In this document: positions 1 to 64,000 of the stretch, piece after piece
How positions within the stretch are numbered: position 1 is the first letter of the stretch
Layout of the letters: every line of letters starts with the position of its first letter
Source: Vulcanimicrobiota bacterium
GTDB taxonomy: Bacteria > Vulcanimicrobiota > Vulcanimicrobiia > Vulcanimicrobiales > Vulcanimicrobiaceae
Reading direction: 5' to 3'
DNA: 64,000 nt
NCBI GenBank assembly: GCA_963777315.1
Contig: CAVZQC010000005.1
Coordinates: 178,600-242,599 of the forward strand
The notes under the pieces: generated by a model
Database searches by the model: none
Seen by the model: the letters and a program-made list of their open reading frames with translations, nothing else
What the model was told of the DNA's origin: nothing
Program-made: the position numbers and the translations under genes

Positions 1-702
1 TCCCAAATGCATCGCCTCGATGAGTGAAAGACCCAGCGACGTCCACCGGATCGGATGCAGGTAGACGCGCCGGCGCGCAATTTCACCGTGCAGCCGCTCC
101 TGCGGCAAGTTCTCGAATCCGCCGCGCGCGCCCGCGCCCATTCCGAACAATTCGACGGGCACGCACGATTCAAACCGTCCGAGCAGATCCGTTCCGGTTA
201 CGCGCGCACGTCGCTGGGGTTCGTTGATGACCACGGCGCACGAGGCGACTTCGCCCGTATAGCGGTAGCCGGGATCGACGATTCCGTGTTCGACGACGTA
301 CGTGGGTCGATCGCCGCAATCCCAAAACAGATCGTTGAAGTTCGTCACGTGCACGACCGATACGCCCGGCCAGTCGGCAGCGGGATGGCGCATCGCGTTG
401 ATTTGGCCTTGCGGCGCGTTGTGCTCGACGTAAATCGCCGGCACGTCGATTCCGGGACGTAGGCCAAGCCACGTTTGCGCGAGATCGTATTCGTGCGGGC
501 GCTGCAGGATCACGACGTCCGGTTTGAGAGTGCGCGCGTCTTGCGGGCCGATTTCCCGAACGTTTTCCGGCCACTGCCAAGTTTGCGCGCGTCCGCGTCC
601 GTCGGCGCTGCGATCGGGCAGCACGGGTACGGCATAGTCGTGACCGCCGTGAACGAACGCCGTCATCCACGATCCGTGCACGTGCCAGGCGAAGATCTTC
701 AT
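1..702 (-). CDS. Glycosyltransferase family 4 (partial, runs off window start)
   Basis: Not in the ORF track. ATG at 702 overlaps the upstream stop (TGATG). Reads MKIFAWHVHGSWMTAF... and reaches LSLIEAMHLG (GT-B/GT4 motif) at base 1. Confidence 0.85.
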   Translation of the reverse strand, partial: MKIFAWHVHGSWMTAFVHGGHDYAVPVLPDRSADGRGRAQTWQWPENVREIGPQDARTLKPDVVILQRPHEYDLAQTWLGLRPGIDVPAIYVEHNAPQGQINAMRHPAADWPGVSVVHVTNFNDLFWDCGDRPTYVVEHGIVDPGYRYTGEVASCAVVINEPQRRARVTGTDLLGRFESCVPVELFGMGAGARGGFENLPQERLHGEIARRRVYLHPIRWTSLGLSLIEAMHLG

Positions 703-1715
703 CAGGCAACCTCGACGCGCATCGGCGCCAGGCTCTCGAGCGCGCGCAGCACGTCGTCGACCGAAACGCAATCCAAGCACGGCTGGCCTTCTATCGGGCA
801 CGAGCGTGCGCGGCATCCCGCGCAGGGCGCATGCTGATCGCCCAGCAGCACGTGTTCGGTCCGCCACGGACGAAAACGCGCGGCCGGAACCGTCGGCGCA
901 AAAATTGATACCACCGGCGTTCCGACGGCCGAGGCTACGTGCGCGGCCGAAGTATTGCCGCACACGACCGCCGACGCGTCGCGCACGATCGCGGCGAACT
1001 CCACGAACGAGGTTTTTCCGCCTAAGTCCACGGCACGCGCGCCGGCCACGTACGCGGTGAGTGCGGACTCTTGCGCGCTTCCCGTCACCACGACGTTGAT
1101 ACCGCGCCGGCAGAGCGACGCAACCAGCTCTGCATTGCGATCCGGGAACCACGCACGCGCCGTCACGGTCGATCCTGGATGCACGACGACGTACGGCAAG
1201 TGCTGCACGTTGCCGCGTTCGAGCAGACCGATCATTCGCAAGCGCGCATCGTCATCGGCGGGCAAATCGTAGCCCATCGCCCGCACCAGCGAAAGCGCTC
1301 GTTCGACCTCGTGGATGTCGTCGGGCACGCGGTGACGCACGTCGAGCAGCGAGCCCGGATAGTCGACGCCGATCGCGCCGATTCGCGCAACGCCCGCCAT
1401 TCGCAGAAGAAGTGCCAGCGGCAACGGGCTTTGATGAAACGACGTGAGTACGATCGCTTCGTCGAACGTGCGCGTGCGAACGTCCTCGATGAATTCCAGC
1501 GTGCGGGCGAATGAAACCGGCTGCGGGTCCGCATCGATCCATTCGGCTTGCCGAACGAGCGTTTCGCGCACGCCCGGAAGCGCTCGCGCAGCATCGGCGC
1601 CGCGCGGACCGCACAGAAACGTGACATGCGCATCGGCGGCCACTGCGCGCACCGCCGGACCGGTGAGCAGCACGTCGCCGTTGTTGTCCTGGCGAGCCAC
1701 GAGCACGCGTTTCAT
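702..1715 (-). CDS. Glycosyltransferase family 9 (heptosyltransferase-like)
   Basis: MKRVLVARQDNNGDVLL, VHPGS, GNTSAAHVASAVGTP motifs; start coupled to the upstream gene. Confidence 0.85.
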   Translation of the reverse strand: MKRVLVARQDNNGDVLLTGPAVRAVAADAHVTFLCGPRGADAARALPGVRETLVRQAEWIDADPQPVSFARTLEFIEDVRTRTFDEAIVLTSFHQSPLPLALLLRMAGVARIGAIGVDYPGSLLDVRHRVPDDIHEVERALSLVRAMGYDLPADDDARLRMIGLLERGNVQHLPYVVVHPGSTVTARAWFPDRNAELVASLCRRGINVVVTGSAQESALTAYVAGARAVDLGGKTSFVEFAAIVRDASAVVCGNTSAAHVASAVGTPVVSIFAPTVPAARFRPWRTEHVLLGDQHAPCAGCRARSCPIEGQPCLDCVSVDDVLRALESLAPMRVEVA

Positions 1716-2236
1716 GCCGCGGACCGTGCGTTCAGTGCGAGGACGTAATCGACGGCCGACGCGAGATCTGCGCACACGACCGGCGCCGACTCTATCTCTT
1801 GCGCGCGCGTCACCGGCGTGGGCACCAGAACGGCGTGTGCGCCGGCGCACAGCGCTGCTTCGACGTCGCTGCCGATATCGCCGATCACGATGCATTCTCG
1901 CGGTGAAACGCCGAACTCGCGCGCGGCCGCGTGGATCAAACCCGGCGCAGGTTTGCGGCAGCCGCACTGGGCGCGCGGCTCGTGCGGGCAAACGAACCAC
2001 CCGTCGATCGCGCCCACCAGAGCTTCGATGCGGCTGTGCAGGGTGTCGAGCTGGGCGCGCGTGACCGCGCCTTGTGACAGCACGGGCTGATTGGTCACGA
2101 CGCCGATGCGCATGCCGTGCTCGCGCAATCGCCGCACGGCGCTCGCCGCGTGAGGCATCGCGTCCACCGCATCGTCTGCATGTGCGGCGTCCGCAATCAG
2201 CGTGCCGTCGCGATCGAAAAGCACCGCGCGGATCAT
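1712..2236 (-). CDS. HAD-IIIA phosphatase (GmhB-like)
   Basis: FDRDGTL, VVTNQ, CPH...CGCRKPAPG, IGD motifs. Confidence 0.85.
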   Translation of the reverse strand: MIRAVLFDRDGTLIADAAHADDAVDAMPHAASAVRRLREHGMRIGVVTNQPVLSQGAVTRAQLDTLHSRIEALVGAIDGWFVCPHEPRAQCGCRKPAPGLIHAAAREFGVSPRECIVIGDIGSDVEAALCAGAHAVLVPTPVTRAQEIESAPVVCADLASAVDYVLALNARSAA

Positions 2237-3156
2237 TGCGCCGGCTTGCGTAAGAGCGCGGGCATGGCAACCAAACCGCGAATGCGGTGATAGACCGCGG
2301 CAAACGGAATCACGGCGCTCGTGGCCGCAAGCGTGGTGATCTCCTTGGCCGTGCGGGGACCGGGCGCGATGCGTTTCCAGGCAAAATCCGCCGTTAGTCC
2401 CGCCCATGCGGCAAAACACAGCACCGTCGCCAAATGATACGGCCAGCGTCCGCGCGGAGCGTTCGCCCGTTCGCGCCAGTGCGTGCCGTGCAGCGCGCGC
2501 ATCAGCACGTCGTCGGCATTTCCCGCCTGCAGCCGTACGCTGATCCATGCATCCGCCGGGCGTACCGGGTGCTCGGTTTCGCGGCGCCCTTGCGCAATGC
2601 GATAGCCGGCGTCGAAGACGCGTAACGCAAAGTCGGCGTCCTCGCGATACGCACGGCGAAAGCGCTCGTCGAATCCATCGAGGCGCTGAAGAATCGAACG
2701 CGCGTAGATCATGTCCGCCGTAATCCACGCAGAATGTTGCAATCCGCGCACGTTGCGTTCCCAGTCGGTGGGAGCGCGATCCGCCGGCAGCGGCACGCGC
2801 ACGCGACCCTGCGATCCCACTTCGTCGCGATCCAGCGCGGCGATGTCGGCCACCGCCTGCTCGAGCCATCCGGGCTGCACGCGAACGTCGTCGTCGAGAA
2901 ACGCGATCCATGCCGCCGTCGATTCGCGCCATCCCGAATTGCGCGCAGCGGCTGGTCCCATCGCCTTACCGCGCAGGATGCTGATGCGCGAACGAAGCGC
3001 CGCAGGAGCGTCCACCGCGAGCGGCGCTTCGGGATCGCGGCGATCGTCGACCAGAATGATGCGCCCCAAACTCTCGCTGCGCGAATCACCCAGCGATCGC
3101 AGCAGCTCGCGCAGCGACGCGCGTCCGATCGTCGGGACCACCACGTCAAACCGCAC
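2233..3156 (-). CDS. Glycosyltransferase family 2
   Basis: VVVPTIGR, GPAAARNSG, FLDDD, REDAD; GTG start overlaps the carbamoyltransferase end. Confidence 0.85.
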   Translation of the reverse strand: MRFDVVVPTIGRASLRELLRSLGDSRSESLGRIILVDDRRDPEAPLAVDAPAALRSRISILRGKAMGPAAARNSGWRESTAAWIAFLDDDVRVQPGWLEQAVADIAALDRDEVGSQGRVRVPLPADRAPTDWERNVRGLQHSAWITADMIYARSILQRLDGFDERFRRAYREDADFALRVFDAGYRIAQGRRETEHPVRPADAWISVRLQAGNADDVLMRALHGTHWRERANAPRGRWPYHLATVLCFAAWAGLTADFAWKRIAPGPRTAKEITTLAATSAVIPFAAVYHRIRGLVAMPALLRKPAQ

Positions 3157-4819
3157 CGCTGACCTCGCGTGGCTGCGAGCCGGATTGAAAGACGCCGCTG
3201 CGGCGCAGCAGAAACGGACCGATCGCCAGCGCGTCCACGGGCGCGGAGCCAAAGCACTCCAGAGCGTCGCGCGGATCGTCGACCATCGGCCGCCCTGCGG
3301 TATTGAAGCTGGTGTTGATGACGACCGGGGTTCCGGTCAGTCGATCGAACTCACGCAGCATTCGCGCAACCAGCGGTTCGTCGCCGGCGTCGACGGTCTG
3401 CACGCGCGCGGTTCCATCGACGTGCACGGCGGCCGCGATAGCATCCCGCCACTGCGGCTTGACGCGATGCGTGAAGAGCATGTACGGGCTGGGCAGTTGC
3501 CCTTCGAAAATTTCGGATGCGCGCTCCTGCAGCACCATCGGAGCGAGCGGACGAAATTGCTCGCGACCTTTAATCGAGTTGAGCCGTTCCAGGTTTTGCG
3601 GATACTTGGGATTGGCCAGCAGGCTGCGATGCCCAAGAGCTCGCGGCCCGAACTCGCTGCGTCCCTGGAACCAGCCGACTACGCCGTCGTCCGCGAGGAT
3701 TCGCGCAACGGACTGCGCGATGTCGGGCGGCCGTTCGTACTCGATGTGCGCGCCGTCGAGTCGGCGCGCGAGCTGATCTTCATTCCACTCGCGACCCAGC
3801 GCCGCCGTCGTCATCGGCTGCGTGCGATCGCCGTTTTGATGAGCTGCGAACAACGCCGCGCCCAGCGACGTGCCGGCATCGCCGGCGGCGGGCTGAACCC
3901 AAATGCGTTCGAATGGGCCTTCCCGCGCGAGTCGCGCGTTGGCCACGCAGTTGAGCGCGACGCCGCCGGCCATGGCCAGATGCCGGTCCCCGGTCTTCGC
4001 GTGCAAACCGCGCGCCAGCTCCAGGAGCACTTCTTCCAAACGCGCCTGCACGCTCGCGGCCAGATCGGCGTGTGCCCCGATGAACTCGCCGTCATCGCAA
4101 CGCTTTGGCGCAAAACGAGTGAAATCGACCGGATCCGTGTCGAAACCGCCGTCTTCGCGCACCCGGATCGCACGGCGGAACCCGTCCAGAAACGCGGGCT
4201 TGCCGTAACCGGCCAGCCCCATGACCTTGTACTCGTCGCTGGAACGGTGAAAGCCCAGATGCATGGTGAGCTCTTCGTATAAGAGGCCTAACGAACTGGG
4301 CAACGGCTGAACGGCGAGCGTTTGCAAGTCGCCGTCGCGCACCGTGCCGGAAAGATATGACGCGCGTTCGCCCCGGCCATCCGCAACGATAACGGCGCAG
4401 TCGCCCAGCGGTCCGCCCAGATACGCCGAGGCGGCGTGCGCGACGTGATGCGCGACGTACTCCACGCGTGCTCGCTCGATGCCGGGTATCGCCGCCTGCA
4501 GAAATCGCGGCAGCCGCTGCGCGTAGAGCGTGCGCAAAGGCTCCCAATCGCTGCGCGTAACGTCGGCATCGCCGGCAGCTGCAAGCGAGGGATCGTACGA
4601 GTATGCTACGACGTCGACGTCCGAGGGCTGCAGACCGGCGTGTGCCAAACACCACCGCGCGCTGAGAACCGGAAGTTCCCACGTGCTGAACGGCACGCAA
4701 TCTTTGCCGTGCTTGCGGCGGTTGAAGCGTTCTTCTTCGGCCGCGGCGACGATGGTGCCGTCGACAACAAGCGCAGCGGACGAATCATGGAAGACGGCGT
4801 TAATTCCCAGTACGATCAT
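3146..4819 (-). CDS. Carbamoyltransferase, NodU/CmcH family
   Basis: HDSSAAL, EEERFNR, HHVAHAASAY, DGRGE, EYKVMGLA, GPRALGHRS, NTSFN. Confidence 0.93.
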   Translation of the reverse strand: MIVLGINAVFHDSSAALVVDGTIVAAAEEERFNRRKHGKDCVPFSTWELPVLSARWCLAHAGLQPSDVDVVAYSYDPSLAAAGDADVTRSDWEPLRTLYAQRLPRFLQAAIPGIERARVEYVAHHVAHAASAYLGGPLGDCAVIVADGRGERASYLSGTVRDGDLQTLAVQPLPSSLGLLYEELTMHLGFHRSSDEYKVMGLAGYGKPAFLDGFRRAIRVREDGGFDTDPVDFTRFAPKRCDDGEFIGAHADLAASVQARLEEVLLELARGLHAKTGDRHLAMAGGVALNCVANARLAREGPFERIWVQPAAGDAGTSLGAALFAAHQNGDRTQPMTTAALGREWNEDQLARRLDGAHIEYERPPDIAQSVARILADDGVVGWFQGRSEFGPRALGHRSLLANPKYPQNLERLNSIKGREQFRPLAPMVLQERASEIFEGQLPSPYMLFTHRVKPQWRDAIAAAVHVDGTARVQTVDAGDEPLVARMLREFDRLTGTPVVINTSFNTAGRPMVDDPRDALECFGSAPVDALAIGPFLLRRSGVFQSGSQPREVSGAV

Positions 4820-4957
4820 CGCTTCGTTGCCCCACTGACAACCGACTTTTTTTTGCGTGTGTGCTGCGTGCGCTGCGAACGTGCGCCTATTGTTTCCGAG
4901 AAGAGATAACTTAAACGCTCAGGTTAAAAGGGGGCACTTCATGGTAAAGAGCCGTGC

Positions 4958-6277
4958 ATGCACCGTGCGGCGATATTCGGATGCGGTTACGTCGGTCTGG
5001 TAACGGGCGCGTGTTTTGCCAAGCTGGGACATCACGTTGTCTGCTGCGATACAGACTCTACGAAGATTCGATCGCTGCAGCACGGTGACGTACCGTTGTA
5101 CGAACCGGGATTGCGCGAACTGATCGCGGCACAGCACTCGGCGGCCCGGCTGCAATTCACCGATCGCCCCGCCGAAGCTATGGCGAGCGCAGCCGTTGCG
5201 TTCATTGCCGTGGGGACGCCCACCGGGCCGACCGGCGATGCGGATCTCACGTACGTGCGCCAAGCCGCCCGCGACATCGCCGCATATGCCGGCGGTCCGA
5301 CTATCGTCGTGAACAAATCGACCGTTCCGGTAGAAACCGCGGACATGGTCGAACGCATCGTTACGGCGCACGCGCCTTCCGATTACCGCTTCAGCGTCGC
5401 GTCCAATCCGGAATTTTTACGCGAGGGCAGCGCCATCGAGGACTTCATGCATCCCGACCGCATCGTCGTCGGTTCGCAGGATGAGCACGCAATCGCCGTG
5501 CTGCGCGAGATGTACGCGCCGCTGGGCGCGCCCATGCACGTTGTCGACGTGCATACGGCCGAGATGGTAAAATACGCTGCCAACGCTTTTCTTGCGACCA
5601 AGGTTTCTTTCATCAACGAGATCGCCAATCTGTGCGCCGCGGTCGACGCCGACATCGACGGCGTCATTGCGGGCATCGGCGCCGACGCGCGCATCGGCCC
5701 CGCCTATCTACAGCCGGGATTGGGCTTCGGCGGATCGTGCTTGCCCAAGGACGTCGCGGCCCTAGCCGGCGTCGCGCGCGCCCACGCGATCGAACCGACG
5801 ATGCTCGAAGCGACGCTCAACGTCAACCGGCGGCAAGTCTCGCGCGCGGTTCGGCTGATCGAAGACGCGGTGGGAGATGTGTTCGGCCAAGCCATAGCGG
5901 TTGCCGGGTTGGCGTTTAAGGGCGGCACCGACGACGTCCGGGAATCGCCCGGCATCGTGCTGGTGCAAGCGCTGCTGTCGGCGGGCGCGAACGTTTGCGT
6001 GCTCGACCGCTTCGCCACGGAGCACGCCCGCGCAGTCTTGCGCGATCGCGTAAGCTATGCGGGCTCCGTAAATGAATTGTGCGCGGGAGCCGGCGCCCTG
6101 GTGATTGCAAGCGACGATCCTTCGTACGAACGGCTGAATTGGGAGAGCGTTGCGGCCGCGCTTGCCGATCCCAACGTCATCGATCTTCGCAACATCCTCG
6201 ACCCTGATGCCGTGCGGCGCGCAGGACTGCGCTACGTCGCCGTGGGCCGGGGGCGCCGCGCAGTGCTCGCGCGATGA
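4958..6277 (+). CDS. ugd: UDP-glucose/GDP-mannose dehydrogenase
   Basis: GCGYVG, KSTVP, NPEFLREG, GFGGSCLPKD. Confidence 0.9.
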   Translation: MHRAAIFGCGYVGLVTGACFAKLGHHVVCCDTDSTKIRSLQHGDVPLYEPGLRELIAAQHSAARLQFTDRPAEAMASAAVAFIAVGTPTGPTGDADLTYVRQAARDIAAYAGGPTIVVNKSTVPVETADMVERIVTAHAPSDYRFSVASNPEFLREGSAIEDFMHPDRIVVGSQDEHAIAVLREMYAPLGAPMHVVDVHTAEMVKYAANAFLATKVSFINEIANLCAAVDADIDGVIAGIGADARIGPAYLQPGLGFGGSCLPKDVAALAGVARAHAIEPTMLEATLNVNRRQVSRAVRLIEDAVGDVFGQAIAVAGLAFKGGTDDVRESPGIVLVQALLSAGANVCVLDRFATEHARAVLRDRVSYAGSVNELCAGAGALVIASDDPSYERLNWESVAAALADPNVIDLRNILDPDAVRRAGLRYVAVGRGRRAVLAR

Positions 6278-7239
6278 ACGTGCTCATTACCGGCGTCGCC
6301 GGTTTTTTGGGATCGCACTTGGCGGACGCGTATCTGCAGCGAGGCGACAACGTCGTGGGTGTGGATGACTTGTCGACGTCCACCGGCGAGAACATCGCGC
6401 ATCTGCAGCCCGAACCGCGCTTTGATTTCATCCAAGCCGACTTGTGCGAAGGCATTACCCGGATCGAACGTCCGCCCGATCTGATCTTGCACTTCGCATC
6501 ACCCGCCAGCCCGCAGGATTATGCGCGCGCTCCGATAGCAACGCTCAACGTCAACGGCTCGGGCACCGAGCGCTGCTGCAAGTTGGCGCTGGCGAACGGC
6601 GCGCGGCTGATATACGCCTCGACCTCCGAAGTGTACGGCGATCCGCTGGTGCATCCACAACCCGAACGCTACCGCGGCAACGTCAATTCACTTGGTCCGC
6701 GTTCGTGCTACGACGAGGGCAAGCGTTTCGGCGAAGCGATGATTGCGGCGTACCGCCGCACGCACGGCTTGGATGCGCGCATCGCGCGCATCTTCAATAC
6801 GTATGGTCCTCGCATGCGCGCCGGCGATGGCCGGGTGGTGCCGGCCTTCATTAAACAGGCGTTGGAGGGAACGCCGCTGACCGTCTTCGGCGACGGCACG
6901 CAAACGCGCTCGCTGTGTTTCGTCGACGATCTCGTCGAGGGCATCACTGCCTTGGCAGCGTTGGAACGTCCGGCCCACGAGGTCGTGAATCTGGGTTCGG
7001 AGTTCGAAGTTGACGTAAACGAAATCGCGCGCACGATAGCGCGGCTATGCGGGGTAACGCTCACCGTGGAGCAGTGCCCTCTGCCGCCCGACGATCCGGT
7101 GCGGCGCCGTCCGGACCTTGCGCGCGCTCGCGCGATGCTGGGCTGGGAACCGCAGACGCCGTTGGAAACCGGCATGCGCAAAACGATCGAGTGGTTTCGC
7201 GCGCAGCATGCTTTTGAAAAGGAGACCGTCGGATCATGA
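6274..7239 (+). CDS. NAD-dependent epimerase / UDP-glucuronate decarboxylase-like
   Basis: TGVAGFLGSH, STSEVYG, YDEGKR, RIFNTYGPRM. Confidence 0.88.
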   Translation: MNVLITGVAGFLGSHLADAYLQRGDNVVGVDDLSTSTGENIAHLQPEPRFDFIQADLCEGITRIERPPDLILHFASPASPQDYARAPIATLNVNGSGTERCCKLALANGARLIYASTSEVYGDPLVHPQPERYRGNVNSLGPRSCYDEGKRFGEAMIAAYRRTHGLDARIARIFNTYGPRMRAGDGRVVPAFIKQALEGTPLTVFGDGTQTRSLCFVDDLVEGITALAALERPAHEVVNLGSEFEVDVNEIARTIARLCGVTLTVEQCPLPPDDPVRRRPDLARARAMLGWEPQTPLETGMRKTIEWFRAQHAFEKETVGS

Positions 7240-7964
7240 CCGCGACTACGGGATATACGCAAACCTCTGCGGCCGCGCGCGCGCTGCACGGGACGTTCAT
7301 CGTCACCGGAGCTGCGTCGGGGCTCGGATTGGCCATCGCACAGGCGATTGGAGCCGCGGGCGCAAGCGCCGTCGGCTTTGACGTCAACGCGCCTTCGGGC
7401 GATTTCGAGCACGAGATCGTCGACGTTTCCGACACGTCGATAGTGGAAGCGAAAGTTCGCGAAGTTGCGCGGCGACACGGTGGGCTTAGCGGTGTGGTTG
7501 CGAACGCAGGCATCGACGCGTGCGGGCGTTTCCAGGACGTGTCCGCCGGCGCGTGGGAGCGCGTGATCAAAGTCAACTTGATGGGCACTGCGGCAGTCGT
7601 GCGCGCCGCATTGCCGCATCTGATCGAAAGTCACGGGCGCGTCGTCACGGTAGCATCCACTTTGGGCCTGCGCGCGGTGAGCGACGCGACCGCGTACTGC
7701 GCGAGCAAATTCGGTGTGGTTGGATTCACCCGAGCCCTCGCAACCGAACTGGCGGGTCAAGTCGGGGTGACGCTGCTGATTCCCGGCGGCATGCACACGC
7801 ATTTCTTCGATGACCGCGACGAAAAATACAAGCCCGGTGCGGACGCCCGGCTCAATCGCCCGGAAGACGTAGCGCAAGCAGCGGTTTTCGCACTTGCCCA
7901 GCCGCCGGGCTGCGAAGTGCGCGAGATGCTGATCTGTCCGTCGATGGAGACGTCCTGGCCTTAA
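7236..7964 (+). CDS. SDR oxidoreductase
   Basis: TGAASGLG, NAG, YCASK. Confidence 0.88.
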   Translation: MTATTGYTQTSAAARALHGTFIVTGAASGLGLAIAQAIGAAGASAVGFDVNAPSGDFEHEIVDVSDTSIVEAKVREVARRHGGLSGVVANAGIDACGRFQDVSAGAWERVIKVNLMGTAAVVRAALPHLIESHGRVVTVASTLGLRAVSDATAYCASKFGVVGFTRALATELAGQVGVTLLIPGGMHTHFFDDRDEKYKPGADARLNRPEDVAQAAVFALAQPPGCEVREMLICPSMETSWP

Positions 7965-8015
7965 GCGTTCCCGGACTTTCGCTCCAAAACAACGCATTTT
8001 CAGCCCTATATACCC

Positions 8016-8044
8016 TTGACGGAATATGCCTTATGGGGGATAAT
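8016..8044 (+). promoter_or_regulatory. Sigma70-type promoter of the TA operon
   Basis: TTGACG (8016-8021), 17-bp spacer, GATAAT (8039-8044), ending 5 nt before the GTG at 8050. Confidence 0.65.
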
Positions 8045-8049
8045 ACGTT

Positions 8050-8412
8050 GTGGCATGGGAAGTCGAATTTACGGACGAGTTCAAGGAGTGGTGGGACGAT
8101 ATCGATGGCGGCGCTCAAGCAGACATCGATGCATGCGTTCGGCTCCTAGCGGAGGTGGGACCGGCGTTAGGACGGCCTCACGTCGATACTGTAAGCGGCT
8201 CGGCCCACGCCAACATGAAGGAGCTCAGAGTCCAGAGCAATGCGCGGCCGTTTCGGATATTTTTTGCCTTCGATCCACGCAGAACTGGCATTTTATTAAT
8301 CGGCGGCGACAAGACTGGCAAAAAGCGATTCTACGAAGAGATGATTTTAATCGCTGACCATCTCTACGATGAGCACCTTGAAGAAATTGGAGACGAAGGC
8401 GCAAATGAGTAA
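8050..8412 (+). CDS. RelE/ParE (HigB/Gp49-like) toxin
   Basis: GPALGRPHVDT, MKELR, RIFFAFDPRR, LLIGGDK; toxin-first gene order. Confidence 0.88.
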   Translation: MAWEVEFTDEFKEWWDDIDGGAQADIDACVRLLAEVGPALGRPHVDTVSGSAHANMKELRVQSNARPFRIFFAFDPRRTGILLIGGDKTGKKRFYEEMILIADHLYDEHLEEIGDEGANE

Positions 8413-8746
8413 GAGTTACTCAGTACTCCACGAGAAATTGACGCCGGAACAGCGTAAACGCAGTGACGCGCGACTTGAGCACTTGCGTAATCAAGTCCGG
8501 CTTCAGGAACTACGCGTTGCGCGGGCGCAGACGCAGGAAACGATCGCCGGTGTCATGCGCATTCCTCAGTCGTCTGTTTCTAAAATTGAACAGCGCACCG
8601 ACGTCTATGTCAGCACGATTCGCCGTTACCTTGAAGCGGTTGGCGGCAAACTTCAAATTATCGCGCAGTTTCCGGACGGAGAGACCTTTGAGATTACGCA
8701 GTTCCATGAGATTGGCGAACCTGAACAGGAACTCGTGGACGCGTAA
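8405..8746 (+). CDS. XRE-family HTH antitoxin (HigA-like)
   Basis: LQELR...TQETIA...QSSVSKIEQRTDVYVSTIRRYLEAVGG; overlaps the toxin stop. Confidence 0.88.
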   Translation: MSKSYSVLHEKLTPEQRKRSDARLEHLRNQVRLQELRVARAQTQETIAGVMRIPQSSVSKIEQRTDVYVSTIRRYLEAVGGKLQIIAQFPDGETFEITQFHEIGEPEQELVDA

Positions 8747-8788
8747 ATCCTTCAGTGGGATTTTACTAAGATCTTCGGCTTGGAAACA

Positions 8789-8816
8789 TGGTGGCCCCAG
8801 CGCGGATTCGAGCCCC
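8789..8816 (-). other. tRNA 3'-end fragment (att-like scar)
   Basis: Minus strand reads ...TCGAATCCGCGCTGGGGCCACCA (T-loop, acceptor 3' strand, CCA); no 5' half present. Confidence 0.55.
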
Positions 8817-8822
8817 GAAGCC

Positions 8823-10718
8823 CTACCGCGGCCGCACGATAACGATCGCAACGCGCGACTCGTCGGCCCACGCGGCCGCTGCAACCAGCGGACTGGTCAG
8901 GTACGCAAAGGCCTGTGCGATCTCGGCGCGCGAGCAGCCCGCGTGCGTGCCGTTGGCGGCCAGTTTCGCGTCGACGAGCGCGATCGCCACGTCTGCGGTA
9001 ATCGACGCCGCATCCGACCGCGCATTTCCTTGCGCAGCCGTGAGTTGCATCTGCCATCCCTCGCTTCGCAGATAGCTGCAGATAATCGTTAAGCGCTTCA
9101 CGCTGCCGTGTTGGCGTGCCCACAGCAATTCGCCAACGCGATCCGCTGCCAAGCCCGGCGCAAGCATGTCGCGCAGTTCGACGGCGGTAGCGCCGGCGCC
9201 GAGCAGTTGCTGGAGATCCCGGACGGTCCACGCGCTCACGCCGTGTTGTTGTAGTTCCGACGTGAATTCCAGTTCGCCGGGAAAGTCCGGGCCGACGATC
9301 GTGCAATACTGCGCGCCGTACGCATCGCGATACTTGCTGGCTTCAAAGCAGTCCGGCTGCGTGACTTGAGAGCGCGCGGTTTTGCACTCGAGCATGACGC
9401 GGTACTGCAGCGGGCCCAGCACCGCGTCTGCGTAGCCGTCCGGAGCATCGTTTCCGCCCAAGTGCGTCGCGCGAAAGCCCAGCATCGTAAACGCATCGCA
9501 AACCGCGCGTTCGAACGCAGCGGGATCGTCGCCGTGTGAGGTTTGGCTCAGCCGCGCGCACAGCTCTTCAGCGCCAGGAGCGGGCGGCGGCTGCGGCACC
9601 GCAATCGCCGGCCACGGATCCGGCGGCTCGTTGATGCGAAACCGGCGATCGTCGTCCTGCACGATCAGGGGTTTGCGCTTGCGCCCTTCGGTGCGAGCGA
9701 TGTATTCGATCAGCGCGGTATAGACGTATTTGCGGCTCGTGTGCGGCGGCAGCGTTCCATTTTTGATGGCTTCGGCTAAAATTTCGTCCGCCGACCGCGG
9801 GTGCCCGTCGCTCAGAATGGCCAGCACCGCGTTTAACACGTGACCGCGTTCCGGCGCACTCGAGGGCGTCGTCATCACCGGGTACACGCGCTGGTCGACG
9901 CGTGAGAAGCGTTGATCGTCGATGATGCGTACTTGCGCGCCGAAGACTTCGCCGGCGGTATGAAATCTTTCGGCAAAGCCAGCCGCGCCGATGCTTCCGG
10001 CCCGGACTTTTCCCACCTCGTCCCATTGCAGCGGGGCGCACACGCTCAGCCGCGCATCTCCACGCAAGGTGTACGGCAGCGCGCTAAAGCGTCGCGGCGC
10101 ATTGGAACCGACGTGAACGTGCACGCGATCGTCGTTTCGCACGTTCGGATCGGTAGTAAGCAACGATGGTGCGCGCCGTACGGCTTCATCGGCGATTTCG
10201 TGCAGCCACGCCCGCACGGGCGCGTATTCCGGTGCATCGCAGAACGGCAGCCACAGGCCCATTCCCCGCGCGCCGGCCAGGACCGGAATGGAACGAACCT
10301 CGCGCTCAACAAGGACCTGGTGTATCGCGCGCGCTGCATCGTCCAACATGGGCGCGGCGGCCGTGGCATCCAACTCCAACAGAATGCGCGCGAACCGCAG
10401 GCGAAGCGGGTCGTTCGCCGTGGGCGTCCAGCTGTGAAATTCGACGGCGGAATCGCGGTGGCAGAGCCACAGCAGCGCGTTGGCGCTCAGTCCGACGTAG
10501 CAATCGCGCACGCCGCCGACGTCGACCTGCACCGATGCAATGGTTTTCGGCAGAGGCTTCGAAGTGGGGCCGTGCCATTGAGGCGTTGCGCTAAAGCCGT
10601 GGGGAAAACTGACCGCAACGACGGGAATCGCTCCGAAGAGGCGCTCGAGGAGCGGCGCCACGAGATCGTAGTGCGCCAGGACGGGAACCGTCGATGGTTC
10701 GTGCTGCAAGACATCCAT
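8823..10718 (-). CDS. Fusion: degenerate LigD-Pol/PrimPol domain + winged-HTH (HARE-like) + PD-(D/E)xK (Mrr-like) nuclease
   Basis: N-terminus aligns by eye with the PrimPol at 13707-14678 (HYDLVAP, PYTLR...VCAPLQWDEV); C-terminus has FERAVCDAFTMLGF...PDG...LECK. Confidence 0.7.
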   Translation of the reverse strand: MDVLQHEPSTVPVLAHYDLVAPLLERLFGAIPVVAVSFPHGFSATPQWHGPTSKPLPKTIASVQVDVGGVRDCYVGLSANALLWLCHRDSAVEFHSWTPTANDPLRLRFARILLELDATAAAPMLDDAARAIHQVLVEREVRSIPVLAGARGMGLWLPFCDAPEYAPVRAWLHEIADEAVRRAPSLLTTDPNVRNDDRVHVHVGSNAPRRFSALPYTLRGDARLSVCAPLQWDEVGKVRAGSIGAAGFAERFHTAGEVFGAQVRIIDDQRFSRVDQRVYPVMTTPSSAPERGHVLNAVLAILSDGHPRSADEILAEAIKNGTLPPHTSRKYVYTALIEYIARTEGRKRKPLIVQDDDRRFRINEPPDPWPAIAVPQPPPAPGAEELCARLSQTSHGDDPAAFERAVCDAFTMLGFRATHLGGNDAPDGYADAVLGPLQYRVMLECKTARSQVTQPDCFEASKYRDAYGAQYCTIVGPDFPGELEFTSELQQHGVSAWTVRDLQQLLGAGATAVELRDMLAPGLAADRVGELLWARQHGSVKRLTIICSYLRSEGWQMQLTAAQGNARSDAASITADVAIALVDAKLAANGTHAGCSRAEIAQAFAYLTSPLVAAAAWADESRVAIVIVRPR

Positions 10719-10808
10719 ATCAGGCGCCTACTTGGCTGCCGGTTGTCTGCTTACCTGCCTGCTCCGTCGAGTTCCTGGCGCCCCGTCCCATGCGGGTACA
10801 GAGTCTGC

Positions 10809-11849
10809 GTGAACCTGGGAATCGGTTTGGACTTTCCCCCGATGGAAGCGCAGACGGCCAAGTCGCTGCCGCATGAGCCCAACTACCAATTCGAGCCCAA
10901 ATGGGATGGGTTTCGCGCGTTGTGCTTCAGGGACGGCGACGACGTGGCCCTGCAATCGAAATCCGGCCAGTCGTTGGCGCGCTACTTTCCCGAACTGGTG
11001 GCGGCGACAAAAGCGCTCAAGTGCGAGCGCTTCGTCATCGACGGCGAGATCGTCGTGCCGGTCGAGGATCGCTTGGACTTCGATCAGTTGCTGCAGCGCA
11101 TCCACCCTGCCGCCAGCCGCGTCTCGATGTTGTCGGCTCGATACCCCGCAACGTATGTCGTTTTCGATATCCTCGTCGACGAGCGCGCAAAACCGTTGTA
11201 TCAGTTACGGTTGAACGAACGTCGCTCCGCTCTGGACGACTTCGCGCACAAATTTCTGCAAGATCAGCCGAGGTTCAAGTTGTCTCCGGTAACCGCAGAC
11301 CGCCGAGTCGCCGAACGGTGGTATTCGTCCGTCGGCGGAGCTTTAGACGGCGTTATCGCCAAGCGTACGGACATTGCGTACTCTTCCGGCGACCGCCGCG
11401 GGATGCTCAAGATAAAGCGGCTGCGAACTGCCGATTGCGTGGTGGGCGGTTTTCGCCTGGCAAACGACGGAGCCTCGCTCGGCTCGTTGCTGCTGGGTCT
11501 CTACGACGGCGACGGCGCGCTCGACTACGTCGGTTTCACATCCGGCTTTTCCGCCGCGGAGAAGAAGTCGCTATTGAAAAAGCTGAACGATCTCAAGACC
11601 GACGTCTCGTTCACGGCGCGCACGCCCGGCGGTCCGAGCCGGTGGAACCGCGGCAAAGAAACGGCGTGGGTTCCGGTCAAACCTTCGATCGTTTTGGAGG
11701 TCGAGTTCGATCACGTCAGCGGCGGACGTTTTCGCCACGGAACGCGGCCGCTGCGCTTCCGTCCCGATAAATCCCCAAAGCAGTGCACGATGGAACAGCT
11801 GAATCAGCCGATCGGCACATCGCCGTTTTCGCTCGCCGCCGCGGACTAA
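10809..11849 (+). CDS. ligC: ATP-dependent DNA ligase, LigC-like
   Basis: EPKWDGFR, IDGEIV, FDIL, DGVIAK, LKIK, RFRH...RFRPDK; GTG start at 10809. Confidence 0.88.
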   Translation: MNLGIGLDFPPMEAQTAKSLPHEPNYQFEPKWDGFRALCFRDGDDVALQSKSGQSLARYFPELVAATKALKCERFVIDGEIVVPVEDRLDFDQLLQRIHPAASRVSMLSARYPATYVVFDILVDERAKPLYQLRLNERRSALDDFAHKFLQDQPRFKLSPVTADRRVAERWYSSVGGALDGVIAKRTDIAYSSGDRRGMLKIKRLRTADCVVGGFRLANDGASLGSLLLGLYDGDGALDYVGFTSGFSAAEKKSLLKKLNDLKTDVSFTARTPGGPSRWNRGKETAWVPVKPSIVLEVEFDHVSGGRFRHGTRPLRFRPDKSPKQCTMEQLNQPIGTSPFSLAAAD

Positions 11850-11964
11850 GGCTCTACTTCACAATAATGTCGACTTTGCTCTTCGATAGCTTCGATTGCG
11901 CTCGTTCCTTCAAAGACGCGCATTTGGTCGCCTTTTGCGCTGGTCTCCGCCCCGAGTGTATTCG

Positions 11965-13524
11965 TTATGGCGCTGCGAAAGTTAGATCGCTTGCATAGCC
12001 GCTGGCAAAGTTGCCGCTCGTGAAGACCTGATTACCATCTGTGTCGTAGACTTGTATAATGCCCTGACCCGAAACGTACAGATGCGAATTGCTCGGATCG
12101 AACGCGACCCATCTCGGGAAATGAAGGTTGGCGAACGATCCGCTCGTCGTAATTGCGTTACCGTTCCGATCGTAGACCAAGAGCGTGGGAGGACTAAAGT
12201 TGTAGATCGCTGCGTACACCCGGCCCTTGAGATCGAACGCGGTGTCTACGGCACCGGTGCTGTTTGGGAAGGATCCGGCCGTGGTGATTTGGTTGCCATT
12301 CTCATCATAAGCCCTGATCGGTTGATCGAATTCTAAGTACAAACGGCGCGTAGTCGGATCAAACGAAATGCCGGCTGATACTCCCTGATCTGCGAATGAA
12401 CCCGGCGACGGGAGTTGTTCGCCGTTCTGATCATAGACTGTGATGAAATCGCTGTTTGAAATATAATTCGAAATGTACAATCGGCCCTTGCTGGAGTCAA
12501 CGGCAAGGTCCTGAGAGAATTCGGTGTTTGGAAACGATCCGGTGGTCGAGACTTGATTGCCGTTCTGATCGTAAACCGCAATCGAGTTGGTCCTGGTCGC
12601 CCCATTGCTGTTCAGCACATACAGGTGACCGTTGAGCGAGTCGAAATCAATGGCGTACGGTTCAATGAGATCCAAGAACGGCCCAGTCGTCACAATTCTG
12701 TTGCCGTTCTCATCGTAGACCATTATCGTGTCACTTGTGGTGTTGGTCACGTAGAGCGCCGGGGTCGGTGCGAGCAGCGCTTGCCCGGTGCAGCCGCAGC
12801 TGTGGAGAGTCGCCGTCACGATGCCTGGCGCGTTGGGTTCGGCCATAGCAATGGGCAGGAAGCTGAAGACGTTACCGCCCAACGGCGTTATTTTTACGAC
12901 GTTCGAGGTGAGCGTTATCGAGGACGCGTTGTCCGGGCTGACGATCGCGTTGCCGTCGGCATCCTCCGGAGTCACGGCGAATTTTTCCGCCTGCGGGCCG
13001 ACGAGCTCGTAAACGTTTTTGTTTGCCTGCGTAATGGGAATCACGAACGGCTGAGAGCCGCTCGGCGCCAGCACAATTTTCGTGCACAAGCCCTCGAGTA
13101 AGGCGGTGATCGCGTTGCTTTGCCCGGCAATGATTCGCCGTCCGACCGTTACCCATGCAAGAAGCTTGCCGGCGCCGTTTGGTTGATCCCAAGCCTCGAT
13201 CAGGAACGAGTCGGTACCGGGCGGGGCGTCGATAGTGATGGTTGTCGTTGCCGCCGCCGCCCGGGACGGTGGCGCATTCGCAACGACGGTAGGCTTCGTT
13301 GCATTGTTGACCGTAATGGAAACGCTCCGCGTCGAGGCCGAGACGGAGCCGACTCCCGTTGGCGCCCCCCAATGCATGGTGAACGTAGCACTCGTCGTAC
13401 CGGGACGCTCACCGCCACTGCTCGCCGGCGGAGGAATCAAGGGCGAGCCGGTACTCCCATGTGAGCACGCCACCAACAGCGCAATTACAAGTGCCCCAAA
13501 GATGGCCCGAAAATTTGTTGCCAC
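11965..13524 (-). CDS. Lipoprotein with Ig-like N-terminus and a 6-repeat (NHL-like) beta-propeller
   Basis: LLVAC lipobox; six copies of (V/A)YDx(N/D)G(N/E)xxxxxGxF. Confidence 0.75.
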   Translation of the reverse strand: MATNFRAIFGALVIALLVACSHGSTGSPLIPPPASSGGERPGTTSATFTMHWGAPTGVGSVSASTRSVSITVNNATKPTVVANAPPSRAAAATTTITIDAPPGTDSFLIEAWDQPNGAGKLLAWVTVGRRIIAGQSNAITALLEGLCTKIVLAPSGSQPFVIPITQANKNVYELVGPQAEKFAVTPEDADGNAIVSPDNASSITLTSNVVKITPLGGNVFSFLPIAMAEPNAPGIVTATLHSCGCTGQALLAPTPALYVTNTTSDTIMVYDENGNRIVTTGPFLDLIEPYAIDFDSLNGHLYVLNSNGATRTNSIAVYDQNGNQVSTTGSFPNTEFSQDLAVDSSKGRLYISNYISNSDFITVYDQNGEQLPSPGSFADQGVSAGISFDPTTRRLYLEFDQPIRAYDENGNQITTAGSFPNSTGAVDTAFDLKGRVYAAIYNFSPPTLLVYDRNGNAITTSGSFANLHFPRWVAFDPSNSHLYVSGQGIIQVYDTDGNQVFTSGNFASGYASDLTFAAP

Positions 13525-13706
13525 AAAGCCCTCCGCAGCGCACGACCGCTCATATCAGCATAGGGTCGCGCAGGTCCAACGGGCCAGGGCCGGATGGTAC
13601 TTTAGCCCGAAGCATCGGACCTATGATCTCTTGAAGGATCAAATGTTCAATCTGGTACCGACGTACCGCGCGATGCGGCACCGCAACTCCGCACAAATCG
13701 AACGTT

Positions 13707-14678
13707 CTAGCGCGATTCAACACCGTCCAGCAATTCTTGCAAGTCATAGCGTCCGCGCTCTACGGTCAGCGGCTTCCACAAATCGCCCAGCTTGCCGATT
13801 CGGTCGGGAACGTTGAGCATCGTGAAGTCCTCCGTTTCGATACCGCGTTCGACTTCTTCCCACGTTACCGGGGTCGACACGCTGGCGGCAGGCGTCGGAC
13901 GCGCGGAGTAGATCGATGCGAGCGTTGCGCCGAGCCTGTTTTGGTTGTAATCGAGCAGCACGTGATTCCGCGGACGTTTTTGCACCTTGTATTCCGCAGT
14001 CAGAATGTCGGGATGCGCCTTGGCCAGTTCGAACGAAATACGCTTTGCCAGCGCCCAAACGTCGTGCTGGCGAGGCCCGTGTGCGATCGCTACGTACAAA
14101 TGCATGCCGTGGCCGCCCGAAGTCTTGGCGTAAACCTTCATGCCCAGCGCGCGGAGCGCATCGTTGACGATGAGCGCGGATTCGCGCACCGCCGAGAACG
14201 GTGCACCGAACGGATCGAGATCGAAATGCAGATACTCCGGCCGATCCGAGGTCGCGCAGCGCGCGTACCACGGGTTGAGATCGATGCAGCCCAGGTTGAT
14301 CACCCACAACAGCGAGGCCAGGTCTTGCACCATCGGAAAATCGATGACGTTGCCCGAACCGTGTTCGATCGAGCACGTCTCTATCCAATCGGGCCGCGTC
14401 GACGGAGCGCGCTTCATGAAGAAGAAGTCGCCCGCGATGCCGTTGGGATAGCGTTTCATCACCATCGCTTTATGGCGCACGTGCGGCACCAGCACCGGCG
14501 CGACGCGAGCGTAATAGGTGAGAAGATCGCGTTTGGTCAGCCCGAGCTGCGGCCAAAATACTTTGTTGAGGTTGGTCAGGCTCAAGCGCTTGCCGTCGAC
14601 CTCGACCGTAGCGCTGTCCCCTTGTGGCGGTATCGGGGTCGTGCGGATGCTCATGTCTTTGCGTACGTTCCCGCTCAT
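13707..14678 (-). CDS. Stand-alone LigD polymerase domain (Prim-PolC-like)
   Basis: LTNLNKVFWP, RYPNG, HFDLDP, KTSGGHGMH, LDYNQN, VSTPVTWEE. Confidence 0.9.
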   Translation of the reverse strand: MSGNVRKDMSIRTTPIPPQGDSATVEVDGKRLSLTNLNKVFWPQLGLTKRDLLTYYARVAPVLVPHVRHKAMVMKRYPNGIAGDFFFMKRAPSTRPDWIETCSIEHGSGNVIDFPMVQDLASLLWVINLGCIDLNPWYARCATSDRPEYLHFDLDPFGAPFSAVRESALIVNDALRALGMKVYAKTSGGHGMHLYVAIAHGPRQHDVWALAKRISFELAKAHPDILTAEYKVQKRPRNHVLLDYNQNRLGATLASIYSARPTPAASVSTPVTWEEVERGIETEDFTMLNVPDRIGKLGDLWKPLTVERGRYDLQELLDGVESR

Positions 14679-15316
14679 GCCGCGCCGAGATAGCGCAGCA
14701 GCCAGCCCTGCGCGAGCTGCGCCACCCGTTCAAGCGCGCCTTGCTCCTCGAACAGATGCCCCGCACCGGGAACCACGGCAATCTCGCACGCAGCGTGCAT
14801 CTGCGAGGCGGCGCGCCGGTTGAGATCGATCACGACCGGATCGTTCTCGCCCACGATGAGCAGCGTCGGAGCGTGCACGTCGCCCAGCGCCGCGCCGGCC
14901 AGATCCGGACGGCCTCCGCGCGAAACGACGGCGGCCACATCCTTACGTCCGGCCGCCGCAAGCAGCGCGGCACCGGCTCCCGTGCTTGCTCCAAAATATG
15001 CGACCGGCAGCGTGGACAGACGGTCGTCGTTTCTGCACCATGCCGCCGCGAGATCGACGCGGCGCGCCAGCAGCGAAATATCGAACCGCAGGCTCGCCGT
15101 ACTGCGGTCCAGCTCTTCCTCGCGCAACGTAAGCAGATCCATCAGCAGCGTTGCAAAGCCCCGTTCGTTCAGCTGCTCTGCTACGAAACGATTGCGGGGG
15201 CTGTGGCGCCCGCTGCCGCTGCCGTGTGCGAAGATCACGACGCCGTGCGCGCCGGGCGGCACGGTGAGCGTGCCGGCAAGCCGTTCGCCGTCGCTCGGTA
15301 CGACGATCTCAAGCAT
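14675..15316 (-). CDS. Dienelactone hydrolase-family alpha/beta hydrolase
   Basis: FAHGSGSGRHSPRN, GASTGA, SRGGRPDLA, GAGHLFEE. Confidence 0.85.
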   Translation of the reverse strand: MLEIVVPSDGERLAGTLTVPPGAHGVVIFAHGSGSGRHSPRNRFVAEQLNERGFATLLMDLLTLREEELDRSTASLRFDISLLARRVDLAAAWCRNDDRLSTLPVAYFGASTGAGAALLAAAGRKDVAAVVSRGGRPDLAGAALGDVHAPTLLIVGENDPVVIDLNRRAASQMHAACEIAVVPGAGHLFEEQGALERVAQLAQGWLLRYLGAA

Positions 15317-15935
15317 GGAGCATTTCTCGAACCTGCTCGTCGGTCGTTTGGGTAAAATCGGTGTACCATGCCCCAACGCCGCGAAACGGGCGTGGCGTCG
15401 CAACGCAGACGACGTCGTCGGCATATTTCTGCAATTGCATTGCGGTATCGGCCGGCGCGACGGGAACCGCCGCGACGATGACGGCGGCAAACCGTGCGCG
15501 CATAGCCAGGATCGCCGCGTACATGCTCGCGCCGGTCGCTAAGCCGTCGTCCACCAGCAGCACGGTCCGCCCTTTTACGTCTTGGGCCGCACGCCCCCCG
15601 CGGTAAGCACGTTCGCGGCGCAAGAGTTCGCTTTCTTCGCGGCGGACGATGTCATCGATGACCGGCTGCGCCACGCACAATTCATCGATGGTCTCACGGT
15701 TGAGCACGCGTACGCCGCCCGAAGCGATCGCGCCGATGGCAAGCTCTTCGCGGCCGGGCGCACCCAGTTTGCGCACGACGAATACGTCGAGCGGCGCGCC
15801 TAAGACGCGCGCAACTTCATACGCGACCGGAACGCCTCCGCGCGGCAGTCCAAACACTCGCGTATCGGATCCGCGGTATGCAGCAAGCTTTTCGCCCAGC
15901 TGCTTTCCCGCTTCCGCGCGGTCCGCAAAAATCAC
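15309..15935 (-). CDS. Phosphoribosyltransferase-family protein
   Basis: FADRAEAG, GLPRGGVPV, VDDGLATG PRPP-binding loop. Confidence 0.87.
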   Translation of the reverse strand: MIFADRAEAGKQLGEKLAAYRGSDTRVFGLPRGGVPVAYEVARVLGAPLDVFVVRKLGAPGREELAIGAIASGGVRVLNRETIDELCVAQPVIDDIVRREESELLRRERAYRGGRAAQDVKGRTVLLVDDGLATGASMYAAILAMRARFAAVIVAAVPVAPADTAMQLQKYADDVVCVATPRPFRGVGAWYTDFTQTTDEQVREMLHA

Positions 15936-15980
15936 TATCAGCCGTTTCCCCTCTACCGGTGAGGGGAAAACAAACAGGCC

Positions 15981-16346
15981 ATGGCGCCGAGCAGTCTGCT
16001 GGAAGGCCTTCAAGAGCACCTCGACGCGATCGCCGAGCGCGACATCGATCGGTTCGCGCAGAGCTTGGCAACGGGTGACGACGTACGCTTGGTCGGCGGT
16101 GACGGGCGCATCATTCAAGGCAAGGAAAATGCCGTTGCCGCGCATCGCGACTGGTTTGCTTCCGAAGGGTGGACGTTCGATCCGCAAGTCCTGTGGACGC
16201 GTGAAGAGGCCGGTGCCGGCTGGGCGCTTACGCGCGTGGACTACACGCAAGGCGCAAGCGCTCGCCAATTTTTACTGCTGCTGCTTTTCGTGAATGAACA
16301 CGGCGTGTGGAAACTGGTGTACGACCAGAACACGCCGATACTGTGA
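15981..16346 (+). CDS. NTF2/SnoaL-like small protein
   Basis: 121 aa; DIDRFA...GKENA...WKLVYDQNT pattern. Confidence 0.65.
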   Translation: MAPSSLLEGLQEHLDAIAERDIDRFAQSLATGDDVRLVGGDGRIIQGKENAVAAHRDWFASEGWTFDPQVLWTREEAGAGWALTRVDYTQGASARQFLLLLLFVNEHGVWKLVYDQNTPIL

Positions 16347-16374
16347 AATCAAACCGGCGAGAGAGGTTACAGCT

Positions 16375-17507
16375 ATGAAAGCCGTCGTGTTTCACGGCGT
16401 AGGCGACATCCGGCTCGAAGATGCTTCCGAGCCGACGATCCAGCACGATCGCGATGCGATTCTGCAACTCACCGCCAGCGCGATTTGCGGCACCGATTTG
16501 CATTTCATTCGCGGCTCGGTTCCGGGCGTGGAAAAAGGCACGATACTGGGCCATGAAGGCGTGGGCGTGATCGCGCAGGTCGGCAAAGGCGTACGCAACC
16601 TCAAGCCCGGCGATCGCGTGGTCGTCGGATCGACGATCGCGTGCGGTTACTGCAGCTACTGCCGTAATTCGGATTTTTCCAAATGCGACAACGCCAACCC
16701 CAACGGTCCGCAGGCGACGGCCTTCTACGGCGGTCCCAAACAGAACGGACCCTTCAACGGTCTGCAGGCCGAGTACGCGCGCATTCCGTTCGCAAACGTC
16801 AATGCCCTAAAGCTTCCCGACGAAGTCAGCGACGACGACGCAATTTTGCTTTCGGATATCTTGCCGACCGCCTATTTCGGTGCCGACATGGCCGGCATCA
16901 AGCCCGGGCGAACCGTCGCGGTGCTGGGGTGCGGGCCGGTGGGCCAGATGGCAATCGCCTGCGCCAAGCTCATGGACGCCGGGCGCATCATCGCAGTGGA
17001 CTCCGAACCCGATCGAATGGAAGTCGCCCGCGGTCAGGGCGCCGAGGTGAGCTTACCGGCGGCATCGGCGTCGATCGCGTCATCGACTGCGTCGGTATCG
17101 ACGCCGACAAAGACCGGCACGGCAGTACGCAGTGGCGCAAGGGAAATGCGCCGCAGATGCCGTTGAACGGCGCCATCGAGATGATCGCCAAAGCCGGCAC
17201 GGTTTCGGTGGTCGGGGTGTATCCGGCGGGGTTCAAGGAATTCGATTTCGGCAAGGCCTTCGGCAAGAACCTCACGGTGCGCATGGGCGATTGCCCGCAT
17301 CGGCGCTACCTGCCTCGCCTCATCCGCTTGGTCGCAAGCGGCGTGCTCAAGCCCTCGCGCATTCTCACCAAGCGAACGGCCTTCGGCGACGCCGTGGACG
17401 CGTACAAGGCGTTCGACACGCATAGCGCCGGGTGGCTCAAAGTCGAGCTGCTGCCCCCGGCAAGAGCCGGAGCGGCCGTCGCGCGCGGCGAGGTGGTGAC
17501 CGCTTAA
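16375..17507 (+). pseudogene. Zn-dependent alcohol/formaldehyde dehydrogenase, frameshifted near 17050
   Basis: ICGTDLH, GHEGVG, CGYCSYC, GCGPVG in one frame; ELTGGIGVDRVIDCVG...GWLKV continues in another frame. Confidence 0.8.
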
Positions 17508-17566
17508 GCGCGACGCTTGGCTGGGTATGAAGTGCACGAGCGAATCTTACTAACGAAGGGATACAT

Positions 17567-18016
17567 ATGGCGGTGACTTTGGAACAAACGCGCGGCGGTC
17601 TTCTGCAGCGTTCCGGAACGGTGGTCGGCCAGGCCGTCGATCGCGGAACCGGGCTGCTGGCCGATCGCGTCGAGCACTACACCAACGTTGCACGTGAAAT
17701 CGGTGACATTTTACGAGATCGCGGTGAACCGCAGGCCGCAGACGTCCTGCAGACGGTTTCCAAGCGCGGTACGGACGTAGCCCGCTATCTGCGCAACAAC
17801 GACGGCGTCAAGATGTGGGGCGACGTTCAGGACTTGGCCCGCGGGCGCACATGGCTGCTCACCGGCGTAGGCTTGGTCAGCGGGCTTGCGCTCGCGCGCG
17901 CCGTGCGCACGGCGGCCGGCGGAACCACCGAGGACGAGTGGCCGACCGAGCCCGCGTATCGCGAATCGTACGAGCAGCCCTACACGACGGCACGCACGAG
18001 TCGGTACGAAGAATGA
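17567..18016 (+). CDS. Hypothetical general-stress-type protein
   Basis: RBS GAAGGG; amphipathic region plus one C-terminal hydrophobic helix; operonic with the next two genes. Confidence 0.7.
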   Translation: MAVTLEQTRGGLLQRSGTVVGQAVDRGTGLLADRVEHYTNVAREIGDILRDRGEPQAADVLQTVSKRGTDVARYLRNNDGVKMWGDVQDLARGRTWLLTGVGLVSGLALARAVRTAAGGTTEDEWPTEPAYRESYEQPYTTARTSRYEE

Positions 18017-18411
18017 ACGACGATCGCCCTTCGATGGCCGATGCCCTGCGCAATCTGGGCAAAGATCTCGGCGACCTGTTCCGAGCCGAGCTTGCGATCT
18101 TCAAACAAGAAGCATCGCAGCAAATGCAAGGTCTGGCCATCGCGGGCGTATGGGTAGCGGCGGGTGCGGTGATGGGCTTGGCATTTTTGGGAGCGTTCAC
18201 GGCATTTCTGATCGTGGTGCTTTCGCTCGTGCTTGCGCCTTGGCTCGCCGCTCTGGTGATAACGATAGCGTGGGGATTTGCGGCACTTTCATTGATTGCC
18301 GCCGCAGCAATAAAACTCAAATCGATGCTCCCGTTGGAGTTCGATAAGACGACGCGTAGCGTGAAGGAGGATGTAGCATGGATCAAGAGCGGGATCGAGT
18401 CCGCCAAGTAG
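18013..18411 (+). CDS. Phage holin family / DUF1469-like membrane protein
   Basis: DLFRAELAIFKQE, two TM helices, KTTRSVKEDVAWIK. Confidence 0.75.
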   Translation: MNDDRPSMADALRNLGKDLGDLFRAELAIFKQEASQQMQGLAIAGVWVAAGAVMGLAFLGAFTAFLIVVLSLVLAPWLAALVITIAWGFAALSLIAAAAIKLKSMLPLEFDKTTRSVKEDVAWIKSGIESAK

Positions 18412-18947
18412 AAGACGCGCGCGAGCGCGTCGCCCAAGACGTCCGGTCCGTGGCCGAGAACGCCAATGTCGTGGACCGCACCAAAGAAAAAGTTCAAGGC
18501 AAAGTCGACGATGCGAAAAGCGCGGTGAGCGACAAGCTGCAAGGGGCTCGCGACAAGATCGGCAGCGCGCGCGACAAACTGAGCAGCGCCCGGGACACCG
18601 TGCAAGGCTCCGTTAGCGACATGAAGACTAATGTGACGAACAACATCGGAAATCTCAATCCGATGGAAAACCCCATCGGAATGTTGTTGGGAGGGTTAGC
18701 CGTCGGATTCCTAATCGGCTTGGCGCTTCCGGTGACGCGGTTTGAATCCGAACGCATCGGTCCCATCACCGAAGACATGAAAGGCCGCGTGAGGCAGGCC
18801 GGCACCGAAGTAATGCGCCGCGGCGGCGAAGTCATAAAGGACACGATCGAAGCCAGTAAAGAGGCGGCGACGAATTCGCTTCGCGAACAAGCCAAGGAAA
18901 TGGGCATCGGCGAGGGCGGCAACGGCTCAAGCGAAAGCCGGCAGTAA
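18378..18947 (+). CDS. DUF3618/LEA-like stress protein
   Basis: Repeated ARDK heptads; NPIGMLLGGLAVGFLIGLALP. Confidence 0.65.
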   Translation: MDQERDRVRQVEDARERVAQDVRSVAENANVVDRTKEKVQGKVDDAKSAVSDKLQGARDKIGSARDKLSSARDTVQGSVSDMKTNVTNNIGNLNPMENPIGMLLGGLAVGFLIGLALPVTRFESERIGPITEDMKGRVRQAGTEVMRRGGEVIKDTIEASKEAATNSLREQAKEMGIGEGGNGSSESRQ

Positions 18948-18953
18948 CACCAA

Positions 18954-18984
18954 GACGGCGCCTTCCAAGGCGCCGTCCTCTTTT
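18954..18984 (+). terminator. Rho-independent terminator
   Basis: GACGGCGCCT/AGGCGCCGTC stem followed by CTCTTTT. Confidence 0.7.
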
Positions 18985-19008
18985 CAGTCGAACGAAGCGC
19001 GTCTGTTT

Positions 19009-19328
19009 GGGATGATGGTGGAATCGGTAGACACAGCAGACTTCTGGTTTGGAGCCGCAAGCGCGGAAACGGTTTGCGGGATGCGCTCAAATTCGGCGAA
19101 CGCTCTGCCAAGGCGTGCCGACGCCGAGCCAAGCCGCTTAGCGGAAGGTGTAGAGACTGGACGGGCGCGGCCTACGTGACGATTCATACGGCCAAGGCAC
19201 AGTCCGGACCATCAAACGATGCGGCGTGCAAATCTTTTTGCAGTCCGCCGCATCGGCAGCGAAAGCTGCAGTGGTGCGAAAATTTGCTGCCCTAAAAGGG
19301 CGTCCGGGTTCGAGTCCCGGTCATCCCA
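19009..19328 (+). tRNA. trnL: tRNA-Leu(UAA), exons 19009-19043 and 19279-19328, interrupted by a group I intron
   Basis: Acceptor GGGATGA/TCATCCC; spliced anticodon arm GCAGA-CTT^AAAA-TTTGC; long variable arm; T arm CCGGG-TTCGAGT-CCCGG; CCA not encoded. Confidence 0.93.
19044..19278 (+). ncRNA. Group I self-splicing intron (IC3-like), 235 nt, no ORF
   Basis: Core elements CAAATTCGGCGAA, GCCGAGCCAAG, GAAGGTGTAGAGACT, AAGGCACAGTCC; P3 GCGCTC/GGGCGC; P7 GACTG/CAGTC; terminal G. Confidence 0.92.
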
Positions 19329-19492
19329 TGAAAGATGAGTACTTCCAAAATAATCAGCAGCAGACCGAACAAGCTTGAAATGCGTCTGCACTAGATTCTC
19401 GAATCGGAATAAACGTGAAAACGCAAAACACGCGTGCGAACACGCACGCGCCTTTCGCTTCCATTTCGAGACGCGCGTCGAATAAGTCGCGC

Positions 19493-20179
19493 ATGGACGA
19501 AAACATCGCGCGACGACGCAACGCGGCAATAGCGACAACGGAAGTGATCGAGAATGCTATGAAGATGCTGCTGAACGACCGGCAGACGTTCTCGCGGTTT
19601 CGCGACGCGGTAAGCTCTGCGGTCGCCGTGCGCCAAACGCATTTTCCCGGCGCGGTCGCACGCTGGTACTCGCAGAGCGTGCTGCTCGGACTTCGTCGGC
19701 TAGGAGATTCCGATCACAGGACGCACTCGATGCGCAGATTGTTCGATGCGATGGTGGCGCACCCCGACGAGTGGTCGCTGCGATCTGTGATGGAAATTTG
19801 GGATTCGACGGGACACGGCTACGACCGTGAGATGTTCGAATTCTTGGCGCGGTCAACGTACGGGCCGTTCGCCGACGCGTCCGGCAAGCGCCTCAACGTC
19901 GCAAAGGTGTCGCGGGACCGTGACGATCTCGAGGCGGCGCTGTCGGACGTGAAGAGCGTCGTGAACAAAACCGTCGCGCACGCCGAACGGCACGACGGCG
20001 AAGCGCCGACGATGACGTTCAGCCAATTGGATGCGGCGATCGACTTCTGCCACGAACTGGCGAAGCCGTACATCGCCCTGCTGACGGGGCGCGACTACAG
20101 CGATATGACGCCGACCGAGCAAATCGCCTGGTGGCGCATCTTCGAGGATTGGCCAGAGATGGCGGCCTTTCCGACATGA
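19493..20179 (+). CDS. Putative HEPN (AbiU2-like) protein
   Basis: All-helical; LLGLRRLGD...SMRRL and VNKTVAH resemble AbiU2-type HEPN; start uncertain (19415 is an alternative). Confidence 0.5.
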   Translation: MDENIARRRNAAIATTEVIENAMKMLLNDRQTFSRFRDAVSSAVAVRQTHFPGAVARWYSQSVLLGLRRLGDSDHRTHSMRRLFDAMVAHPDEWSLRSVMEIWDSTGHGYDREMFEFLARSTYGPFADASGKRLNVAKVSRDRDDLEAALSDVKSVVNKTVAHAERHDGEAPTMTFSQLDAAIDFCHELAKPYIALLTGRDYSDMTPTEQIAWWRIFEDWPEMAAFPT

Positions 20180-20209
20180 GCCTGAAACTGGCACGAAGTG
20201 AGGAAATGA

Positions 20210-20240
20210 AAAAAGGGCGGCCATGTCGGCCGCCCTTTTT
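20210..20240. terminator. Bidirectional terminator hairpin
   Basis: AAAAAGGGCGGCC / GGCCGCCCTTTTT inverted repeat. Confidence 0.75.
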
Positions 20241-20660
20241 CGTTTGAACCGGCAGCGAAACGCGCCGGATCGGCGTGAACGGAACGTTGAGCTCGAAGTC
20301 AACGTCTATCCCGTGCCGCTTTTCAAGCGGAACGAGCGTGCGCAGGTTCAACGCGACGGCCTTGAGGCGCGCCTCGTTCGCGTGCGCCGTTCTGACGCGC
20401 GCCATCGCGTTGAGAACGCAGATGCGCTCGTAGTTCTTCGCGATGGACCGGTGCTTCTTCGCCCCAGTCCGGGAGATCGTGCGGGTCCTAGCGCAATTTT
20501 GCGTCGCCGCGGAAGAAGCGGCAAAACCGGTTAGCGCCAATGCTAAGAGTGATGTCGGCGCCAAAGGCGCATTTTGCCGCCGGCTGCTCGATCATGGGAT
20601 ATCGCGGGTCGAAGGTCATAGCAGTCCATAGCAGCACCAATAAGCGGCGAGGCAAGTCCT

Positions 20661-21434
20661 GTGAAAATTGATTTTAGCAAAACAGCCGAGGATTACGGTC
20701 GCTACCGCGCGGGGTTTCCAGAAGAGTTCTTCGAGCGCACAATCAGATCCGGTCTAATTCGCCCCGGCGACCGAGTGCTCGACCTCGGAACCGGCACGGG
20801 AACTCTGGCACGAGGCCTCGCGCGGCGAGGCTGCACCGTCACCGCGCTCGACCCGTCACCCGAGCTTCTCGCGCAGGCCCGACGATTAGATCGCCAAGCC
20901 GCAATCCATGAAGTTACATATTTCGAAGGACGAGCTGAAGCGATTCCGCTCGGAGATCGTTCGTTTGACGTCGTGACGGCCGGACAATGCTGGCACTGGT
21001 TCGATAGTGCAAAGGCGGCAGCAGAGGCACGGCGCGTGTTGCGAACCGGCGGACGTATTGTCATTGCCCATTTTGATTGGATCTCGTTGCCCGGCAACGT
21101 CGTCGAAGCAACCGAAGATCTGATGGGACGGCATAATCCCAATCGTCTCCTGGCGGGATCCGGATTGCATCCGGAAAGCCTAAAAGACCTTGCAACGACA
21201 GGCTTTAGTGAAATCGAGACGGCGTCGTTCGATGTGGAGGTCCCGTACACGCACGAAGCGTGGCGAGGACGAGTGAGATCGCACGGGGGCATCGGAGGCA
21301 GCCTCGGCTCAGCAGAAGTGATCGCCTTCGATGCTGCGCTAGCGCGGCTGTTGAGAGAACGCTTTATATCCGACCCTCTGCTCGTTCCACACCGCGTATG
21401 GTATGGTACGGCCGCAGTTCACGCTCCGTCATGA
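20661..21434 (+). CDS. Class I SAM-dependent methyltransferase
   Basis: YGRYRAGFP, LDLGTGTG, FDVVTAGQCWHWF. Confidence 0.88.
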   Translation: MKIDFSKTAEDYGRYRAGFPEEFFERTIRSGLIRPGDRVLDLGTGTGTLARGLARRGCTVTALDPSPELLAQARRLDRQAAIHEVTYFEGRAEAIPLGDRSFDVVTAGQCWHWFDSAKAAAEARRVLRTGGRIVIAHFDWISLPGNVVEATEDLMGRHNPNRLLAGSGLHPESLKDLATTGFSEIETASFDVEVPYTHEAWRGRVRSHGGIGGSLGSAEVIAFDAALARLLRERFISDPLLVPHRVWYGTAAVHAPS

Positions 21435-21453
21435 GCGGCTTCTTGCGTCCGGT

Positions 21454-21948
21454 ATGATTACTTTGCGCACAATCGGCGAAGAGGATTGGCAGTTGTGGCG
21501 TCACCTTCGACTTGAAGCACTCCGGGAGGCGCCCTACGCGTTCGGCTCGACGTTCGACGATTGGCAAGGGCCGGGAGACACCGAATTGCGCTGGCGTAGA
21601 CGCCTGAAAGACGTGCCGTTAAACCTCATCGCCCATGTTGAGGAAACGCCGGCGGGCATGGTGAGTGCCACATCTTCGCAGGTCGATCAAATCGCCGAGC
21701 TCATCTCCCTGTGGGTCGTGCCGTTTGCGCGCGGGCGCGGCGTGGGCGACGCACTCGTCAAGGCCGTGATTCAGTGGGTTACGGACCGGCAAGCACGGCG
21801 GCTGATCTTAGACGTCACGGGCGACAATCACTACGCCACGGCTCTTTATCGGCGTCACGGGTTTACGGACGAAGGATTTATCGAGGGATCTGGACCAGGC
21901 TCGCAAGTCGAACGCCGTATGTCGTACGCTGTGCAGAGAGTCCAATAG
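21454..21948 (+). CDS. GNAT acetyltransferase
   Basis: LRLEALREAPYAF, LWV..ARGRGVG, N..A.ALYRRHGF. Confidence 0.88.
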   Translation: MITLRTIGEEDWQLWRHLRLEALREAPYAFGSTFDDWQGPGDTELRWRRRLKDVPLNLIAHVEETPAGMVSATSSQVDQIAELISLWVVPFARGRGVGDALVKAVIQWVTDRQARRLILDVTGDNHYATALYRRHGFTDEGFIEGSGPGSQVERRMSYAVQRVQ

Positions 21949-22126
21949 ATCATCGTGATGATTAGGGCGGACGACTGTAGGATCCGATGACGGGAAAACG
22001 CGACTTAGGCGGCTACCGACTATCGCGAACGACATACAGTGTGGGCTATTTGCGCCATCGCTTTCCGCATCGGTACACTGTGCGGCAGGGTGCTTTACGG
22101 ACAGATGACGCTACTGGTGGTCCCGC

Positions 22127-22540
22127 TCAACCCGCGTCAAGCCGAGTTACACAGGCCCTGGGCGAAAGAACGGGCGGTTCAGGAGCAACAAGGTCCAGCA
22201 AATGTCGGTCGCCCGAGACAAGCACGCCCGCGCGGGTGGCGCGTGCCAACGCCACGAGATAGTCGTCGTGCGGGTCGGCGGTGAGTCCGGGTTGGGCCGG
22301 CGGGTCCGGTGAAATGCTCGAAAGCTCGCGGATGATGGAGACGAACCTTCGAACCTCGTCCTCGGTCGCGTAGCTGCGGAACTTTGCTCTAAGCAGGACG
22401 CGCTCAAGCTCCTCGAGCAACGCGGACGACGCGATCAGCTCGAATTCGCCGGCCAGCCAGCGCAACAAGAGCCTCTCGCGGCGCCCCGTCAGCCGAAATA
22501 AATCCAGCGATTAGGACGCCTGGATCGAGAATGGCCCTTA
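22127..22540 (-). pseudogene. PIN-domain toxin, frameshifted near 22470
   Basis: N-terminal ILDPGVLIAGFIS is out of frame with LLRWLAGEFEL...DPHDDYL...VSGDRHLL; no clear start codon. Confidence 0.65.
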
Positions 22541-22747
22541 GCGATGCCGTTCCCCGTTAGCCAGCGCCAAGGCTTCGGCTTCACTTAGATGCGAACGCCC
22601 GCCGACACGCTCGAGCAGCTCAAGGCCGAGGTACGCGCGCAGCGCCTCCTCCACGACCTGAGAATCACGCTTACCGCTTCGTGCGGCGGTTACACGCGTG
22701 GCCCTCAAGAGGCCGTCCTCGAGATAGACGGTAGTCTTCCGTTTCAC
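22538..22747 (-). CDS. Ribbon-helix-helix (CopG-like) antitoxin
   Basis: KTTVYL...SQVVEEALRAYL; immediately upstream of the PIN gene. Confidence 0.75.
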   Translation of the reverse strand: MKRKTTVYLEDGLLRATRVTAARSGKRDSQVVEEALRAYLGLELLERVGGRSHLSEAEALALANGERHR

Positions 22748-22863
22748 CTTGCCATCTTAACAGAACAGCGTCATACCGTCAAAACGGCCAAGAATCAGGC
22801 AGAAGCCAGTCCCGGGTTGACGTTCCAGTCCGGGTCATCACAATACGGACTAAGTCGCCATTT

Positions 22864-23745
22864 TTAAAAGCCCGGATTCGATTCGCGACTTCCCCTTGTC
22901 TTCTGCTCTTGGGTCGAAGCGGATCGTCTATCTGGGAATTTCAAATACGACTCCGGGTCCACAAACTGCAGGTACGGCGCAAGCTTGACCATTGAGTCCA
23001 GCATCGCGGCGTGCCCCTGTCCGATTATAAGCACCACGCGATCGCCGGGGGCAATAACATGCGTCATGTTCGCGAAGATGTGCAGATTGCGAGCGTACCA
23101 AAACGCTACCAAATCGGCGCCGGCATAGTCGCCGCGCGCATCCCCGATACGGTTGACGTACATGTACCAGGAAGCGTTTAAGCTCAACGCCTGCGGTGTG
23201 TTGAGGTAACGCAAGACGTCGAGAACGCGGCTTTGTTTTTCTAATGTGTCCGAAACGCGGATCAACGGGCGCGAATGCGCATCGGCTTGCTGCAGGATTG
23301 CTGTCTGCCCATGCTTTTTCGCAGAAGCGACTACGGCGTCGTAGTCAAACGGAAATCCCGATTTCGTGTCGATTGGATAGATCGTCGGATTGTGCGATAG
23401 AGCCGCAAGGCGGTACCCGAACTGGTCGTCTTCGTTGGGCCCGAGCCGATACGCTCCGCGCAGATACTCCTTGTAGCGTTGTACGTACTTGGGATCACTT
23501 GCCACCGCTTCAATCATCACTTTGGTCGGCTTAAAGGCCGCCAGACGTGAAACGACGGCGACGATTTGGGCCTGCATCGCCGGACTTAGCGCATCCTGAC
23601 TCCAAGCGGCGTTGTGCAGATCGCTTTTTGCCACTAAGTGCGCAACGCCGACGATCATGACCTGGGCTTTGGGCGGATTCGTTTGTGCCGATGCGGGCGA
23701 GCACAGCGCCGCCGTAAGGGCCAAAAACGCCACGGCTCTTTTCAT
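22864..23745 (-). CDS. Secreted DUF5694-like protein
   Basis: Signal peptide; VMIVGVAHL, FKPTKVMIE, NEDDQFGYRLA, WYARNLHIF, GQGH. Confidence 0.7.
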   Translation of the reverse strand: MKRAVAFLALTAALCSPASAQTNPPKAQVMIVGVAHLVAKSDLHNAAWSQDALSPAMQAQIVAVVSRLAAFKPTKVMIEAVASDPKYVQRYKEYLRGAYRLGPNEDDQFGYRLAALSHNPTIYPIDTKSGFPFDYDAVVASAKKHGQTAILQQADAHSRPLIRVSDTLEKQSRVLDVLRYLNTPQALSLNASWYMYVNRIGDARGDYAGADLVAFWYARNLHIFANMTHVIAPGDRVVLIIGQGHAAMLDSMVKLAPYLQFVDPESYLKFPDRRSASTQEQKTRGSRESNPGF

Positions 23746-23825
23746 GTCGGCCGCTGTAAAACGTCGTTCCACAAGTGGTTTACGGACATCAGGTCGGTGG
23801 TGTTTCGCTCACCCGCGATTCGCCC

Positions 23826-24872
23826 TTACGTCTTTTTCGCCACTAGCGCACTTTGCGGGCTCGGTTCGAGCGAGCAGCGTTCCGGAGCTGGGAAGCCGGC
23901 ATTTTGAAACATGCCCGCATATTCGTCTTCCGTGTACACGTCGCCGTCCGGCGTAGTCGTCAGCATCGTGTAGGCGAAACGAGCCGCGAACGGCGGCGAA
24001 ACGCGGTCCGGATTGGTGATGAAGTCCACCACGATGACGCAACCGCCGGGCTTGAGTGCAGCGTGTGCCTTGCGCAGCAGCCCGGTGGCCTTCTCGGCGT
24101 TGAAATGGTGCAGGAAGTTCGGTATGAGGACCAGATCGTAATCCTGCCCGAACTCCACGGCGAACGCGTCGCCCGCAAGTTCCTCGAATCGTTCGGCCAC
24201 GCCGGCTGCGCCGGCATTCTCGCGCGCAACCTTGAGCACCGCCGGCCAATCTTGCGCGACGATGCGCGCTTGTGGAAAACGTCGCGCGACGGCGATGCCG
24301 AACGCGCCGTGGCCGGCGGCGATATCGAGCACCTTGGACGCAGAGGCAGCGTCCAACGGTGCAAGCTCCGCTACGATCTGCGCGGGGAGCCGCTGCAGCG
24401 GCGCCATGGACGTTGCGAACAGCGTCCACAGCGCAACGTCTGCATCGTGCGTGTTGAGCGAGCTGTGCTCCTCGGCAAGCGTTCCGTCCCGTACGACTTG
24501 CGTAGTCTGCGACGCGCGTTCGACAACGAAAGGGTTGGTCAGAAACTGTACCGCGGAAGCGATGCACGCGGGCGAACGCCGATCGAGGAACAGAGCAGAT
24601 TCGGGCGTAAGGCGGTAACGGTCGTCGCGTTTTTCGAGCAAGCCGAGTGTCGAAAGAAAGTCGCAAAGCGTGCGGCAGCCCCGCTGCGATGCGTTGCTTG
24701 CCGTTGCGATGCGCTCGACCGTATCGCACCCTTTCCCGATGGCGCTGAACAGGTCAAGTTCAACGGCAGCTTTGAGCGCATACGTCCGCTGATACGAATT
24801 GGCGATTTCCATGATCGTCGCGGGCGAAGGCGCAGCCTGCGTTTGCATTGGAGCCGTTTGCACTCTGGGCAT
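23826..24872 (-). CDS. O-methyltransferase (dimerisation + Methyltransf_2 domains)
   Basis: AAVELDLF, LDIAAGHG, GDAF, NFLHHF. Confidence 0.87.
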   Translation of the reverse strand: MPRVQTAPMQTQAAPSPATIMEIANSYQRTYALKAAVELDLFSAIGKGCDTVERIATASNASQRGCRTLCDFLSTLGLLEKRDDRYRLTPESALFLDRRSPACIASAVQFLTNPFVVERASQTTQVVRDGTLAEEHSSLNTHDADVALWTLFATSMAPLQRLPAQIVAELAPLDAASASKVLDIAAGHGAFGIAVARRFPQARIVAQDWPAVLKVARENAGAAGVAERFEELAGDAFAVEFGQDYDLVLIPNFLHHFNAEKATGLLRKAHAALKPGGCVIVVDFITNPDRVSPPFAARFAYTMLTTTPDGDVYTEDEYAGMFQNAGFPAPERCSLEPSPQSALVAKKT

Positions 24873-25339
24873 CAGCGCGTTGCCGACGCGTCGGGATCGG
24901 GCGCGCCATCCGGACAGTAGTGCATATGAGTGGCGTGCGAGACGTAGTATGCGTGGATGTCGTAATGCGGGATGGGCATGCCCTCGTGTCCGTGAGGATG
25001 GTACTCGATGTCGACGTGGTTGATCGTGTGCCCGGGCAGCGCGGTCAAATCGGTGTAGTTGAAGCCTCGCTCGAACTCGCTCTTGGGCACCATGATCTCC
25101 GAAAATACCACCTTGCCGTCGTAGGTCCCGTAGATGGGAGCCTGCATGTTCTTCAGGTCGGCCCAGTGATCGCCCATCGTCTGCACGCACGGACTGACCA
25201 GCATGTATCCCGCCGGGATACCCGCGGGCCGCACTTTGGGCTGAGGCGGAAGCTGCATGCCTTCTGGGGGAGCGGCGGCTAGCGCTGCCGGCGTCGCCGC
25301 GGCGAGCGCAAACACAAAAACCATAAGACGTTGAAGCAC
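24872..25339 (-). CDS. Secreted His-rich protein (TTHB210/DUF5602-like)
   Basis: Signal peptide; MGDHW, HPHGHEG...PHYDIHAY. Confidence 0.6.
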   Translation of the reverse strand: MLQRLMVFVFALAAATPAALAAAPPEGMQLPPQPKVRPAGIPAGYMLVSPCVQTMGDHWADLKNMQAPIYGTYDGKVVFSEIMVPKSEFERGFNYTDLTALPGHTINHVDIEYHPHGHEGMPIPHYDIHAYYVSHATHMHYCPDGAPDPDASATR

Positions 25340-25463
25340 TGTGAGTTCCTTTCACGCTTCGAAAAGCGAGTACGCAGGTACGTTCTTCCGATTCTGCACG
25401 ACAAGCGTCTAGAAAGTGTCTAGGCGGCGCGCAGGTTGCTTGTCCCGAGTCCGCTACGGCACC

Positions 25464-26885
25464 TTAGAGCGGCAACCGGTTCGTGATGTAGTCCGCCACA
25501 CGCCCTGCAGCCGGCGGATCGAGGTTCGAAAGCACCGCGATCACGTAGCCTGCTTGCGGGCAGATCTCCAGGTCGCCGTTCATTCCGGGTGCGCCGCCGT
25601 TATGTCCGAAGCACCTCGTTCCGTTCACAACGCGATCGCCGAACCCAAACCCGTATTTGATGCCCGGCGCCATCTGCACTTTGCCCGTGGTCATCATCTC
25701 GGTGTACTGCGCGCTCAGCAGCGTATGGTTTTCCAGTGCGTTCGCAAAGCGCAGCAAATCCCTCACGGTCGAATATCCGCCGCCGGCCGACGTGCCGCGA
25801 TACGGCAGCGTATCCGTATTCGGCTGCACGCCGCCTTGGGGCGCGCTCATGTAGCCGATGCTGCGGTTTGCCACGGCGACGTCTTCGGGCTCCGACCCGC
25901 TATTCGCCATACCGGCCGGTCCGTAGATGTGCTCGCGCACGTAGTCGTAGTAGCTTTGACCGCTGACTTTTTCGATGACGGCTCCGAGCACAATGAAACC
26001 GTAATTGCTGTACTCGAACTTGCTGCCCGATGTGAAGCGGAGCGCGCGGGCGCCATAGAGATCGATGTAATCTTGCAGCGTGCGCAGCTTCAAGCGGTTC
26101 TTGTCGAACTCAGGGCCGAAAATGTCACCCGTGCCGCCCGTATGCGTGAGCAGCTGCCGAATCGTGACGCTCGAGGCCATCGGCTTGTTGGGGTAAGCCG
26201 GAAGGTACGTTGCGAACGGTTTGTCGAGATCGATCTTGCCGGCTTGAACCAACTGCATGATCGACGTGGCCGTGAACATCTTGTTCATCGATCCGATGCG
26301 AAAGCGCGTATCCAGTGTATTCAGCGTATTCGTTGCCCGGTCGGCAAGACCGTACGCTCGTTCAAATATGGGCTGCCCGTCTTTCGCGACCAGCACGGCG
26401 CCCGCAAAAGCGTCTTTCGCAGCCTGCTCTTGCATACGCGATTCGACGGCCGCAATCAGCTGTGGCTGCGAGAGATGCGGAAGCGGAAAATCTGCAGGAC
26501 GATCTATAGCGACCAACGAGCCGCCCATGATGCGATACGGCGGCTTGCTTTGCACGTTGAAGACGAGCCGCGCGAACTGGTCCGAGAGATGCTCTTGGAC
26601 GAGCGCCGTAATCGACGCCGGGGTCGACTTCTCGATCTTCCGCAAGTCAAAACCGCCGGTCATGCTGCGGAACTGCATCTCATCGTCGAGCTGCGGCAGC
26701 CGTTGGGGTTCGTGCTGTTCTAAAAAATGTTTGAACGTTTGCCGGTCGCCGCTATCGAACGCTTGTAACCACGCGCCCAAGGCACGACCTGCGGGCGTGT
26801 TCGGCAGCGCAGGCGACATGGCTGCGTTCCCGCCGAGCGTATGAAGGGCGAAGACCAGCGCGAAAAACCACACGACAAATTTCAT
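25464..26885 (-). CDS. Serine hydrolase, beta-lactamase family
   Basis: GSMNK (SxxK), LLTHTGG, YSN, HNGG. Confidence 0.9.
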   Translation of the reverse strand: MKFVVWFFALVFALHTLGGNAAMSPALPNTPAGRALGAWLQAFDSGDRQTFKHFLEQHEPQRLPQLDDEMQFRSMTGGFDLRKIEKSTPASITALVQEHLSDQFARLVFNVQSKPPYRIMGGSLVAIDRPADFPLPHLSQPQLIAAVESRMQEQAAKDAFAGAVLVAKDGQPIFERAYGLADRATNTLNTLDTRFRIGSMNKMFTATSIMQLVQAGKIDLDKPFATYLPAYPNKPMASSVTIRQLLTHTGGTGDIFGPEFDKNRLKLRTLQDYIDLYGARALRFTSGSKFEYSNYGFIVLGAVIEKVSGQSYYDYVREHIYGPAGMANSGSEPEDVAVANRSIGYMSAPQGGVQPNTDTLPYRGTSAGGGYSTVRDLLRFANALENHTLLSAQYTEMMTTGKVQMAPGIKYGFGFGDRVVNGTRCFGHNGGAPGMNGDLEICPQAGYVIAVLSNLDPPAAGRVADYITNRLPL

Positions 26886-26893
26886 GCAAACCC

Positions 26894-28789
26894 TCAATGC
26901 CGCGACATGATCGTTTCGAGCATGTCTGGGCGGCCGGCGATTCGTACCAAGTGCGGGTAGCGCAGCCCGCCGTGGTAATCCACCGAGTACGTCGAATACC
27001 AGCCGCTTTGCGAGCCTAGCAGCCGGATCGAATCGCGTGAACTGCTCGCCTTTGCGATCGCGTCGTCCAGCACGCCGGTAGCGTATTCCTGTCCGTCGAC
27101 GGCAACGATCTTCACGCCCGGCGACAGAGCGGCGTTCCACGCGGCCGATCCTTTGCGTACGTCTCGAATCGAGCCGTCGGAACCGATTCGAACACCCAGC
27201 GAATACCACAAGTCGGCGCCGTGGTTGAATCCATCGCGTGCCGATATGAATTCGTTCGGCTTGTCGGTGTAGACCAGGCGCCATCCGGCCCGTTCGATAT
27301 CAGCGTACGGTGGATGCGGCGCGATGTCGTAGACGGCGCGCTCGAAGAATCCGTGCCAATCATAGGGCAGTACCTGTCCCAGCAATCGCTCGACGTCGGC
27401 GCGCGTATACGTTTTGGTTATCGGCCCGGTCAGTTGCGGCTGCGTGAACAGATGCTCGAAGTCGTCCAGTGATTTCTTGCCGCCGCTGCGGTCGCGAATG
27501 ATAACGTCGGCAGCCAGCCAGATCAGATGCCCTTCGGTGTAGAAGTCTCCCGCGGTCCGGCGCAGCGAACTGTATTGTCCGCTTGCCGAGTAATAGTAGG
27601 GCGCGCCGGTGGTCGTATCGATGATCGGCGTGGTTGAGCGCCCGGGCTCGTTGTCCATCGCCGCGTAGATGCTTGCCAAATATTCCGGGTAGGTTTTGGG
27701 ATCGCGAATGCCGGTGCGGAACGAAAGCATGTCGCCCAAATACTGATTCATGCCCTCGTACACCCACAGCAGATCCGTTTGCATCGGTATCTGAAAATTC
27801 AGCGTCGTAAGGTCTTGCGGACGCCGGTATTTTCCGTTCCAGGAATGCGAGAATTCGTGCGTGAGCAGATCGCCGCCGGTGACTTGCCGTTTCGGGTCGG
27901 TCATAAAGTTCTCAGGCGCGCGATTGTCACTGCTTTGATGATGTTCGATTCCTTGAAATCCGATCGCGTCGCTGAGGGTGAGAAGCGAATGATAGTCGTG
28001 CCAGTGGCGCGAGCCGTACAGCGCCAGCGCCTGCGGCGTCATGCGCTGATACGCCTGCAGCAACTTGCTGGGAAAGTCCAAATCCTGCGGTTTGTCGGCG
28101 AACGCGTCCAGCCATTGAGCGCTGTCGCCGCTGCGCCACAACAGCACGTGTTTGTAGTACCGTCCCATGTCCAGAGGAGAATCGATCAGCATGTTGAGCG
28201 GGACGGTATCGAAGTCCACGCGCTGGCCGCTTTGACGCGGACCGGGCAGAGCCGTGCCGTATCCCCATCCCATCGGCAAGATGATGCTCGCCTTGACGAA
28301 ATAGCCGTGCGAGTTGACGTCGTTTTGATAGAGCAGGTCCCGGTTCCAGTTGACGATCGCGACGTTGCGGGTTGCCATCGTATCGCCCGGAGCGTTGAGC
28401 AGCACGGTAAAATCGACGGTTAGCGCATTTACGCCGGCCGGGACGTCGACGTGGAAAGCATACATGTCGATTCGATCGCGCCGCCAGCGCAGATCGCGTC
28501 CGTCCGCGCTCACTCGCAGTTGCGCAAGGTCGTTCAGCGGTCCGGTCGGCCCGTGTTCGCCGGGGATCCACTTTGGATAGACGATGGTAAAGACGCCCGG
28601 CTTTGCCGGAATCGTCATGTGCGATTGCATGATCCCGCGTCCGGCTTGACGCGCGTCCAAAACCAAAGTTTCCGGAATCGCCTGCGTTGCGAGCGAAACC
28701 GCGTTTGCATTCGGCGTCTCCTGTGCCAAACAATGGGCAGGCTGCGCGGCGCAAATCGCAAAAATGAGCGTAATGAGTGCCCGCTTCAT
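26894..28789 (-). CDS. M61 glycyl aminopeptidase with PDZ domain
   Basis: PKWIPG, GIEH, HEFSHSWNGK, LWVYEG. Confidence 0.9.
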   Translation of the reverse strand: MKRALITLIFAICAAQPAHCLAQETPNANAVSLATQAIPETLVLDARQAGRGIMQSHMTIPAKPGVFTIVYPKWIPGEHGPTGPLNDLAQLRVSADGRDLRWRRDRIDMYAFHVDVPAGVNALTVDFTVLLNAPGDTMATRNVAIVNWNRDLLYQNDVNSHGYFVKASIILPMGWGYGTALPGPRQSGQRVDFDTVPLNMLIDSPLDMGRYYKHVLLWRSGDSAQWLDAFADKPQDLDFPSKLLQAYQRMTPQALALYGSRHWHDYHSLLTLSDAIGFQGIEHHQSSDNRAPENFMTDPKRQVTGGDLLTHEFSHSWNGKYRRPQDLTTLNFQIPMQTDLLWVYEGMNQYLGDMLSFRTGIRDPKTYPEYLASIYAAMDNEPGRSTTPIIDTTTGAPYYYSASGQYSSLRRTAGDFYTEGHLIWLAADVIIRDRSGGKKSLDDFEHLFTQPQLTGPITKTYTRADVERLLGQVLPYDWHGFFERAVYDIAPHPPYADIERAGWRLVYTDKPNEFISARDGFNHGADLWYSLGVRIGSDGSIRDVRKGSAAWNAALSPGVKIVAVDGQEYATGVLDDAIAKASSSRDSIRLLGSQSGWYSTYSVDYHGGLRYPHLVRIAGRPDMLETIMSRH

Positions 28790-28847
28790 AATGCGCTAGA
28801 TTCTGCGGCAACGCCTCGGGATGCTCCCCGGCGGGTACAAGCGCGCC

Positions 28848-29048
28848 ATGGAAGATAAACGCAGGCGAGACGAATTCGGCGAGTTGTTCGAGGACACGTT
28901 TACCGAGAACGAAAGCACGCCCAGCGGTGAAGCGCGCGAAGACGCGCAAGAAGACGTGCAGTTGGATGCCGACGTAGATTCCCAGGACGACGACCGCGCA
29001 ATGCGCGAGAACGTCTTTGGAGTCAACGACCCTAAACCGAAGACTTGA
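28848..29048 (+). CDS. Small acidic hypothetical protein
   Basis: D/E-rich ORF abutting the HAD gene. Confidence 0.5.
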   Translation: MEDKRRRDEFGELFEDTFTENESTPSGEAREDAQEDVQLDADVDSQDDDRAMRENVFGVNDPKPKT

Positions 29049-29059
29049 CGGGCAGGCCC

Positions 29060-29731
29060 ATGGCCGCCTTTATTCTGGACCTCGACGGTACGCTGGTCGA
29101 CACCGTCTATCAGCACGTTTCCGCGTGGCACGCCGCCCTGCACAAGTGCGGATACGAGCTGCCGATGTGGCGCATCCATCGCAAAATCGGCATGAGCGGC
29201 GCGCTGCTGATGCAGGGCCTTGCGCTCGAGCTCGGACGCAGCGTCGACGACGCGACCGCCCAGCGACTGGAAAAAATTCATTCCGAAGAATTCGCGCGAT
29301 CGTTACCGTCGGTTCGGCCGCTCAGCGGCGCGGCGGAGTTGCTCTCGGCCTTTGCTCGTAACGATGTGCCGTACGCCATCGCTACCAGCGGGCACCGCAG
29401 CGATGCCGATCCGCTCCTGCAGATGCTCGACATCGGCAAGGACGTTCCCGTCGTAACAAAGGAAGACGCGCAAAATCCCAAACCCGACCCGCAGCTCTTC
29501 CTCATCGCCGCGAAAAAGCTGCGCAGTTCCTCGCAAGCGACGATGGTCGTAGGAGACAGCGTGTGGGATATGCTGGCTGCCAGACGCGCGCATTTTTTAG
29601 GCGTAGGGCTGTTGACCGGCGGGTATGCCGAAAGCGAGATGACCGCGGCGGGCGCATACCGCGTGTTTTCCGACCCCGAGCAATTGCGCCATCATTTATA
29701 TGAAGTGGGCGTCAACGCAAAGGAGAACTGA
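29060..29731 (+). CDS. HAD-family hydrolase
   Basis: DLDGTLVD, ATS, KPDP, VGDSVWD. Confidence 0.9.
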   Translation: MAAFILDLDGTLVDTVYQHVSAWHAALHKCGYELPMWRIHRKIGMSGALLMQGLALELGRSVDDATAQRLEKIHSEEFARSLPSVRPLSGAAELLSAFARNDVPYAIATSGHRSDADPLLQMLDIGKDVPVVTKEDAQNPKPDPQLFLIAAKKLRSSSQATMVVGDSVWDMLAARRAHFLGVGLLTGGYAESEMTAAGAYRVFSDPEQLRHHLYEVGVNAKEN

Positions 29732-29732
29732 A

Positions 29733-29975
29733 ATGGAACGCGAGCGGTACAGCGACGAGGACGCGGTAGAGCGCGAAATCGAAGAGCAAACGCAGTCGCC
29801 CGAACCAAGCGAAGATACCGAGTTCGAGCGTCGATCGGGGCCGGACGTCGCGCACGACGTGCAGCCGGATCGCGCTCGCGAGCGGGCCGAAGCCGTTTAC
29901 GGCGAGACCGACACGGATCCGCGGCGAGAAGATCAGCCCAGCGCGCATCGAGCGACGCAAGACGAACACTTGTAA
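29733..29975 (+). CDS. Small acidic hydrophilic protein
   Basis: RBS AAGGAG; E/D/R-rich. Confidence 0.6.
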   Translation: MERERYSDEDAVEREIEEQTQSPEPSEDTEFERRSGPDVAHDVQPDRARERAEAVYGETDTDPRREDQPSAHRATQDEHL

Positions 29976-29982
29976 GCAGCGG

Positions 29983-30756
29983 TTACAGCCGCCAGCCTAA
30001 ACCGAAACCGTAATAATGGTTGCGCGAGCGATCGGTGATCGTCCGGCCTGCTTCGACGTCGACTTCAATTTGCGGCGCAGGCTCGTATTGCAGCCCGGCA
30101 TCCAACCCGAACAGAGCGCCGCCGTCCGGCCGGGTCTTACTTTGCGCGAAAGCTTCAGCGTACGTTTGCGCGCGCGAACTGAACTGATCGGTCAACACCA
30201 GCGACGGAAGAAGCGTCGTTCCGGCAAAGCCGCGCTCAACGCCCACGGTGGTGGCAATGCCGATTGCCGCCGACAGTGAGCGCGCATAGTCTGCGTTGAG
30301 CGTTTCGGTGGGCTTTCCCGCGCTGAGCGGGGCCGCTCCGGTGGGGACGGTATACAGCGCGTCCACCGCGAGCGCTCCGCGTTCGTCGTGCGCGATCTCC
30401 CACTTTGCGCCGACTCCCGAATCAAAAAATCCGCTGGCCGGCGCGCCGGCGTCACGGCCGAGCTGGTACGCCGGTCCGATCAGGTCGACTTCGACGGACT
30501 GCGCGATGCCCAAGCGCAGAAAGCCTTGCGGATACTGTACCGCCGGCGCATCGCCGGACTGGTTGGCAAAACCCAGTTCGATAAGCGCTTCCCGCGGCTT
30601 GACAGCGCAAGCGCTGTAGCCGACGGTAGGCCGATTGATCGCCGCGAGCAGATTGGTGCGTCCCTGCGTCGCGCAGCTGTCCGCGGCAGGCGTGGGTGAT
30701 GGAGTCGGAGCGGTCACCGCCGCTGCGGCCAACACGAGGACGGCTGCTGCGTGCAC
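29983..30756 (-). CDS. Putative outer-membrane beta-barrel (phenol MetA-pathway-like transporter)
   Basis: Signal peptide, NRPT motif, amphipathic strands, C-terminal GFGLGWRL. Confidence 0.65.
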   Translation of the reverse strand: MHAAAVLVLAAAAVTAPTPSPTPAADSCATQGRTNLLAAINRPTVGYSACAVKPREALIELGFANQSGDAPAVQYPQGFLRLGIAQSVEVDLIGPAYQLGRDAGAPASGFFDSGVGAKWEIAHDERGALAVDALYTVPTGAAPLSAGKPTETLNADYARSLSAAIGIATTVGVERGFAGTTLLPSLVLTDQFSSRAQTYAEAFAQSKTRPDGGALFGLDAGLQYEPAPQIEVDVEAGRTITDRSRNHYYGFGLGWRL

Positions 30757-30837
30757 GATGCCAAATTGCCGCCGCAGGCAGGGTCGAACCTGCCCCTAAG
30801 GCAATCAGTCCGGCGCTTTTGGAGGTTGTAGTTTCCT

Positions 30838-31635
30838 GTGAAGATCGTCGTCACCGTGAAGTTGGTTCCCGACACCAATGCGGTCAAGCGTATCGATCCC
30901 GCGACCAAACGCTTGGTGCGCACGGGTCTGGAAACGGTGCTCAACCCGTTCGACGAGTACGCGATCGAAGCCGCGCTGCAGCTCAAAGAGCAGCTCGGCG
31001 GCGATACGACCGTGACGATTTTCACCATGACGCCCGAAAACGGCAGAGAAAAAGAAACGATCCGCAAAGCGCTGGCGATGGGAGCCGACGACGCGGTGAT
31101 GCTTACGGATGCGCCGCTCGAGGGCAGCGACGTGTGGGCGACCGCGTACGTGATGGCGCATGCGCTCAAAAAGGCCGGCTTCGATTTGCTCATCTGCGGC
31201 GGTTTGGCGGACGACGGCAACAGCGGCGGCGTTCCTACCGCACTGGCGGAATACTTGCGCGTGCCGGGATTGACCAACGTGCGAAAAATCGAACGAGCGG
31301 GCGACGGCAGCATTCGCGCTCAGCGCGAGACCGACAGCGGCTATCAAGTCGTTACCGCGCCGCTGCCCGCGCTCATCACGGTAACCATGGCGGTGGGTGA
31401 ACCGCGGTACGCATCGCTCAAAGGCATCATGGGGGCCAAGAAAAAGACGATCGCCGCCATGGCGCTCGGCGAACTGGGCGTCGACAAACCCCTGGGTTCG
31501 GATGGAGCCAAGACCGAAGTGCTGCACGTTTCGGCTCCCAAGCCGCGCGAGAAAGCGCGCGTGGTGGAAGCGCCCGACGGCACAACCGGCGCAAAGGCGA
31601 TTTTCGAATTTCTGCGCGAGAAGAAGCTGGTCTAA
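30838..31635 (+). CDS. etfB: Electron transfer flavoprotein beta subunit
   Basis: VKLVPD, NPFDEYAIEAAL, ALAMGAD, PRYASLKGIM. Confidence 0.93.
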   Translation: MKIVVTVKLVPDTNAVKRIDPATKRLVRTGLETVLNPFDEYAIEAALQLKEQLGGDTTVTIFTMTPENGREKETIRKALAMGADDAVMLTDAPLEGSDVWATAYVMAHALKKAGFDLLICGGLADDGNSGGVPTALAEYLRVPGLTNVRKIERAGDGSIRAQRETDSGYQVVTAPLPALITVTMAVGEPRYASLKGIMGAKKKTIAAMALGELGVDKPLGSDGAKTEVLHVSAPKPREKARVVEAPDGTTGAKAIFEFLREKKLV

Positions 31636-32618
31636 TGCGCCACGTTATCGTCTACGTCGAGCACAAGAGCGGCCTGACCCGAAAAGTCACATTCGAGCTG
31701 GCGACGCAAGCCCGAAAAATTGCCGACGCATTGGGCGGCAAAGCCCACGCGGTCGTCTTGGGCCAAGGTGCGGTAAAGTTGGCCGAACAGCTCAAAGCGT
31801 ATCCGCTCGACGCGATCCACGTCAGCGACGATCCGGACGTCGACAAGTACTTGCTCGATCCGGTCGTCGATTATTTGGAATCCGTCGCTCGCAGTACCGG
31901 GCCGGCGCTGCTCTTGATTCCCAATACGATGCAGGGACGCGACGTCGCCGGACGGATGGTTGCGCGCCTGGATGCCGGTCTGAACTCCGATCTGACCGAC
32001 TTCGATCTCGCGGATGGAAAAGCGATCGGCATCGGGCCCAAACTGCAGGGCTCGAGCACCGTGGCCGCAGGTTACAAAAATACCGATTACGGCGTCGCGA
32101 CGATTCGGCCCAATGCTTTTGCGGCACAAGCCGGCGGACCGGGGGCGCAAATCGTGCGCCTTGAAAAGCCGGCGGACCGGCGGTATGCGATGGTCATCGA
32201 GAACGAGGTGGAAGAAGCCTCGGGGGAAATCGGGCTTGAGGAGGCATCCGTCGTGGTCAGCGGCGGACGCGGCTTGGGCGGCCCGGAGCCGTTCACCGCC
32301 TTGCTCAAACCGCTTGCCGATGCGCTGGGCGGCGCGGTCGGCGCTTCGCGTGCGGCGGCGGACGCCGGCTGGGTACCCTACAGCCTGCAGATCGGGCAAA
32401 CGGGCAAAGTCGTCAGTCCGCCCCTGTACATCGCGGTCGGCATCTCGGGCGCGATCCAGCACAAAGTCGGCATGCAGTCGGCAGGCACCATTATTGCGGT
32501 CAACCGCGACGCCGGCGTCCCGATCGGCGAGTTTGCCGACCTGCTGGTCGTGGGCGACCTGTTCCAAATCGTGCCCGCGCTCACGGGCATGGTGCAGGAA
32601 GCCAAAACCCACGCGTGA
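31635..32618 (+). CDS. etfA: Electron transfer flavoprotein alpha subunit
   Basis: SGGRG, GASRAA, QIGQTGK, GISGAIQH. Confidence 0.93.
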   Translation: MRHVIVYVEHKSGLTRKVTFELATQARKIADALGGKAHAVVLGQGAVKLAEQLKAYPLDAIHVSDDPDVDKYLLDPVVDYLESVARSTGPALLLIPNTMQGRDVAGRMVARLDAGLNSDLTDFDLADGKAIGIGPKLQGSSTVAAGYKNTDYGVATIRPNAFAAQAGGPGAQIVRLEKPADRRYAMVIENEVEEASGEIGLEEASVVVSGGRGLGGPEPFTALLKPLADALGGAVGASRAAADAGWVPYSLQIGQTGKVVSPPLYIAVGISGAIQHKVGMQSAGTIIAVNRDAGVPIGEFADLLVVGDLFQIVPALTGMVQEAKTHA

Positions 32619-32671
32619 CAATCGACCACCGCCGCACGTTGCGTAACTACCCTCTCTAAAGGACAATTGCT

Positions 32672-34189
32672 TTGAAACGTATCCTCTTGCCCGCGTTCCT
32701 GGCAGCGGCGGCTTGCTGTGCGCTGGCATTCTCGACGGCGCCCGGTATCGCCAGACCGAAACCTACGCCGACCGCGTCGGCTTCGCCGGCTCCGCTGCCG
32801 ACTGCGACGCCGGAACCGCCCAACATCGCCATCCCGCGTTTGGAGCAAAAGCTTAAAGAAAATCCTAACGACCGCCAAGCCATGGCGGATCTGGCGGGGC
32901 AGTTCATAGGCATCGGGCATCCCGAAGCCGCCGTGCCGCTCACGCAGCGTTTGCTGCAGCTCGGCACCAAGACCGCGCAGGTGTACTATCTGGACGGCTC
33001 GGCACAGGCGGCGCTCGGCAATGCAAACGCGGCCATCGCCGATTTGGAGAGTGCGTCCAACGTCGAACCGACCAATTTGGCGGTGCTCGCGACGCTGGCG
33101 GATCTGTACGTCAAGGCCGGTAGAACGCAGGATGCCGAACGGATCGCCAACCGCGCCGTGACGTTCAACAAAGACGATCCCAAGGCGTACGAAACGCTGG
33201 GCGGCGTCTACGCGTCCGAGCAAAAGTGGGACCTCGCGCGCGCGCAAATGGAGAAAGCGTACTCGCTCAATCCCAAGGACGTCAGCCCGCTCATGCAAGA
33301 AGCGCAGACGTGGGTCGCGCAGAACACGATTCCGAACGCGCTGACCGTGATCGATCGCGCCCTGGCCGTCGATCCCAAAAACGTGCAAGTGCTGCTGGCG
33401 CGCGCCGATCTCTACGCCAAGCAGAACGACGTTCCCAAATCCGCGTCCGCGTTCGACGACGCGGTGGCCGCTGCAGGCAACGACGGAGAAAAAGCGTCGG
33501 TGTTGGTGCAGAAGGCGCTCATGTACGCCGCGGCTCGGCAAGGTGCACAAGCGCAAGCGACGTTTGCCGCGGCCATCAAGCAATACCCGCTGATTTCATC
33601 CCTGCATACCGCGTACGGCCAGTACTATCTTACGCAGCACGATCGCAACCATGCCGAACAAGAGTTCCTCGCTGCACTCAGAAGCGATCGCACCGACGTG
33701 AACGCGCTGTACGACATGGCGGGCATCAAACAATCCGAGGGCCGCACCAGCGACGCGATTTCGTATCTCAAACGTCTGAGCCAGGTTGCGCCCAGTGCGC
33801 GGACGTATGGGCTGCTCGGGCAGGCATACGTGTCGGCGCACGACTACGCCAAAGCCCGCGACGCGTGCGGCAAGGCGTTCCAAATGGAGCGCAGTCCCGA
33901 CCCTCTGGGCTGCGTCGCCGGATCCGATTACAGCCTGAAAAACTACAAGGAAGCGGCGAAAATCTTCGACGTGCTGGATCGCGACGTGCGGCCCTTCATG
34001 GATCACAACGCGCAGCTGTTGTACATGATGGCCGACTCGTACGCGCACACCAATCAGAAGCCCAAGGCGATCGCGGCGTACAAACGTTTGCTCAAGCTGA
34101 TGAAGCCCGGCACCAAGACGTACAAGCAGATTCAGGCGCAGATTGCCGATTTGACCTCCAAATCGGCCAAGAAGACCAAACACGACTGA
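32672..34189 (+). CDS. Exported TPR-repeat protein
   Basis: Signal peptide, Pro-rich linker, multiple TPR-like repeats. Confidence 0.8.
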   Translation: MKRILLPAFLAAAACCALAFSTAPGIARPKPTPTASASPAPLPTATPEPPNIAIPRLEQKLKENPNDRQAMADLAGQFIGIGHPEAAVPLTQRLLQLGTKTAQVYYLDGSAQAALGNANAAIADLESASNVEPTNLAVLATLADLYVKAGRTQDAERIANRAVTFNKDDPKAYETLGGVYASEQKWDLARAQMEKAYSLNPKDVSPLMQEAQTWVAQNTIPNALTVIDRALAVDPKNVQVLLARADLYAKQNDVPKSASAFDDAVAAAGNDGEKASVLVQKALMYAAARQGAQAQATFAAAIKQYPLISSLHTAYGQYYLTQHDRNHAEQEFLAALRSDRTDVNALYDMAGIKQSEGRTSDAISYLKRLSQVAPSARTYGLLGQAYVSAHDYAKARDACGKAFQMERSPDPLGCVAGSDYSLKNYKEAAKIFDVLDRDVRPFMDHNAQLLYMMADSYAHTNQKPKAIAAYKRLLKLMKPGTKTYKQIQAQIADLTSKSAKKTKHD

Positions 34190-34198
34190 ACTGCCGCG

Positions 34199-35209
34199 AT
34201 GATCGTCGTTTGGGATCCGCTCTACGGCGATCATCTCCGCGGCATCCCGCACCCCGAATCGCCCGATCGCGTCGAGGCGGTCGCGGAGTTTCTGCGCCGG
34301 CGCGGCGACCTGCGAAGCGCTTTACCGGCGCGCGACGCAACGCGTGCGGAGATCGAACGCGTTCACGGGGGCGATTACGTCGATCTCGTCGAGCGTGAAA
34401 CTGCCGGCTTGCACGAGCGCGCGGCGTATCTGTCCACCGGAGATACCGCAGTCGATGAACGTTCGCTGGCCGTTGCTCGGCGAGCCGCGGGAGGCGCGAT
34501 AGTTGCCGCGCAGGCCGCGATGGAAGGCAACACCGCCGCATTCGCCGCCGTGCGGCCGCCCGGGCATCATGCCGAATCGACGCGCGGCATGGGGTTTTGC
34601 GTGTTCAACAACGCGGCCATTGCGGCGCGCGCGATGCAGGCGCAAACCGGTGCGCGCACGCTGATCGTCGATTTCGATTACCACCACGGCAACGGCACGC
34701 AGGCCGCAAGCGGCCGAGGCCTGTCGTACGTTTCCACGCACGCGTATCCGGCATATCCCGGCACCGGTGGACCCGATGAGACGTACCTGCTCGGCAAAGG
34801 CGACGCCGTGGTCAATCTGCCGCTGCCGGCGCACCGGTTGGGGACCGAAGCGTTCGTGGCGGCTTGGCAACAGCTCTTGCCGCGCGTGGCAAGGCACGTT
34901 CGTCCCGACGTGCTGATCGTCAGCGCGGGTTTCGACTACGTCGCGGGCGACCCGGTCGGCGACCTCGGAGTCGACGTGTCGGCAGCAGCTCAGCTCGCGG
35001 CGACGATTGCAGCGGTCGCCGGCGAATATTGCGATGGGCGCGTAGCGTACGTGCTCGAAGGCGGTTACGATGTTAGCGCGCTTGCACAGTCGATTGCGCT
35101 GATCGTCGACGTGCACGATGCGCACGCCCTCGGACACAACGCCGAAACGGCCGCCATCCCGGCGACGCAGCAAGCGATCCTTTCGCGAATCGCCGGCGTG
35201 TTAAGCTGA
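34199..35209 (+). CDS. Histone deacetylase-family amidohydrolase
   Basis: HPESPDR, RPPGHHA, GFCVFNN, DYHHGNGTQ, SAGFD, LEGGY. Confidence 0.92.
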   Translation: MIVVWDPLYGDHLRGIPHPESPDRVEAVAEFLRRRGDLRSALPARDATRAEIERVHGGDYVDLVERETAGLHERAAYLSTGDTAVDERSLAVARRAAGGAIVAAQAAMEGNTAAFAAVRPPGHHAESTRGMGFCVFNNAAIAARAMQAQTGARTLIVDFDYHHGNGTQAASGRGLSYVSTHAYPAYPGTGGPDETYLLGKGDAVVNLPLPAHRLGTEAFVAAWQQLLPRVARHVRPDVLIVSAGFDYVAGDPVGDLGVDVSAAAQLAATIAAVAGEYCDGRVAYVLEGGYDVSALAQSIALIVDVHDAHALGHNAETAAIPATQQAILSRIAGVLS

Positions 35210-35230
35210 ACGCGAGAAAAGCCGACTACG

Positions 35231-36424
35231 TTAGCGAACGAAATGGCGAACGATCAGCCATCGCACCATCGTTTCGGGATAACCCACGTATCGAACGGGC
35301 AGCGTCTGCCGATCTTCATATCCGGTGCGGGATTCGGTAAGCAAATGTCCCGCGTTCGGGAACGTGACGATCGTCAGATCGGGCTCGCCGGACTGCTTGA
35401 ACGCCGCGCGAAGGCGCGCTGCGCTTCGCGCCGCATCGACGTTTTTGTCCAGCGCGCCGAAGAGCGCGAGCGTAGGCGTGCGAAGCTGCTGCAGCATCGC
35501 AGCGGGATCGTAGATCAGCGCAGCCCGAAGCCCGGCGAGCATCGCGGGCGGCGGCGGAATGGGCATGCCGGGCGGAATCCGCATATAGGAGAACCACGGC
35601 TGCGTCCGAGCGGAAGCCAGCGCTTGCGCGGCGGCGCCCCAGTTGTCGTCGTTCTTCACCGAAGCGAACATCGTTTGCTCGAAGGCGAGGGCCTGTGCGA
35701 TCTGCTTGGGCGTGAAGTCACCGCCTTCGCGCAACGACTGTCGGATTTCATAAAGGACGTTTTCGGTGATGCTCCCGCTGGGCGTGCTCTTGAGGATCAG
35801 AAAGGCCAACGGAAACCGGCTTGCAACGATGGGAGCGACCCAACCGCCGTTGCTCGCCGCCCAGGCGCCGGTCCGCCGCGCGTCGACTTGCGGCTGCGCT
35901 TTGACCAGCTGCAGCAATGCCACGACGTCGTCCGCTTTTGATTGCGGGCTCGTGTAGCGCCAGTTTCCTTCGGAGACGCCGGTGCCGCGCTGATCGTACG
36001 TGACGACGTTAAGCCCGTTGCCCACGAAGTACGGAATCAAAAAACCCATCTGCCGCGTTGAATCGTCGGCTCCTTGAATCAGCACGACCGTCGCGCGACG
36101 GCGCGCGCCGGCAGCGTACCAGAGCGACCCGCCGAACCGCTGCGCACCGTTTCCGAGAACGAAACGCCGTTCATGAACGCGAACGGATGGCGCGCCGAGG
36201 TCGAACGTCAATGCCGGCGAGTCCGCTGTCCGGTAGACGTCGCCCGCAACGTGCGCGAGCGTGCCCAAGCGCCGCGTTCGGGCATCATAATACTGCACCG
36301 TCGGGCTATCCGGCGGTTCGGCGTCGACGCCGACGTACACTGCGCTGCCCGCGTTCCGATAGACCGCCAAGATATCGGGAACCGGGCTCGCCAGAGCGAA
36401 CGCTAAACACACCTGCGTAAGCAT
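35231..36424 (-). CDS. Secreted alpha/beta hydrolase
   Basis: YDQRGTG, ASNGG nucleophile elbow, GALDKNV, NAGH. Confidence 0.8.
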   Translation of the reverse strand: MLTQVCLAFALASPVPDILAVYRNAGSAVYVGVDAEPPDSPTVQYYDARTRRLGTLAHVAGDVYRTADSPALTFDLGAPSVRVHERRFVLGNGAQRFGGSLWYAAGARRRATVVLIQGADDSTRQMGFLIPYFVGNGLNVVTYDQRGTGVSEGNWRYTSPQSKADDVVALLQLVKAQPQVDARRTGAWAASNGGWVAPIVASRFPLAFLILKSTPSGSITENVLYEIRQSLREGGDFTPKQIAQALAFEQTMFASVKNDDNWGAAAQALASARTQPWFSYMRIPPGMPIPPPPAMLAGLRAALIYDPAAMLQQLRTPTLALFGALDKNVDAARSAARLRAAFKQSGEPDLTIVTFPNAGHLLTESRTGYEDRQTLPVRYVGYPETMVRWLIVRHFVR

Positions 36425-36482
36425 TATCCCTCCTGCGTCGCTCGCGAGTTCAAGCGCTCTGCCGCCACCGTCGTGCGCGCAG

Positions 36483-37514
36483 TTAACGCGTTACCGAAGA
36501 CGCGATGCGCACCATCTCATCGCGCGCGATCTCTCCCACCATCGCGAAATGCAAGTCGCCTTGCGCCCAAGCTAGCAGCGTGGTCGGTCCGTCCAGCACG
36601 TATTGGGCGGGGTACGATCGTATTTTGGTTTGATGCACGGTGTAGCGCGCCAAGTCGACTGCCGCGCCGCGCGCGTTCTCGAAGATGGACACCGTGCGCA
36701 GTCCGTCCGAGTACAGCAGATGCAGCGTGCGCACGCCTTTGATGTCGCTCACGTCGCCGGCAACGGGGAGAAAACCCTCGGGCAGATATCGCGGCCCAAG
36801 CGCTTGGAATCCAGCGGTGCGCACGACGGCTTGCAGATCGTTGGACGGTATGCCGTGCCCCGTTCCCTCCACGCGTTTGTACCCCGTCCCGGGGACGGAA
36901 AAAAGATCTCCCGGCAGCGCGTCCGCATACCGGATGTTTTCAAACCGCATTTGATGCGATACCGAACCCGAAGGCGAGTACCGTTCTTTTTGCAGCACCA
37001 GGTTGGTCTGCGCGTCGACGGAGATGCGCATGACGGTTTCGCCCGTATACTTATTGGCCAGCAGCACCGAGTGCGCGCGCCTTCCCGCAACGCTGTCGTC
37101 GGGCCCCATCACGGCGCGGTAGTTGTGCAGCAATAAGTCGAAGTTGTCGTCTTCGGCCACTTGGTCGTCGATCGCGTCGTCTTTGATGACGATGATCCGG
37201 TGCCGGTGCGGATCGATGTCGTAACTGGTGTCGCCGTGGCTGATGATGGAGTCGCCGTACAGCGACTCGGGCGCCAGATACCAGCGCCGTGTCATGTCCG
37301 GTGCGCGGTGTTCGATGCGAAAGAGCACTGCGTCGGCGTGATTCGTCCCGAAGTCCACGTTTTGCACTTGACCGACGTAGGAGTACTTGGAATACGCCGA
37401 AACCGCGTCGCGCAGCAGCTGCTCGGCGTTTTGCGCACCGGCATGTGAGGCTGTGCCGGCCAGGACGGCCGTCAGTGACAGCGCTGCGCTAATCGTTCCG
37501 CTAAGGATTCGCAT
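36483..37514 (-). CDS. MucB/RseB-like periplasmic sigma regulator
   Basis: Signal peptide; VAGR, YSDGLRTVSIFE; downstream of the anti-sigma gene. Confidence 0.75.
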   Translation of the reverse strand: MRILSGTISAALSLTAVLAGTASHAGAQNAEQLLRDAVSAYSKYSYVGQVQNVDFGTNHADAVLFRIEHRAPDMTRRWYLAPESLYGDSIISHGDTSYDIDPHRHRIIVIKDDAIDDQVAEDDNFDLLLHNYRAVMGPDDSVAGRRAHSVLLANKYTGETVMRISVDAQTNLVLQKERYSPSGSVSHQMRFENIRYADALPGDLFSVPGTGYKRVEGTGHGIPSNDLQAVVRTAGFQALGPRYLPEGFLPVAGDVSDIKGVRTLHLLYSDGLRTVSIFENARGAAVDLARYTVHQTKIRSYPAQYVLDGPTTLLAWAQGDLHFAMVGEIARDEMVRIASSVTR

Positions 37515-38025
37515 CGGCCGTATACGATGCGGCTTCCACGTTTACGGCTGTTTGCTGCGTATCGCCCGTCGCGGCGTTTTCGAGATCGACCGGATTGACC
37601 GAATTGCGGTCGTTGAACGGAACGGTGCTGTTGAGCGCGGCGTGATCCTGCAGGTAGTACGATGCTTCGATGACCGGCGCGCCGTGCGGTCCCAGGTACG
37701 CCGTGCCGAAATACGCCGCCAGCGCGACGGCCGCCGCAATGGGCAGCGCGAACGCAGGCCGCAGCCACGCCGTCAGCCTGCTCGAAGCCGAAGGCGGCGC
37801 CGAGCGGATGCGGTTCCAGATCCCGGCCTTGAGCGTGGGCGGCAGCTCGCGTTCTTCCCGGGCCGCATAGGCGCGCAGCGTTTCGGTGAGCGCGGTTTCG
37901 GCGTGAAATTCTTTGCTGCAGTCCGGGCACGATTCGATGTGCGCGTAGACGGCCGCATCCTCGGACGGCCCGAGAGCTCCATGCAGGTAGTCGATGAGTG
38001 TTTCGGCGGTCAAATGCTGTGTCAT
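37501..38025 (-). CDS. Zinc-finger anti-sigma factor
   Basis: HIESCPDC (HxxxCxxC) plus a TM helix. Confidence 0.85.
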   Translation of the reverse strand: MTQHLTAETLIDYLHGALGPSEDAAVYAHIESCPDCSKEFHAETALTETLRAYAAREERELPPTLKAGIWNRIRSAPPSASSRLTAWLRPAFALPIAAAVALAAYFGTAYLGPHGAPVIEASYYLQDHAALNSTVPFNDRNSVNPVDLENAATGDTQQTAVNVEAASYTADANP

Positions 38026-38597
38026 TACTGTTGTTGTCTCTGTATCAAACGTCGTAGCAACGCTCGCGCGCGGTGGAGTCTGGAGCGGACGGTTCCGATC
38101 GAGCATCCCATGATCTCGGCAATCTCCTGGTAGCTGTACTCCTCGATGTCCGCCAAAATAACGACCTGTCGCTGTTCCGAGGAGAGCTGTTCGAGCGATC
38201 GCGCGAGCGGCTCGCTGAGTTGGCTCTCCACGTAGTCCTCTATCGGTGAGCTGGCCAGCGGCTTTTGGCCGCCGAAGTCCTGAGGCGCGTTGTCCTCGGG
38301 GATCTCTTCCTGGTAACGTCCTTTTTTGCGCCGAAGTTCGTCCCGGTACAGATTCGTTACGATCCGGTAGATCCAGGACAGGAACGAGGTGCCCGGTTGG
38401 AAGCTGCGCCAGGCGCGGTACACCCGGATGAACGCCTCTTGGGTCAGGTCGCGGGCATCCGCCTCGTTATGGGTCAGGCGGTAGGCGAAATTATAGGTCG
38501 CCTTGCCGTAGTGCTCGATCGCACGCTCCAAAAAGGCAGCCTGCTCCGCGGACGGCGGCTCTATCGGATGGCGCGGCACTCCCATTGCCGATGGCAT
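38025..38597 (-). CDS. ECF sigma factor
   Basis: ARDLTQEAFIR, SWIYRI, SYQEIAEIMGCSIGTVRSRLHRAR. Confidence 0.92.
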   Translation of the reverse strand: MPSAMGVPRHPIEPPSAEQAAFLERAIEHYGKATYNFAYRLTHNEADARDLTQEAFIRVYRAWRSFQPGTSFLSWIYRIVTNLYRDELRRKKGRYQEEIPEDNAPQDFGGQKPLASSPIEDYVESQLSEPLARSLEQLSSEQRQVVILADIEEYSYQEIAEIMGCSIGTVRSRLHRARALLRRLIQRQQQ

Positions 38598-38785
38598 TTC
38601 CCTCGCGGCAATTCAACGCCTGGAAAGCCTGCGCATGAGGCGGAATCCCCGTTCGCGCATACCCCGACCGGCCCCAAGTCAGGCCTGGTATGCCGTCGCC
38701 CGGGAAGCTGCCCGGCTGTTACCATTGAGAGCGAACAAGCAGCGGCGGGGGATTGCGTAATGCGAAGGATTGCCAAGGAGATGGT

Positions 38786-39691
38786 ATGGCTGCCGTAATG
38801 TCGGCGCCGCGCGCTTTTCGGCGTGTCACGTTCGGCCTGGCCGGACGCAGCCTAGCCGTCGACGTCGACGATGCCGCGGCGCTGCATGTTCTCGAGACGA
38901 CGTACGCGCGCGTTCGCGTGCCCGAGGCGAAAAGCGCCAATCACACCGCTTCGCTCCAGCGCTTGTCCGATGGAAGACTGCACGTACGCTTCGACCGCTG
39001 CGGACTGGCGGCCGGAGACGCGGCTGCCGGCGGTCCCAATGCGCCGCTCCTTTCCGCATACTATGCCGCCAAAGAGGTGTTCGCGCGATTTGCCGCCGCG
39101 CAGCCGTCCGCGGTTGCCTTTTACGGCGCCTTGGTGGCCATCGGCGGCGGCGCGGTGCTGATTCTCGGGCCCACCGCTATCGGCAAGACCGTCTTGTCGC
39201 TCAACCTGTCGGCTCTCGGAGCGACCTTTCTGGGCGATGAAACGGCCGTGCTGGACTTGCGCTCGGGGAACGTTTGCGCCCTCGCGCGCACGCCGGCGCT
39301 GCGCGAATCTGCGCTCGATTTCTTGCCGTCGATTGAAATGCGGGCGCGGGTGAGCGAAAGCGCCCACGTACTGCAAACCGAGCGCGGCCGGTTCTGGTAC
39401 GCTTTGGGATCGCACGACCTGGCCGGAATCGCTCCCTCCGATCGCGCTTATCGCCTGCGAGCGGTTTGCGTCATACGCGAGCGCTCGCAAACCGGAGCGA
39501 TACGTCGCATGGAAATCGCGCAAGCGCTGCCGGCGCTCATGCAGCGTGCCTATGCGCGTCCGTCGGAATTGACCGAACTGTCGCGGCTGCGCCGCGCAAT
39601 GCGCAACGTAGCGGGTTTCGAGATGTCGCTTTCGCATCCGCGCGGCTGCGCGGCCGAGCTGTTCGAACAGGTTCGAACGTCATGCGCGTAA
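38786..39691 (+). CDS. HprK-related P-loop protein
   Basis: GPTAIGKT Walker A followed by FLGDE. Confidence 0.6.
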   Translation: MAAVMSAPRAFRRVTFGLAGRSLAVDVDDAAALHVLETTYARVRVPEAKSANHTASLQRLSDGRLHVRFDRCGLAAGDAAAGGPNAPLLSAYYAAKEVFARFAAAQPSAVAFYGALVAIGGGAVLILGPTAIGKTVLSLNLSALGATFLGDETAVLDLRSGNVCALARTPALRESALDFLPSIEMRARVSESAHVLQTERGRFWYALGSHDLAGIAPSDRAYRLRAVCVIRERSQTGAIRRMEIAQALPALMQRAYARPSELTELSRLRRAMRNVAGFEMSLSHPRGCAAELFEQVRTSCA

Positions 39692-40584
39692 TTCGCGCAG
39701 AACAACTCACGCGCTGTCCGGACGGCAACGCCCAGCTCGAGCGCCACTGCGTCTACACGGCGCGCTGCGAAATCGCAGGCATCGTCATGGAACTGTGCAC
39801 GGACATCGCGGAAGTTGCGCGCCTGTTCGCGCTGCGATATGCCGATCATCCGGCCACGCGCGCGGCGGATTTCCGGTATTACGTCGCGACGGTGCGCGGC
39901 GGCTACGAATTTTGGTGCGCCCACGCCGCTTCCTGGAAATGGTCGCAAGGTCCGCTGCCTGCCGATGCGGTGGTGTTTTTGGCCGATGCGGTTACGATGG
40001 CCGCGCTCGTGCGCTTCGATCGCCGAATGTCGTCGATGCGTGCCGCCGGCGTCGAGTTTCGCGGGGCCGCCGCCGCCATCGCCGGACATTCGATCACGGG
40101 CAAAACGGCAACCCTGCTCGCATGCGTGCGGCGCGGCATGCGGGTGTACTCCGACGAGCGCGCGATTTTGCGGGAAGGCACGCTGCATCCGTTTCTGCGC
40201 CGGTGTTCGGTGCGCGCGGCCGGCGCGCGCCTGCTGCTGGCCGACAACGATGCCGAGCCGGTCGCCGACGCGCTGCGCACCGCACCCGAGCTGTCGCTCA
40301 AGACCTGTTTCGGCGAAACGGCAATCGCTGCGCCGGGTCCGCTGCGCGCGCTGTTCGTGCTCAACGGCACGGGCCATTGCGCCGCCCTCGAAGCAATCGA
40401 TACCGCGGCTGCATTGCCGGCAATCGCGCGGTGGTTCGAAACTCGCGGCGACATGGTGGATCGCATTGCGCGGGCCATTGGGCTGCTGCGCGACGTGAAA
40501 TGCTACCGGCTCACGTTGGGAACCGCGGACGAGAGCGCGGCGGCTATCGCCTACGTTCTCACCCGAATCGCGGCCGTTTCGTGA
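39682..40584 (+). CDS. HprK-related P-loop protein
   Basis: GHSITGKT followed by YSDE; overlaps the upstream paralog. Confidence 0.6.
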   Translation: MRVIRAEQLTRCPDGNAQLERHCVYTARCEIAGIVMELCTDIAEVARLFALRYADHPATRAADFRYYVATVRGGYEFWCAHAASWKWSQGPLPADAVVFLADAVTMAALVRFDRRMSSMRAAGVEFRGAAAAIAGHSITGKTATLLACVRRGMRVYSDERAILREGTLHPFLRRCSVRAAGARLLLADNDAEPVADALRTAPELSLKTCFGETAIAAPGPLRALFVLNGTGHCAALEAIDTAAALPAIARWFETRGDMVDRIARAIGLLRDVKCYRLTLGTADESAAAIAYVLTRIAAVS

Positions 40585-40856
40585 AGTATGTCCGAACCCG
40601 ATATTTGTGCGCGTGCATCGTCGTAACGGATGCCACGATACTGCTGGCGGGCATACCGCTTCAGCAATACAGTTTGAGCGTCGCCCACCGGCCGGTCGTC
40701 CACACTCAAACGCTGCTCGCGCTGCTGATCGCCGACCTCGCGCTGCTGGGTTTGGCGCTATGCGGTTTCGCCGCCGCGTTCTTGCTTACGCGCCGAGGCG
40801 TTCAGTTCGCGTTCAAGCGCGTCGCCAAATCTTTCTCGCGACCCAACCGAGTGTAA
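40581..40856 (+). CDS. Small membrane protein
   Basis: GTGA overlap with the upstream stop; two hydrophobic segments. Confidence 0.4.
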   Translation: MKYVRTRYLCACIVVTDATILLAGIPLQQYSLSVAHRPVVHTQTLLALLIADLALLGLALCGFAAAFLLTRRGVQFAFKRVAKSFSRPNRV

Positions 40857-41808
40857 CGAACGAACAGACGGCGATGATCGCAAACAGCGACGTTTCGAGC
40901 AGAACGACGCCGGCGAACTGACTTCCGCCGCACAAAGCGACCGCGCTGGCCACCAGCGCGAGTTTCCATCGTCCGATTGGATTGGATGGCATGCCCGCCA
41001 AGTGCTGCGCCTGGGCTGCCAGCGCGCCCGGCGAAAATCCGACCGTTTGAACGATGTCGGCGATCTTGCCGTCCGGCGCGGTCAGGAAGACTTTGTCGTT
41101 GTGAATGAACGCCGCATCGCTCACGCGCAGCGACGAGATGCCGAAGCGATCGAGCAGATGCTGGATGTCCGACGGCCTGCCGGTGAGAATCGACCACGAT
41201 CCCGCGCGCGCGCCGTACTGCGCGCCGTAACGCTGCAGAACCCAGGGCGAGTCGTAGGCCGGATCCAGCGTGATCTCCACCAAATGAAAACGGCGCGGAT
41301 CCAAGCGCTGCTGCAGGGCGGTGAATTTCGCGCTGAGCGCCGGACATTCGTCTTTGTCCGGGCAGCGCGTGAAGATGAAACTGAGCAGCACGACTTTTCC
41401 GCGATAGTCCGAGGCGAGATCCACCAAACGTCCGGTTTGATCGACCAGCTGCGTGCGCGGAAGGCGCGAGCCCAAGTCGATCGGCACGACTTTACCGGTT
41501 TCGGGTAAGCCGGGTACGAATTGCGCCGCGATTGAAGCGTCGTACAACCGCCACGGCGTGCGCGAACGGTCCAGGAACGCGTCGATGCCCGTACCGGGCG
41601 GCGCGTTGAGCTGCGGCGTAATCGCAACGGCGCGGCTTTGCGCGGCGACCATTCCCGTCACCGGCTCGATGCGCACGACGACGGTGCCGCGCGAGCCGGC
41701 TCCGAGCACGACGCCGTGAACCGGAACGGCCTCGGGCGACGCGAGCGCCGCCATGCCCGGTACGGCCAGGAACGCAAGTGCGGCGATTAGCCCGCGCAAG
41801 AACCGCAT
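40813..41808 (-). CDS. SCO-family protein with extra N-terminal domain
   Basis: FIFTRCPDKDECP, ITLDPAYD, FIHN. Confidence 0.8.
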   Translation of the reverse strand: MRFLRGLIAALAFLAVPGMAALASPEAVPVHGVVLGAGSRGTVVVRIEPVTGMVAAQSRAVAITPQLNAPPGTGIDAFLDRSRTPWRLYDASIAAQFVPGLPETGKVVPIDLGSRLPRTQLVDQTGRLVDLASDYRGKVVLLSFIFTRCPDKDECPALSAKFTALQQRLDPRRFHLVEITLDPAYDSPWVLQRYGAQYGARAGSWSILTGRPSDIQHLLDRFGISSLRVSDAAFIHNDKVFLTAPDGKIADIVQTVGFSPGALAAQAQHLAGMPSNPIGRWKLALVASAVALCGGSQFAGVVLLETSLFAIIAVCSFVTLGWVARKIWRRA

Positions 41809-41817
41809 CGCTTTGTC

Positions 41818-42387
41818 CTACGACACCAGCGCGCGCAGGTCATCCGCGATGGCGGCGGTGCTGGCGCTCGGCGGCAGCAGCTCGCACAGACGGCCGTCGT
41901 TGTCGAGCAGATAGATTGAACTGGTGTGGCCGATGTCGCCGTGCTGCGGCTCAACCGCTGCGCCGTACGCGCGATACACGCGCGCGAGCGCAAGCGGCGT
42001 GCCGGTCAGTCCGCGAGCGCGCACGTGCAGCGTGGAAAAGAACGCGCGCATTGCGGCGGGAGTGTCGCGTTTGGGGTCGACGGTTACCATGACGATTTGC
42101 AACTGCAAGGGCGTCAGGCCGGCGCGCGAACGCGCCGCCGCGAGTTTGCGCAGCGTTTGCGGACAGACGTCCCGGCAATGCGTGAAACCGAAGTACAGCG
42201 CGGTGGAGCGGTCTGCGCGCGCGCCCAGCGCGAAGGCGGCGCCGGACTGGTCGGTCAAAACGAAGCGGTGCGCCGGCGCGGGCGGACGCAAGACCGTACC
42301 GTGCCGCGGCGGCGCTGCGGCGCACGACGCCGCGCAAATGCATGCCAGCACGATCGGTCCGTTTCTCAACGCGCGCGGGAACTGCAC
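41818..42387 (-). CDS. SCO-family copper chaperone (lipoprotein)
   Basis: FGFTHCRDVCP, VTVDPKRDTP, GHTSSIYL. Confidence 0.88.
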   Translation of the reverse strand: MQFPRALRNGPIVLACICAASCAAAPPRHGTVLRPPAPAHRFVLTDQSGAAFALGARADRSTALYFGFTHCRDVCPQTLRKLAAARSRAGLTPLQLQIVMVTVDPKRDTPAAMRAFFSTLHVRARGLTGTPLALARVYRAYGAAVEPQHGDIGHTSSIYLLDNDGRLCELLPPSASTAAIADDLRALVS

Positions 42388-42474
42388 GATATCATCAGTC
42401 TAGGCGCGGGCGTCCATGCGGGTCTATGCCCGAAGTCATGCCGAAACCTCAGGACCGTGCCCTACCATAACCGC

Positions 42475-42921
42475 GTGGAACGAGCGCAAGCCGTAACGTT
42501 TGCCGTTCGCGTCCTGTTGGGCGCCTTGTTCGTCTTTGCCGGCGCGACCAAAATCGGCCATTTCAACGACCTCGCCGCCACGATAGCGGGGTTTCGGCTG
42601 TTGCCCGCTGCGGTCGTGGGTCCGTTCGCGGTGGTACTGCCGTTTTTCGAGATAGGCGTCGGCGCGTATTTGGCGCTGGGCCTGTTCACCCGCGCTGCGG
42701 GAATGGTTGCATGCGCCGCGCTGGTCGTGTACGCCGGGGCGATCGCCTCAGCGGTGATTCGGCACATTCCCGCGAACTGCGGCTGCTTCGGTCCGCAAGA
42801 CCGGGCTGCGGCTGATTGGCCGCACGTTTTCGTCGATTTGGCGCTGGCGGCGGTATGCGCGATCGTGGCGTGGCGCGCACCCGGTTCGTTCGCGCTCGAT
42901 CGCCGCATGAGGAATGCATGA
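42475..42921 (+). CDS. MauE/DoxX redox-associated membrane protein
   Basis: LPFFE, CGCFG; 4 TM segments. Confidence 0.82.
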   Translation: MERAQAVTFAVRVLLGALFVFAGATKIGHFNDLAATIAGFRLLPAAVVGPFAVVLPFFEIGVGAYLALGLFTRAAGMVACAALVVYAGAIASAVIRHIPANCGCFGPQDRAAADWPHVFVDLALAAVCAIVAWRAPGSFALDRRMRNA

Positions 42922-43484
42922 ACGATCGCCGCATTTGGATCGCGATCACGGTCATCATCGTCGCGGTCGGCATTATTATCGCCATTCATTATGCGAACAC
43001 GGGCGGCGTGCAGAAAAGCGTGACCTTGGCGCCCGTTTTGAGCACCGCGCAGCCCGGCCAAAAAGCGCCGCAATTTACGGCTGCGACGAACAAAGGCTAT
43101 TTCGACTTGTCGAAAACCGCCAAGCCGGTGCTGCTGGAGGTATTTGCGACGTGGTGTCCTCACTGTCAGCGTGAAACGGCCGTCATCGACCGGCTGTACC
43201 GCCAGTACGGCGATCGCGTGGACTTCGTGGGCGTAACGGGCAGCGACACCGGCATGGACGGCAACTCGCCGGCCAGCGAACAGGACGTCATGAATTTCGC
43301 CGCGCGGCTGAACGCGCAATATCCGCTCGCGTACGACGGTTCGCTTCAAGTCGAGCGCGAATACCTGCAAGGCGGATTCCCGACGATCGTGCTGATCCGT
43401 TCCGACAAGACGATCGCGTACGTCACCAGCGGCGAAACGTCATACGACGAACTCAACGCCGCGATACAAAAAGTGCTGCGCTAG
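42918..43484 (+). CDS. TlpA-family thiol-disulfide oxidoreductase
   Basis: N-terminal TM, FATWCPHC, GFPT. Confidence 0.88.
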   Translation: MNDRRIWIAITVIIVAVGIIIAIHYANTGGVQKSVTLAPVLSTAQPGQKAPQFTAATNKGYFDLSKTAKPVLLEVFATWCPHCQRETAVIDRLYRQYGDRVDFVGVTGSDTGMDGNSPASEQDVMNFAARLNAQYPLAYDGSLQVEREYLQGGFPTIVLIRSDKTIAYVTSGETSYDELNAAIQKVLR

Positions 43485-43488
43485 AACC

Positions 43489-44257
43489 TTAGTCGTTGGG
43501 CGGCAGCTGGTAATTCGGAGGCGGCACCACCGGGTTGCCCACTTCAAGCGTAACGCTCTGGTGCTCGCGCAGCGGAATGTCGGCCAACTTGCCGGCGTAC
43601 GGAACGCCGTTGACGAACGCCGTAACCGGACCGCGGAACGGACCGACGCCGTCGCTGCCCAGCGGCTGTCCCCAAATGTCGAAGAACATGCCGAGCGTGA
43701 ACGGACCGCCGCTCGGCGGACTGACGTCGCCCGCTTCGACGTGAATGATGCCGCTGGGATCGTGCGTGTGTATCCAGTACAAACACCCGCCGCTTGCAGT
43801 CGGCGACATGCCGATGAACGCTGGGATTTGCACCGGCGTGCCGTTGTAAAACAGCGACAAATGGCTGTGAATGTGCAGTGCGACTTGTTCTGTCAGCTTC
43901 GCACGGAATGCCGTCCACCACTTGACCGCGTCCGCCCGCGACGGTGTCGGAGATGATGCCTTTACCGATGTTCGGCACGGGAAAACCGGTCGCTTTGCCC
44001 ACCGCCTGCCCATCCTTGAGTTTGATCGGCTTGGAAGTGGGTGAAGGTCCGGGCGTGGGCGTGCTGATGTTGAACGCCAGCGTCCGCGCACGCGAGGTGT
44101 TCGCATACCACGTCGAGATGCCGAATCCCGCGAGCACCAGCACGATGACCGCTGCGAAGCCGATGTAGATCGGCGTCATGGGATCGCGCTTTCGCGGCGG
44201 CGGAGAAGCGCCTCCGCGCGAATTTCGGCGGCGTTCGGCGCGGGATGGCTGACTCAT
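43489..44257 (-). pseudogene. Membrane-anchored His-rich hypothetical protein, frameshifted near 43895
   Basis: ...VDGIPCEA in one frame continues as TEQVALHIHSHL...LYWIHTHDPSGIIHVE in another. Confidence 0.7.
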
Positions 44258-44264
44258 GGCGCCG

Positions 44265-45287
44265 TTAGTTGACCCCCGCAGCGGTTTGGGCCTGCGCGGG
44301 GTCGAGCCGGCGGTCTGCAATCAAATAGTTTCGAACGTAATCGTCGACCGCCGTACTCAGCGGCGTCACCGGCTCGGTGTAGCCGGTGGAACGCAGCCGC
44401 TCGATCGCCGCGCACGTGTGATACTGATATTTATCGCGCAGCGCGGCCGGCATGTCGATGAACTCGATGCGCGGCGGAACGTTCAGCGCCGAAAAAATGG
44501 GACGCACGAGCTCGAGCCACGTGTGCGCGATGCCTGAGCCCACGTTGAAGATGCCGCCGCTTTGCTGCCGGGCCAAGTGCAGCGTCATGGCGACGGCATC
44601 TTTGACGTAAATGAAATCCCGCCGTTGTTCGCCGTCGCGATAGTCGCTGCGGTGGCTCTTGAACAGCCGGATGCCGCCGGACTCGCGAATTTGGTGGAAC
44701 GCTTTGTCGACCAGACTGCGCATGTCGCCTTTGTGCTGCTCGTTGGGGCCGAATACGTTGAAGTATTTTATGCCGGTGATGCGATCCAGCAGTCCCGTAT
44801 CGCGAGCATGCACGTCGAAACGCTGTTTGGAGTAGGCGTACATATTGAGCGGGCGCAGCGTATCGAGGTTCAAGTCGTCGCGCAAATCGTGCTCGAGCGC
44901 GCCGTACGTGGCGGCGGAGGAGGCGTACACGAAACGAACGTCCCGCTCGACCGCCCATTGGGCGACGTTGACGGTATAGCGGTAGTTGTTGCGCATAAGG
45001 AATGCGGCGTCCGTTTCGGTCGTTGACGAGCAGGCGCCGAGGTGAAACACCGATCGCACTTCGGGCAAAGAGCCCGGCCGTTCCGCAACGAGCGACTCGA
45101 ACGCATCGGCTTCGACGTAATCGTGAAAGCGCAACGGGACCAGGTTCTTCCATTTCTCGGACCTATCGAGGCGATCGACGATGATGACGTCGTCGATCCC
45201 TCGAAGATTGAGCGCCCAAACGATAGCGCTGCCGATGAAGCCCGCGCCGCCGGTGACGACGATGCGCCCACTGTCGAGATCGTGCAT
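44265..45287 (-). CDS. hldD: ADP-L-glycero-D-manno-heptose 6-epimerase
   Basis: TGGAGFIGS, HLGACSSTTE, YASSAATYG, PLNMYAYSK, YFNVFGPNEQHKG. Confidence 0.92.
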   Translation of the reverse strand: MHDLDSGRIVVTGGAGFIGSAIVWALNLRGIDDVIIVDRLDRSEKWKNLVPLRFHDYVEADAFESLVAERPGSLPEVRSVFHLGACSSTTETDAAFLMRNNYRYTVNVAQWAVERDVRFVYASSAATYGALEHDLRDDLNLDTLRPLNMYAYSKQRFDVHARDTGLLDRITGIKYFNVFGPNEQHKGDMRSLVDKAFHQIRESGGIRLFKSHRSDYRDGEQRRDFIYVKDAVAMTLHLARQQSGGIFNVGSGIAHTWLELVRPIFSALNVPPRIEFIDMPAALRDKYQYHTCAAIERLRSTGYTEPVTPLSTAVDDYVRNYLIADRRLDPAQAQTAAGVN

Positions 45288-45303
45288 CGTGAGCGCGGTT
45301 CGC

Positions 45304-47604
45304 CTAGAACGGCGCCGTTACCCGCAGCATAACGGTACGGCCGGCAGCGATTTGCGTGGTGTTGAAGCCGTTGGCGATCTTGATGATGTAGGGATGATCG
45401 AGCAGGTTCTCGACGCTCAGATCGAATCCCAATGACCGATCGCCGTTGATGCCCGGCTGTTTGCCCACAGCCGCGTCGAACGTCAGATGCGATGCAAGCC
45501 GGGTGGCCCCGCTTTGGAACTCGACCGGATACCCCGTTCCGTATTCGCTTTGCAGGGTCGTAAACCACGCGTTTGCATGTCCGAAACGATGCGTGTACGC
45601 GCCGTTGGCTTCCCAGGTTTGGTCGTGATCCTCGTCTTGCCACGCCAAGTTCGACACGTCGCCGGGCGCAAACAAGAACGTCGAACCGGAGACGCCCGCG
45701 GCCTCGGCGTGCGAGTACGTTCCCGATAGGAACCACGTGTCCGCCCCGTGCCCCCGGCCGTCCAGGCGAGTTTCAAAGCCTTCGTCGCGGCCCACGGCGT
45801 TGTTGAAGACGGCAAACAGCGGCGTGTTGAGCAACTGCGTCGTGTCCAAAACGTTCACGGCGTTTCGGCGGAAATAATTCACGTAGCCTTTGAGCGACGA
45901 GCCGAACGTGTGCGCGACGCCCATCTCGAAATAGGCGTCGCGTTCGGGCTTGAGATCGTACACCGGCGTCGTCGCGCAGCCTTGCAGCACGACGCAGTCC
46001 TGACGCACGTCCTCCAGCGACGGCGCGGCATACATTCGCCCGTAGTAAAAGTGCACGACGTTCTTGTCGTCGGGCGCGATGTTCACGCCGATGCGCGGGC
46101 TCAGCTGCCAACCCCCTGTGAAACCGCTCGAACGATCGTAGCGCAAGCCGTAGTTGACGCTCAGCACGCGCGACGGCGACCATTTGTCCTGCGCGTAGAG
46201 TCCCAACTGCGAGCCGGCCTGTGCCACCGAGGTCGCGTGCGGCAAATACGGCAGTGCGGGGTTAGGTGGTCCTGCGCTTGCGGGGGCCGCGATGAGCTCG
46301 TCGTCGGTGTAGTACTCACGGCTCACGTCCGCGCCGATCTTGACGGCGTGATGCGCGCTCGCGCGCAGTTGCGAAATCCGCACGCCGGCATACGTCGCGC
46401 GCTGATCCTGGCGCAAACCGGCCAAGTACTGATCCGACAGCGTGGCGTGGACGTCCTTTTCCAAGTCGCCGTCGTAAGCGACCCGCGTGTAGCGCACCCA
46501 CGGAATGAACTGGAAAACGCCGTTGCCGTCCTTGGAGGTCGCGGTGAAATTCAGGTTCGCATAACGGTCGTACTCGCGCTGGACGTCGTCGGTTCCGGGC
46601 AGAGCGACCTGCGGATCCACCGCATTGCCGCGATCGGTATTGATGGGAATCTGGAACTGAGCGAATTGGTTGGACAAATCCAGCGCCAAAGTTTGACGCG
46701 TCCCCAGCGGCGTGATGAAGCGTAGAAATTGATCCGCCTGCGAGGAACCGTCGTGGATCGGATCGTAGGTGGGCGCATCCAAACCGCGGTCGGAGTGCTG
46801 GGCGTTCGCGCTCAAGAAGAGCTCGGAAGATCCGAACTTGAACGCTTCGTCCAAGCTCGTCAGCGCTTGGCCCTCGTTGCCGCCGCCGATGGTCAGACGG
46901 CCTTGCCGCGGGCGCTGCAGGTCTGCTAGGCGATTGGTCTGCACGTTGACGACCGCGCCCATGCGGTTGCCGCCGTATTCTGCCGGAAAGGCGCCGGTGA
47001 AGACTTCGACCGAATCGACGTTTTTGGGATCGATGATCTCGGCGAAGTTCGAGGTCGTGCCTTGCGGCATGGGCGCTCCGTCGATTTCGTACGTAACGCC
47101 GTGGAAGCCGTGTGCGACGGGTTCGTTGTATGAAAAACGCACGATTCCGGGAACGGTTTGCACGATGCGATCCAAACTGTTGTCGGCAGGCAGCGCCGCA
47201 AGCTGCTGCCGGCTCAAGACGTTGGACGAAATGGGCGTGCCGGAGGCTCCGGCGCGACCGGCAACGTTGACCGTGCCGATGACTTTGAGGTCTCCCAGCG
47301 TGAAGTTGACGGTCAAGATTTGATCCGACGACACGGAAACGGCAAGTTTCTTTTCCGCCACGCCCGGATACGATCCCGTTAGCGCATAGTCGCCGAACGG
47401 AACCTGCGCGAAGACGTAATTACCGGCAGCGTCGGTCGTGGTCGTCAGCAGCGACCCGTCGCCGCGCAGCGTCATTCGAACGCCCGCGTGGGGTGTGTTG
47501 TCGACTAAAACGTTGCCGCGCACTATTCCGGTGTCGGCAGCTGCAGCGGGAAGCGCAGCAAAGCAGACGAAGGCGGCAAGCGCCGCCGCTACGATTTTGA
47601 ACAT
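45304..47604 (-). CDS. TonB-dependent receptor with N-terminal carboxypeptidase-regulatory-like domain
   Basis: Plug motif GAFPAEYG; GLRYD, SPRIG, LKPE, ENLLD; C-terminal F. Confidence 0.88.
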   Translation of the reverse strand: MFKIVAAALAAFVCFAALPAAAADTGIVRGNVLVDNTPHAGVRMTLRGDGSLLTTTTDAAGNYVFAQVPFGDYALTGSYPGVAEKKLAVSVSSDQILTVNFTLGDLKVIGTVNVAGRAGASGTPISSNVLSRQQLAALPADNSLDRIVQTVPGIVRFSYNEPVAHGFHGVTYEIDGAPMPQGTTSNFAEIIDPKNVDSVEVFTGAFPAEYGGNRMGAVVNVQTNRLADLQRPRQGRLTIGGGNEGQALTSLDEAFKFGSSELFLSANAQHSDRGLDAPTYDPIHDGSSQADQFLRFITPLGTRQTLALDLSNQFAQFQIPINTDRGNAVDPQVALPGTDDVQREYDRYANLNFTATSKDGNGVFQFIPWVRYTRVAYDGDLEKDVHATLSDQYLAGLRQDQRATYAGVRISQLRASAHHAVKIGADVSREYYTDDELIAAPASAGPPNPALPYLPHATSVAQAGSQLGLYAQDKWSPSRVLSVNYGLRYDRSSGFTGGWQLSPRIGVNIAPDDKNVVHFYYGRMYAAPSLEDVRQDCVVLQGCATTPVYDLKPERDAYFEMGVAHTFGSSLKGYVNYFRRNAVNVLDTTQLLNTPLFAVFNNAVGRDEGFETRLDGRGHGADTWFLSGTYSHAEAAGVSGSTFLFAPGDVSNLAWQDEDHDQTWEANGAYTHRFGHANAWFTTLQSEYGTGYPVEFQSGATRLASHLTFDAAVGKQPGINGDRSLGFDLSVENLLDHPYIIKIANGFNTTQIAAGRTVMLRVTAPF

Positions 47605-47610
47605 TGGAGC

Positions 47611-47649
47611 CTTTCCTAAACGAACGCAGTGAAGAGCGGTTTAGGAAAG
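47611..47649 (-). promoter_or_regulatory. Hairpin sequestering the RBS of the TonB receptor
   Basis: Perfect 11-bp inverted repeat CTTTCCTAAAC/GTTTAGGAAAG covering the SD AGGAAAGG. Confidence 0.75.
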
Positions 47650-48174
47650 AATCGGCGGCGGCCGCGAATACAAACGGCGCGTATGGGGGAACGATTTCAG
47701 TGCGTGCGGGCTGCGATGCCGCGGCAGCAGGCACGCCCGTTCGAGCGAGTGCAGATGTTCGCCGTGCGCGAGCAATGCCAGCGCAACGGCGGCGAGAGAA
47801 CGTGCGAGCAGCGAAATGGCCAGGCGAATCAACAGCGATGCGGCCACCATCGCCACGGCCACCGCGGCAAGCGGTATGCCGTGCGCGCGTTCGCACGATT
47901 CGAGCGCGGCAAACCATGCCGCCCCGGAGAACAGCATCAGCGGAACGCGCGGCGCGCAAGCTCGAAGGCGCGAGGCGAGGATGCTGCCTTGAGCCGCGTC
48001 GCGCGAGCTTAGGGCAACGGCGACCGCCAGAGCAAAGGCGCACCCCGAAAGGGCGGCGCCGTGCATGGCGCCGCCGACTGCGTGGCTCTGCCCAAAGACC
48101 AGCGCGTGGGCCAAGAGCGCCACCGGCAATCCAAGCAGCAACGCCGTCGCGGCATTGCGCGGTTTGAGGCTCAC
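47641..48174 (-). CDS. Membrane protein with C-terminal RPPP (putative arrest/leader peptide)
   Basis: Several TM segments and His residues; ends RRLYSRPPPILS; GTG overlaps the MCO stop. Confidence 0.7.
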   Translation of the reverse strand: MSLKPRNAATALLLGLPVALLAHALVFGQSHAVGGAMHGAALSGCAFALAVAVALSSRDAAQGSILASRLRACAPRVPLMLFSGAAWFAALESCERAHGIPLAAVAVAMVAASLLIRLAISLLARSLAAVALALLAHGEHLHSLERACLLPRHRSPHALKSFPHTRRLYSRPPPILS

Positions 48175-49604
48175 GAGCGGTACACGACCTCGGTCATCAT
48201 TCCGTCCATCATATGAATCTCGTTGTGGCAGTGCAACAACCAACGTCCGGGCGGAGAGTCGGCCCGGAAGCGCCAGGTCAGCGTCCCGGTATAGGCGCGA
48301 ACCAGCGACGTGTCCTTGGGCAGCGGGCGCACCATGCGCGCACCGTCGACTTCGATCACCTCAAAGACGTGCCCGTGAAGGTGCATGGGGTGGTCCATGT
48401 CGGTCGTATTCTTGAAATGCACTTCCACGACGTCGTTTCGGTTGACGAGGATCTTTTGCGTGTTGGGATACGTCTTGCCGTTGAGCGTCCATTTATTGCT
48501 GCCCCAGTCGCCGCCGCCGATCGTGAAATGGTACGAGCGCGTCGGCGCGGGCGGCGCGGAACCGCCGGTGCCTCCCGCGTTCTGATAGGTAAAATAATCG
48601 ACGCCTTCCATGGTTTGCGGGCTGCTCGCGGGCGCCGCGTTTTCCATGCCGGGAGTGTACAGCACCGCCGCCTGCTGGTACGCGAGCGGATCGCTGGAGA
48701 TGCCCTGCAGCAGCCATGCTCCGGGCTTGGTGATTTCCGCCCATGCGTCATACCGCTCGCCCACGCCCACGCGCAGCGCGTCGACTTGCAGTGGGCGCTG
48801 CAAACGATTGCCGTCGGTGTGCGTGACCGTCAAGCGATGTTCCGCCAAGCGGACGTACCGCGTTTGCGTCGGGTTCGCATTGAGAACGCGCAGACGAATG
48901 CGCTGGCCCACTTTGACGGGGAGCTTGCGCGTGTTCGGATACGATTGCCCGTTGATGCAGTGCGCGGCGTACGCGACTTCGTCGCCCATCTTGTCGTCCG
49001 GTTTCATCTGCAGCATTTCCGGCGAGCCGATCGGATCGACCATCGGCGCGGTGCTGGTTCCCATCATGGCGGCCTGAATGGTGGCCATCTTCGGAACGTC
49101 GTGAAAGATCAGCGCGAACTCTGCGTCGGCGGGCTCGTCTTTCGGATCCTCCACGACGATCATTCCGAACAGCCCGCGCGCCAAGCCGTCCGAGACGTGA
49201 TCGTGGTACCAGCGCGTCCCCGGGGGGCCGGGCGTGAATTCGTACAGGAACGATTCGCGATCCGGAACCGCGCTTTGCGTGACGCCGTCGACGCCGTCCA
49301 TCTTGTTGGGGAGAATCATTCCGTGCCAGTGGATCGTTGCCGGTTCACCGCTGGTGTTGACGAACTTCGCGCGCAACCGCTGTCCGTGATGCACTCGAAT
49401 GAGCGGGCCCGGAATCGTTCCGTTGAACGCCAGGCCCGCGAACGCAACGCCGGGCGTGGGCGAGAACGACAACGGCGCGGACGTGAGCGTATAATCCAGA
49501 ACGTCGCTCGCCGATGCAAGACGCGAGAGCGGCGGCAGCGCCGCGACGATCATCGCGCCGGTTCCGGCTCGCAAAAAAGCGCCGCGGCTGAGCCGGCGTT
49601 GCAC
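48171..49604 (-). CDS. Tat-exported multicopper oxidase
   Basis: RRLSRGAFL; HWHG, WYHDH, HPMHLHGH, HCHNEIHMMDGM. Confidence 0.92.
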   Translation of the reverse strand: MQRRLSRGAFLRAGTGAMIVAALPPLSRLASASDVLDYTLTSAPLSFSPTPGVAFAGLAFNGTIPGPLIRVHHGQRLRAKFVNTSGEPATIHWHGMILPNKMDGVDGVTQSAVPDRESFLYEFTPGPPGTRWYHDHVSDGLARGLFGMIVVEDPKDEPADAEFALIFHDVPKMATIQAAMMGTSTAPMVDPIGSPEMLQMKPDDKMGDEVAYAAHCINGQSYPNTRKLPVKVGQRIRLRVLNANPTQTRYVRLAEHRLTVTHTDGNRLQRPLQVDALRVGVGERYDAWAEITKPGAWLLQGISSDPLAYQQAAVLYTPGMENAAPASSPQTMEGVDYFTYQNAGGTGGSAPPAPTRSYHFTIGGGDWGSNKWTLNGKTYPNTQKILVNRNDVVEVHFKNTTDMDHPMHLHGHVFEVIEVDGARMVRPLPKDTSLVRAYTGTLTWRFRADSPPGRWLLHCHNEIHMMDGMMTEVVYRS

Positions 49605-51382
49605 TACTGTCCCACGTTCAAGGGCACGTCCATCGACGAGCCGTCGTACTGCACTTTGATCGTCCACGGGCCCCCCATCGAGAAGACGATCTTGCCCGTA
49701 AAGACGTTCGGGTCGCTCGGCGACGCGCTCAGATGCACCAGACGCGTTTGCATCGTGCTCGTTCCCATTTGCATGATCGGAACAACGCTCACGTCCTTGG
49801 GCGGCGTTCCCGAAAAGCGTACCGAGATCGTTGCATCGGTCACCGGCGTGGCGGGATCGAACGTCACGACGGGCGCCTGCTGATTCGTGCCGCCGTCCAA
49901 GCTCGACAGATAAGCGACGATATCGTCGACTTGACCGCTGGTGAAACCGAAATTCGGCATGGGCGCGCGCGGATGCACGATGAAATCCGCGATTTGCGCA
50001 GGCGCGAGCCGGTGCTCGATTCCGAACAGCGCCGGTCCGATCGAGCCGCCTTTGAGTTGCGCGCCGTGGCAGCCGGCGCAGCCGTTGGCCTGCACGAGTT
50101 TCGCGCCCGCATTCGAGTCCCCGGTCTGGGGCGCAACGCTCGGCGCGCTGGTCGCAGCGCTCGCCGGCGCGGGGGATGCCGGCGCAACGGCCGCTACCTC
50201 GGGCGCAGAAGCCGCGTTCGCCGAAACGAGCCGGCTGTTCGCCAGATATCGCTTACCATATTGATACGGACCCGCGTACGCAAAGCGAAACGCGATCTGC
50301 GGGTGGGAACCCGGATACATCCCGAGCTCGCTGATGAGCGCGAGATTGGGCAACACGTTGTGCGACAGATCGAGCACAATTTGCCGGTTGAGCGTGTCGC
50401 TGGAAGCCACGTCGTAGCGAAGCGCGATATGGTTGCGCCAGCCCAGATCGCGTTCGGCCTCGAAGAAAAAGCCGTTCAAATCGACGCCGTATTCGCCGAC
50501 GTCCGGGTTTGAATCTCTGCCGTGGTAGTACATCGTTTGGTAATGCCACGCGCTGTCTTGGTAGCCGAAATACACGCCGCTGCGCGTAAAGGTATTGCTG
50601 AGCAAAAACGTGCCGTCGGGATCGTCGACCGGAGAATCGCCGCGCATTGCAACCAGCCCGACGCTCCACGGAATCTGCATGCCGCCGTAGGACACGTTGA
50701 CGTCGAGCGTGCGCGGATTGTGCGTGCGGTTGAAGTCGAGCGCGTCGCCGGTTGGCCCGCTTCCGGTAAGCCATGACAAGTTGTACATGAACTCGTTCGA
50801 CATGCCGCTGAAAGCGACGCCCCAGCGCGCTTCGTTGGGATTGAAGTCGTTCTGCCCGGTGGTTTGGTCGGCCAGCAGATAATCGCTGATCGTCCAGGCG
50901 TGGGCCGGCATGAACGGAAACGGCGTGTGGAACTTGCCCAGCTGCAGCGAATTGGTGCCATGCAACAGTCCATTCCACGACAGCCACATCTGTTCGGTCT
51001 GGCCGATGACGCCCGAGTCGATGACGTGCTGTTCGGCGTACCACGTGAAGTTTCTGCCGAGAAATCCGCCGGCCAGCAGCGAGAGATCGTCCACCATCGT
51101 CGATCCGGGATGATCTTTATTTGCCAGCAGCGAGGTGATGTAAATGCGCGCGGAGATGGGCAGCGCGCTGTCCTGCAGATGGCGGTTGAGGATTTGAAAG
51201 TTCGTCATCATGACCGACATGCCGTAGCGGGTCATGCCGGGGAACGTGGTATGGCAGGTTTGGCACGAGACGCCTTGGCCGTTGGCGAAAACCGGAATCG
51301 CGTCGGCCGTTGCCGGCGCAGCTACCAGGACGAATGCGGCGGCGCAGAGCGTGCGCGCGCCGACGACGAGCAATCGGAGCAC
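49604..51382 (-). CDS. Cyc2-like cytochrome-porin fused to a second cytochrome c and a YtkA-like domain
   Basis: IPVFA...CQTCHTTFP after the signal peptide; beta-strand-rich middle; CAGCH...PMP; Met-rich C-terminus ending FSMGGPW. Confidence 0.7.
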   Translation of the reverse strand: MLRLLVVGARTLCAAAFVLVAAPATADAIPVFANGQGVSCQTCHTTFPGMTRYGMSVMMTNFQILNRHLQDSALPISARIYITSLLANKDHPGSTMVDDLSLLAGGFLGRNFTWYAEQHVIDSGVIGQTEQMWLSWNGLLHGTNSLQLGKFHTPFPFMPAHAWTISDYLLADQTTGQNDFNPNEARWGVAFSGMSNEFMYNLSWLTGSGPTGDALDFNRTHNPRTLDVNVSYGGMQIPWSVGLVAMRGDSPVDDPDGTFLLSNTFTRSGVYFGYQDSAWHYQTMYYHGRDSNPDVGEYGVDLNGFFFEAERDLGWRNHIALRYDVASSDTLNRQIVLDLSHNVLPNLALISELGMYPGSHPQIAFRFAYAGPYQYGKRYLANSRLVSANAASAPEVAAVAPASPAPASAATSAPSVAPQTGDSNAGAKLVQANGCAGCHGAQLKGGSIGPALFGIEHRLAPAQIADFIVHPRAPMPNFGFTSGQVDDIVAYLSSLDGGTNQQAPVVTFDPATPVTDATISVRFSGTPPKDVSVVPIMQMGTSTMQTRLVHLSASPSDPNVFTGKIVFSMGGPWTIKVQYDGSSMDVPLNVGQ

Positions 51383-51387
51383 AGTAA

Positions 51388-51442
51388 ACCTCCGTTACGG
51401 CGTGGTCGGGTATGAAGGATCGACCGTTACCGCGTGGGAGGT
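51388..51442 (-). promoter_or_regulatory. Hairpin sequestering the RBS of the cytochrome-porin gene
   Basis: ACCTCC within the Pro codons pairs with SD GGAGGT; inner stem GGTCG/CGACC. Confidence 0.65.
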
Positions 51443-51981
51443 GGGCGTTGAAAGCGAGACGTTCCGGCGTGCACCGCGAGCGCATACGCAATCGGCGAGG
51501 GCCGGCGCGAGATATAGGAACTGACGGTTTGCTGCAGCCGCTCGAGGTAACGGCTTGCGCCGTGCGCGCTGCGCGCGCACGCGGCCAGCAGCCGAGCAAA
51601 CAGTGACAGCACGTAAGCGCACGCCAACGCCACGACGATTTGCACGACGATGCCGAACCAAATGGCATGCGCGCCTTCGGCATGCTCGATCGCTGCGAAC
51701 AACGCGATTTGCGCGACTGCAAGGCGCGGCCACAACTCGGCGCACGATCGCTCCGCGGCCGTGTGCGTGAAAATGTTCGAGCGGCACAGCGATTCGGCGG
51801 CGCACAGCAGTGCGAGCGCGACAAGCAGCGCGAGCGAGCATTCGAGCGCCGGCGCCATCCAGGCGTGGCGACCGTCGGCCGCGCTGCGCCCCGAAAGCGC
51901 ATAGGCAAGCCCGTGCCCGGCCAAAGTTGCCGGAACGACGGCTGCAAGCCATACCGGAAGCGAGCGTTTTACGCCCAACAT
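51427..51981 (-). CDS. Membrane protein with C-terminal RPPP (paralog of 47641-48174)
   Basis: TM segments; GHGLAY, AIEHAEGAH; ends TSRFQRPPPTR. Confidence 0.7.
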   Translation of the reverse strand: MLGVKRSLPVWLAAVVPATLAGHGLAYALSGRSAADGRHAWMAPALECSLALLVALALLCAAESLCRSNIFTHTAAERSCAELWPRLAVAQIALFAAIEHAEGAHAIWFGIVVQIVVALACAYVLSLFARLLAACARSAHGASRYLERLQQTVSSYISRRPSPIAYALAVHAGTSRFQRPPPTR

Positions 51982-52165
51982 TACCACAACGATACTAGCG
52001 CCCTTCCCCGGTGGGGAAGGGTCGGCGGTCGTCCCTAGGGGGGCTTTGTCCCTGCGGGCGGGGACCTTTTGCCTTCCGAGCCACGGAACCCGGGAAGGCG
52101 GCGGGAGTGTTCAATGGAATACTCGCGACCCCCGCCCCAGGAAGTGAATACCGTCGGAGAGAGTC

Positions 52166-52714
52166 ATGACTGCCCGTTTACCGGTGGAAAACAGCGATAC
52201 CGTCAGTCTGGTGTGCGCACTGCTCGTGCGCTATCCCGAGATTGCGGCGATGCGCTGCACCCCGGGTGAGGGCACCGTGCGGTTTTCGTTCGCGGTAACG
52301 GCCCGGCTCGACAAAGCGATGCAGCGTACCGTGGCCGACGAAATCGCCTCGCACGTCGACGGGTTCTTTGCCCTGAACCGCGACGGCGGCCAGGTGCGCG
52401 TCGAATGTGAATCCGACCGGCCCATGAGCTTCGTCCACGTCACGCGCGATCTCGAGACCTTCACGAAGGACGAATTGGCGATGCTCACCGCCCTATTCGC
52501 CGAACGTTTCGGTACGGCGTTGGTGCGCAATCCGGTTCCGGACGAGCATCCCGACGAAGATCCCGCGCTGCAGGAAGAGCTGGCCGAGTCCGCCATCGAA
52601 GCCTTGCGTGACCCGGCCCAATCCAAGAGCTTGGTCGGGTTCCGCGAAGAGAAGACCATCCTGGTCTACTTTTTGAAATCTCAAAAGAAAGCAAAGGCGT
52701 CGGCCCGCAGATAG
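52166..52714 (+). CDS. Hypothetical protein
   Basis: RBS GGAGAG; typical codon usage; operonic with ymdB. Confidence 0.7.
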   Translation: MTARLPVENSDTVSLVCALLVRYPEIAAMRCTPGEGTVRFSFAVTARLDKAMQRTVADEIASHVDGFFALNRDGGQVRVECESDRPMSFVHVTRDLETFTKDELAMLTALFAERFGTALVRNPVPDEHPDEDPALQEELAESAIEALRDPAQSKSLVGFREEKTILVYFLKSQKKAKASARR

Positions 52715-53508
52715 CTAGCACACTCACTCTGCTCCTCATCGGGGACGTCGTCGGTTCACCCGGCCGCGAAACCCTCAAGCGTTGCGTCGCACTCGCGCGC
52801 GATCGGCACCACGTCGATATCTGCATCGCCAACGGCGAGAACGCCGCCGGCGGATTCGGCTTGACCGCGCAGAGCGCGCAAGAGATGTTTGCCGGCGGCG
52901 TCGACTTCATCACCAGCGGCAACCACATTTTCGACAAGCGCGAGTTCAAGCCGTACTTGGACTCCAGCGATCGCGTGATTCGCCCGGTGAATTATCCTCC
53001 CGGCGTTCCGGGCAGCGGCATCGGATACGTGTCGGCGGACGGCGTGACCGTCGGCGTGCTCAACGTCATGGGCCGCACGTTCATGCCCCCGGTCGACGAT
53101 CCGTTTCGCGCCGTGGACGCGGCGCTCGAACGAATCCGCGAACGCAGCAAGATCGTCGTCGTCGACGTGCACGCCGAAGCTACCAGCGAAAAGGTTGCGC
53201 TGGGACGCTATCTCGACGGCCGCGTGTCGGCCATCTACGGCACCCACACGCACGTTCAAACTGCAGACGAACAGATTTTGCCGGGGGGCACCGCGTACGT
53301 AACCGACGTCGGCATGACCGGACCGACCGAGGGTGTGATCGGAATGGAGGCCGGGCCGGTTCTCGATCGGTTTACCAGCGGATTCTCCGAACGCTTCTCC
53401 GTGCAAAAGACCGGAAGCAAACAATTTTGCGCCGCGGTAGTAACACTAGATGTGGAGTCCGGCCGCGCTACGGAAATAAAGCGCATCTTCCAGCGAGGCA
53501 TACCATGA
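52711..53508 (+). CDS. ymdB: YmdB-family metallophosphoesterase
   Basis: IGDVVGSPGR (upstream of the ORF-track start), NGENAAGG, SGNH, DVHAEATSEK, GTHTH; probable ATA start. Confidence 0.88.
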   Translation: MASTLTLLLIGDVVGSPGRETLKRCVALARDRHHVDICIANGENAAGGFGLTAQSAQEMFAGGVDFITSGNHIFDKREFKPYLDSSDRVIRPVNYPPGVPGSGIGYVSADGVTVGVLNVMGRTFMPPVDDPFRAVDAALERIRERSKIVVVDVHAEATSEKVALGRYLDGRVSAIYGTHTHVQTADEQILPGGTAYVTDVGMTGPTEGVIGMEAGPVLDRFTSGFSERFSVQKTGSKQFCAAVVTLDVESGRATEIKRIFQRGIP

Positions 53509-53801
53509 TACAGGATCCGGCAAAACACGTCACGACGAGCGTTCTCAAAGTCTCGGCGAAGAGCAACCCGAATTCGGTTGCCGGCGCGCTTGCCGCGGTT
53601 TTGCGCGAACGGGAGAGCGCCGAACTTCAGGCTGTGGGCGCCGGCGCCATCAATCAAGCCGTCAAGGCCGTTGCGATCGCGCGCAGCTATCTCAAAGCCG
53701 CGCAGATCGATTTGGCGTGCGTGCCTTCCTTTATAGACGTGGAGATCGAGGGCAACGAACGGACCGGGATCTCGCTGGCCGTCGAACGCCGCGCCGTTTG
53801 A
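53505..53801 (+). CDS. spoVS: Stage V sporulation protein S family
   Basis: VLKVSAKSNPNSVAGALA, QAVGAGAINQAVKAVAIAR. Confidence 0.93.
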   Translation: MIQDPAKHVTTSVLKVSAKSNPNSVAGALAAVLRERESAELQAVGAGAINQAVKAVAIARSYLKAAQIDLACVPSFIDVEIEGNERTGISLAVERRAV

Positions 53802-54604
53802 TCGTCGATTTTCACTCGCATACCTGGGAGAGCGACGGAACGCTCTCCCCTCCCGCGCTGTGCGCGCTCATGCACGATCGCGGCGTCGGCGTCTTTTCCA
53901 TCACCGATCACGACACGCTGGGCGCCTACGGCCAATTCGAGCCGCCGCCGGCGGCGCGCGTAATCACCGGCATCGAGATCAATACGACCTACGACGGCGG
54001 CGAAGTCCACGTGCTGGGCTACGGCCTGCCCCTGCACCCGTCGCCGCTCAGCTCGGTGCTGGAGCGCAACCGCCGCGCGCGGCGCGCGCGGGTCGGCCGG
54101 ATCGTCGAGCAGCTGCGCGATGCCGGGCACGGCATCACGCTCGAACACGTTCACGCCGAGGCAAACGAGCGCGCTTCGCTCGGGCGCCCGCACGTCGGCA
54201 AAGCGCTGGTGCGCCTGGGCATCGCACCCGATATCGAGAGCGCCTTTCGCGGTTTTCTGCGCCGCGGCACGCCCGGGTACGTGCCCTCGACGCACATCAC
54301 TCCCCACGAAGCCATCGACGTCATCACGGCGTCCGGCGGAATACCCGTGCTCGCGCATCCCGGCCGTCTGCGCGATTACGCGATCGTCGAGCAGCTCTCG
54401 CAGCACGGACTGCGCGGCCTGGAAGTCTTCTATCCCACCCACGAGCCCATGCAGGTTCAGCACTTTCGCGATCTAGCCAAGCGTTTCAAGCTGGTCATGA
54501 CGGCAGGCTCGGATTTTCATGACGCTCGTTATCATAAACGCGGCGTGGGAATCGAGGTGGAGCAAGAGGATATTACGCCGTTCTTGAAGCTGGTTGCAGA
54601 GTGA
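53798..54604 (+). CDS. PHP-domain phosphoesterase
   Basis: DFHSHT..SDG, ITDHD, GRPH, LAHP, GSDFH. Confidence 0.9.
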   Translation: MIVDFHSHTWESDGTLSPPALCALMHDRGVGVFSITDHDTLGAYGQFEPPPAARVITGIEINTTYDGGEVHVLGYGLPLHPSPLSSVLERNRRARRARVGRIVEQLRDAGHGITLEHVHAEANERASLGRPHVGKALVRLGIAPDIESAFRGFLRRGTPGYVPSTHITPHEAIDVITASGGIPVLAHPGRLRDYAIVEQLSQHGLRGLEVFYPTHEPMQVQHFRDLAKRFKLVMTAGSDFHDARYHKRGVGIEVEQEDITPFLKLVAE

Positions 54605-57234
54605 TCGCGCTTGTTCTCTTGCTCCTGACAACCCATGCGGACGTGACGTTGAGCAACGGCATGCGTGTGATCGCGGTCCAGGACAAACTCGCGCCGGTCG
54701 TCACGACCGTTATGACGTACGGCGTCGGCTCGAACGACGACACCGTTCCAGGCGTCGCGCACGCGACCGAACACATGTTGTTTCGGGGATTCGGCGACTT
54801 GACGTCGGGGCAGTTCTCCGATATCGCCGCGCGCATGGGCGGCACGTATAACGCGCAGACGAGCAACGAATATACGCGTTATTACTTTACCGCGCCCTCG
54901 CAGTATCTGCCGCTCATCCTGCGGCTGGAAGCGATGCGCATGACCCAGGCGTGGATCGCACCGGCGGAATGGGCCAACGAACGCGGGGCGGTCGAACAAG
55001 AGCTGCGCGCGCAGCAAAGCGTTCCGACCTATTCGTTGGGAGTAACGTTACGCTCGGACATCTTCGGCGACACGCCGTTGGCGGCCGCTACCGGGGGCAC
55101 GGTCGAATCGATTCAAACTTTGAGCGCAGCGCAGATTCGCTCGTTCTACCGCCGCTGGTACCACCCCAACAACGCCACGCTGGTCGTCGCCGGCGACGTC
55201 GAGCCCCGCAGCGTGATCCAGCAAGCGAGGGCGGTTTTCGCTGCAAACGTTTCGGCGCAGTTGCCGGCGCACCGTCCGGTTTCGATCCGTCCGCTGGCGG
55301 CAGCCACGATCGACCAGCGCGCGGACGTTGCGTTCCCCAGCGTTGCATTCGGCTATCGCTTTCCGTCGCTGAACTCGCCCGACTATGCGGCGGCGCTCGT
55401 TTTGCAGGCGGCGCTGAACGACCCTCGCGGCGCGCTGGCGGATCTTTCCGCCTCCGGAAGAACGCAAGGCGCCGGAGTTCTCGAGGGAGCGTTTCCGGAA
55501 GTGGGTTTTGCGTTCGTCCAAGCCGGCGTCACCGCGCACGGCGACGTCGATGCCACGCGCGCGCTGCTCGATGACACCATCGCAACATATCTGCGTTTGG
55601 GAGTTTCCTCGCAGCTCGTCGCGGATGCGAAACGGCGCCTGAGCGCGTCGCGCGCGTTCGAACAGGCTTCCATTCAATCGCTGGCGTTCGGCTGGGCCGA
55701 TGCCGCAATGCTGGGGCGCCGTACTCCGCTTTCGCTGTACGCAGAGATCGGTGCCGTCACGGACGCGGACGTCAACCGCGTCTTGCATGAATATGTGGTG
55801 CCGTCCAGCCGCATCACCGTCGTGATTCGACCCAAGCCCGGCGCGGCAACGCCGCGCACTGCCGCTTTGGCCCCGCTCGCAGTGGAGAATGTCGCCGGCA
55901 CGGTCGCACCGCCGCAACCGGCGCCGCTGTGGGCCCAGGCGTTTTTCAAACACGCACTGCATGCGCCGTCGCCGCTGCAGTACGTGCAAAGGTACGTGCT
56001 TCCCAACGGCATCCAACTCGCCGTTTTATCGCAGCGCACCGCACCCGTGGTCTACTTGGCCGGAACGATCAAGATGAATCAAACGCTGCACGCTCCGGCA
56101 ACTAAGCAAGGCGTGCTCGAGCTGACCTCTGCGCTGCAATCGTGGGGCGGGGGTCCATACGATAGAAAGGGCTTCGAGTCTGCAGCCGCCGCGATTCCGG
56201 CCGCAGTCCGTCCGGGCAGCTCGTTCGGTCTTCGCGTCGAGGCGAAGAACTTCGATCGCGCGCTTGCGCTGCTGGCCGATGCGCAACTTGCGCCGGCTTT
56301 TCCGGCCACTGGATTGCAAGTGCTGCGCAGCAGTTTCGGGCAGAGTTTGGCGGACGAGCAGAGTCAACCCGACTGGACCGCGCGACTGGCGATGGAGGCT
56401 GCGCTGTATCCGCCATCCGATCCGGTTCGCCGCCATCCCAGCGCGGCAACTGTGCGCGGCCTTACGATTGCCGACGTCAAGCAGTGGTATGCATCGGCGT
56501 ACCGGCCCGATTTGACCAGCATTGCCGTGGTCGGCGACATCGCGCCGCAGTACGTGCGTCAAGAGGTTCAAAAATATTTCGGGAGCTGGCGCGCGCATGG
56601 AACCAAGCCCGACTTTCATTATCCCAAGGTTGCGATGAATGGACCGGCCAGCCAGGACGTTTCGTCCGCCGATGCGCATCAAACGACCGTCCAGTTCACG
56701 GAGCTGTTGCCGATCTATCAAAGCAATTCCGGCTCTTTGGCGCTCGACCTTGCCGACACGATCCTGACCGGCGAAGGCGAGAGCTCGCTGCTGTTCGAGG
56801 ACCTGCGCAAGAACACGGGTTACGTCTACAACGTCGACTCCTTGCTCGATATCGGCAAGGTTCGTTCCACGTATCAGTTTACGTTCGCGGCGGATCCGAA
56901 GAACGCTCAAGCGGCCGCAGCGCGCTTGCTGGCGGATCTGCGCCGTTTGCAAACCACAGCGGTCAGCGAGGATGAACTCACGCGGGCGAAAGAAACCGTT
57001 TTGGCACGCAGCGTGCTGCCGCTGGCGGGCTATGCGGGGATCGTCGACGATCTTTTGGCTGCGGAATCGGGAACGCGAAACGTGTCGACGGGCGGATATA
57101 GCGGCAAGTCCATGTGGGGCACGCTGCTCTCGCTTACGCCCGCACAGTTGCGCGATGCGATGGCGCGCTGGATTCGCGTGGGCGATTTCGTGCGAATTAC
57201 GATTTCGCCGCAGAAGGCCCGAGCGCAGCGCTGA
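54601..57234 (+). CDS. M16 (pitrilysin-family) zinc peptidase
   Basis: HATEHMLFRG (HxxEH); duplicated LxNG halves. Confidence 0.88.
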   Translation: MIALVLLLLTTHADVTLSNGMRVIAVQDKLAPVVTTVMTYGVGSNDDTVPGVAHATEHMLFRGFGDLTSGQFSDIAARMGGTYNAQTSNEYTRYYFTAPSQYLPLILRLEAMRMTQAWIAPAEWANERGAVEQELRAQQSVPTYSLGVTLRSDIFGDTPLAAATGGTVESIQTLSAAQIRSFYRRWYHPNNATLVVAGDVEPRSVIQQARAVFAANVSAQLPAHRPVSIRPLAAATIDQRADVAFPSVAFGYRFPSLNSPDYAAALVLQAALNDPRGALADLSASGRTQGAGVLEGAFPEVGFAFVQAGVTAHGDVDATRALLDDTIATYLRLGVSSQLVADAKRRLSASRAFEQASIQSLAFGWADAAMLGRRTPLSLYAEIGAVTDADVNRVLHEYVVPSSRITVVIRPKPGAATPRTAALAPLAVENVAGTVAPPQPAPLWAQAFFKHALHAPSPLQYVQRYVLPNGIQLAVLSQRTAPVVYLAGTIKMNQTLHAPATKQGVLELTSALQSWGGGPYDRKGFESAAAAIPAAVRPGSSFGLRVEAKNFDRALALLADAQLAPAFPATGLQVLRSSFGQSLADEQSQPDWTARLAMEAALYPPSDPVRRHPSAATVRGLTIADVKQWYASAYRPDLTSIAVVGDIAPQYVRQEVQKYFGSWRAHGTKPDFHYPKVAMNGPASQDVSSADAHQTTVQFTELLPIYQSNSGSLALDLADTILTGEGESSLLFEDLRKNTGYVYNVDSLLDIGKVRSTYQFTFAADPKNAQAAAARLLADLRRLQTTAVSEDELTRAKETVLARSVLPLAGYAGIVDDLLAAESGTRNVSTGGYSGKSMWGTLLSLTPAQLRDAMARWIRVGDFVRITISPQKARAQR

Positions 57235-57799
57235 CCGCGGTGCGCACGCCCAGCTGCAACGGCTCGGCTTGACGTTCGAGCCGTTCCAACTCTGCGCGCT
57301 GCGTACCGGCAAGGTTCGCATTTTTCATGAACTTGTGATTCACGCGCACGTTATACGCGCAAGCCGCTAGTGCCGCGCGCGCGAATTCCGCCGCGCATCC
57401 CACGTCGCTCATCAGATTCGCGTTCTGCAGCTCGGTCGCTTGGAATGCTAAGCGCAAGGCGCTCAGCGCGGCGGTGGCGCCTTCGAGCGGCACGCCCGCA
57501 GCCTCTTCGAGCGCTTGCTGCACGGCGAGGGCATTCCCCCGGACGGCCACCACCGCCGCGTAGGCCGCCTCGTCGCGTTCGCGCAGCTGCAGCATGCGCG
57601 AGCGCAGCCCGTCCGCCTCTTCGTAAAGTGCATGTGCCAGAGAGTGCACCGCCTCGTACTTCGGTCGTGCCGCGCAGATGCGCGCAACCATCGCGACCAG
57701 CGCGCAAGCGGCCGCGCCCACGACCATGGCGGCGCTGCCGCCCCCCGGAACGGGCTCTTCGGAAGACAGTCGCGCCAGATATTCGTCCAGCGATTCCAC
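57197..57799 (-). CDS. Formiminotetrahydrofolate cyclodeaminase/cyclohydrolase family
   Basis: PVPGGGSAA, LVAMVA, NLMSD, NVRVN. Confidence 0.85.
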   Translation of the reverse strand: MESLDEYLARLSSEEPVPGGGSAAMVVGAAACALVAMVARICAARPKYEAVHSLAHALYEEADGLRSRMLQLRERDEAAYAAVVAVRGNALAVQQALEEAAGVPLEGATAALSALRLAFQATELQNANLMSDVGCAAEFARAALAACAYNVRVNHKFMKNANLAGTQRAELERLERQAEPLQLGVRTAVSAALGPSAAKS

Positions 57800-57905
57800 G
57801 GCTACCGTCTTAGCGGGCCGCCCGCGCAAGCCTTGGTCGTAGCGGGGAGGGCATCGACCGTGGCAGAATAGCGCAGGCTTCCACAATTCGAAAGGATACC
57901 GACGA

Positions 57906-59183
57906 TTGCCAGTACTCGAAGAAAAGTCGCGTAGCGGCGATGTAAAAGATCGCGCCCTTGCGCAAGCAGGGAGGTCGCGCATCGCCTGGGCGGCCGGATA
58001 CATGCCCGTTCTGGCGCAGGTTCGCGAACGTTTTGCGCGGCAAAAGCCGCTCGCCGGCGTGCGCATCGGCGCCTGTCTGCACGTCACCACCGAAACGGCC
58101 AACCTCATGCTCGCGCTGCAGGCCGGCGGCGCCGAGATCGCCTTGTGCGCGAGCAATCCGCTTTCCACGCAAGACGACGCTGCGGCCGCGCTGTGCGAGT
58201 ACGGTATTCCGACCTTTGCGATCAAAGGCGAGGATCACGAAACGTACTATCGCCACATCGAGTCGGTGATCGCCACCAAACCGCACATGTCGATGGACGA
58301 CGGCTGCGATCTGGTCAACACGATCTACGGCAAGCACAAGGAACTGCTCGACGGCATGATCGGCGGCTGCGAGGAAACCACCACCGGCGTCATTCGACTC
58401 AAAGCGATGCAGAAGGACGGCGTGCTGCCGTATCCGGTCGTTGCCGTCAACAACGCTCTGACCAAGCACATGTTCGACAACCGTTACGGCACCGGTCAGT
58501 CGACGCTCGACGGGATCGTGCGCGCTACCAACGTGCTGCTCGCCGGACGAACGCTGGTGGTGGTCGGATACGGCTGGTGCGGGCGCGGCGTCGCGTCGCG
58601 CGCTTCGGGAATGGGCGCGCATGTGGTCGTCACCGAAATCGATCCGCGCAAAGCGCTCGAAGCGGTCATGGACGGGTATCGCGTCATGACGATGGACCAA
58701 GCGGTCCGAGAAGGCGACGTGTTCGTCACGGTAACGGGCAACTATCACGTCGTCGATGAACGCCACTTCAAAAACATGAAGGACGGTGCGATCGTCTGCA
58801 ACTCGGGCCACTTCAACGACGAGCTGAATCTGGAGTGCCTGCCGGGCATCAGCAAAGGCAAGAGCTCGCCGCGGGCTTTCGTCGAGCAGTACGAGCTGCA
58901 CGACGGCCGTAAGATTTGCATTCTGGCCGACGGGCGTCTGATCAATTTGGCCGCAGCCGAAGGTCATCCGGCATCGGTCATGGACATGTCCTTTGCGAAC
59001 CAGGCGATGTCGGCGGCGTACCTCGCGCAGAATCATTCGAGCCTTCAGAAGAAGGTCTACGACGTGCCCGAACACATCGACGAGGAAGTCGCCAAACTCA
59101 AGCTCGCTTCGATGAACGTCGAAATCGACACGCTGACGCCCCAGCAGACCGCGTACATGGCGTCATGGAGTGAAGGAACCTAA
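57906..59183 (+). CDS. ahcY: Adenosylhomocysteinase
   Basis: CLHVT, SNPLSTQD, EETTTG, KHMFDNRYGTGQS, GYGWCGRG, GHP. Confidence 0.96.
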   Translation: MPVLEEKSRSGDVKDRALAQAGRSRIAWAAGYMPVLAQVRERFARQKPLAGVRIGACLHVTTETANLMLALQAGGAEIALCASNPLSTQDDAAAALCEYGIPTFAIKGEDHETYYRHIESVIATKPHMSMDDGCDLVNTIYGKHKELLDGMIGGCEETTTGVIRLKAMQKDGVLPYPVVAVNNALTKHMFDNRYGTGQSTLDGIVRATNVLLAGRTLVVVGYGWCGRGVASRASGMGAHVVVTEIDPRKALEAVMDGYRVMTMDQAVREGDVFVTVTGNYHVVDERHFKNMKDGAIVCNSGHFNDELNLECLPGISKGKSSPRAFVEQYELHDGRKICILADGRLINLAAAEGHPASVMDMSFANQAMSAAYLAQNHSSLQKKVYDVPEHIDEEVAKLKLASMNVEIDTLTPQQTAYMASWSEGT

Positions 59184-59186
59184 AAC

Positions 59187-60407
59187 ATGGCGTATCGCCG
59201 GCTCTTTACCAGCGAATCGGTAACCGAAGGCCATCCCGACAAAGTCGCCGATCAGATTTCCGATGCAGTGCTGGACGCGATTCTCAAAGACGATCCGAAC
59301 GGCCGCGTGGCTTGCGAAACCTTCGCAATCACCGGCCAGATCCACATCGCCGGCGAGATCACGACTACGACGTACATCGACATCCCCCGAATCGTGCGCG
59401 AAGTCATCGAAGACATCGGCTACACCAAGTCGGCGGTGGGGTTCGATGCGGAAACTTGCGGCGTGAGCGTTTCGATCGACGAACAGTCGCCCGACATTGC
59501 GATGGGCGTGGACAAATCGCTCGAAGCCAAGGCCGGCGAGCACCCCGACGATGTGTTCGAACGCATCGGCGCGGGCGACCAGGGTATGATGTTCGGCTAC
59601 GCATGCCGCGAAACCGACGAGCTGATGCCCCTGCCGATCGTGCTTGCGCACAACCTTACGCGGCATTTGGCAGCGGTGCGCAAGAACGGCGACATTCCGT
59701 ACTTACGGCCCGACGGCAAATCGCAGGTCACGGTCGAATACCGGGACGACAAGCCGCTGCGCGTGGAGGCCGTCGTCATCTCCACCCAGCACGATCCGGA
59801 TATTCCGCTCGAAACGATCCGAACGGAAATAACCGAAAAGGTCATCAACCACGTCATTCCGGTATCGCTGCGTGATGCCGATACTCGGGTGTACGTCAAT
59901 CCGACGGGCCGCTTCGTCATCGGCGGACCCAAGGGCGATGCGGGGCTGACCGGTCGCAAAATCATCGCCGACACGTACGGCGGGATGGCGCGTCACGGCG
60001 GCGGCGCATTTTCCGGCAAGGATCCCACCAAGGTCGATCGGTCCGCAGCCTACGCCGCTCGGCACGTTGCCAAAAACGTCGTTGCGGCCGGACTTGCGGA
60101 TCGCTGCGAAGTTCAGGTCGCCTATGCCATCGGCATCGCGCATCCGATGAGCGTTCTGGTCGAAACGTTCGGAACGGCGAAAATCCCCGAAGAACGCATT
60201 GCGGAACTCGTGCAAAAGATCTTCGACCTGCGTCCGGCCGCGATCATCGAGCAGCTCGATTTACGCCGTCCCATCTACCGGCAAACCGCTGCATACGGAC
60301 ACTTCGGCCGTCCGGATTTGGACCTGCCGTGGGAGCGCTTGGACAAGGTCGAGGCACTGCGAGCCGCAGCCGGGACGCACGCGCTCAAGGTTCCCAACTT
60401 CACCTAA
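59187..60407 (+). CDS. metK: S-adenosylmethionine synthetase
   Basis: [28 protein letters not shown]. Confidence 0.97.
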
Positions 60408-60428
60408 CAAACTGAAGAGCGGCAGATG

Positions 60429-60458
60429 GGCCCGGATGCGAACGCATGCGGGCCTTTT
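60429..60458 (+). terminator. Rho-independent terminator after metK
   Basis: GGCCCG..ATGCG/CGCAT..CGGGCC stem followed by TTTT. Confidence 0.65.
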
Positions 60459-60524
60459 CGCGTTCTAGCATGTAGACATCCATGGGTACCATTGGGACCG
60501 GGTACCCGGTACAAAGGAGATTAC

Positions 60525-61118
60525 ATGAACCTTCGAAGCAGAATCCCCGCGCTGGCGATCATCATGGCATTCGTGCTGCCCGTGGCTGCGCTGGCACAAA
60601 CGGTGACGCTGCAGCAAGGCCAAAACCTCAACGTTCAGATGCAGGACACGCTCGACTCGGGAAGCGCCTACGCAGGCCAGCACTTCACCGTGCGCGTCGT
60701 TCCGCCGTTTCCGAACGACGATTCGACGTTCGCCAATGCCATTATCAACGGCACGGTCGTGAAGGTCGTGCAAGCGGGGCAAGGCCGCAATCCCGAATTG
60801 CACTTGGCTTGGGACTCGATCACCCTGCAAAACGGTGCGAGCTACCCGATCAATGCCGTGATGACGCAGGGCTCACCCAAACAGCAGAACCGTAACGGCG
60901 GACATGTTGCCCTCACGACGATTGGCGGCATGCTGCTGGGCAACGCCATCGGCAAGACGATTTTCCACACCAACGTCGGAGGCGCAGTCGGCGCTGCCGG
61001 CGGTTTCCTGGTGGGCTATAACAAGAAATCGAACATTACGCTCAAGCAGGGATCGAACATGGAGCTCACGCTCACGCGTCCGCTCATGGTGCGCCGTCAG
61101 GCCGGACGTCCGTACTAA
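60525..61118 (+). CDS. Exported glycine-zipper protein
   Basis: RBS AAGGAG; signal peptide; GGMLLGNAIG...GGAVGAAGG. Confidence 0.7.
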   Translation: MNLRSRIPALAIIMAFVLPVAALAQTVTLQQGQNLNVQMQDTLDSGSAYAGQHFTVRVVPPFPNDDSTFANAIINGTVVKVVQAGQGRNPELHLAWDSITLQNGASYPINAVMTQGSPKQQNRNGGHVALTTIGGMLLGNAIGKTIFHTNVGGAVGAAGGFLVGYNKKSNITLKQGSNMELTLTRPLMVRRQAGRPY

Positions 61119-61177
61119 ACGCTGTCGCTCTTTAGCAGAGCACGCACGGCTCTCAGCGCTGAGGGCCGTGCTGCTTT

Positions 61178-61663
61178 TTAATCCAGCGTAGGCGGACCCC
61201 ACAGCGGGTAGTCGATGCCCGTGCCCCGGTTGGCCGCCAACGCTATGAGCAGGAGCGTTGCGACGGCCAGCATCAGCCACGAGAAGTCGCCTACCGTCGG
61301 CAGCACGCCGAGGGCGACGATCAGCGTCGTTGCACCGGCCGGCGCGTGTTCGCAGTGCAGCAGGCGCATGAGCAGCGCCGTAAGCGCGAGCGCGACCGCC
61401 GCGGCCAGGGTACGGTGAAAGTTGACGTGCGGCGAGAACGGAATGCCCAGCTCTCCTGAAGCCCAGAGCGCAAAATAGCCGCAGCCCGCCCCGATGGCAT
61501 GCCCGAACAGAACGTTTCGCGGCGCAGACGTCCGCTCGAGGGGATAGCCGAAGATGAGGATCGCGGTGGGGCCGAGCGACGGAAAGATGTACGGCCGATT
61601 GGTGACCACCGCGATCGCACCGGTCACCAACATCGCCACGAAACTCAGCACGGCCGGCCGCAT
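61178..61663 (-). CDS. HPP-family membrane protein
   Basis: FPSLGPTA, PRNVLFGH, HAPAGAT. Confidence 0.85.
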   Translation of the reverse strand: MRPAVLSFVAMLVTGAIAVVTNRPYIFPSLGPTAILIFGYPLERTSAPRNVLFGHAIGAGCGYFALWASGELGIPFSPHVNFHRTLAAAVALALTALLMRLLHCEHAPAGATTLIVALGVLPTVGDFSWLMLAVATLLLIALAANRGTGIDYPLWGPPTLD

Positions 61664-61768
61664 CGATCCACCTTCGCGAACGAATATAACGATACTTTTG
61701 CACTCCGGGCTTGAGGCCGACAAGGACCGCTGCCCGGGATGGCCAAATAGCGGGTCGTTCGCGACCGT

Positions 61769-61844
61769 TCCGGATTAGCTCAGTTGGTAGAGCAGCTGAC
61801 TGTTAATCAGCGGGTCGCTGGTTCGAGTCCAGCATCCGGAGCCA
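61769..61844 (+). tRNA. trnN: tRNA-Asn(GUU)
   Basis: 76-nt cloverleaf; anticodon arm GCTGA-CTGTTAA-TCAGC; encoded CCA. Confidence 0.96.
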
Positions 61845-61886
61845 TGAAAAGAGAAAGCCGCCCTACGGGTGGCTTTCTCTTTTCAT
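61845..61886 (+). terminator. Terminator hairpin after tRNA-Asn
   Basis: GAAAAGAGAAAGCCGCCC / GGGTGGCTTTCTCTTTTC. Confidence 0.75.
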
Positions 61887-62224
61887 CACTCCTCGACGCG
61901 TGACGAGAACCGCCATCCTGAGCAGCACCGCTGTGTGCGGCGCGTGTCGAAGGGTCATGGCTCGACAAGCTCACCATGTCAAAATAGAACCATCTGGCAC
62001 GAGCAGCGCGGACCGCAATCCTTGTCACCGCTGAGCAGCCCGCAGCACCGCGCACCTGCGGCGTTGATTGTTCTCTCTTGCGAACCGCCGATGCCGTTAT
62101 GAGCGCCGCAATGGCAATTCCGCGGACAGCCTGGGCCGCTTGCTGAGAGGCTCGCCGCGTATTTTTTGAAGGTGGACACCAGCTTGACTTAAATAATGCA
62201 CTAGTTTAGGAAAGGCGTTTCTGC

Positions 62225-63325
62225 ATGAAGTTCGCCACTCGATACGCCGCAGCGGCCTGTTGCCTTTTATTTGGTGCATGCTCCGGTTCTTCCGGACAAT
62301 ACGCGGTACCTTATGCCGCTGGAATACCGCAAGGCTCACAAGGTGGATCGCGCCCAACGAGCGCACAGTACTCGATAACGTACCTCCCGGTGGACTCGGG
62401 CTGCACGGTTTCCGAGCCGCCAGTACTCGCGCAGAACGGCATTGTTGGCGTGAATGAAATTTGTGGCTCGAGCGGCCATCTCGTTGATTACGTGTACAAT
62501 CACGGAGTTATCACGCATCTCGATGCACAGTACGAGTACGTCGATGGCATAAACAGCAGCGATCACGCGCTCGTGCAGGGCTTGCACAGTAATTTTCTCA
62601 TTCTCGACGTCCGTGCCAATGTCGCGGTTCCTCTCCAGGGTACTATGTCAGTGGGGTCTGCGATTAACGATGCTGAATATGTCGCCGGAACTGTACAGCT
62701 GTGTGCTAACCCCAACCCTTTGAACTATTTACAATGCCCGCAAGCCGCCCGATTTAGCCCTGATGGGAGCTATCAAGTACTCTCACCGGAGAGCCATACG
62801 TTGGGAGCTTACATAAACGCCTCAGGCGCGGTGCTCGGGTGGAGTTCTGCTCCGACTCTCGACGCACTTATTTTTGAAAAAAATGGCACGGTGGACATTA
62901 ATAACACAATTCATGCGAGCCCCTCTCAACCGTACGGGTTGAACGATGAGGGTCATGCAATCATTACCGTAGGACCACCGTACTATTTGCAGCTGAAGAC
63001 GTATGTGTTCACCGGGAGCAGCACGCCCGTGCTCATTCCGCCACTGTATCCGAATCAACAGAACTATGTCGCTGGCATTAACGACCAGGATGACGTCGTA
63101 GGGTCAACATGCAAGATCAACGATCAAGCGCCCTGCGTGGGGTTCCTTTACAAAATGGGCGCAAACGGCCAGAGCAGTAGCGAGGTGGCGTTGACCACCG
63201 TTGCACCGGGGTATGTGGACGGCGCCCCTGTCGCCATTAACAATATAGGCGAAATTCTGGTAGAGACGCAGCACGCAGGCCAAACCGTTCCGGCGTTGCT
63301 CATACCGTTTGGTTGCGATCCGTAA
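62225..63325 (+). CDS. Lipoprotein with HAF-type extracellular repeats
   Basis: LFGAC lipobox; repeated GIN/AIN..G.V.G units; visibly more AT-rich than the core genes. Confidence 0.72.
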   Translation: MKFATRYAAAACCLLFGACSGSSGQYAVPYAAGIPQGSQGGSRPTSAQYSITYLPVDSGCTVSEPPVLAQNGIVGVNEICGSSGHLVDYVYNHGVITHLDAQYEYVDGINSSDHALVQGLHSNFLILDVRANVAVPLQGTMSVGSAINDAEYVAGTVQLCANPNPLNYLQCPQAARFSPDGSYQVLSPESHTLGAYINASGAVLGWSSAPTLDALIFEKNGTVDINNTIHASPSQPYGLNDEGHAIITVGPPYYLQLKTYVFTGSSTPVLIPPLYPNQQNYVAGINDQDDVVGSTCKINDQAPCVGFLYKMGANGQSSSEVALTTVAPGYVDGAPVAINNIGEILVETQHAGQTVPALLIPFGCDP

Positions 63326-64000
63326 TATGGGGCGTTTGGAAACGGCACCGCGGATCTGAACCCCTGACTGTTAAGAAATTGAACGTCTCCGCAAAGATGA
63401 AGCGCGAACTCGGGCTAGCGGCGCCTTCGACAATGCCAAGATAGCGCTACAGCGCATGTTTGCAGGCCGTAACCGTGACGCGCAGCTTCCCCGAATTCCG
63501 TATGCTCGCTCGCCATGCAGGTGGAGTCTGCTGCAGCGACCGTTGAGTCGGGTCGGAGGTCGTTGCGCCATCGTGCAGATGTTAGTGTTGCGTGGACGCG
63601 ACTACAGCGCGAAATGCGGAGTTATCGAAAAGAACGAGCGCGCAGTGGATCTTCCGATCGCGAACCGTGTGCCACTCAGCAGCCGATCTGCCACGAATCG
63701 CATCGGTCTACGAATCGGGTGAGGCTCAGATGGACCCTTCTCGGCTAAGCCGAAAGTGTCCACCAAACCGGATCAGCTTCAGTCAGCGCAAATCGCCGCC
63801 AAGACCGCATCTTCGGGGATTGCGCTGTTCGAGGAGCTGCGCAATCCCCCCATGTCGCTTGTTGAATTACTCGGCGGGGAAACCGGTGCAGTTCGCGCAG
63901 TTCCCGCGCGGTGAAATAATCCGGGTCGGAACTCGCAAACCCCGACTGAGTGGTTCGCGGCGCAACACTTCCATGCAATTCACGCGGCTTGACTTCTATC

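Follow-up and report, generated by a model that had tools for sequence, protein, structure and literature searches.

What does a bacterium gain from joining a polymerase domain that seems unable to polymerise to a nuclease that seems fully able to cut? This question is raised by a single gene in the window, by which we mean the whole 64,000-nucleotide stretch of Vulcanimicrobiota DNA analysed here (Table 1). An earlier note, made from the letters of this DNA, had suggested that the inactive polymerase fold might be repurposed as a sensor that steers the nuclease, in repair or in anti-phage defence.

Architecture of the fusion protein

The open reading frame is uninterrupted and has a coding-type GC3 of 0.75, and the fusion architecture and all motifs quoted in the earlier note are present in its 631-aa minus-strand product. 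The likeness of the N-terminal part to PrimPol was borne out: residues 13–237 align with the intact polymerase domain (PolDom) of the same window (24% identity, E 2e-10), and Pfam reports a LigD_Prim-Pol match (E 1e-24). The proposed Mrr-like nuclease was recovered as Mrr_cat at residues 398–475, scoring 22.9 bits where the cut-off is 21. AlphaFold modelled the fusion protein with a pLDDT of 93, and the domain-by-domain fold comparison that had been proposed for it returned both AEP and PD-(D/E)xK folds. The N-terminal domain resembles the LigD PolDom/Prim-PolC fold (PF21686; 6sa0, 5dmu, 2fao, 2iru) with Z 29–31 and rmsd 2.5–3.6 over 259–298 aligned residues, residues 288–363 form a winged helix (Z 8–9), and the nuclease matches FokI (Z 15.7) and HindIII (Z 14.9). 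The helix-turn-helix segment described in the earlier note is thus a winged helix by fold, but a second winged helix at residues 539–629 had been overlooked. As to HARE-HTH, the fold comparison supports a winged helix, and none of 87 family members matches PF05066 in Pfam at E ≤ 0.1. No HARE-HTH structure is among the top 50 fold matches of the whole model or of the nuclease core, which is compatible with HARE-HTH all the same. As a lead, HARE-HTH clusters appear in the Atlas only at 0.83–0.85.

Table 1. Features of the fusion gene and its surroundings, in window coordinates.
Feature	Position	Strand	Remarks
Fusion gene P0001, 631 aa: pseudo-polymerase domain, winged helix, FokI-like PD-(D/E)xK nuclease, winged helix	8823..10718	-	
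LigD/Prim-PolC polymerase domain, predicted inactive, aa 10-275	9894..10691	-	
First winged helix and conserved linker, aa 289-372	9603..9854	-	R342, N363, D367, W369 nearly invariant
FokI-like PD-(D/E)xK nuclease, aa 380-530	9129..9581	-	E403, D427, E444, K446, E459
Connecting helix and second winged helix, aa 531-631	8826..9128	-	W533, H537, K541, R542, Q558 conserved
Gp49/RelE-HigB-type toxin, within the inserted interval	8050..8412	+	Sigma-70-like promoter 8016-8044
HTH antitoxin, convergent with the fusion gene	8405..8746	+	
Inserted interval, 2.8 kb: toxin–antitoxin pair and fusion gene	7965..10775		
ligC-type ATP-dependent ligase, host backbone; divergent neighbour in the window only	10809..11849	+	Start codon inferred
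Degenerate tRNA-Glu-like 3' fragment; ends in CCA just past the fusion stop codon	8789..8815	-	
Intact host PolDom, comparator only	13707..14678	-	DLD, His and Asp motifs kept

The pseudo-polymerase domain

In P0001, the motif I aspartates are replaced by L113 and E115, the motif II histidine by G154 (alanine in most family members) and the motif III aspartate by H202, and the N-terminal phosphate pocket is missing. Profile–profile and MAFFT alignments place L113 and E115 on both motif I aspartates; HMMER against PDB chains gives a two-residue shift, and a single acid remains under both registers. The erosion of motifs that had been noticed is real, although HFDLDP maps to RILLEL and not to LLELDA. 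The same losses run through the family. At the motif I DxD (Mtb Asp137/Asp139), leucine is found in 59/75 and glutamate in 51/75 members, and a DxD anywhere in positions 111–119 occurs in 2/118. Motif II His178 and motif III Asp227, whose roles in PolDom are discussed in PMC8656161, are each kept in 0/75. The N..K segment of the 5'-phosphate pocket (Asn13/Lys16/Lys26) occurs in 0/118 and an arginine at the Arg53 position in 0/75; according to PMC3898472, this pocket and Arg53 are required for end and gap binding. Compared with LigD PolDoms, the domain also lacks Ser172/Lys175, and the equivalent of His111 (ribonucleotide sensing) is a histidine in just 32/75.

What is kept is equally specific. 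The domain shares with LigD PolDoms an aromatic residue at the Phe64 position (W48 in P0001) and the residues at the Pro55, Asn231 and Arg244 positions. W48 (as an aromatic), R111, H200, H202, N206 and R219 belong to the new set of pocket residues that the family conserves, and in a broader set H200, H202 and E115 are conserved in 65, 55 and 51 of 75. With a dN/dS of 0.20, against 0.15 for the nuclease, and no motif II or III residue retained, the sequences indicate that the polymerase domain is catalytically dead family-wide yet under purifying selection, as the idea of an inactive but retained fold had anticipated. Its median net charge per 100 aa is -1.2, compared with +2.5 for intact PolDoms. 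As the domain is more acidic and has lost the canonical DNA-end pocket, DNA binding by it is uncertain. The absence of the phosphate pocket and Arg53 from the family likewise weakens the canonical route by which it could sense DNA ends or gaps, as had been suggested.

The FokI-like nuclease core

The catalytic residues of the nuclease are nearly invariant, in line with the intact motif claimed for it: E403, D427 and E459 are present in 87/87 members, E444 in 86/87 and K446 in 85/87. Mrr_cat is matched by 74/87 members (E ≤ 0.1), and the DpnI family profile in Pfam by none of the 87. The core of winged helix, nuclease and winged helix was modelled with a pTM of 0.88, and its best fold matches are FokI, HindIII and BspD6I. 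FokI is the nearest solved nuclease both by sequence profile (E 0.0065) and by fold (Z 15.6). FokI and the core have in common a winged helix immediately before the cleavage domain and the motif HxGG...PDG...(D/E)xK. However, the alignment spans only FokI residues 304–579. The core has neither the large N-terminal recognition domain nor the paired methyltransferase of FokI, and unlike FokI it carries a C-terminal winged helix. D483 of FokI is a dimer contact; it is not conserved in the core, and the position of FokI R487 holds K or R. In the sequence profile, D427 aligns with FokI D450, and the D450A variant of FokI is reported to be catalysis-deficient (PMC4081073).

The core also resembles EcoKMrr and other winged-helix Type IV enzymes such as DpnI, in which, according to PMC12707154, one chain comprises a winged helix and an Mrr_cat/PD-(D/E)xK domain and there is no partner methyltransferase. 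Its combination of a winged helix with a PD-(D/E)xK/Mrr_cat domain whose catalytic residues are intact makes it Type IV/Mrr-like. It differs in having two winged helices around the nuclease, in a PD-ExK rather than the PD-QxK motif of Mrr, and in having an additional partner, either pseudo-polymerase or protease; its dependence on DNA modification is a prediction. Stand-alone winged-helix nucleases have been argued to require modified targets (PMC11037411), and the same paper depicts a methyl-pocket motif for Gm6ATC in DpnI-type winged helices.

Occurrence and partner domains

The fusion recurs across genomes, as the architecture search suggested for it revealed. The family was matched in 148/401 genomes of the phylum, all of them Vulcanimicrobiia, and its distribution is patchy (132/296 in the taxonomic family, 36/80 in the largest genus and 0/69 in 18 other families). 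There are 285 homologues, and nearly all of the best 120 cover the entire protein. No family member was found in phage records or viral contigs, and the plasmid search returned a single weak match, in which 32% of the query aligned at 30% identity. One DNA sequencing run with a word share of 0.09 yielded only short, uninformative contigs, and no RNA run is listed with the gene.

The core is also found alone, split from the pseudo-polymerase domain in three arrangements, or coupled with a protealysin-like protease. Polymerase and nuclease parts are linked by fusion, in tandem in either order, or divergently; 18/79 loci are not one intact fusion, some of them probably through sequencing errors, and a pseudo-polymerase domain lies within 3 kb in 17/31 non-fused stretches. 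For one natural split pair (L095), complex prediction with 61-row alignments scored 0.00 and speaks neither for nor against a complex. Five core-bearing genomes hold no pseudo-polymerase domain, their best scores being at most 126 bits, the level of an ordinary PolDom, against at least 280 for members; their cores are intact in G231, G134 and G294, have K446 replaced in G103 and are broken in G091. As the pseudo-polymerase domain is dispensable in some genomes, it is an accessory rather than an obligatory steering unit. A genome holds at most four copies of the family, and copies in the same genome are mostly divergent, the best reaching 85% identity save for one 98% duplication.

The core exchanges partners, which include an M4 protease, an acidic domain and an additional domain at the C terminus. 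The M4 protease is fused to the core in L064, L067, L077, P0124 and P0156 and translationally coupled upstream of it in L056 and L106, and a quick tree places the association at two positions or more. As in the protealysin–emfourin operon, some loci encode an M4 protease that resembles protealysin and has both HExxH and a propeptide. Here, however, fusion or coupling ties this protease to the nuclease core, and the next gene belongs to the nuclease family and is no recognisable inhibitor.

Insertion, mobility and neighbourhood

The toxin–antitoxin module reported beside the fusion gene was confirmed as a Gp49/RelE-type toxin and an HTH protein. In the same-genus genome G199, the matching gap between the SDR gene and ligC measures about 590 bp; its DNA is unrelated and contains neither the pair nor the fusion gene. 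As both are an insertion absent from that site in G199, ligC lies outside the system and its adjacency is accidental. The att-like scar that had been described does contain a 3' piece resembling tRNA-Glu, possibly an old att remnant, but it is degenerate and exactly matches 0 of the 46 called tRNAs of the genome. A tRNA-integration model was rejected, since the fragment has no exact cognate and ARAGORN places a tRNA at just 3/79 loci.

Sequence comparison indicates that the fusion gene moves horizontally. The copies L021 and L022 are 98.3% identical over 1897 bp, whereas their flanks are unrelated and the rpoB regions are 78.5% identical, and P0001 and the copy of G199 do not group in a quick tree. 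The DNA shared by L021 and L022 begins 68 bp upstream of the start codon, stops shortly ahead of the stop codon and has CGGT at either end. No conserved end motif was seen in other related pairs, and no empty site for the L021 or L022 flanks was found in the respective other genome. Integron-cassette and IS-end models gained no support, as a common terminal motif was not seen. REP-like repeats are not enriched nearby, at 0.57 clusters per 10 kb compared with 0.52.

Pfam matches of toxin–antitoxin type occur in 27/300 neighbours and in 0/150 control genes (Fisher p 2e-5), whereas transposases are not enriched (6/300 vs 2/150, p 0.72). Toxin–antitoxin-rich neighbourhoods are hotspots for any mobile gene, a counterpoint to the defence reading. 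Many neighbours are housekeeping genes, and none is conserved, the largest common neighbour cluster covering 10/80 loci. Methyltransferases were found in 0/300 neighbours, and scanning 119 loci for motifs turned up two candidates; across the gene neighbourhoods surveyed, the gene has no cognate methyltransferase. No ligC, LigD or Ku gene is among the 300 neighbours scanned. PADLOC 2.0 (library dated 2023) gave no convincing system match; 13 family proteins have weak matches to REase_II and PDC-S02 at E ≥ 0.0015, the best being REase_II (E 0.0015, 48 aa). No description of the architecture was found in titles and abstract starts of CC-licensed PMC papers and bioRxiv preprints; domain-architecture supplements could list it.

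A candidate defence nuclease and its alternatives

We lean slightly towards a stand-alone, Type IV-like defence nuclease of the Vulcanimicrobiia that is transferred horizontally, lacks a methyltransferase and has an optional pseudo-polymerase helper. It is probably an undescribed defence nuclease in which an enzyme of repair has become a helper module. The core is a rigid unit of winged helix, FokI-like nuclease and winged helix with intact catalytic residues, which moves between genomes as a roughly gene-sized piece into toxin–antitoxin-rich hotspots, usually together with the selectively kept pseudo-polymerase domain. As no methyltransferase protects the host, host DNA must be spared; we infer that cleavage would occur only if the winged helices recognise foreign DNA, modified or structurally unusual, and a pair of catalytic domains comes together, in the manner of Mrr and FokI. 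More tentatively, the pseudo-polymerase domain may raise local concentration or widen the trigger range; its remodelled pocket (the aromatic at the Phe64 position, R111, H200, H202, N206 and R219) would bind a flipped base, a nucleotide, a single-strand junction or a protein partner of PolDom. The earlier idea of anti-phage defence fits the context, which points to defence or mobile hotspots, as a predicted function. The repurposing of an inactive polymerase survives in part: the fold is kept and linked to an intact nuclease, but it is optional. AEP domains have also been recruited into anti-phage proteins in DRT7/PrimPol-RT fusions; these are described as joining a reverse transcriptase to a PrimPol that is active, whereas here a LigD-clade AEP predicted to be dead accompanies a nuclease.

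A different use of the same parts is possible, though unlikely: the nuclease would break invader DNA or, in abortive infection, host DNA, and the pseudo-polymerase domain would mimic LigD, be recruited by host or phage Ku to the ends, deliver the nuclease there and block re-ligation, while the protealysin-like protease of some lineages would strike homologous repair by destroying RecA. This would constitute a new class of defence nuclease, in which a dead NHEJ polymerase serves as decoy or ligand sensor and brings a FokI-like nuclease to Ku-coated ends. In the class to which all carriers belong, 300/331 genomes have Ku, and Ku binds the LigD polymerase domain according to PMC13717202; phages are described as exploiting host NHEJ (PMC12848934) and protealysin as cleaving RecA (PMC9505478). 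The fusion or coupling of M4 proteases to the core and the retention of the fold despite loss of catalytic and phosphate-pocket residues agree with such a role. However, full-length fusions occur in Ku-less genomes that are 95–98% complete (G029, G033, G077 and G111), and the family is found in 6/20 of the Ku-negative genomes listed. The family varies at the positions that match the Mtb Ku-contact residues D162, V194 and R198, although the D162 position is non-acidic in the intact PolDoms of the class too. Moreover, conservation is centred on the former active-site cleft, and a pure decoy could do without it.

It is improbable that the gene is a selfish mobile nuclease that cuts DNA and is pasted or copied into the breaks by host end-joining, with the pseudo-polymerase domain aiding synapsis and defence being incidental. 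The gene-sized transfer with CGGT at both ends, the lack of a conserved neighbour and the up to four copies per genome would suit such an element. Yet other pairs show no end motif, same-genome copies mostly diverge, the L021/L022 flanks have no empty site, fold comparison found no transposase or recombinase fold, and the synapsis pocket is lost.

We give little credence to a host repair factor whose nuclease would prepare, for LigC or LigD, the gaps or ends that the pseudo-polymerase domain recognises. The domain is nearest to NHEJ and gap-repair polymerases, the gene is divergent from ligC in the window, and nearly all carriers have Ku. However, the joint repair processing with ligC that the earlier note had considered finds no support, given the insertion that explains the adjacency, the 0/300 neighbours that are NHEJ genes and the occurrence of the gene in Ku-less genomes. 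The gene is moreover present in less than half of the genomes of a class with near-universal Ku, it is horizontally transferred with broken copies, and its gap-binding residues are lost. LigD PolDoms are joined to ligase and PE domains, whereas the domain studied here is joined to a restriction-type nuclease and is unlinked to Ku or ligC.

An addiction module, with the nuclease as constitutive toxin and the pseudo-polymerase domain as antitoxin, is very unlikely: the tight linkage of the two parts, whether fused, in tandem or divergent, and the toxin–antitoxin-rich context would fit, but the intact cores of G231, G134 and G294 persist with no such domain in the genome. A chance fusion with a functionless N-terminal part, which the loss of all catalytic motifs and the solo cores might suggest, is hardly credible and already largely refuted by the 285 homologues, the dN/dS of 0.20, a linkage that outlasts gene rearrangement and the family-specific conserved residues.

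Implications

The family, whose members are misannotated as 'DNA primase' or 'LigD', is a clear example from nature of a LigD-type polymerase that has become a pseudoenzyme throughout a protein family; selection maintains it, and four gene arrangements pair it with a nuclease. The compact and apparently self-restrained FokI-like nuclease, with its swappable partner domains, is a possible tool. If the system is defensive, it adds a candidate immune system unmatched by PADLOC 2.0 that is present in more than 40% of the genomes sampled from a little-studied class of soil bacteria. It also makes testable the idea that bacterial immunity may use decoys of repair proteins or block the repair of its own cuts.

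Architecture of the fusion protein

The stop-free 631-aa ORF at 8823–10718 (−) has codon-position GC values of 0.70/0.50/0.75, which fits a real gene. Its N-terminal part aligns with the intact host PolDom at 13707–14678 (−), as the earlier note had claimed (24% identity; Pfam LigD_Prim-Pol at aa 13–256, E 1e-24). The Mrr-like nuclease of that note was confirmed by a Pfam Mrr_cat match (aa 398–475) and a FokI-like fold. Domain limits follow from fold comparison of the whole-protein AlphaFold model (118-row alignment, pLDDT 93, pTM 0.62; see table). The wHTH-like segment noted earlier corresponds to the first winged helix; a second one had been overlooked, and a HARE-HTH domain was matched in 0 of 87 family members. 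As the C-terminal 343 aa reach pTM 0.88 when modelled separately, this winged helix–nuclease–winged helix core is probably one rigid unit, and the lower whole-protein value suggests that the polymerase domain is only loosely positioned relative to it.

FokI chains were the best PDB matches of the nuclease profile (E 0.0065), with D427 aligned to FokI D450. All 87 cores keep E403, D427 and E459, 86 keep E444 and 85 keep K446, so that the catalytic residues are, as read from the alignment, intact. In passages of PMC4081073, the FokI cleavage domain is described as non-specific, sequestered until recognition and obligatorily dimeric. Beyond the active site, R342, N363, D367, W369, W533, H537, K541, R542 and Q558 are nearly invariant across the 87 cores and may make up a surface for recognition or control.

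The polymerase domain as a pseudoenzyme

The erosion of polymerase motifs seen in the window gene extends across the family. In 75 domains, each from a distinct locus, the motif II His and the motif III Asp are never kept (Ala in 65 and His in 55, respectively), and identity with an active PolDom was rejected on these counts. Motif I reads L-x-E in most domains by profile-profile alignment, a register two residues off by HMMER against PDB chains, and in 60 of 75 Asp occupies the Ser172 position. Arg53 is retained in 0 of 75 and the N-terminal segment with the 5'-phosphate pocket is absent in 118 of 118; the pocket residues and Arg53 are required for end and gap binding according to parts of PMC3898472 and PMC8656161. 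The Phe64 position is aromatic in all 75, and R111, H200, H202, N206 and R219 are conserved. Pooled over 18 closely related pairs (domain comparisons with dS 0.05–1.5), dN/dS comes to 0.20 in the dead polymerase, 0.15 in the nuclease, and 0.14 and 0.19 in the two winged helices. Because the catalytic motifs are lost, yet residues are conserved and dN/dS is 0.20, the domain is by sequence criteria a pseudoenzyme rather than debris.

Distribution and partner domains

Scoring of 8000 candidates yielded 285 homologous proteins. Of these, the best 120 almost all span the whole query at 41–63% identity, and those named are labelled Eremiobacterota/Vulcanimicrobiota. At E ≤ 1e-30, 148 of 401 phylum genomes matched, a tally that takes in partial and core-only matches, a few weak ones possibly ordinary PolDoms, and five genomes flagged as unpublished, on which alone no claim depends. 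Besides the source genome, positives fall in three families of one class (132/296, 4/5 and 11/30), with 0/69 in the other 18 families of the phylum at this threshold. Presence within genera is patchy (36/80, 18/33), and three of 79 loci (L008, L043, L066) are titled as other phyla, by record titles only. By these matches, the family is real and widespread within one class.

We surveyed arrangement in 40 stretches picked from the 148-genome tally, mostly core-only matches or long frames and some duplicating the 79 loci. Nine were fused, 14 had the core alone, and in 17 the dead polymerase had its own frame within 3 kb, lying upstream, downstream or divergently (frameshifts may explain a few); the six divergent pairs fall, with one solo core, in one well-supported clade of a quick tree. 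Among complete cores in the best 150 representatives, 34 carried the dead polymerase, 18 stood alone and three had another N-terminal domain. Five solo-core genomes, tested together, had no dead polymerase anywhere, and four of five further genomes had it at another locus. Judged from these arrangements, the core is an autonomous unit whose commonest accessory is the dead polymerase. In one case, L115, the divergent dead polymerase of the syntenic L089 and L102 is missing and the core has a stop codon.

Other cores are joined to M4 proteases, after which no emfourin inhibitor gene was recognisable; protease, nuclease and pseudopolymerase possibly make up a three-part system. The very acidic domain that replaces the dead polymerase in three proteins is a possible DNA mimic or inhibitor. 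P0153 and P0164 carry an additional C-terminal domain of ~220–270 aa without an NCBIfam match, which appears uracil-DNA-glycosylase-like and could be a modified-base glycosylase add-on.

Features of the fusion protein, the window and family loci (L, family loci; P, family proteins; G000, source genome; G199, genome of the same genus)
Feature	Location	Remark
Polymerase fold	aa ~15–268	LigD PolDom/Prim-PolC, Z 29–31
First winged helix	aa 288–363	Z 8–9
PD-(D/E)xK nuclease	aa 380–537	FokI Z 15.7, HindIII 14.9, BspD6I 11.5
Second winged helix	aa 539–629	
M4 protease fused to core	L064:6867–9901, L067:6870–9898, L077:464–3477, P0124, P0156	protealysin-like; HExxH by eye (L064, L067, L077), Pfam or NCBIfam match (P0124, P0156)
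M4 protease coupled upstream of core	L056:6961–9890, L106:2525–5505	protealysin-like, translational coupling; Pfam or NCBIfam match (L056), propeptide-like start by eye (L106)
M4 protease convergent with core	L071:9860–10630	protealysin-like; Pfam or NCBIfam match
Acidic ~125-aa domain before core	L090:5899–7293, P0130, P0194	
Additional C-terminal domain	P0153 (L105:5308–8079), P0164	
Dead polymerase, two tandem cores	L116:3056–6110	addiction-module-like gene pair adjoins
Second dead-polymerase copies beside system	L052:9978–10787, L089:2584–4159	
CRISPR-Cas region	L071:4127–16873	by eye
AbiU2-type HEPN protein	window 19415–20179 (+)	~9 kb from fusion gene; another candidate defence gene
Beta-propeller protein, 519 aa	window 11965–13524 (−)	lipoprotein-like N-terminus; between ligC and intact PolDom
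Host Ku gene	G000:C2:499218–500648	another contig; adjoins second intact PolDom, the genome's Ku-linked NHEJ locus
SDR–ligC gap of G199	L143 (G199:C1:668042–668629)	four near-identical ~100-bp tandem repeats, palindromic REP-like cores
Repeat beside transferred cassette	L022:7351–7880	530 bp

Function and alternatives

We infer the function of the family from these features, and lean on balance towards a stand-alone Type IV-like defence nuclease that would spare host DNA and fire when its winged helices recognise foreign DNA and it dimerises. An unlikely variant is a repair decoy: the dead polymerase and protease partners could stop the mending of nuclease cuts, since Ku binds PolDom, phages exploit NHEJ and protealysin cleaves RecA (in parts of PMC13717202, PMC12848934 and PMC9505478, respectively). 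Against it, the family is carried by Ku-less genomes. Of the 331 genomes in the class, 300 have Ku, and the family occurs in six of 20 listed Ku-negative ones (one of the 20 flagged unpublished), four of the six being 95–98% complete.

The genes move between genomes. L021 and L022 are 98.3% identical over 1897 bp, from 68 bp before the start to just short of the stop; their flanks are unrelated, neither being found in the other genome, and the rpoB regions are 78.5% identical. A gene-sized piece has thus, on this comparison, been recently transferred horizontally; a chimeric assembly is possible, though both contigs exceed 270 kb. A repeat identical (100%) to sequence elsewhere in the L022 genome stops 11 bp before the cassette; it resembles a TnpB gene 3' end with an IS605-type right end. 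The window gene clusters with L004 and not with the G199 copy (quick tree). Where an att-like scar was proposed earlier, a tRNA-Glu-like 27-mer follows the stop codon, without an exact match to any tRNA of this genome. No conserved end motif was found around family genes, and no phage, plasmid or viral carrier of the family. A selfish element, for which the gene-sized transfer speaks and the missing end motif does not, is rather improbable.

Repair processing had been suggested earlier as one possible role, and the neighbourhood argues against this. In G199, the SDR gene lies ~590 bp from the ligC region with neither TA pair nor fusion gene between; ligC adjacency is therefore, by this comparison, incidental. 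The G199 copy sits elsewhere, with 64% DNA identity to the window gene (flanks 76–81%, rpoB region 85.7%). REP-like repeats as in the G199 gap are common and scattered in these genomes (41 pattern matches in G000), and the G199 ligC–PolDom gap, of ~2.9 kb, has no DNA match to the window beta-propeller gene. Of the 353 nearest neighbours called at 91 loci, we scanned 300, with 150 of 162 genes called in 20 arbitrary stretches as controls. No DNA methyltransferase and no ligC, LigD or Ku gene was among the 300, and membership of an NHEJ operon was rejected accordingly; identity as a Type IIS system was rejected too. With Ku-less carriers added, a host repair factor is quite improbable. The biggest common neighbour cluster covers 10 of 80 loci.

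The TA module noted beside the window gene has counterparts: by hand count, TA-type families make up 27/300 neighbours versus 0/150 control genes (p 2e-5, overstated since kin loci are not independent). Transposases did not differ significantly (6/300 versus 2/150). Among the further neighbours are Cas genes, a Schlafen helicase, a ThiF protein and STAND ATPases. One broken member, accompanied by an M4 protease and HicAB, lies within a CRISPR-Cas region (array-like repeats, cas2, cas4-cas1, type I-G-like genes). That the family is itself a toxin-antitoxin module is, for all this enrichment, highly improbable; decay to a functionless polymerase part, despite its lost motifs, is hardly credible beside the dN/dS values.

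The architecture is apparently undescribed: we found no published description among the titles and abstracts searched in CC-licensed PMC and bioRxiv papers, and both halves fall in Vulcanimicrobiota clusters named merely hypothetical or LigD (Atlas). In mode of working, the family is most like Mrr/DpnI-type orphan nucleases, but its catalytic domain is FokI-like, and it would belong to Type IV by architecture only. A switch through recognition and dimerisation is proposed for Mrr in PMC12707154 (section 35) and argued for orphan winged-helix nucleases in PMC11037411. As a defence nuclease, the core would stay silent on host DNA; the winged helices would recognise foreign DNA and switch on the nuclease, activation also proceeding through dimerisation, and the dead polymerase would contribute a further site, one that binds a base, a nucleotide, a junction or a protein.

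Follow-up and report, generated by a model that had tools for sequence, protein, structure and literature searches.

Copper leaders that unmask a Shine–Dalgarno (SD) sequence and polytopic leaders ending in RAPP or RGPP are already known (SLIV_18480, CutF and CruR). In CutF of Rhodobacter capsulatus (cutFOG; DUF2946, PF11162), copper induces stalling (PMC9973294, bioRxiv 10.1101/2025.02.05.636593), whereas in CruR of Bordetella pertussis (Bp2923) copper releases it (PMC9426467), the arrest being shown in PMC12992588. That report also describes four Streptomyces lividans RAPP/RGPP peptides with four transmembrane (TM) segments (SLIV_18480 and SLIV_27375 together with SLIV_33595 and SLIV_33605) and a predicted copper site in SLIV_18480. 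In the monitoring substrates SecM, MifM, ApcA/ApdA/ApdP and uDF_RQH, arrest close to the C-terminus breaks up the stem that covers the SD downstream, a localisation signal supplies the pulling force, and the gated genes are secA, secDF or yidC (PMC10987492). RPPP is the strongest EF-P-rescuable polyproline stall context, and the RPPP of NlpD is rescued by EF-P in Escherichia coli (PMC4176338).

In this study, a stretch of 64,000 nucleotides (the window) from a soil-dwelling member of the Vulcanimicrobiota phylum (Eremiobacterota) was analysed, in which an earlier note had described a copper operon with two paralogous membrane proteins ending in RPPP. Both open reading frames were found on the minus strand at the coordinates claimed, with all the motifs quoted. 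Leader B (51427..51981) is a four-helix membrane protein of 184 aa with an ATG start (an in-frame GTG lies also at 51987); it ends in ...RFQRPPPTR, and its key residues are H23, D36, H39, E47, Q91, E99, E102, C135 and RPPP 179–182. Leader A (47641..48174) is a four-helix membrane protein of 177 aa with a GTG start, ends in ...LYSRPPPILS and has H23, H31, H38, E92, E95, H98 and RPPP 171–174 as key residues. An alignment of the two covers 108 aa at 35% (E 1e-7), and the profiles of their families match over the whole length (hhalign probability 97.8%). A and B are paralogues, as had been proposed, and their divergence is ancient.

Each leader adjoins an exported-protein gene, as claimed, with stop-to-start gaps of 36 and 44 nt at the two leaders. 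Behind B, the cytochrome-porin gene (49604..51382, minus strand) encodes an exported protein of 592 aa with an N-terminal CxxCH, a cytochrome c domain (PF13442/PF00034) and a YtkA-like C-terminus below cut-off; its middle part appears porin-like, and a PDB sequence search with this region gave no matches. A multicopper oxidase of 477 aa with a twin-Arg N-terminus (48171..49604, minus strand) lies between the two leader/target units, its GTG overlapping the upstream TAG and its TGA overlapping the GTG of leader A. Behind A, a TonB-dependent receptor of 766 aa is encoded (45304..47604, minus strand; PF13620, Plug and PF00593), for which the best NCBIfam scores were far under cut-off and no substrate family matched. 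The copper-related context suggested earlier is borne out by the oxidase here and by copper proteins among the family targets. A gene of 182 aa without a Pfam/NCBIfam family (52166..52714, plus strand) is oriented divergently, and many related loci have a homologue of it in the same divergent position upstream of their leader. Upstream of B, a C/G-rich palindrome (~52006-52026), which we took to resemble a CsoR operator, was rejected as one: the palindrome is not conserved, and a search of this genome (90% complete) did not find PF02583. A promoter and terminator scan gave nothing above shuffles.

The complementarities between the leader ends and the next SD, reported earlier, were both recovered on the minus strand. 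At A, the RPPP codons CGG CCG CCG CCG (47653..47664) are followed one codon (Ile) later by a perfect 11-bp stem, whose 5' arm takes in the Leu-Ser-stop codons (47639..47649) and whose 3' arm contains the SD (AGGAAAG) of the TonB receptor (47611..47621). At B, the RPPP codons CGC CCA CCT CCC (51436..51447) include the anti-SD ACCTCC (51437..51442), complementary to the SD GGAGGT of the cytochrome-porin gene (51388..51393). These codons are the putative stall site, where the third residue would occupy the P site by analogy with RAPP peptides, as described in PMC12992588. Because the anti-SD is written in stalling codons, stall site and switch would form one element. The folding z-score was −3.6 at A (1 of 200 shuffles as stable) and −2.0 at B (8 of 200), so that B taken alone is only modest. 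With a ribosome modelled on RPPP, about half of the 5' stem arm of A is covered, and the predicted SD opening cost falls from 13.5 to 2.9 kcal/mol at A and from 10.4 to 6.9 kcal/mol at B. The cost left at B even with the modelled ribosome counts against the best reading.

The masking recurs across the family. In 72 loci, the median SD opening energy was 8.7 kcal/mol free and 5.05 kcal/mol with a ribosome on the motif; the cost dropped by at least 2 kcal/mol in 53 loci. In the remaining 19 it dropped by less than 2, which likewise counts against the best reading. The SD was paired within the ribosome footprint in 57. Control pairs from the own genomes, whose downstream starts were picked for an SD-like word as were those of the leaders, had a median of 4.4 kcal/mol, a drop of at least 2 in 1/45 and a footprint-paired SD in 2/45. 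An early control with the ribosome 30 nt upstream was weak; recoding, permutation and own-genome pairs were used instead. Synonymous recoding weakened the masking in 61 of 67 loci (8.8 to 6.0), and matched footprint/SD duplexes averaged −14.5 vs −11.2 when mismatched, with none of 5,000 permutations as low. The third residue of the motif is encoded by CCT in 72/99 loci (46/72 when non-redundant), against 2,441 of 38,005 proline codons across the genome and 13 of the 127 prolines that stand in the middle of other PPP motifs, and CCTCC lies inside the motif in 83/99. Where the SD is AGGAAG-like, its complement shifts to the codons after RPPP; double changes occurred in 3 of 12 pairs in 7 loci. 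Conservation, codon bias, recoding and covariation thus support the earlier proposal of an arrest-peptide leader whose SD-masking hairpin would be opened by a ribosome on RPPP; these comparisons indicate that the hairpin is under selection and that rare CCT proline codons spell the anti-SD.

Of 251 genomes from the phylum, 138 carry homologues of the leaders. As these genomes are related, with a single genus supplying 50 of the 160 in the family, the statistics overstate. The arginine and the last two prolines of the motif (R, P3 and P4) are invariant in all 149 aligned proteins at a mean column identity of 27%, with RPPP in 143 and RAPP in 6. The motif lies at most 10 residues from the stop in 96/99 loci, and the distance from the Arg codon to the next start is 51–117 nt (median 76, 99 loci). 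A quick tree, used for the A/B split only, separated A and B into two clades (SH-aLRT 99) with mostly separate targets. Neither A nor B nor the alignment of 149 members has a family in Pfam or NCBIfam, the only signal being weak FtsX-like TM noise. A pattern search for loci related to A yielded 469 matches, none confirmed, the alignments being too divergent; a plasmid tblastn with B gave no match, and none of six actinobacterial CopC plasmid loci matched the family.

The family shares with the RAPP-like arrest class a C-terminal R-[A/G/P/S]-P-P, TM segments upstream and a masked SD of a co-directional gene. The closest architectural match is with the four S. lividans peptides of PMC12992588, which likewise have four TM segments, a C-terminal R-x-P-P, conserved His and a place upstream of metal genes, but belong to another phylum and have other targets. 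The predicted His3-Met copper site of SLIV_18480-like leaders is absent, the family having His and ExxE without a conserved membrane Met. Streptomyces RGPP leaders upstream of YcnI, taken as kin to SLIV_18480 by description only, conserve Q78/H82/M122/H126 without ExxE, and hhalign against one such family (50 sequences, a shallow alignment) gave probabilities of 0.5–22% with only the Pro-rich tail aligned. The Atlas includes an unnamed Actinomycetota cluster with a feature score of 0.94. The earlier view that a polytopic RPPP variant used twice in one operon was undescribed holds only in part: polytopic arrest leaders are in print; the family itself and its doubled, coupled layout were not found in our literature searches. 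What is apparently new is an unannotated RPPP family with a His/Glu site, and the presence in a single operon, with presumed translational coupling, of two leaders that differ in their ligand sets.

CutF resembles A and B as a leader targeted co-translationally to the membrane, with an extracytoplasmic metal motif, a Pro-rich C-terminus, a stem-loop that masks the following SD until stalling opens it, an operonic multicopper oxidase and an involvement of EF-P. It is, however, small and secreted, and it has a cleavable signal and a CxxxC motif, whereas A and B have four TM helices, His/Glu and an anti-SD often in the Pro codons. PF11162 (DUF2946) gave no match for A, B, the 149 members (E 0.05) or the genome, and neither a conserved CxxC/CxxxC nor a single export signal with a small soluble sensor was found. 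CruR shares with the family an R-x-P-P near the C-terminus and a fixed spacing from the sensor residues, and with A a position ahead of a TonB-dependent receptor. Its CxxC lies 45 residues before RAPP, with a 162-nt intergenic region and Rho-dependent termination; in A and B, by contrast, ExxE lies 72–79 residues before RPPP (E102-to-R distance, in 148/148 rows counted), and the short gaps are combined with SD masking.

Four hydrophobic segments with outside loops poor in K/R were evident in the family alignment, and AlphaFold gave four-helix models (pLDDT 87 and 85). Foldseek against the PDB returned nothing at E 0.001, and a VIA-align likeness to ABC/FtsX TM bundles (best Z 7.2) was set aside as within the range of common helical arrangements. 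Subfamily A keeps H31 (103/103) and H98 (95/103); subfamily B keeps H39 (46/46), Q91 (46/46), D36 (38/46), E/D47 (39/46) and one Cys (41/46) at what would be the inner end of TM4. Of the His and Cys residues proposed earlier as copper ligands, the histidines are conserved on the predicted outer face; conservation does not extend to the Cys of LESCERAH, and CxxC occurs in only 6/149 members. The conserved outward-facing residues would thus be His and ExxE, with the putative metal site placed from topology only.

We consider each leader, with a probability of roughly 0.6 for the reading as a whole (pausing, topology, metal binding, direction and coupling), to act in cis by arresting its ribosome and to sense a metal outside the cytoplasm, copper being the likeliest. 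Both are probably metal-sensing on-switches, because a stalling motif at the C-terminus is combined with mRNA that hides the next start signal. The nascent leader would enter the inner membrane with four helices, in an N-in, C-in topology that puts the conserved His/Glu on the outer face, and a basic spacer of ~45 residues, divergent yet conserved in length, would bring RPPP to the peptidyl-transferase centre only after insertion; a pulling force of the kind supplied in the monitoring substrates is proposed here also. A ribosome paused on RPPP would cover the anti-SD, which lies in the Pro codons in B and just behind RPPP in A, and free the SD of the next gene for translation. Pausing would probably be the default, shortened when metal tightens or pulls the bundle; this polarity, that of CruR and of the earlier proposal of release by Cu, is one of two in print and is somewhat favoured over that of CutF, and envelope metal-uptake and metal-enzyme genes would then be made at metal scarcity. 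In series, B would gate the cytochrome-porin, translation would pass by stop/start overlaps through the oxidase, and A would gate the TonB receptor. EF-P is encoded in this genome, and since RPPP is EF-P-rescuable, the stall may differ from the RAPP type, which resists EF-P; a change of Ala to Pro, giving RPPP, leaves full or partial arrest in ApdA/ApdP (PMC12992588).

The same stall-and-unmask switch might answer not to copper but to Fe(II), Mn, Zn, Ni or Co, or the two leaders might differ in metal or polarity, which we regard as unlikely. His/Glu sets fit Fe(II), Mn, Zn, Ni or Cu(II) equally. The invariant ExxE and His without a thiol motif, the different ligand sets of the two clades with their mostly separate targets, and the opposite precedents of CutF upstream of an oxidase and of CruR would all suit this alternative. 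Among the 99 loci, however, the targets comprise 53 TonB receptors, 24 cytochrome-porins (with the oxidase mostly next where the sequence is long), 7 CopC-CopD fusions, 10 unnamed exported proteins and 5 unclassified genes, and the only proteins of a named metal are copper proteins (CopC-CopD and multicopper oxidase), with SCO1 genes nearby. Leaders of both subfamilies gate one and the same unnamed exported protein of ~300 aa (4 loci each), and in one locus (L004) it is a leader of the A type that gates a cytochrome-porin, so that one shared signal is favoured. It is a doubtful proposal that A (His-rich) and B (His/Gln/carboxylate) are membrane-embedded, thiol-free sensors of different metals or of opposite polarity, chained by stop/start overlaps as a two-input gate made of ribosome stalling alone. 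If true, the TonB receptor would be translated only when B allows the cytochrome-porin/oxidase module and A then stalls, and the gate would be the main metal-responsive control of the lineage, governing a putative outer-membrane electron-transfer module.

It is quite improbable that the leaders, like MifM or ApcA, report on membrane insertion or on the condition of the envelope (Sec/YidC activity, outer pH or proton motive force), with His/Glu serving packing or protonation and not metal binding. The identified targets are all exported or envelope proteins, RAPP-like peptides were originally identified as monitors of protein localisation, and the spacer length fits pulling after TM4 insertion; yet secA, secDF and yidC were absent from the 99 downstream positions (5 of them unclassified), CopC-CopD is among the targets, and invariant outward His/Glu would be needless. 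That the membrane protein is a working subunit (a metal carrier or reductase partner of the receptor or oxidase), with RPPP and the hairpin giving only constitutive coupling through an EF-P-sensitive pause, has likewise little probability: the four-helix fold is confidently predicted, RPPP is a strong EF-P-rescuable pause and a PepSY-TM membrane partner accompanies CruR-type receptors, but at least four unrelated types of protein follow the family, in every case with the leader directly upstream, column identity outside a few residues is 27%, and plain coupling elsewhere in the operon is by stop/start overlap without such a motif.

The metal-sensing arrest reading would extend such leaders to a poorly known soil phylum on an apparently independent scaffold that uses His/Glu, not Cys, and surveys restricted to RAPP/RGPP would overlook the whole RPPP family. 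Two ligand sets in one operon offer a built-in comparison for metal release (CruR) versus induction (CutF), and the doubled leaders bear on whether RPPP escapes EF-P. The arrangement at A and B goes beyond chance: in a six-frame scan of this genome, 35 of 38,078 open frames end in R[APG]PP; besides A and B, five have a downstream SD flag, of which one was checked (window 32014-32646) and shadows a gene that we take to be ETF-alpha-like. The family profile retrieved A and B only, and other RPPP-ending frames, being without a profile match, were rejected as members. A further point against the best reading is that in one genome of the same genus (G001), the cytochrome-porin is present without leader B.

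On the minus strand of the window, the operon runs from leader B (51427-51981) through a 592 aa exported CxxCH/porin-like/cytochrome c/YtkA-like protein (cytochrome-porin, 49604-51382), a multicopper oxidase (48171-49604) and leader A (47641-48174) to a TonB-dependent receptor (45304-47604). The oxidase GTG is overlapped by the cytochrome-porin stop and the GTG of leader A by the oxidase TGA, and expression along the operon is presumably coupled. Two SCO1/SenC genes, a redoxin and MauE are located at 40.8-43.5 kb. The leader motifs described in the earlier note, and both pairings of a leader end with the downstream Shine-Dalgarno (SD), were all present in the window sequence. The two leaders are homologous by sequence and profile alignment, and were the only family members detected in their own genome (90% complete) by profile search. 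An NAD-dependent epimerase gene (44265-45287, minus) follows the TonB receptor, as in several relatives; the gene after that (43489-44106, minus) matched no known family, and homologues of it are also found ahead of leader B or the cytochrome-porin. In many related loci, whatever the target, the leader has a divergent 182 aa gene upstream (52166-52714, plus, in the window) that lacks a Pfam or NCBIfam match; many A-type loci carry the short conserved word GTACGACGC between the two.

The leader family and its SD masking are real, conserved and selected. Leaders A and B were matched in 20/61 and 17/61 related genomes by single-sequence searches, and a joint profile of both revealed the family in 138 of the 251 genomes of the phylum (same family 133/160, two near families 3/3 and 1/18, other families 0/69), tallies that include genomes flagged unpublished (G028, G029, G021, G206, G234, G250 and G262), on which nothing else reported here depends. 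The profile matched 352 clusters at 50% identity, and details rest on the best 150 of 352; among the matches listed, the source names were Ca. Cybelea, Baltobacteraceae, Vulcanimicrobiaceae and Ca. Rubrimentiphilum, with 'hypothetical' as the protein label apart from one stray. Atlas likewise places the family in Vulcanimicrobiota, and Pfam and NCBIfam hold no family for it. In a 149-row alignment (mean column identity 27%), E99, R179, P181 and P182, numbered as in leader B, were invariant, with near-invariance at H23, E102 and P180. Conservation of RPPP in homologs, proposed earlier as a check, was confirmed: the C-terminal motif was RPPP in 143/149 rows and RAPP in 6/149. A quick tree separated A and B as two clades (SH-aLRT 99), with putative ligand sets of H31 (103/103), H38 (79/103) and H98 (95/103) in the A subfamily, and H39 and Q91 (46/46 each), D36 (38/46), E/D47 (39/46) and C135 (41/46) in the B subfamily.

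Unmasking of the SD, which is paired in an mRNA hairpin with the end of the leader frame, is very probably controlled by a ribosome stall (probability about 0.85). The family profile was searched against 130 loci, yielding 109 de-duplicated matches, of which 102 carried the motif and the other 7 were frameshifted or truncated at locus ends; 3 loci from unpublished genomes were left out, giving 99 loci, or 72 once near-identical spacers were removed. Kinship among genomes inflates all codon, masking and recoding statistics that follow. The third motif residue was coded CCT in 72/99 loci (46/72 non-redundant), a codon accounting for 6.4% of Pro codons genome-wide and for 13/127 prolines in the middle of other PPP runs. 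CCTCC was inside the motif in 83/99 loci, and loci with an AGGAAG-like SD, leader A here included, carried the complement in the codons after RPPP. Across the 72 loci, the median SD opening cost was 8.7 kcal/mol free and 5.05 with a blocked ribosome footprint, modelled to end 14 nt past the start of the P-site codon; the footprint lowered the cost by at least 2 in 53/72, no clear drop was seen in 19/72, and the SD paired within the footprint in 57/72. The corresponding values in 45 control gene pairs from the own genome, crudely called and with similar gaps, were a median of 4.4, a drop of at least 2 in 1/45 and footprint pairing in 2/45. In the window, the cost fell from 13.5 to 2.9 for leader A and from 10.4 to 6.9 for leader B. 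After 5 loci with broken downstream frames were dropped, synonymous recoding weakened masking in 61/67 loci, and matched footprint/SD duplexes reached -14.5 vs -11.2 for mismatched ones (0/5,000 permutations). Hairpin covariation, another check proposed earlier, was mixed in 7 chosen AGGAAG-type loci: double changes occurred in 3/12 pairs, and the covariation term was unfavourable (+0.29). Leader B of locus L108 (genome G226) lacks a stop codon behind RPPP and continues in frame into the cytochrome-porin, nevertheless keeping a GGAGG SD, which is either a fusion, a lost stop or a sequence error; the leader tail at L049/L018 (G009) is likewise long and runs over the next start.

Family hydropathy revealed four hydrophobic segments, and AlphaFold gave four-helix models (pLDDT 87.1 and 84.7), for which structure comparison returned no telling match. 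Mean K/R counts in the family alignment were 2.4 at the N-terminus, 0.4, 2.1 and 0.4 in loops 1-3 and 8.0 in the tail; this distribution points to an N-in/C-in topology, which would place H23, H38/39, ExxE and H98/105 on the outer side of the membrane. The E102-to-R spacer was 72-79 residues in 148/148 rows counted, despite divergent sequence. The exit tunnel holds about 30-40 residues of chain, and the constant length fits a chain spanning the tunnel once TM4 is inserted. The leaders probably sense a metal, with a slight leaning towards copper. We favour gated genes that are on when the metal is scarce, because the targets are importer-type. The polarity may be the reverse, for which CutF offers a precedent: Cu-induced stalling opens a stem over the cutO SD (bioRxiv 10.1101/2025.02.05.636593; PMC9973294).

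SD-unmasking copper leaders are already known, and the present family is a variant on that design without a named family. SD unmasking depends on arrest (PMC10987492), among PPP contexts RPPP stalls most strongly and is rescued by EF-P (PMC4176338), CrtA is a copper receptor (PMC12914433), and S. lividans has four-TM RAPP/RGPP arrest peptides, one of which, SLIV_18480, is predicted to have a His3-Met copper site; with Ala changed to Pro, ApdP kept arrest in B. subtilis (2.4 vs 1.9 units), and arrest was kept in part in E. coli and in ApdA (PMC12992588). The RPPP family probably works like CutF, CruR (PMC9426467) and SLIV_18480; it is not DUF2946. The earlier suggestion that a polytopic RPPP variant used twice in one operon appears undescribed should be narrowed: four-TM RAPP/RGPP peptides are published (PMC12992588), whereas literature searches, with subscription journals mostly outside coverage, listed no publication describing this family. 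Neither RPPP nor Eremiobacter occurred as a string in the main text or the supplementary files of PMC12992588 searched by term. Membership of the actinobacterial four-TM family appears unsupported by comparison with one fetched Streptomyces RGPP family upstream of YcnI, which had no profile similarity, and remote homology may remain. Such leaders occur on Streptomyces/Kitasatospora plasmids (L139:1663-2313, L141:1707-2432, L142:1670-2305); the Pro codons of the L139 and L142 leaders also spell CCTCC and GGAG precedes the next start, the same RNA device in an apparently unrelated family. At G000:C2:510799-511138 (plus), a repeated stretch contains a tandem pair of nearly identical short frames that end in RGPPQ(S/P)HG; neither belongs to the family.

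Targets in the 99 loci were classed by N-terminal motifs and hand-corrected, with representatives checked in Pfam. A-type leaders preceded 53 TonB receptors, 7 CopC-CopD-signal peptidase-like fusions, 4 unnamed exported proteins of ~300 aa, 1 cytochrome-porin and 5 unclear frames; B-type leaders preceded 23 cytochrome-porins and 6 unnamed exported proteins. One fusion (L090:1380-3416) is a 679 aa CopC, CopD and peptidase S26 (signal peptidase I-like) protein. Unnamed exported proteins of ~300-320 aa, of HVVCGDR and HGxAG types (L044:529-1440, L076:2512-3420, L119:5249-6220), are gated by both subfamilies, had no match in Pfam or NCBIfam, and are possibly TonB-independent outer-membrane metal channels. 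The doubled order of B, cytochrome-porin, oxidase and A was found in genomes G000, G035, G027 and G011 (assembly frameshifted), and in G099 and G226, where the locus edge truncates A. In 5/5 non-redundant doubled-order loci, the stop of the oxidase gene overlapped the start of A. One cluster in G243 has two A-type leaders, and same-genus G001 has a cytochrome-porin without leader B before it.

In related loci, very few leaders (4/66) had an SD of their own in the 60 nt before the start. The pattern AGG-N18-21-GAA, picked after inspecting the sequences, ended 7-16 nt before the start in 29/66 (shuffles: mean 0.8, maximum 4), and we take it to resemble a sigma-H-type promoter. These upstream regions suggest near-leaderless leader transcripts. 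In leader B of the window, TAGTAT, 10 nt ahead of the ATG, takes the place of this pattern.
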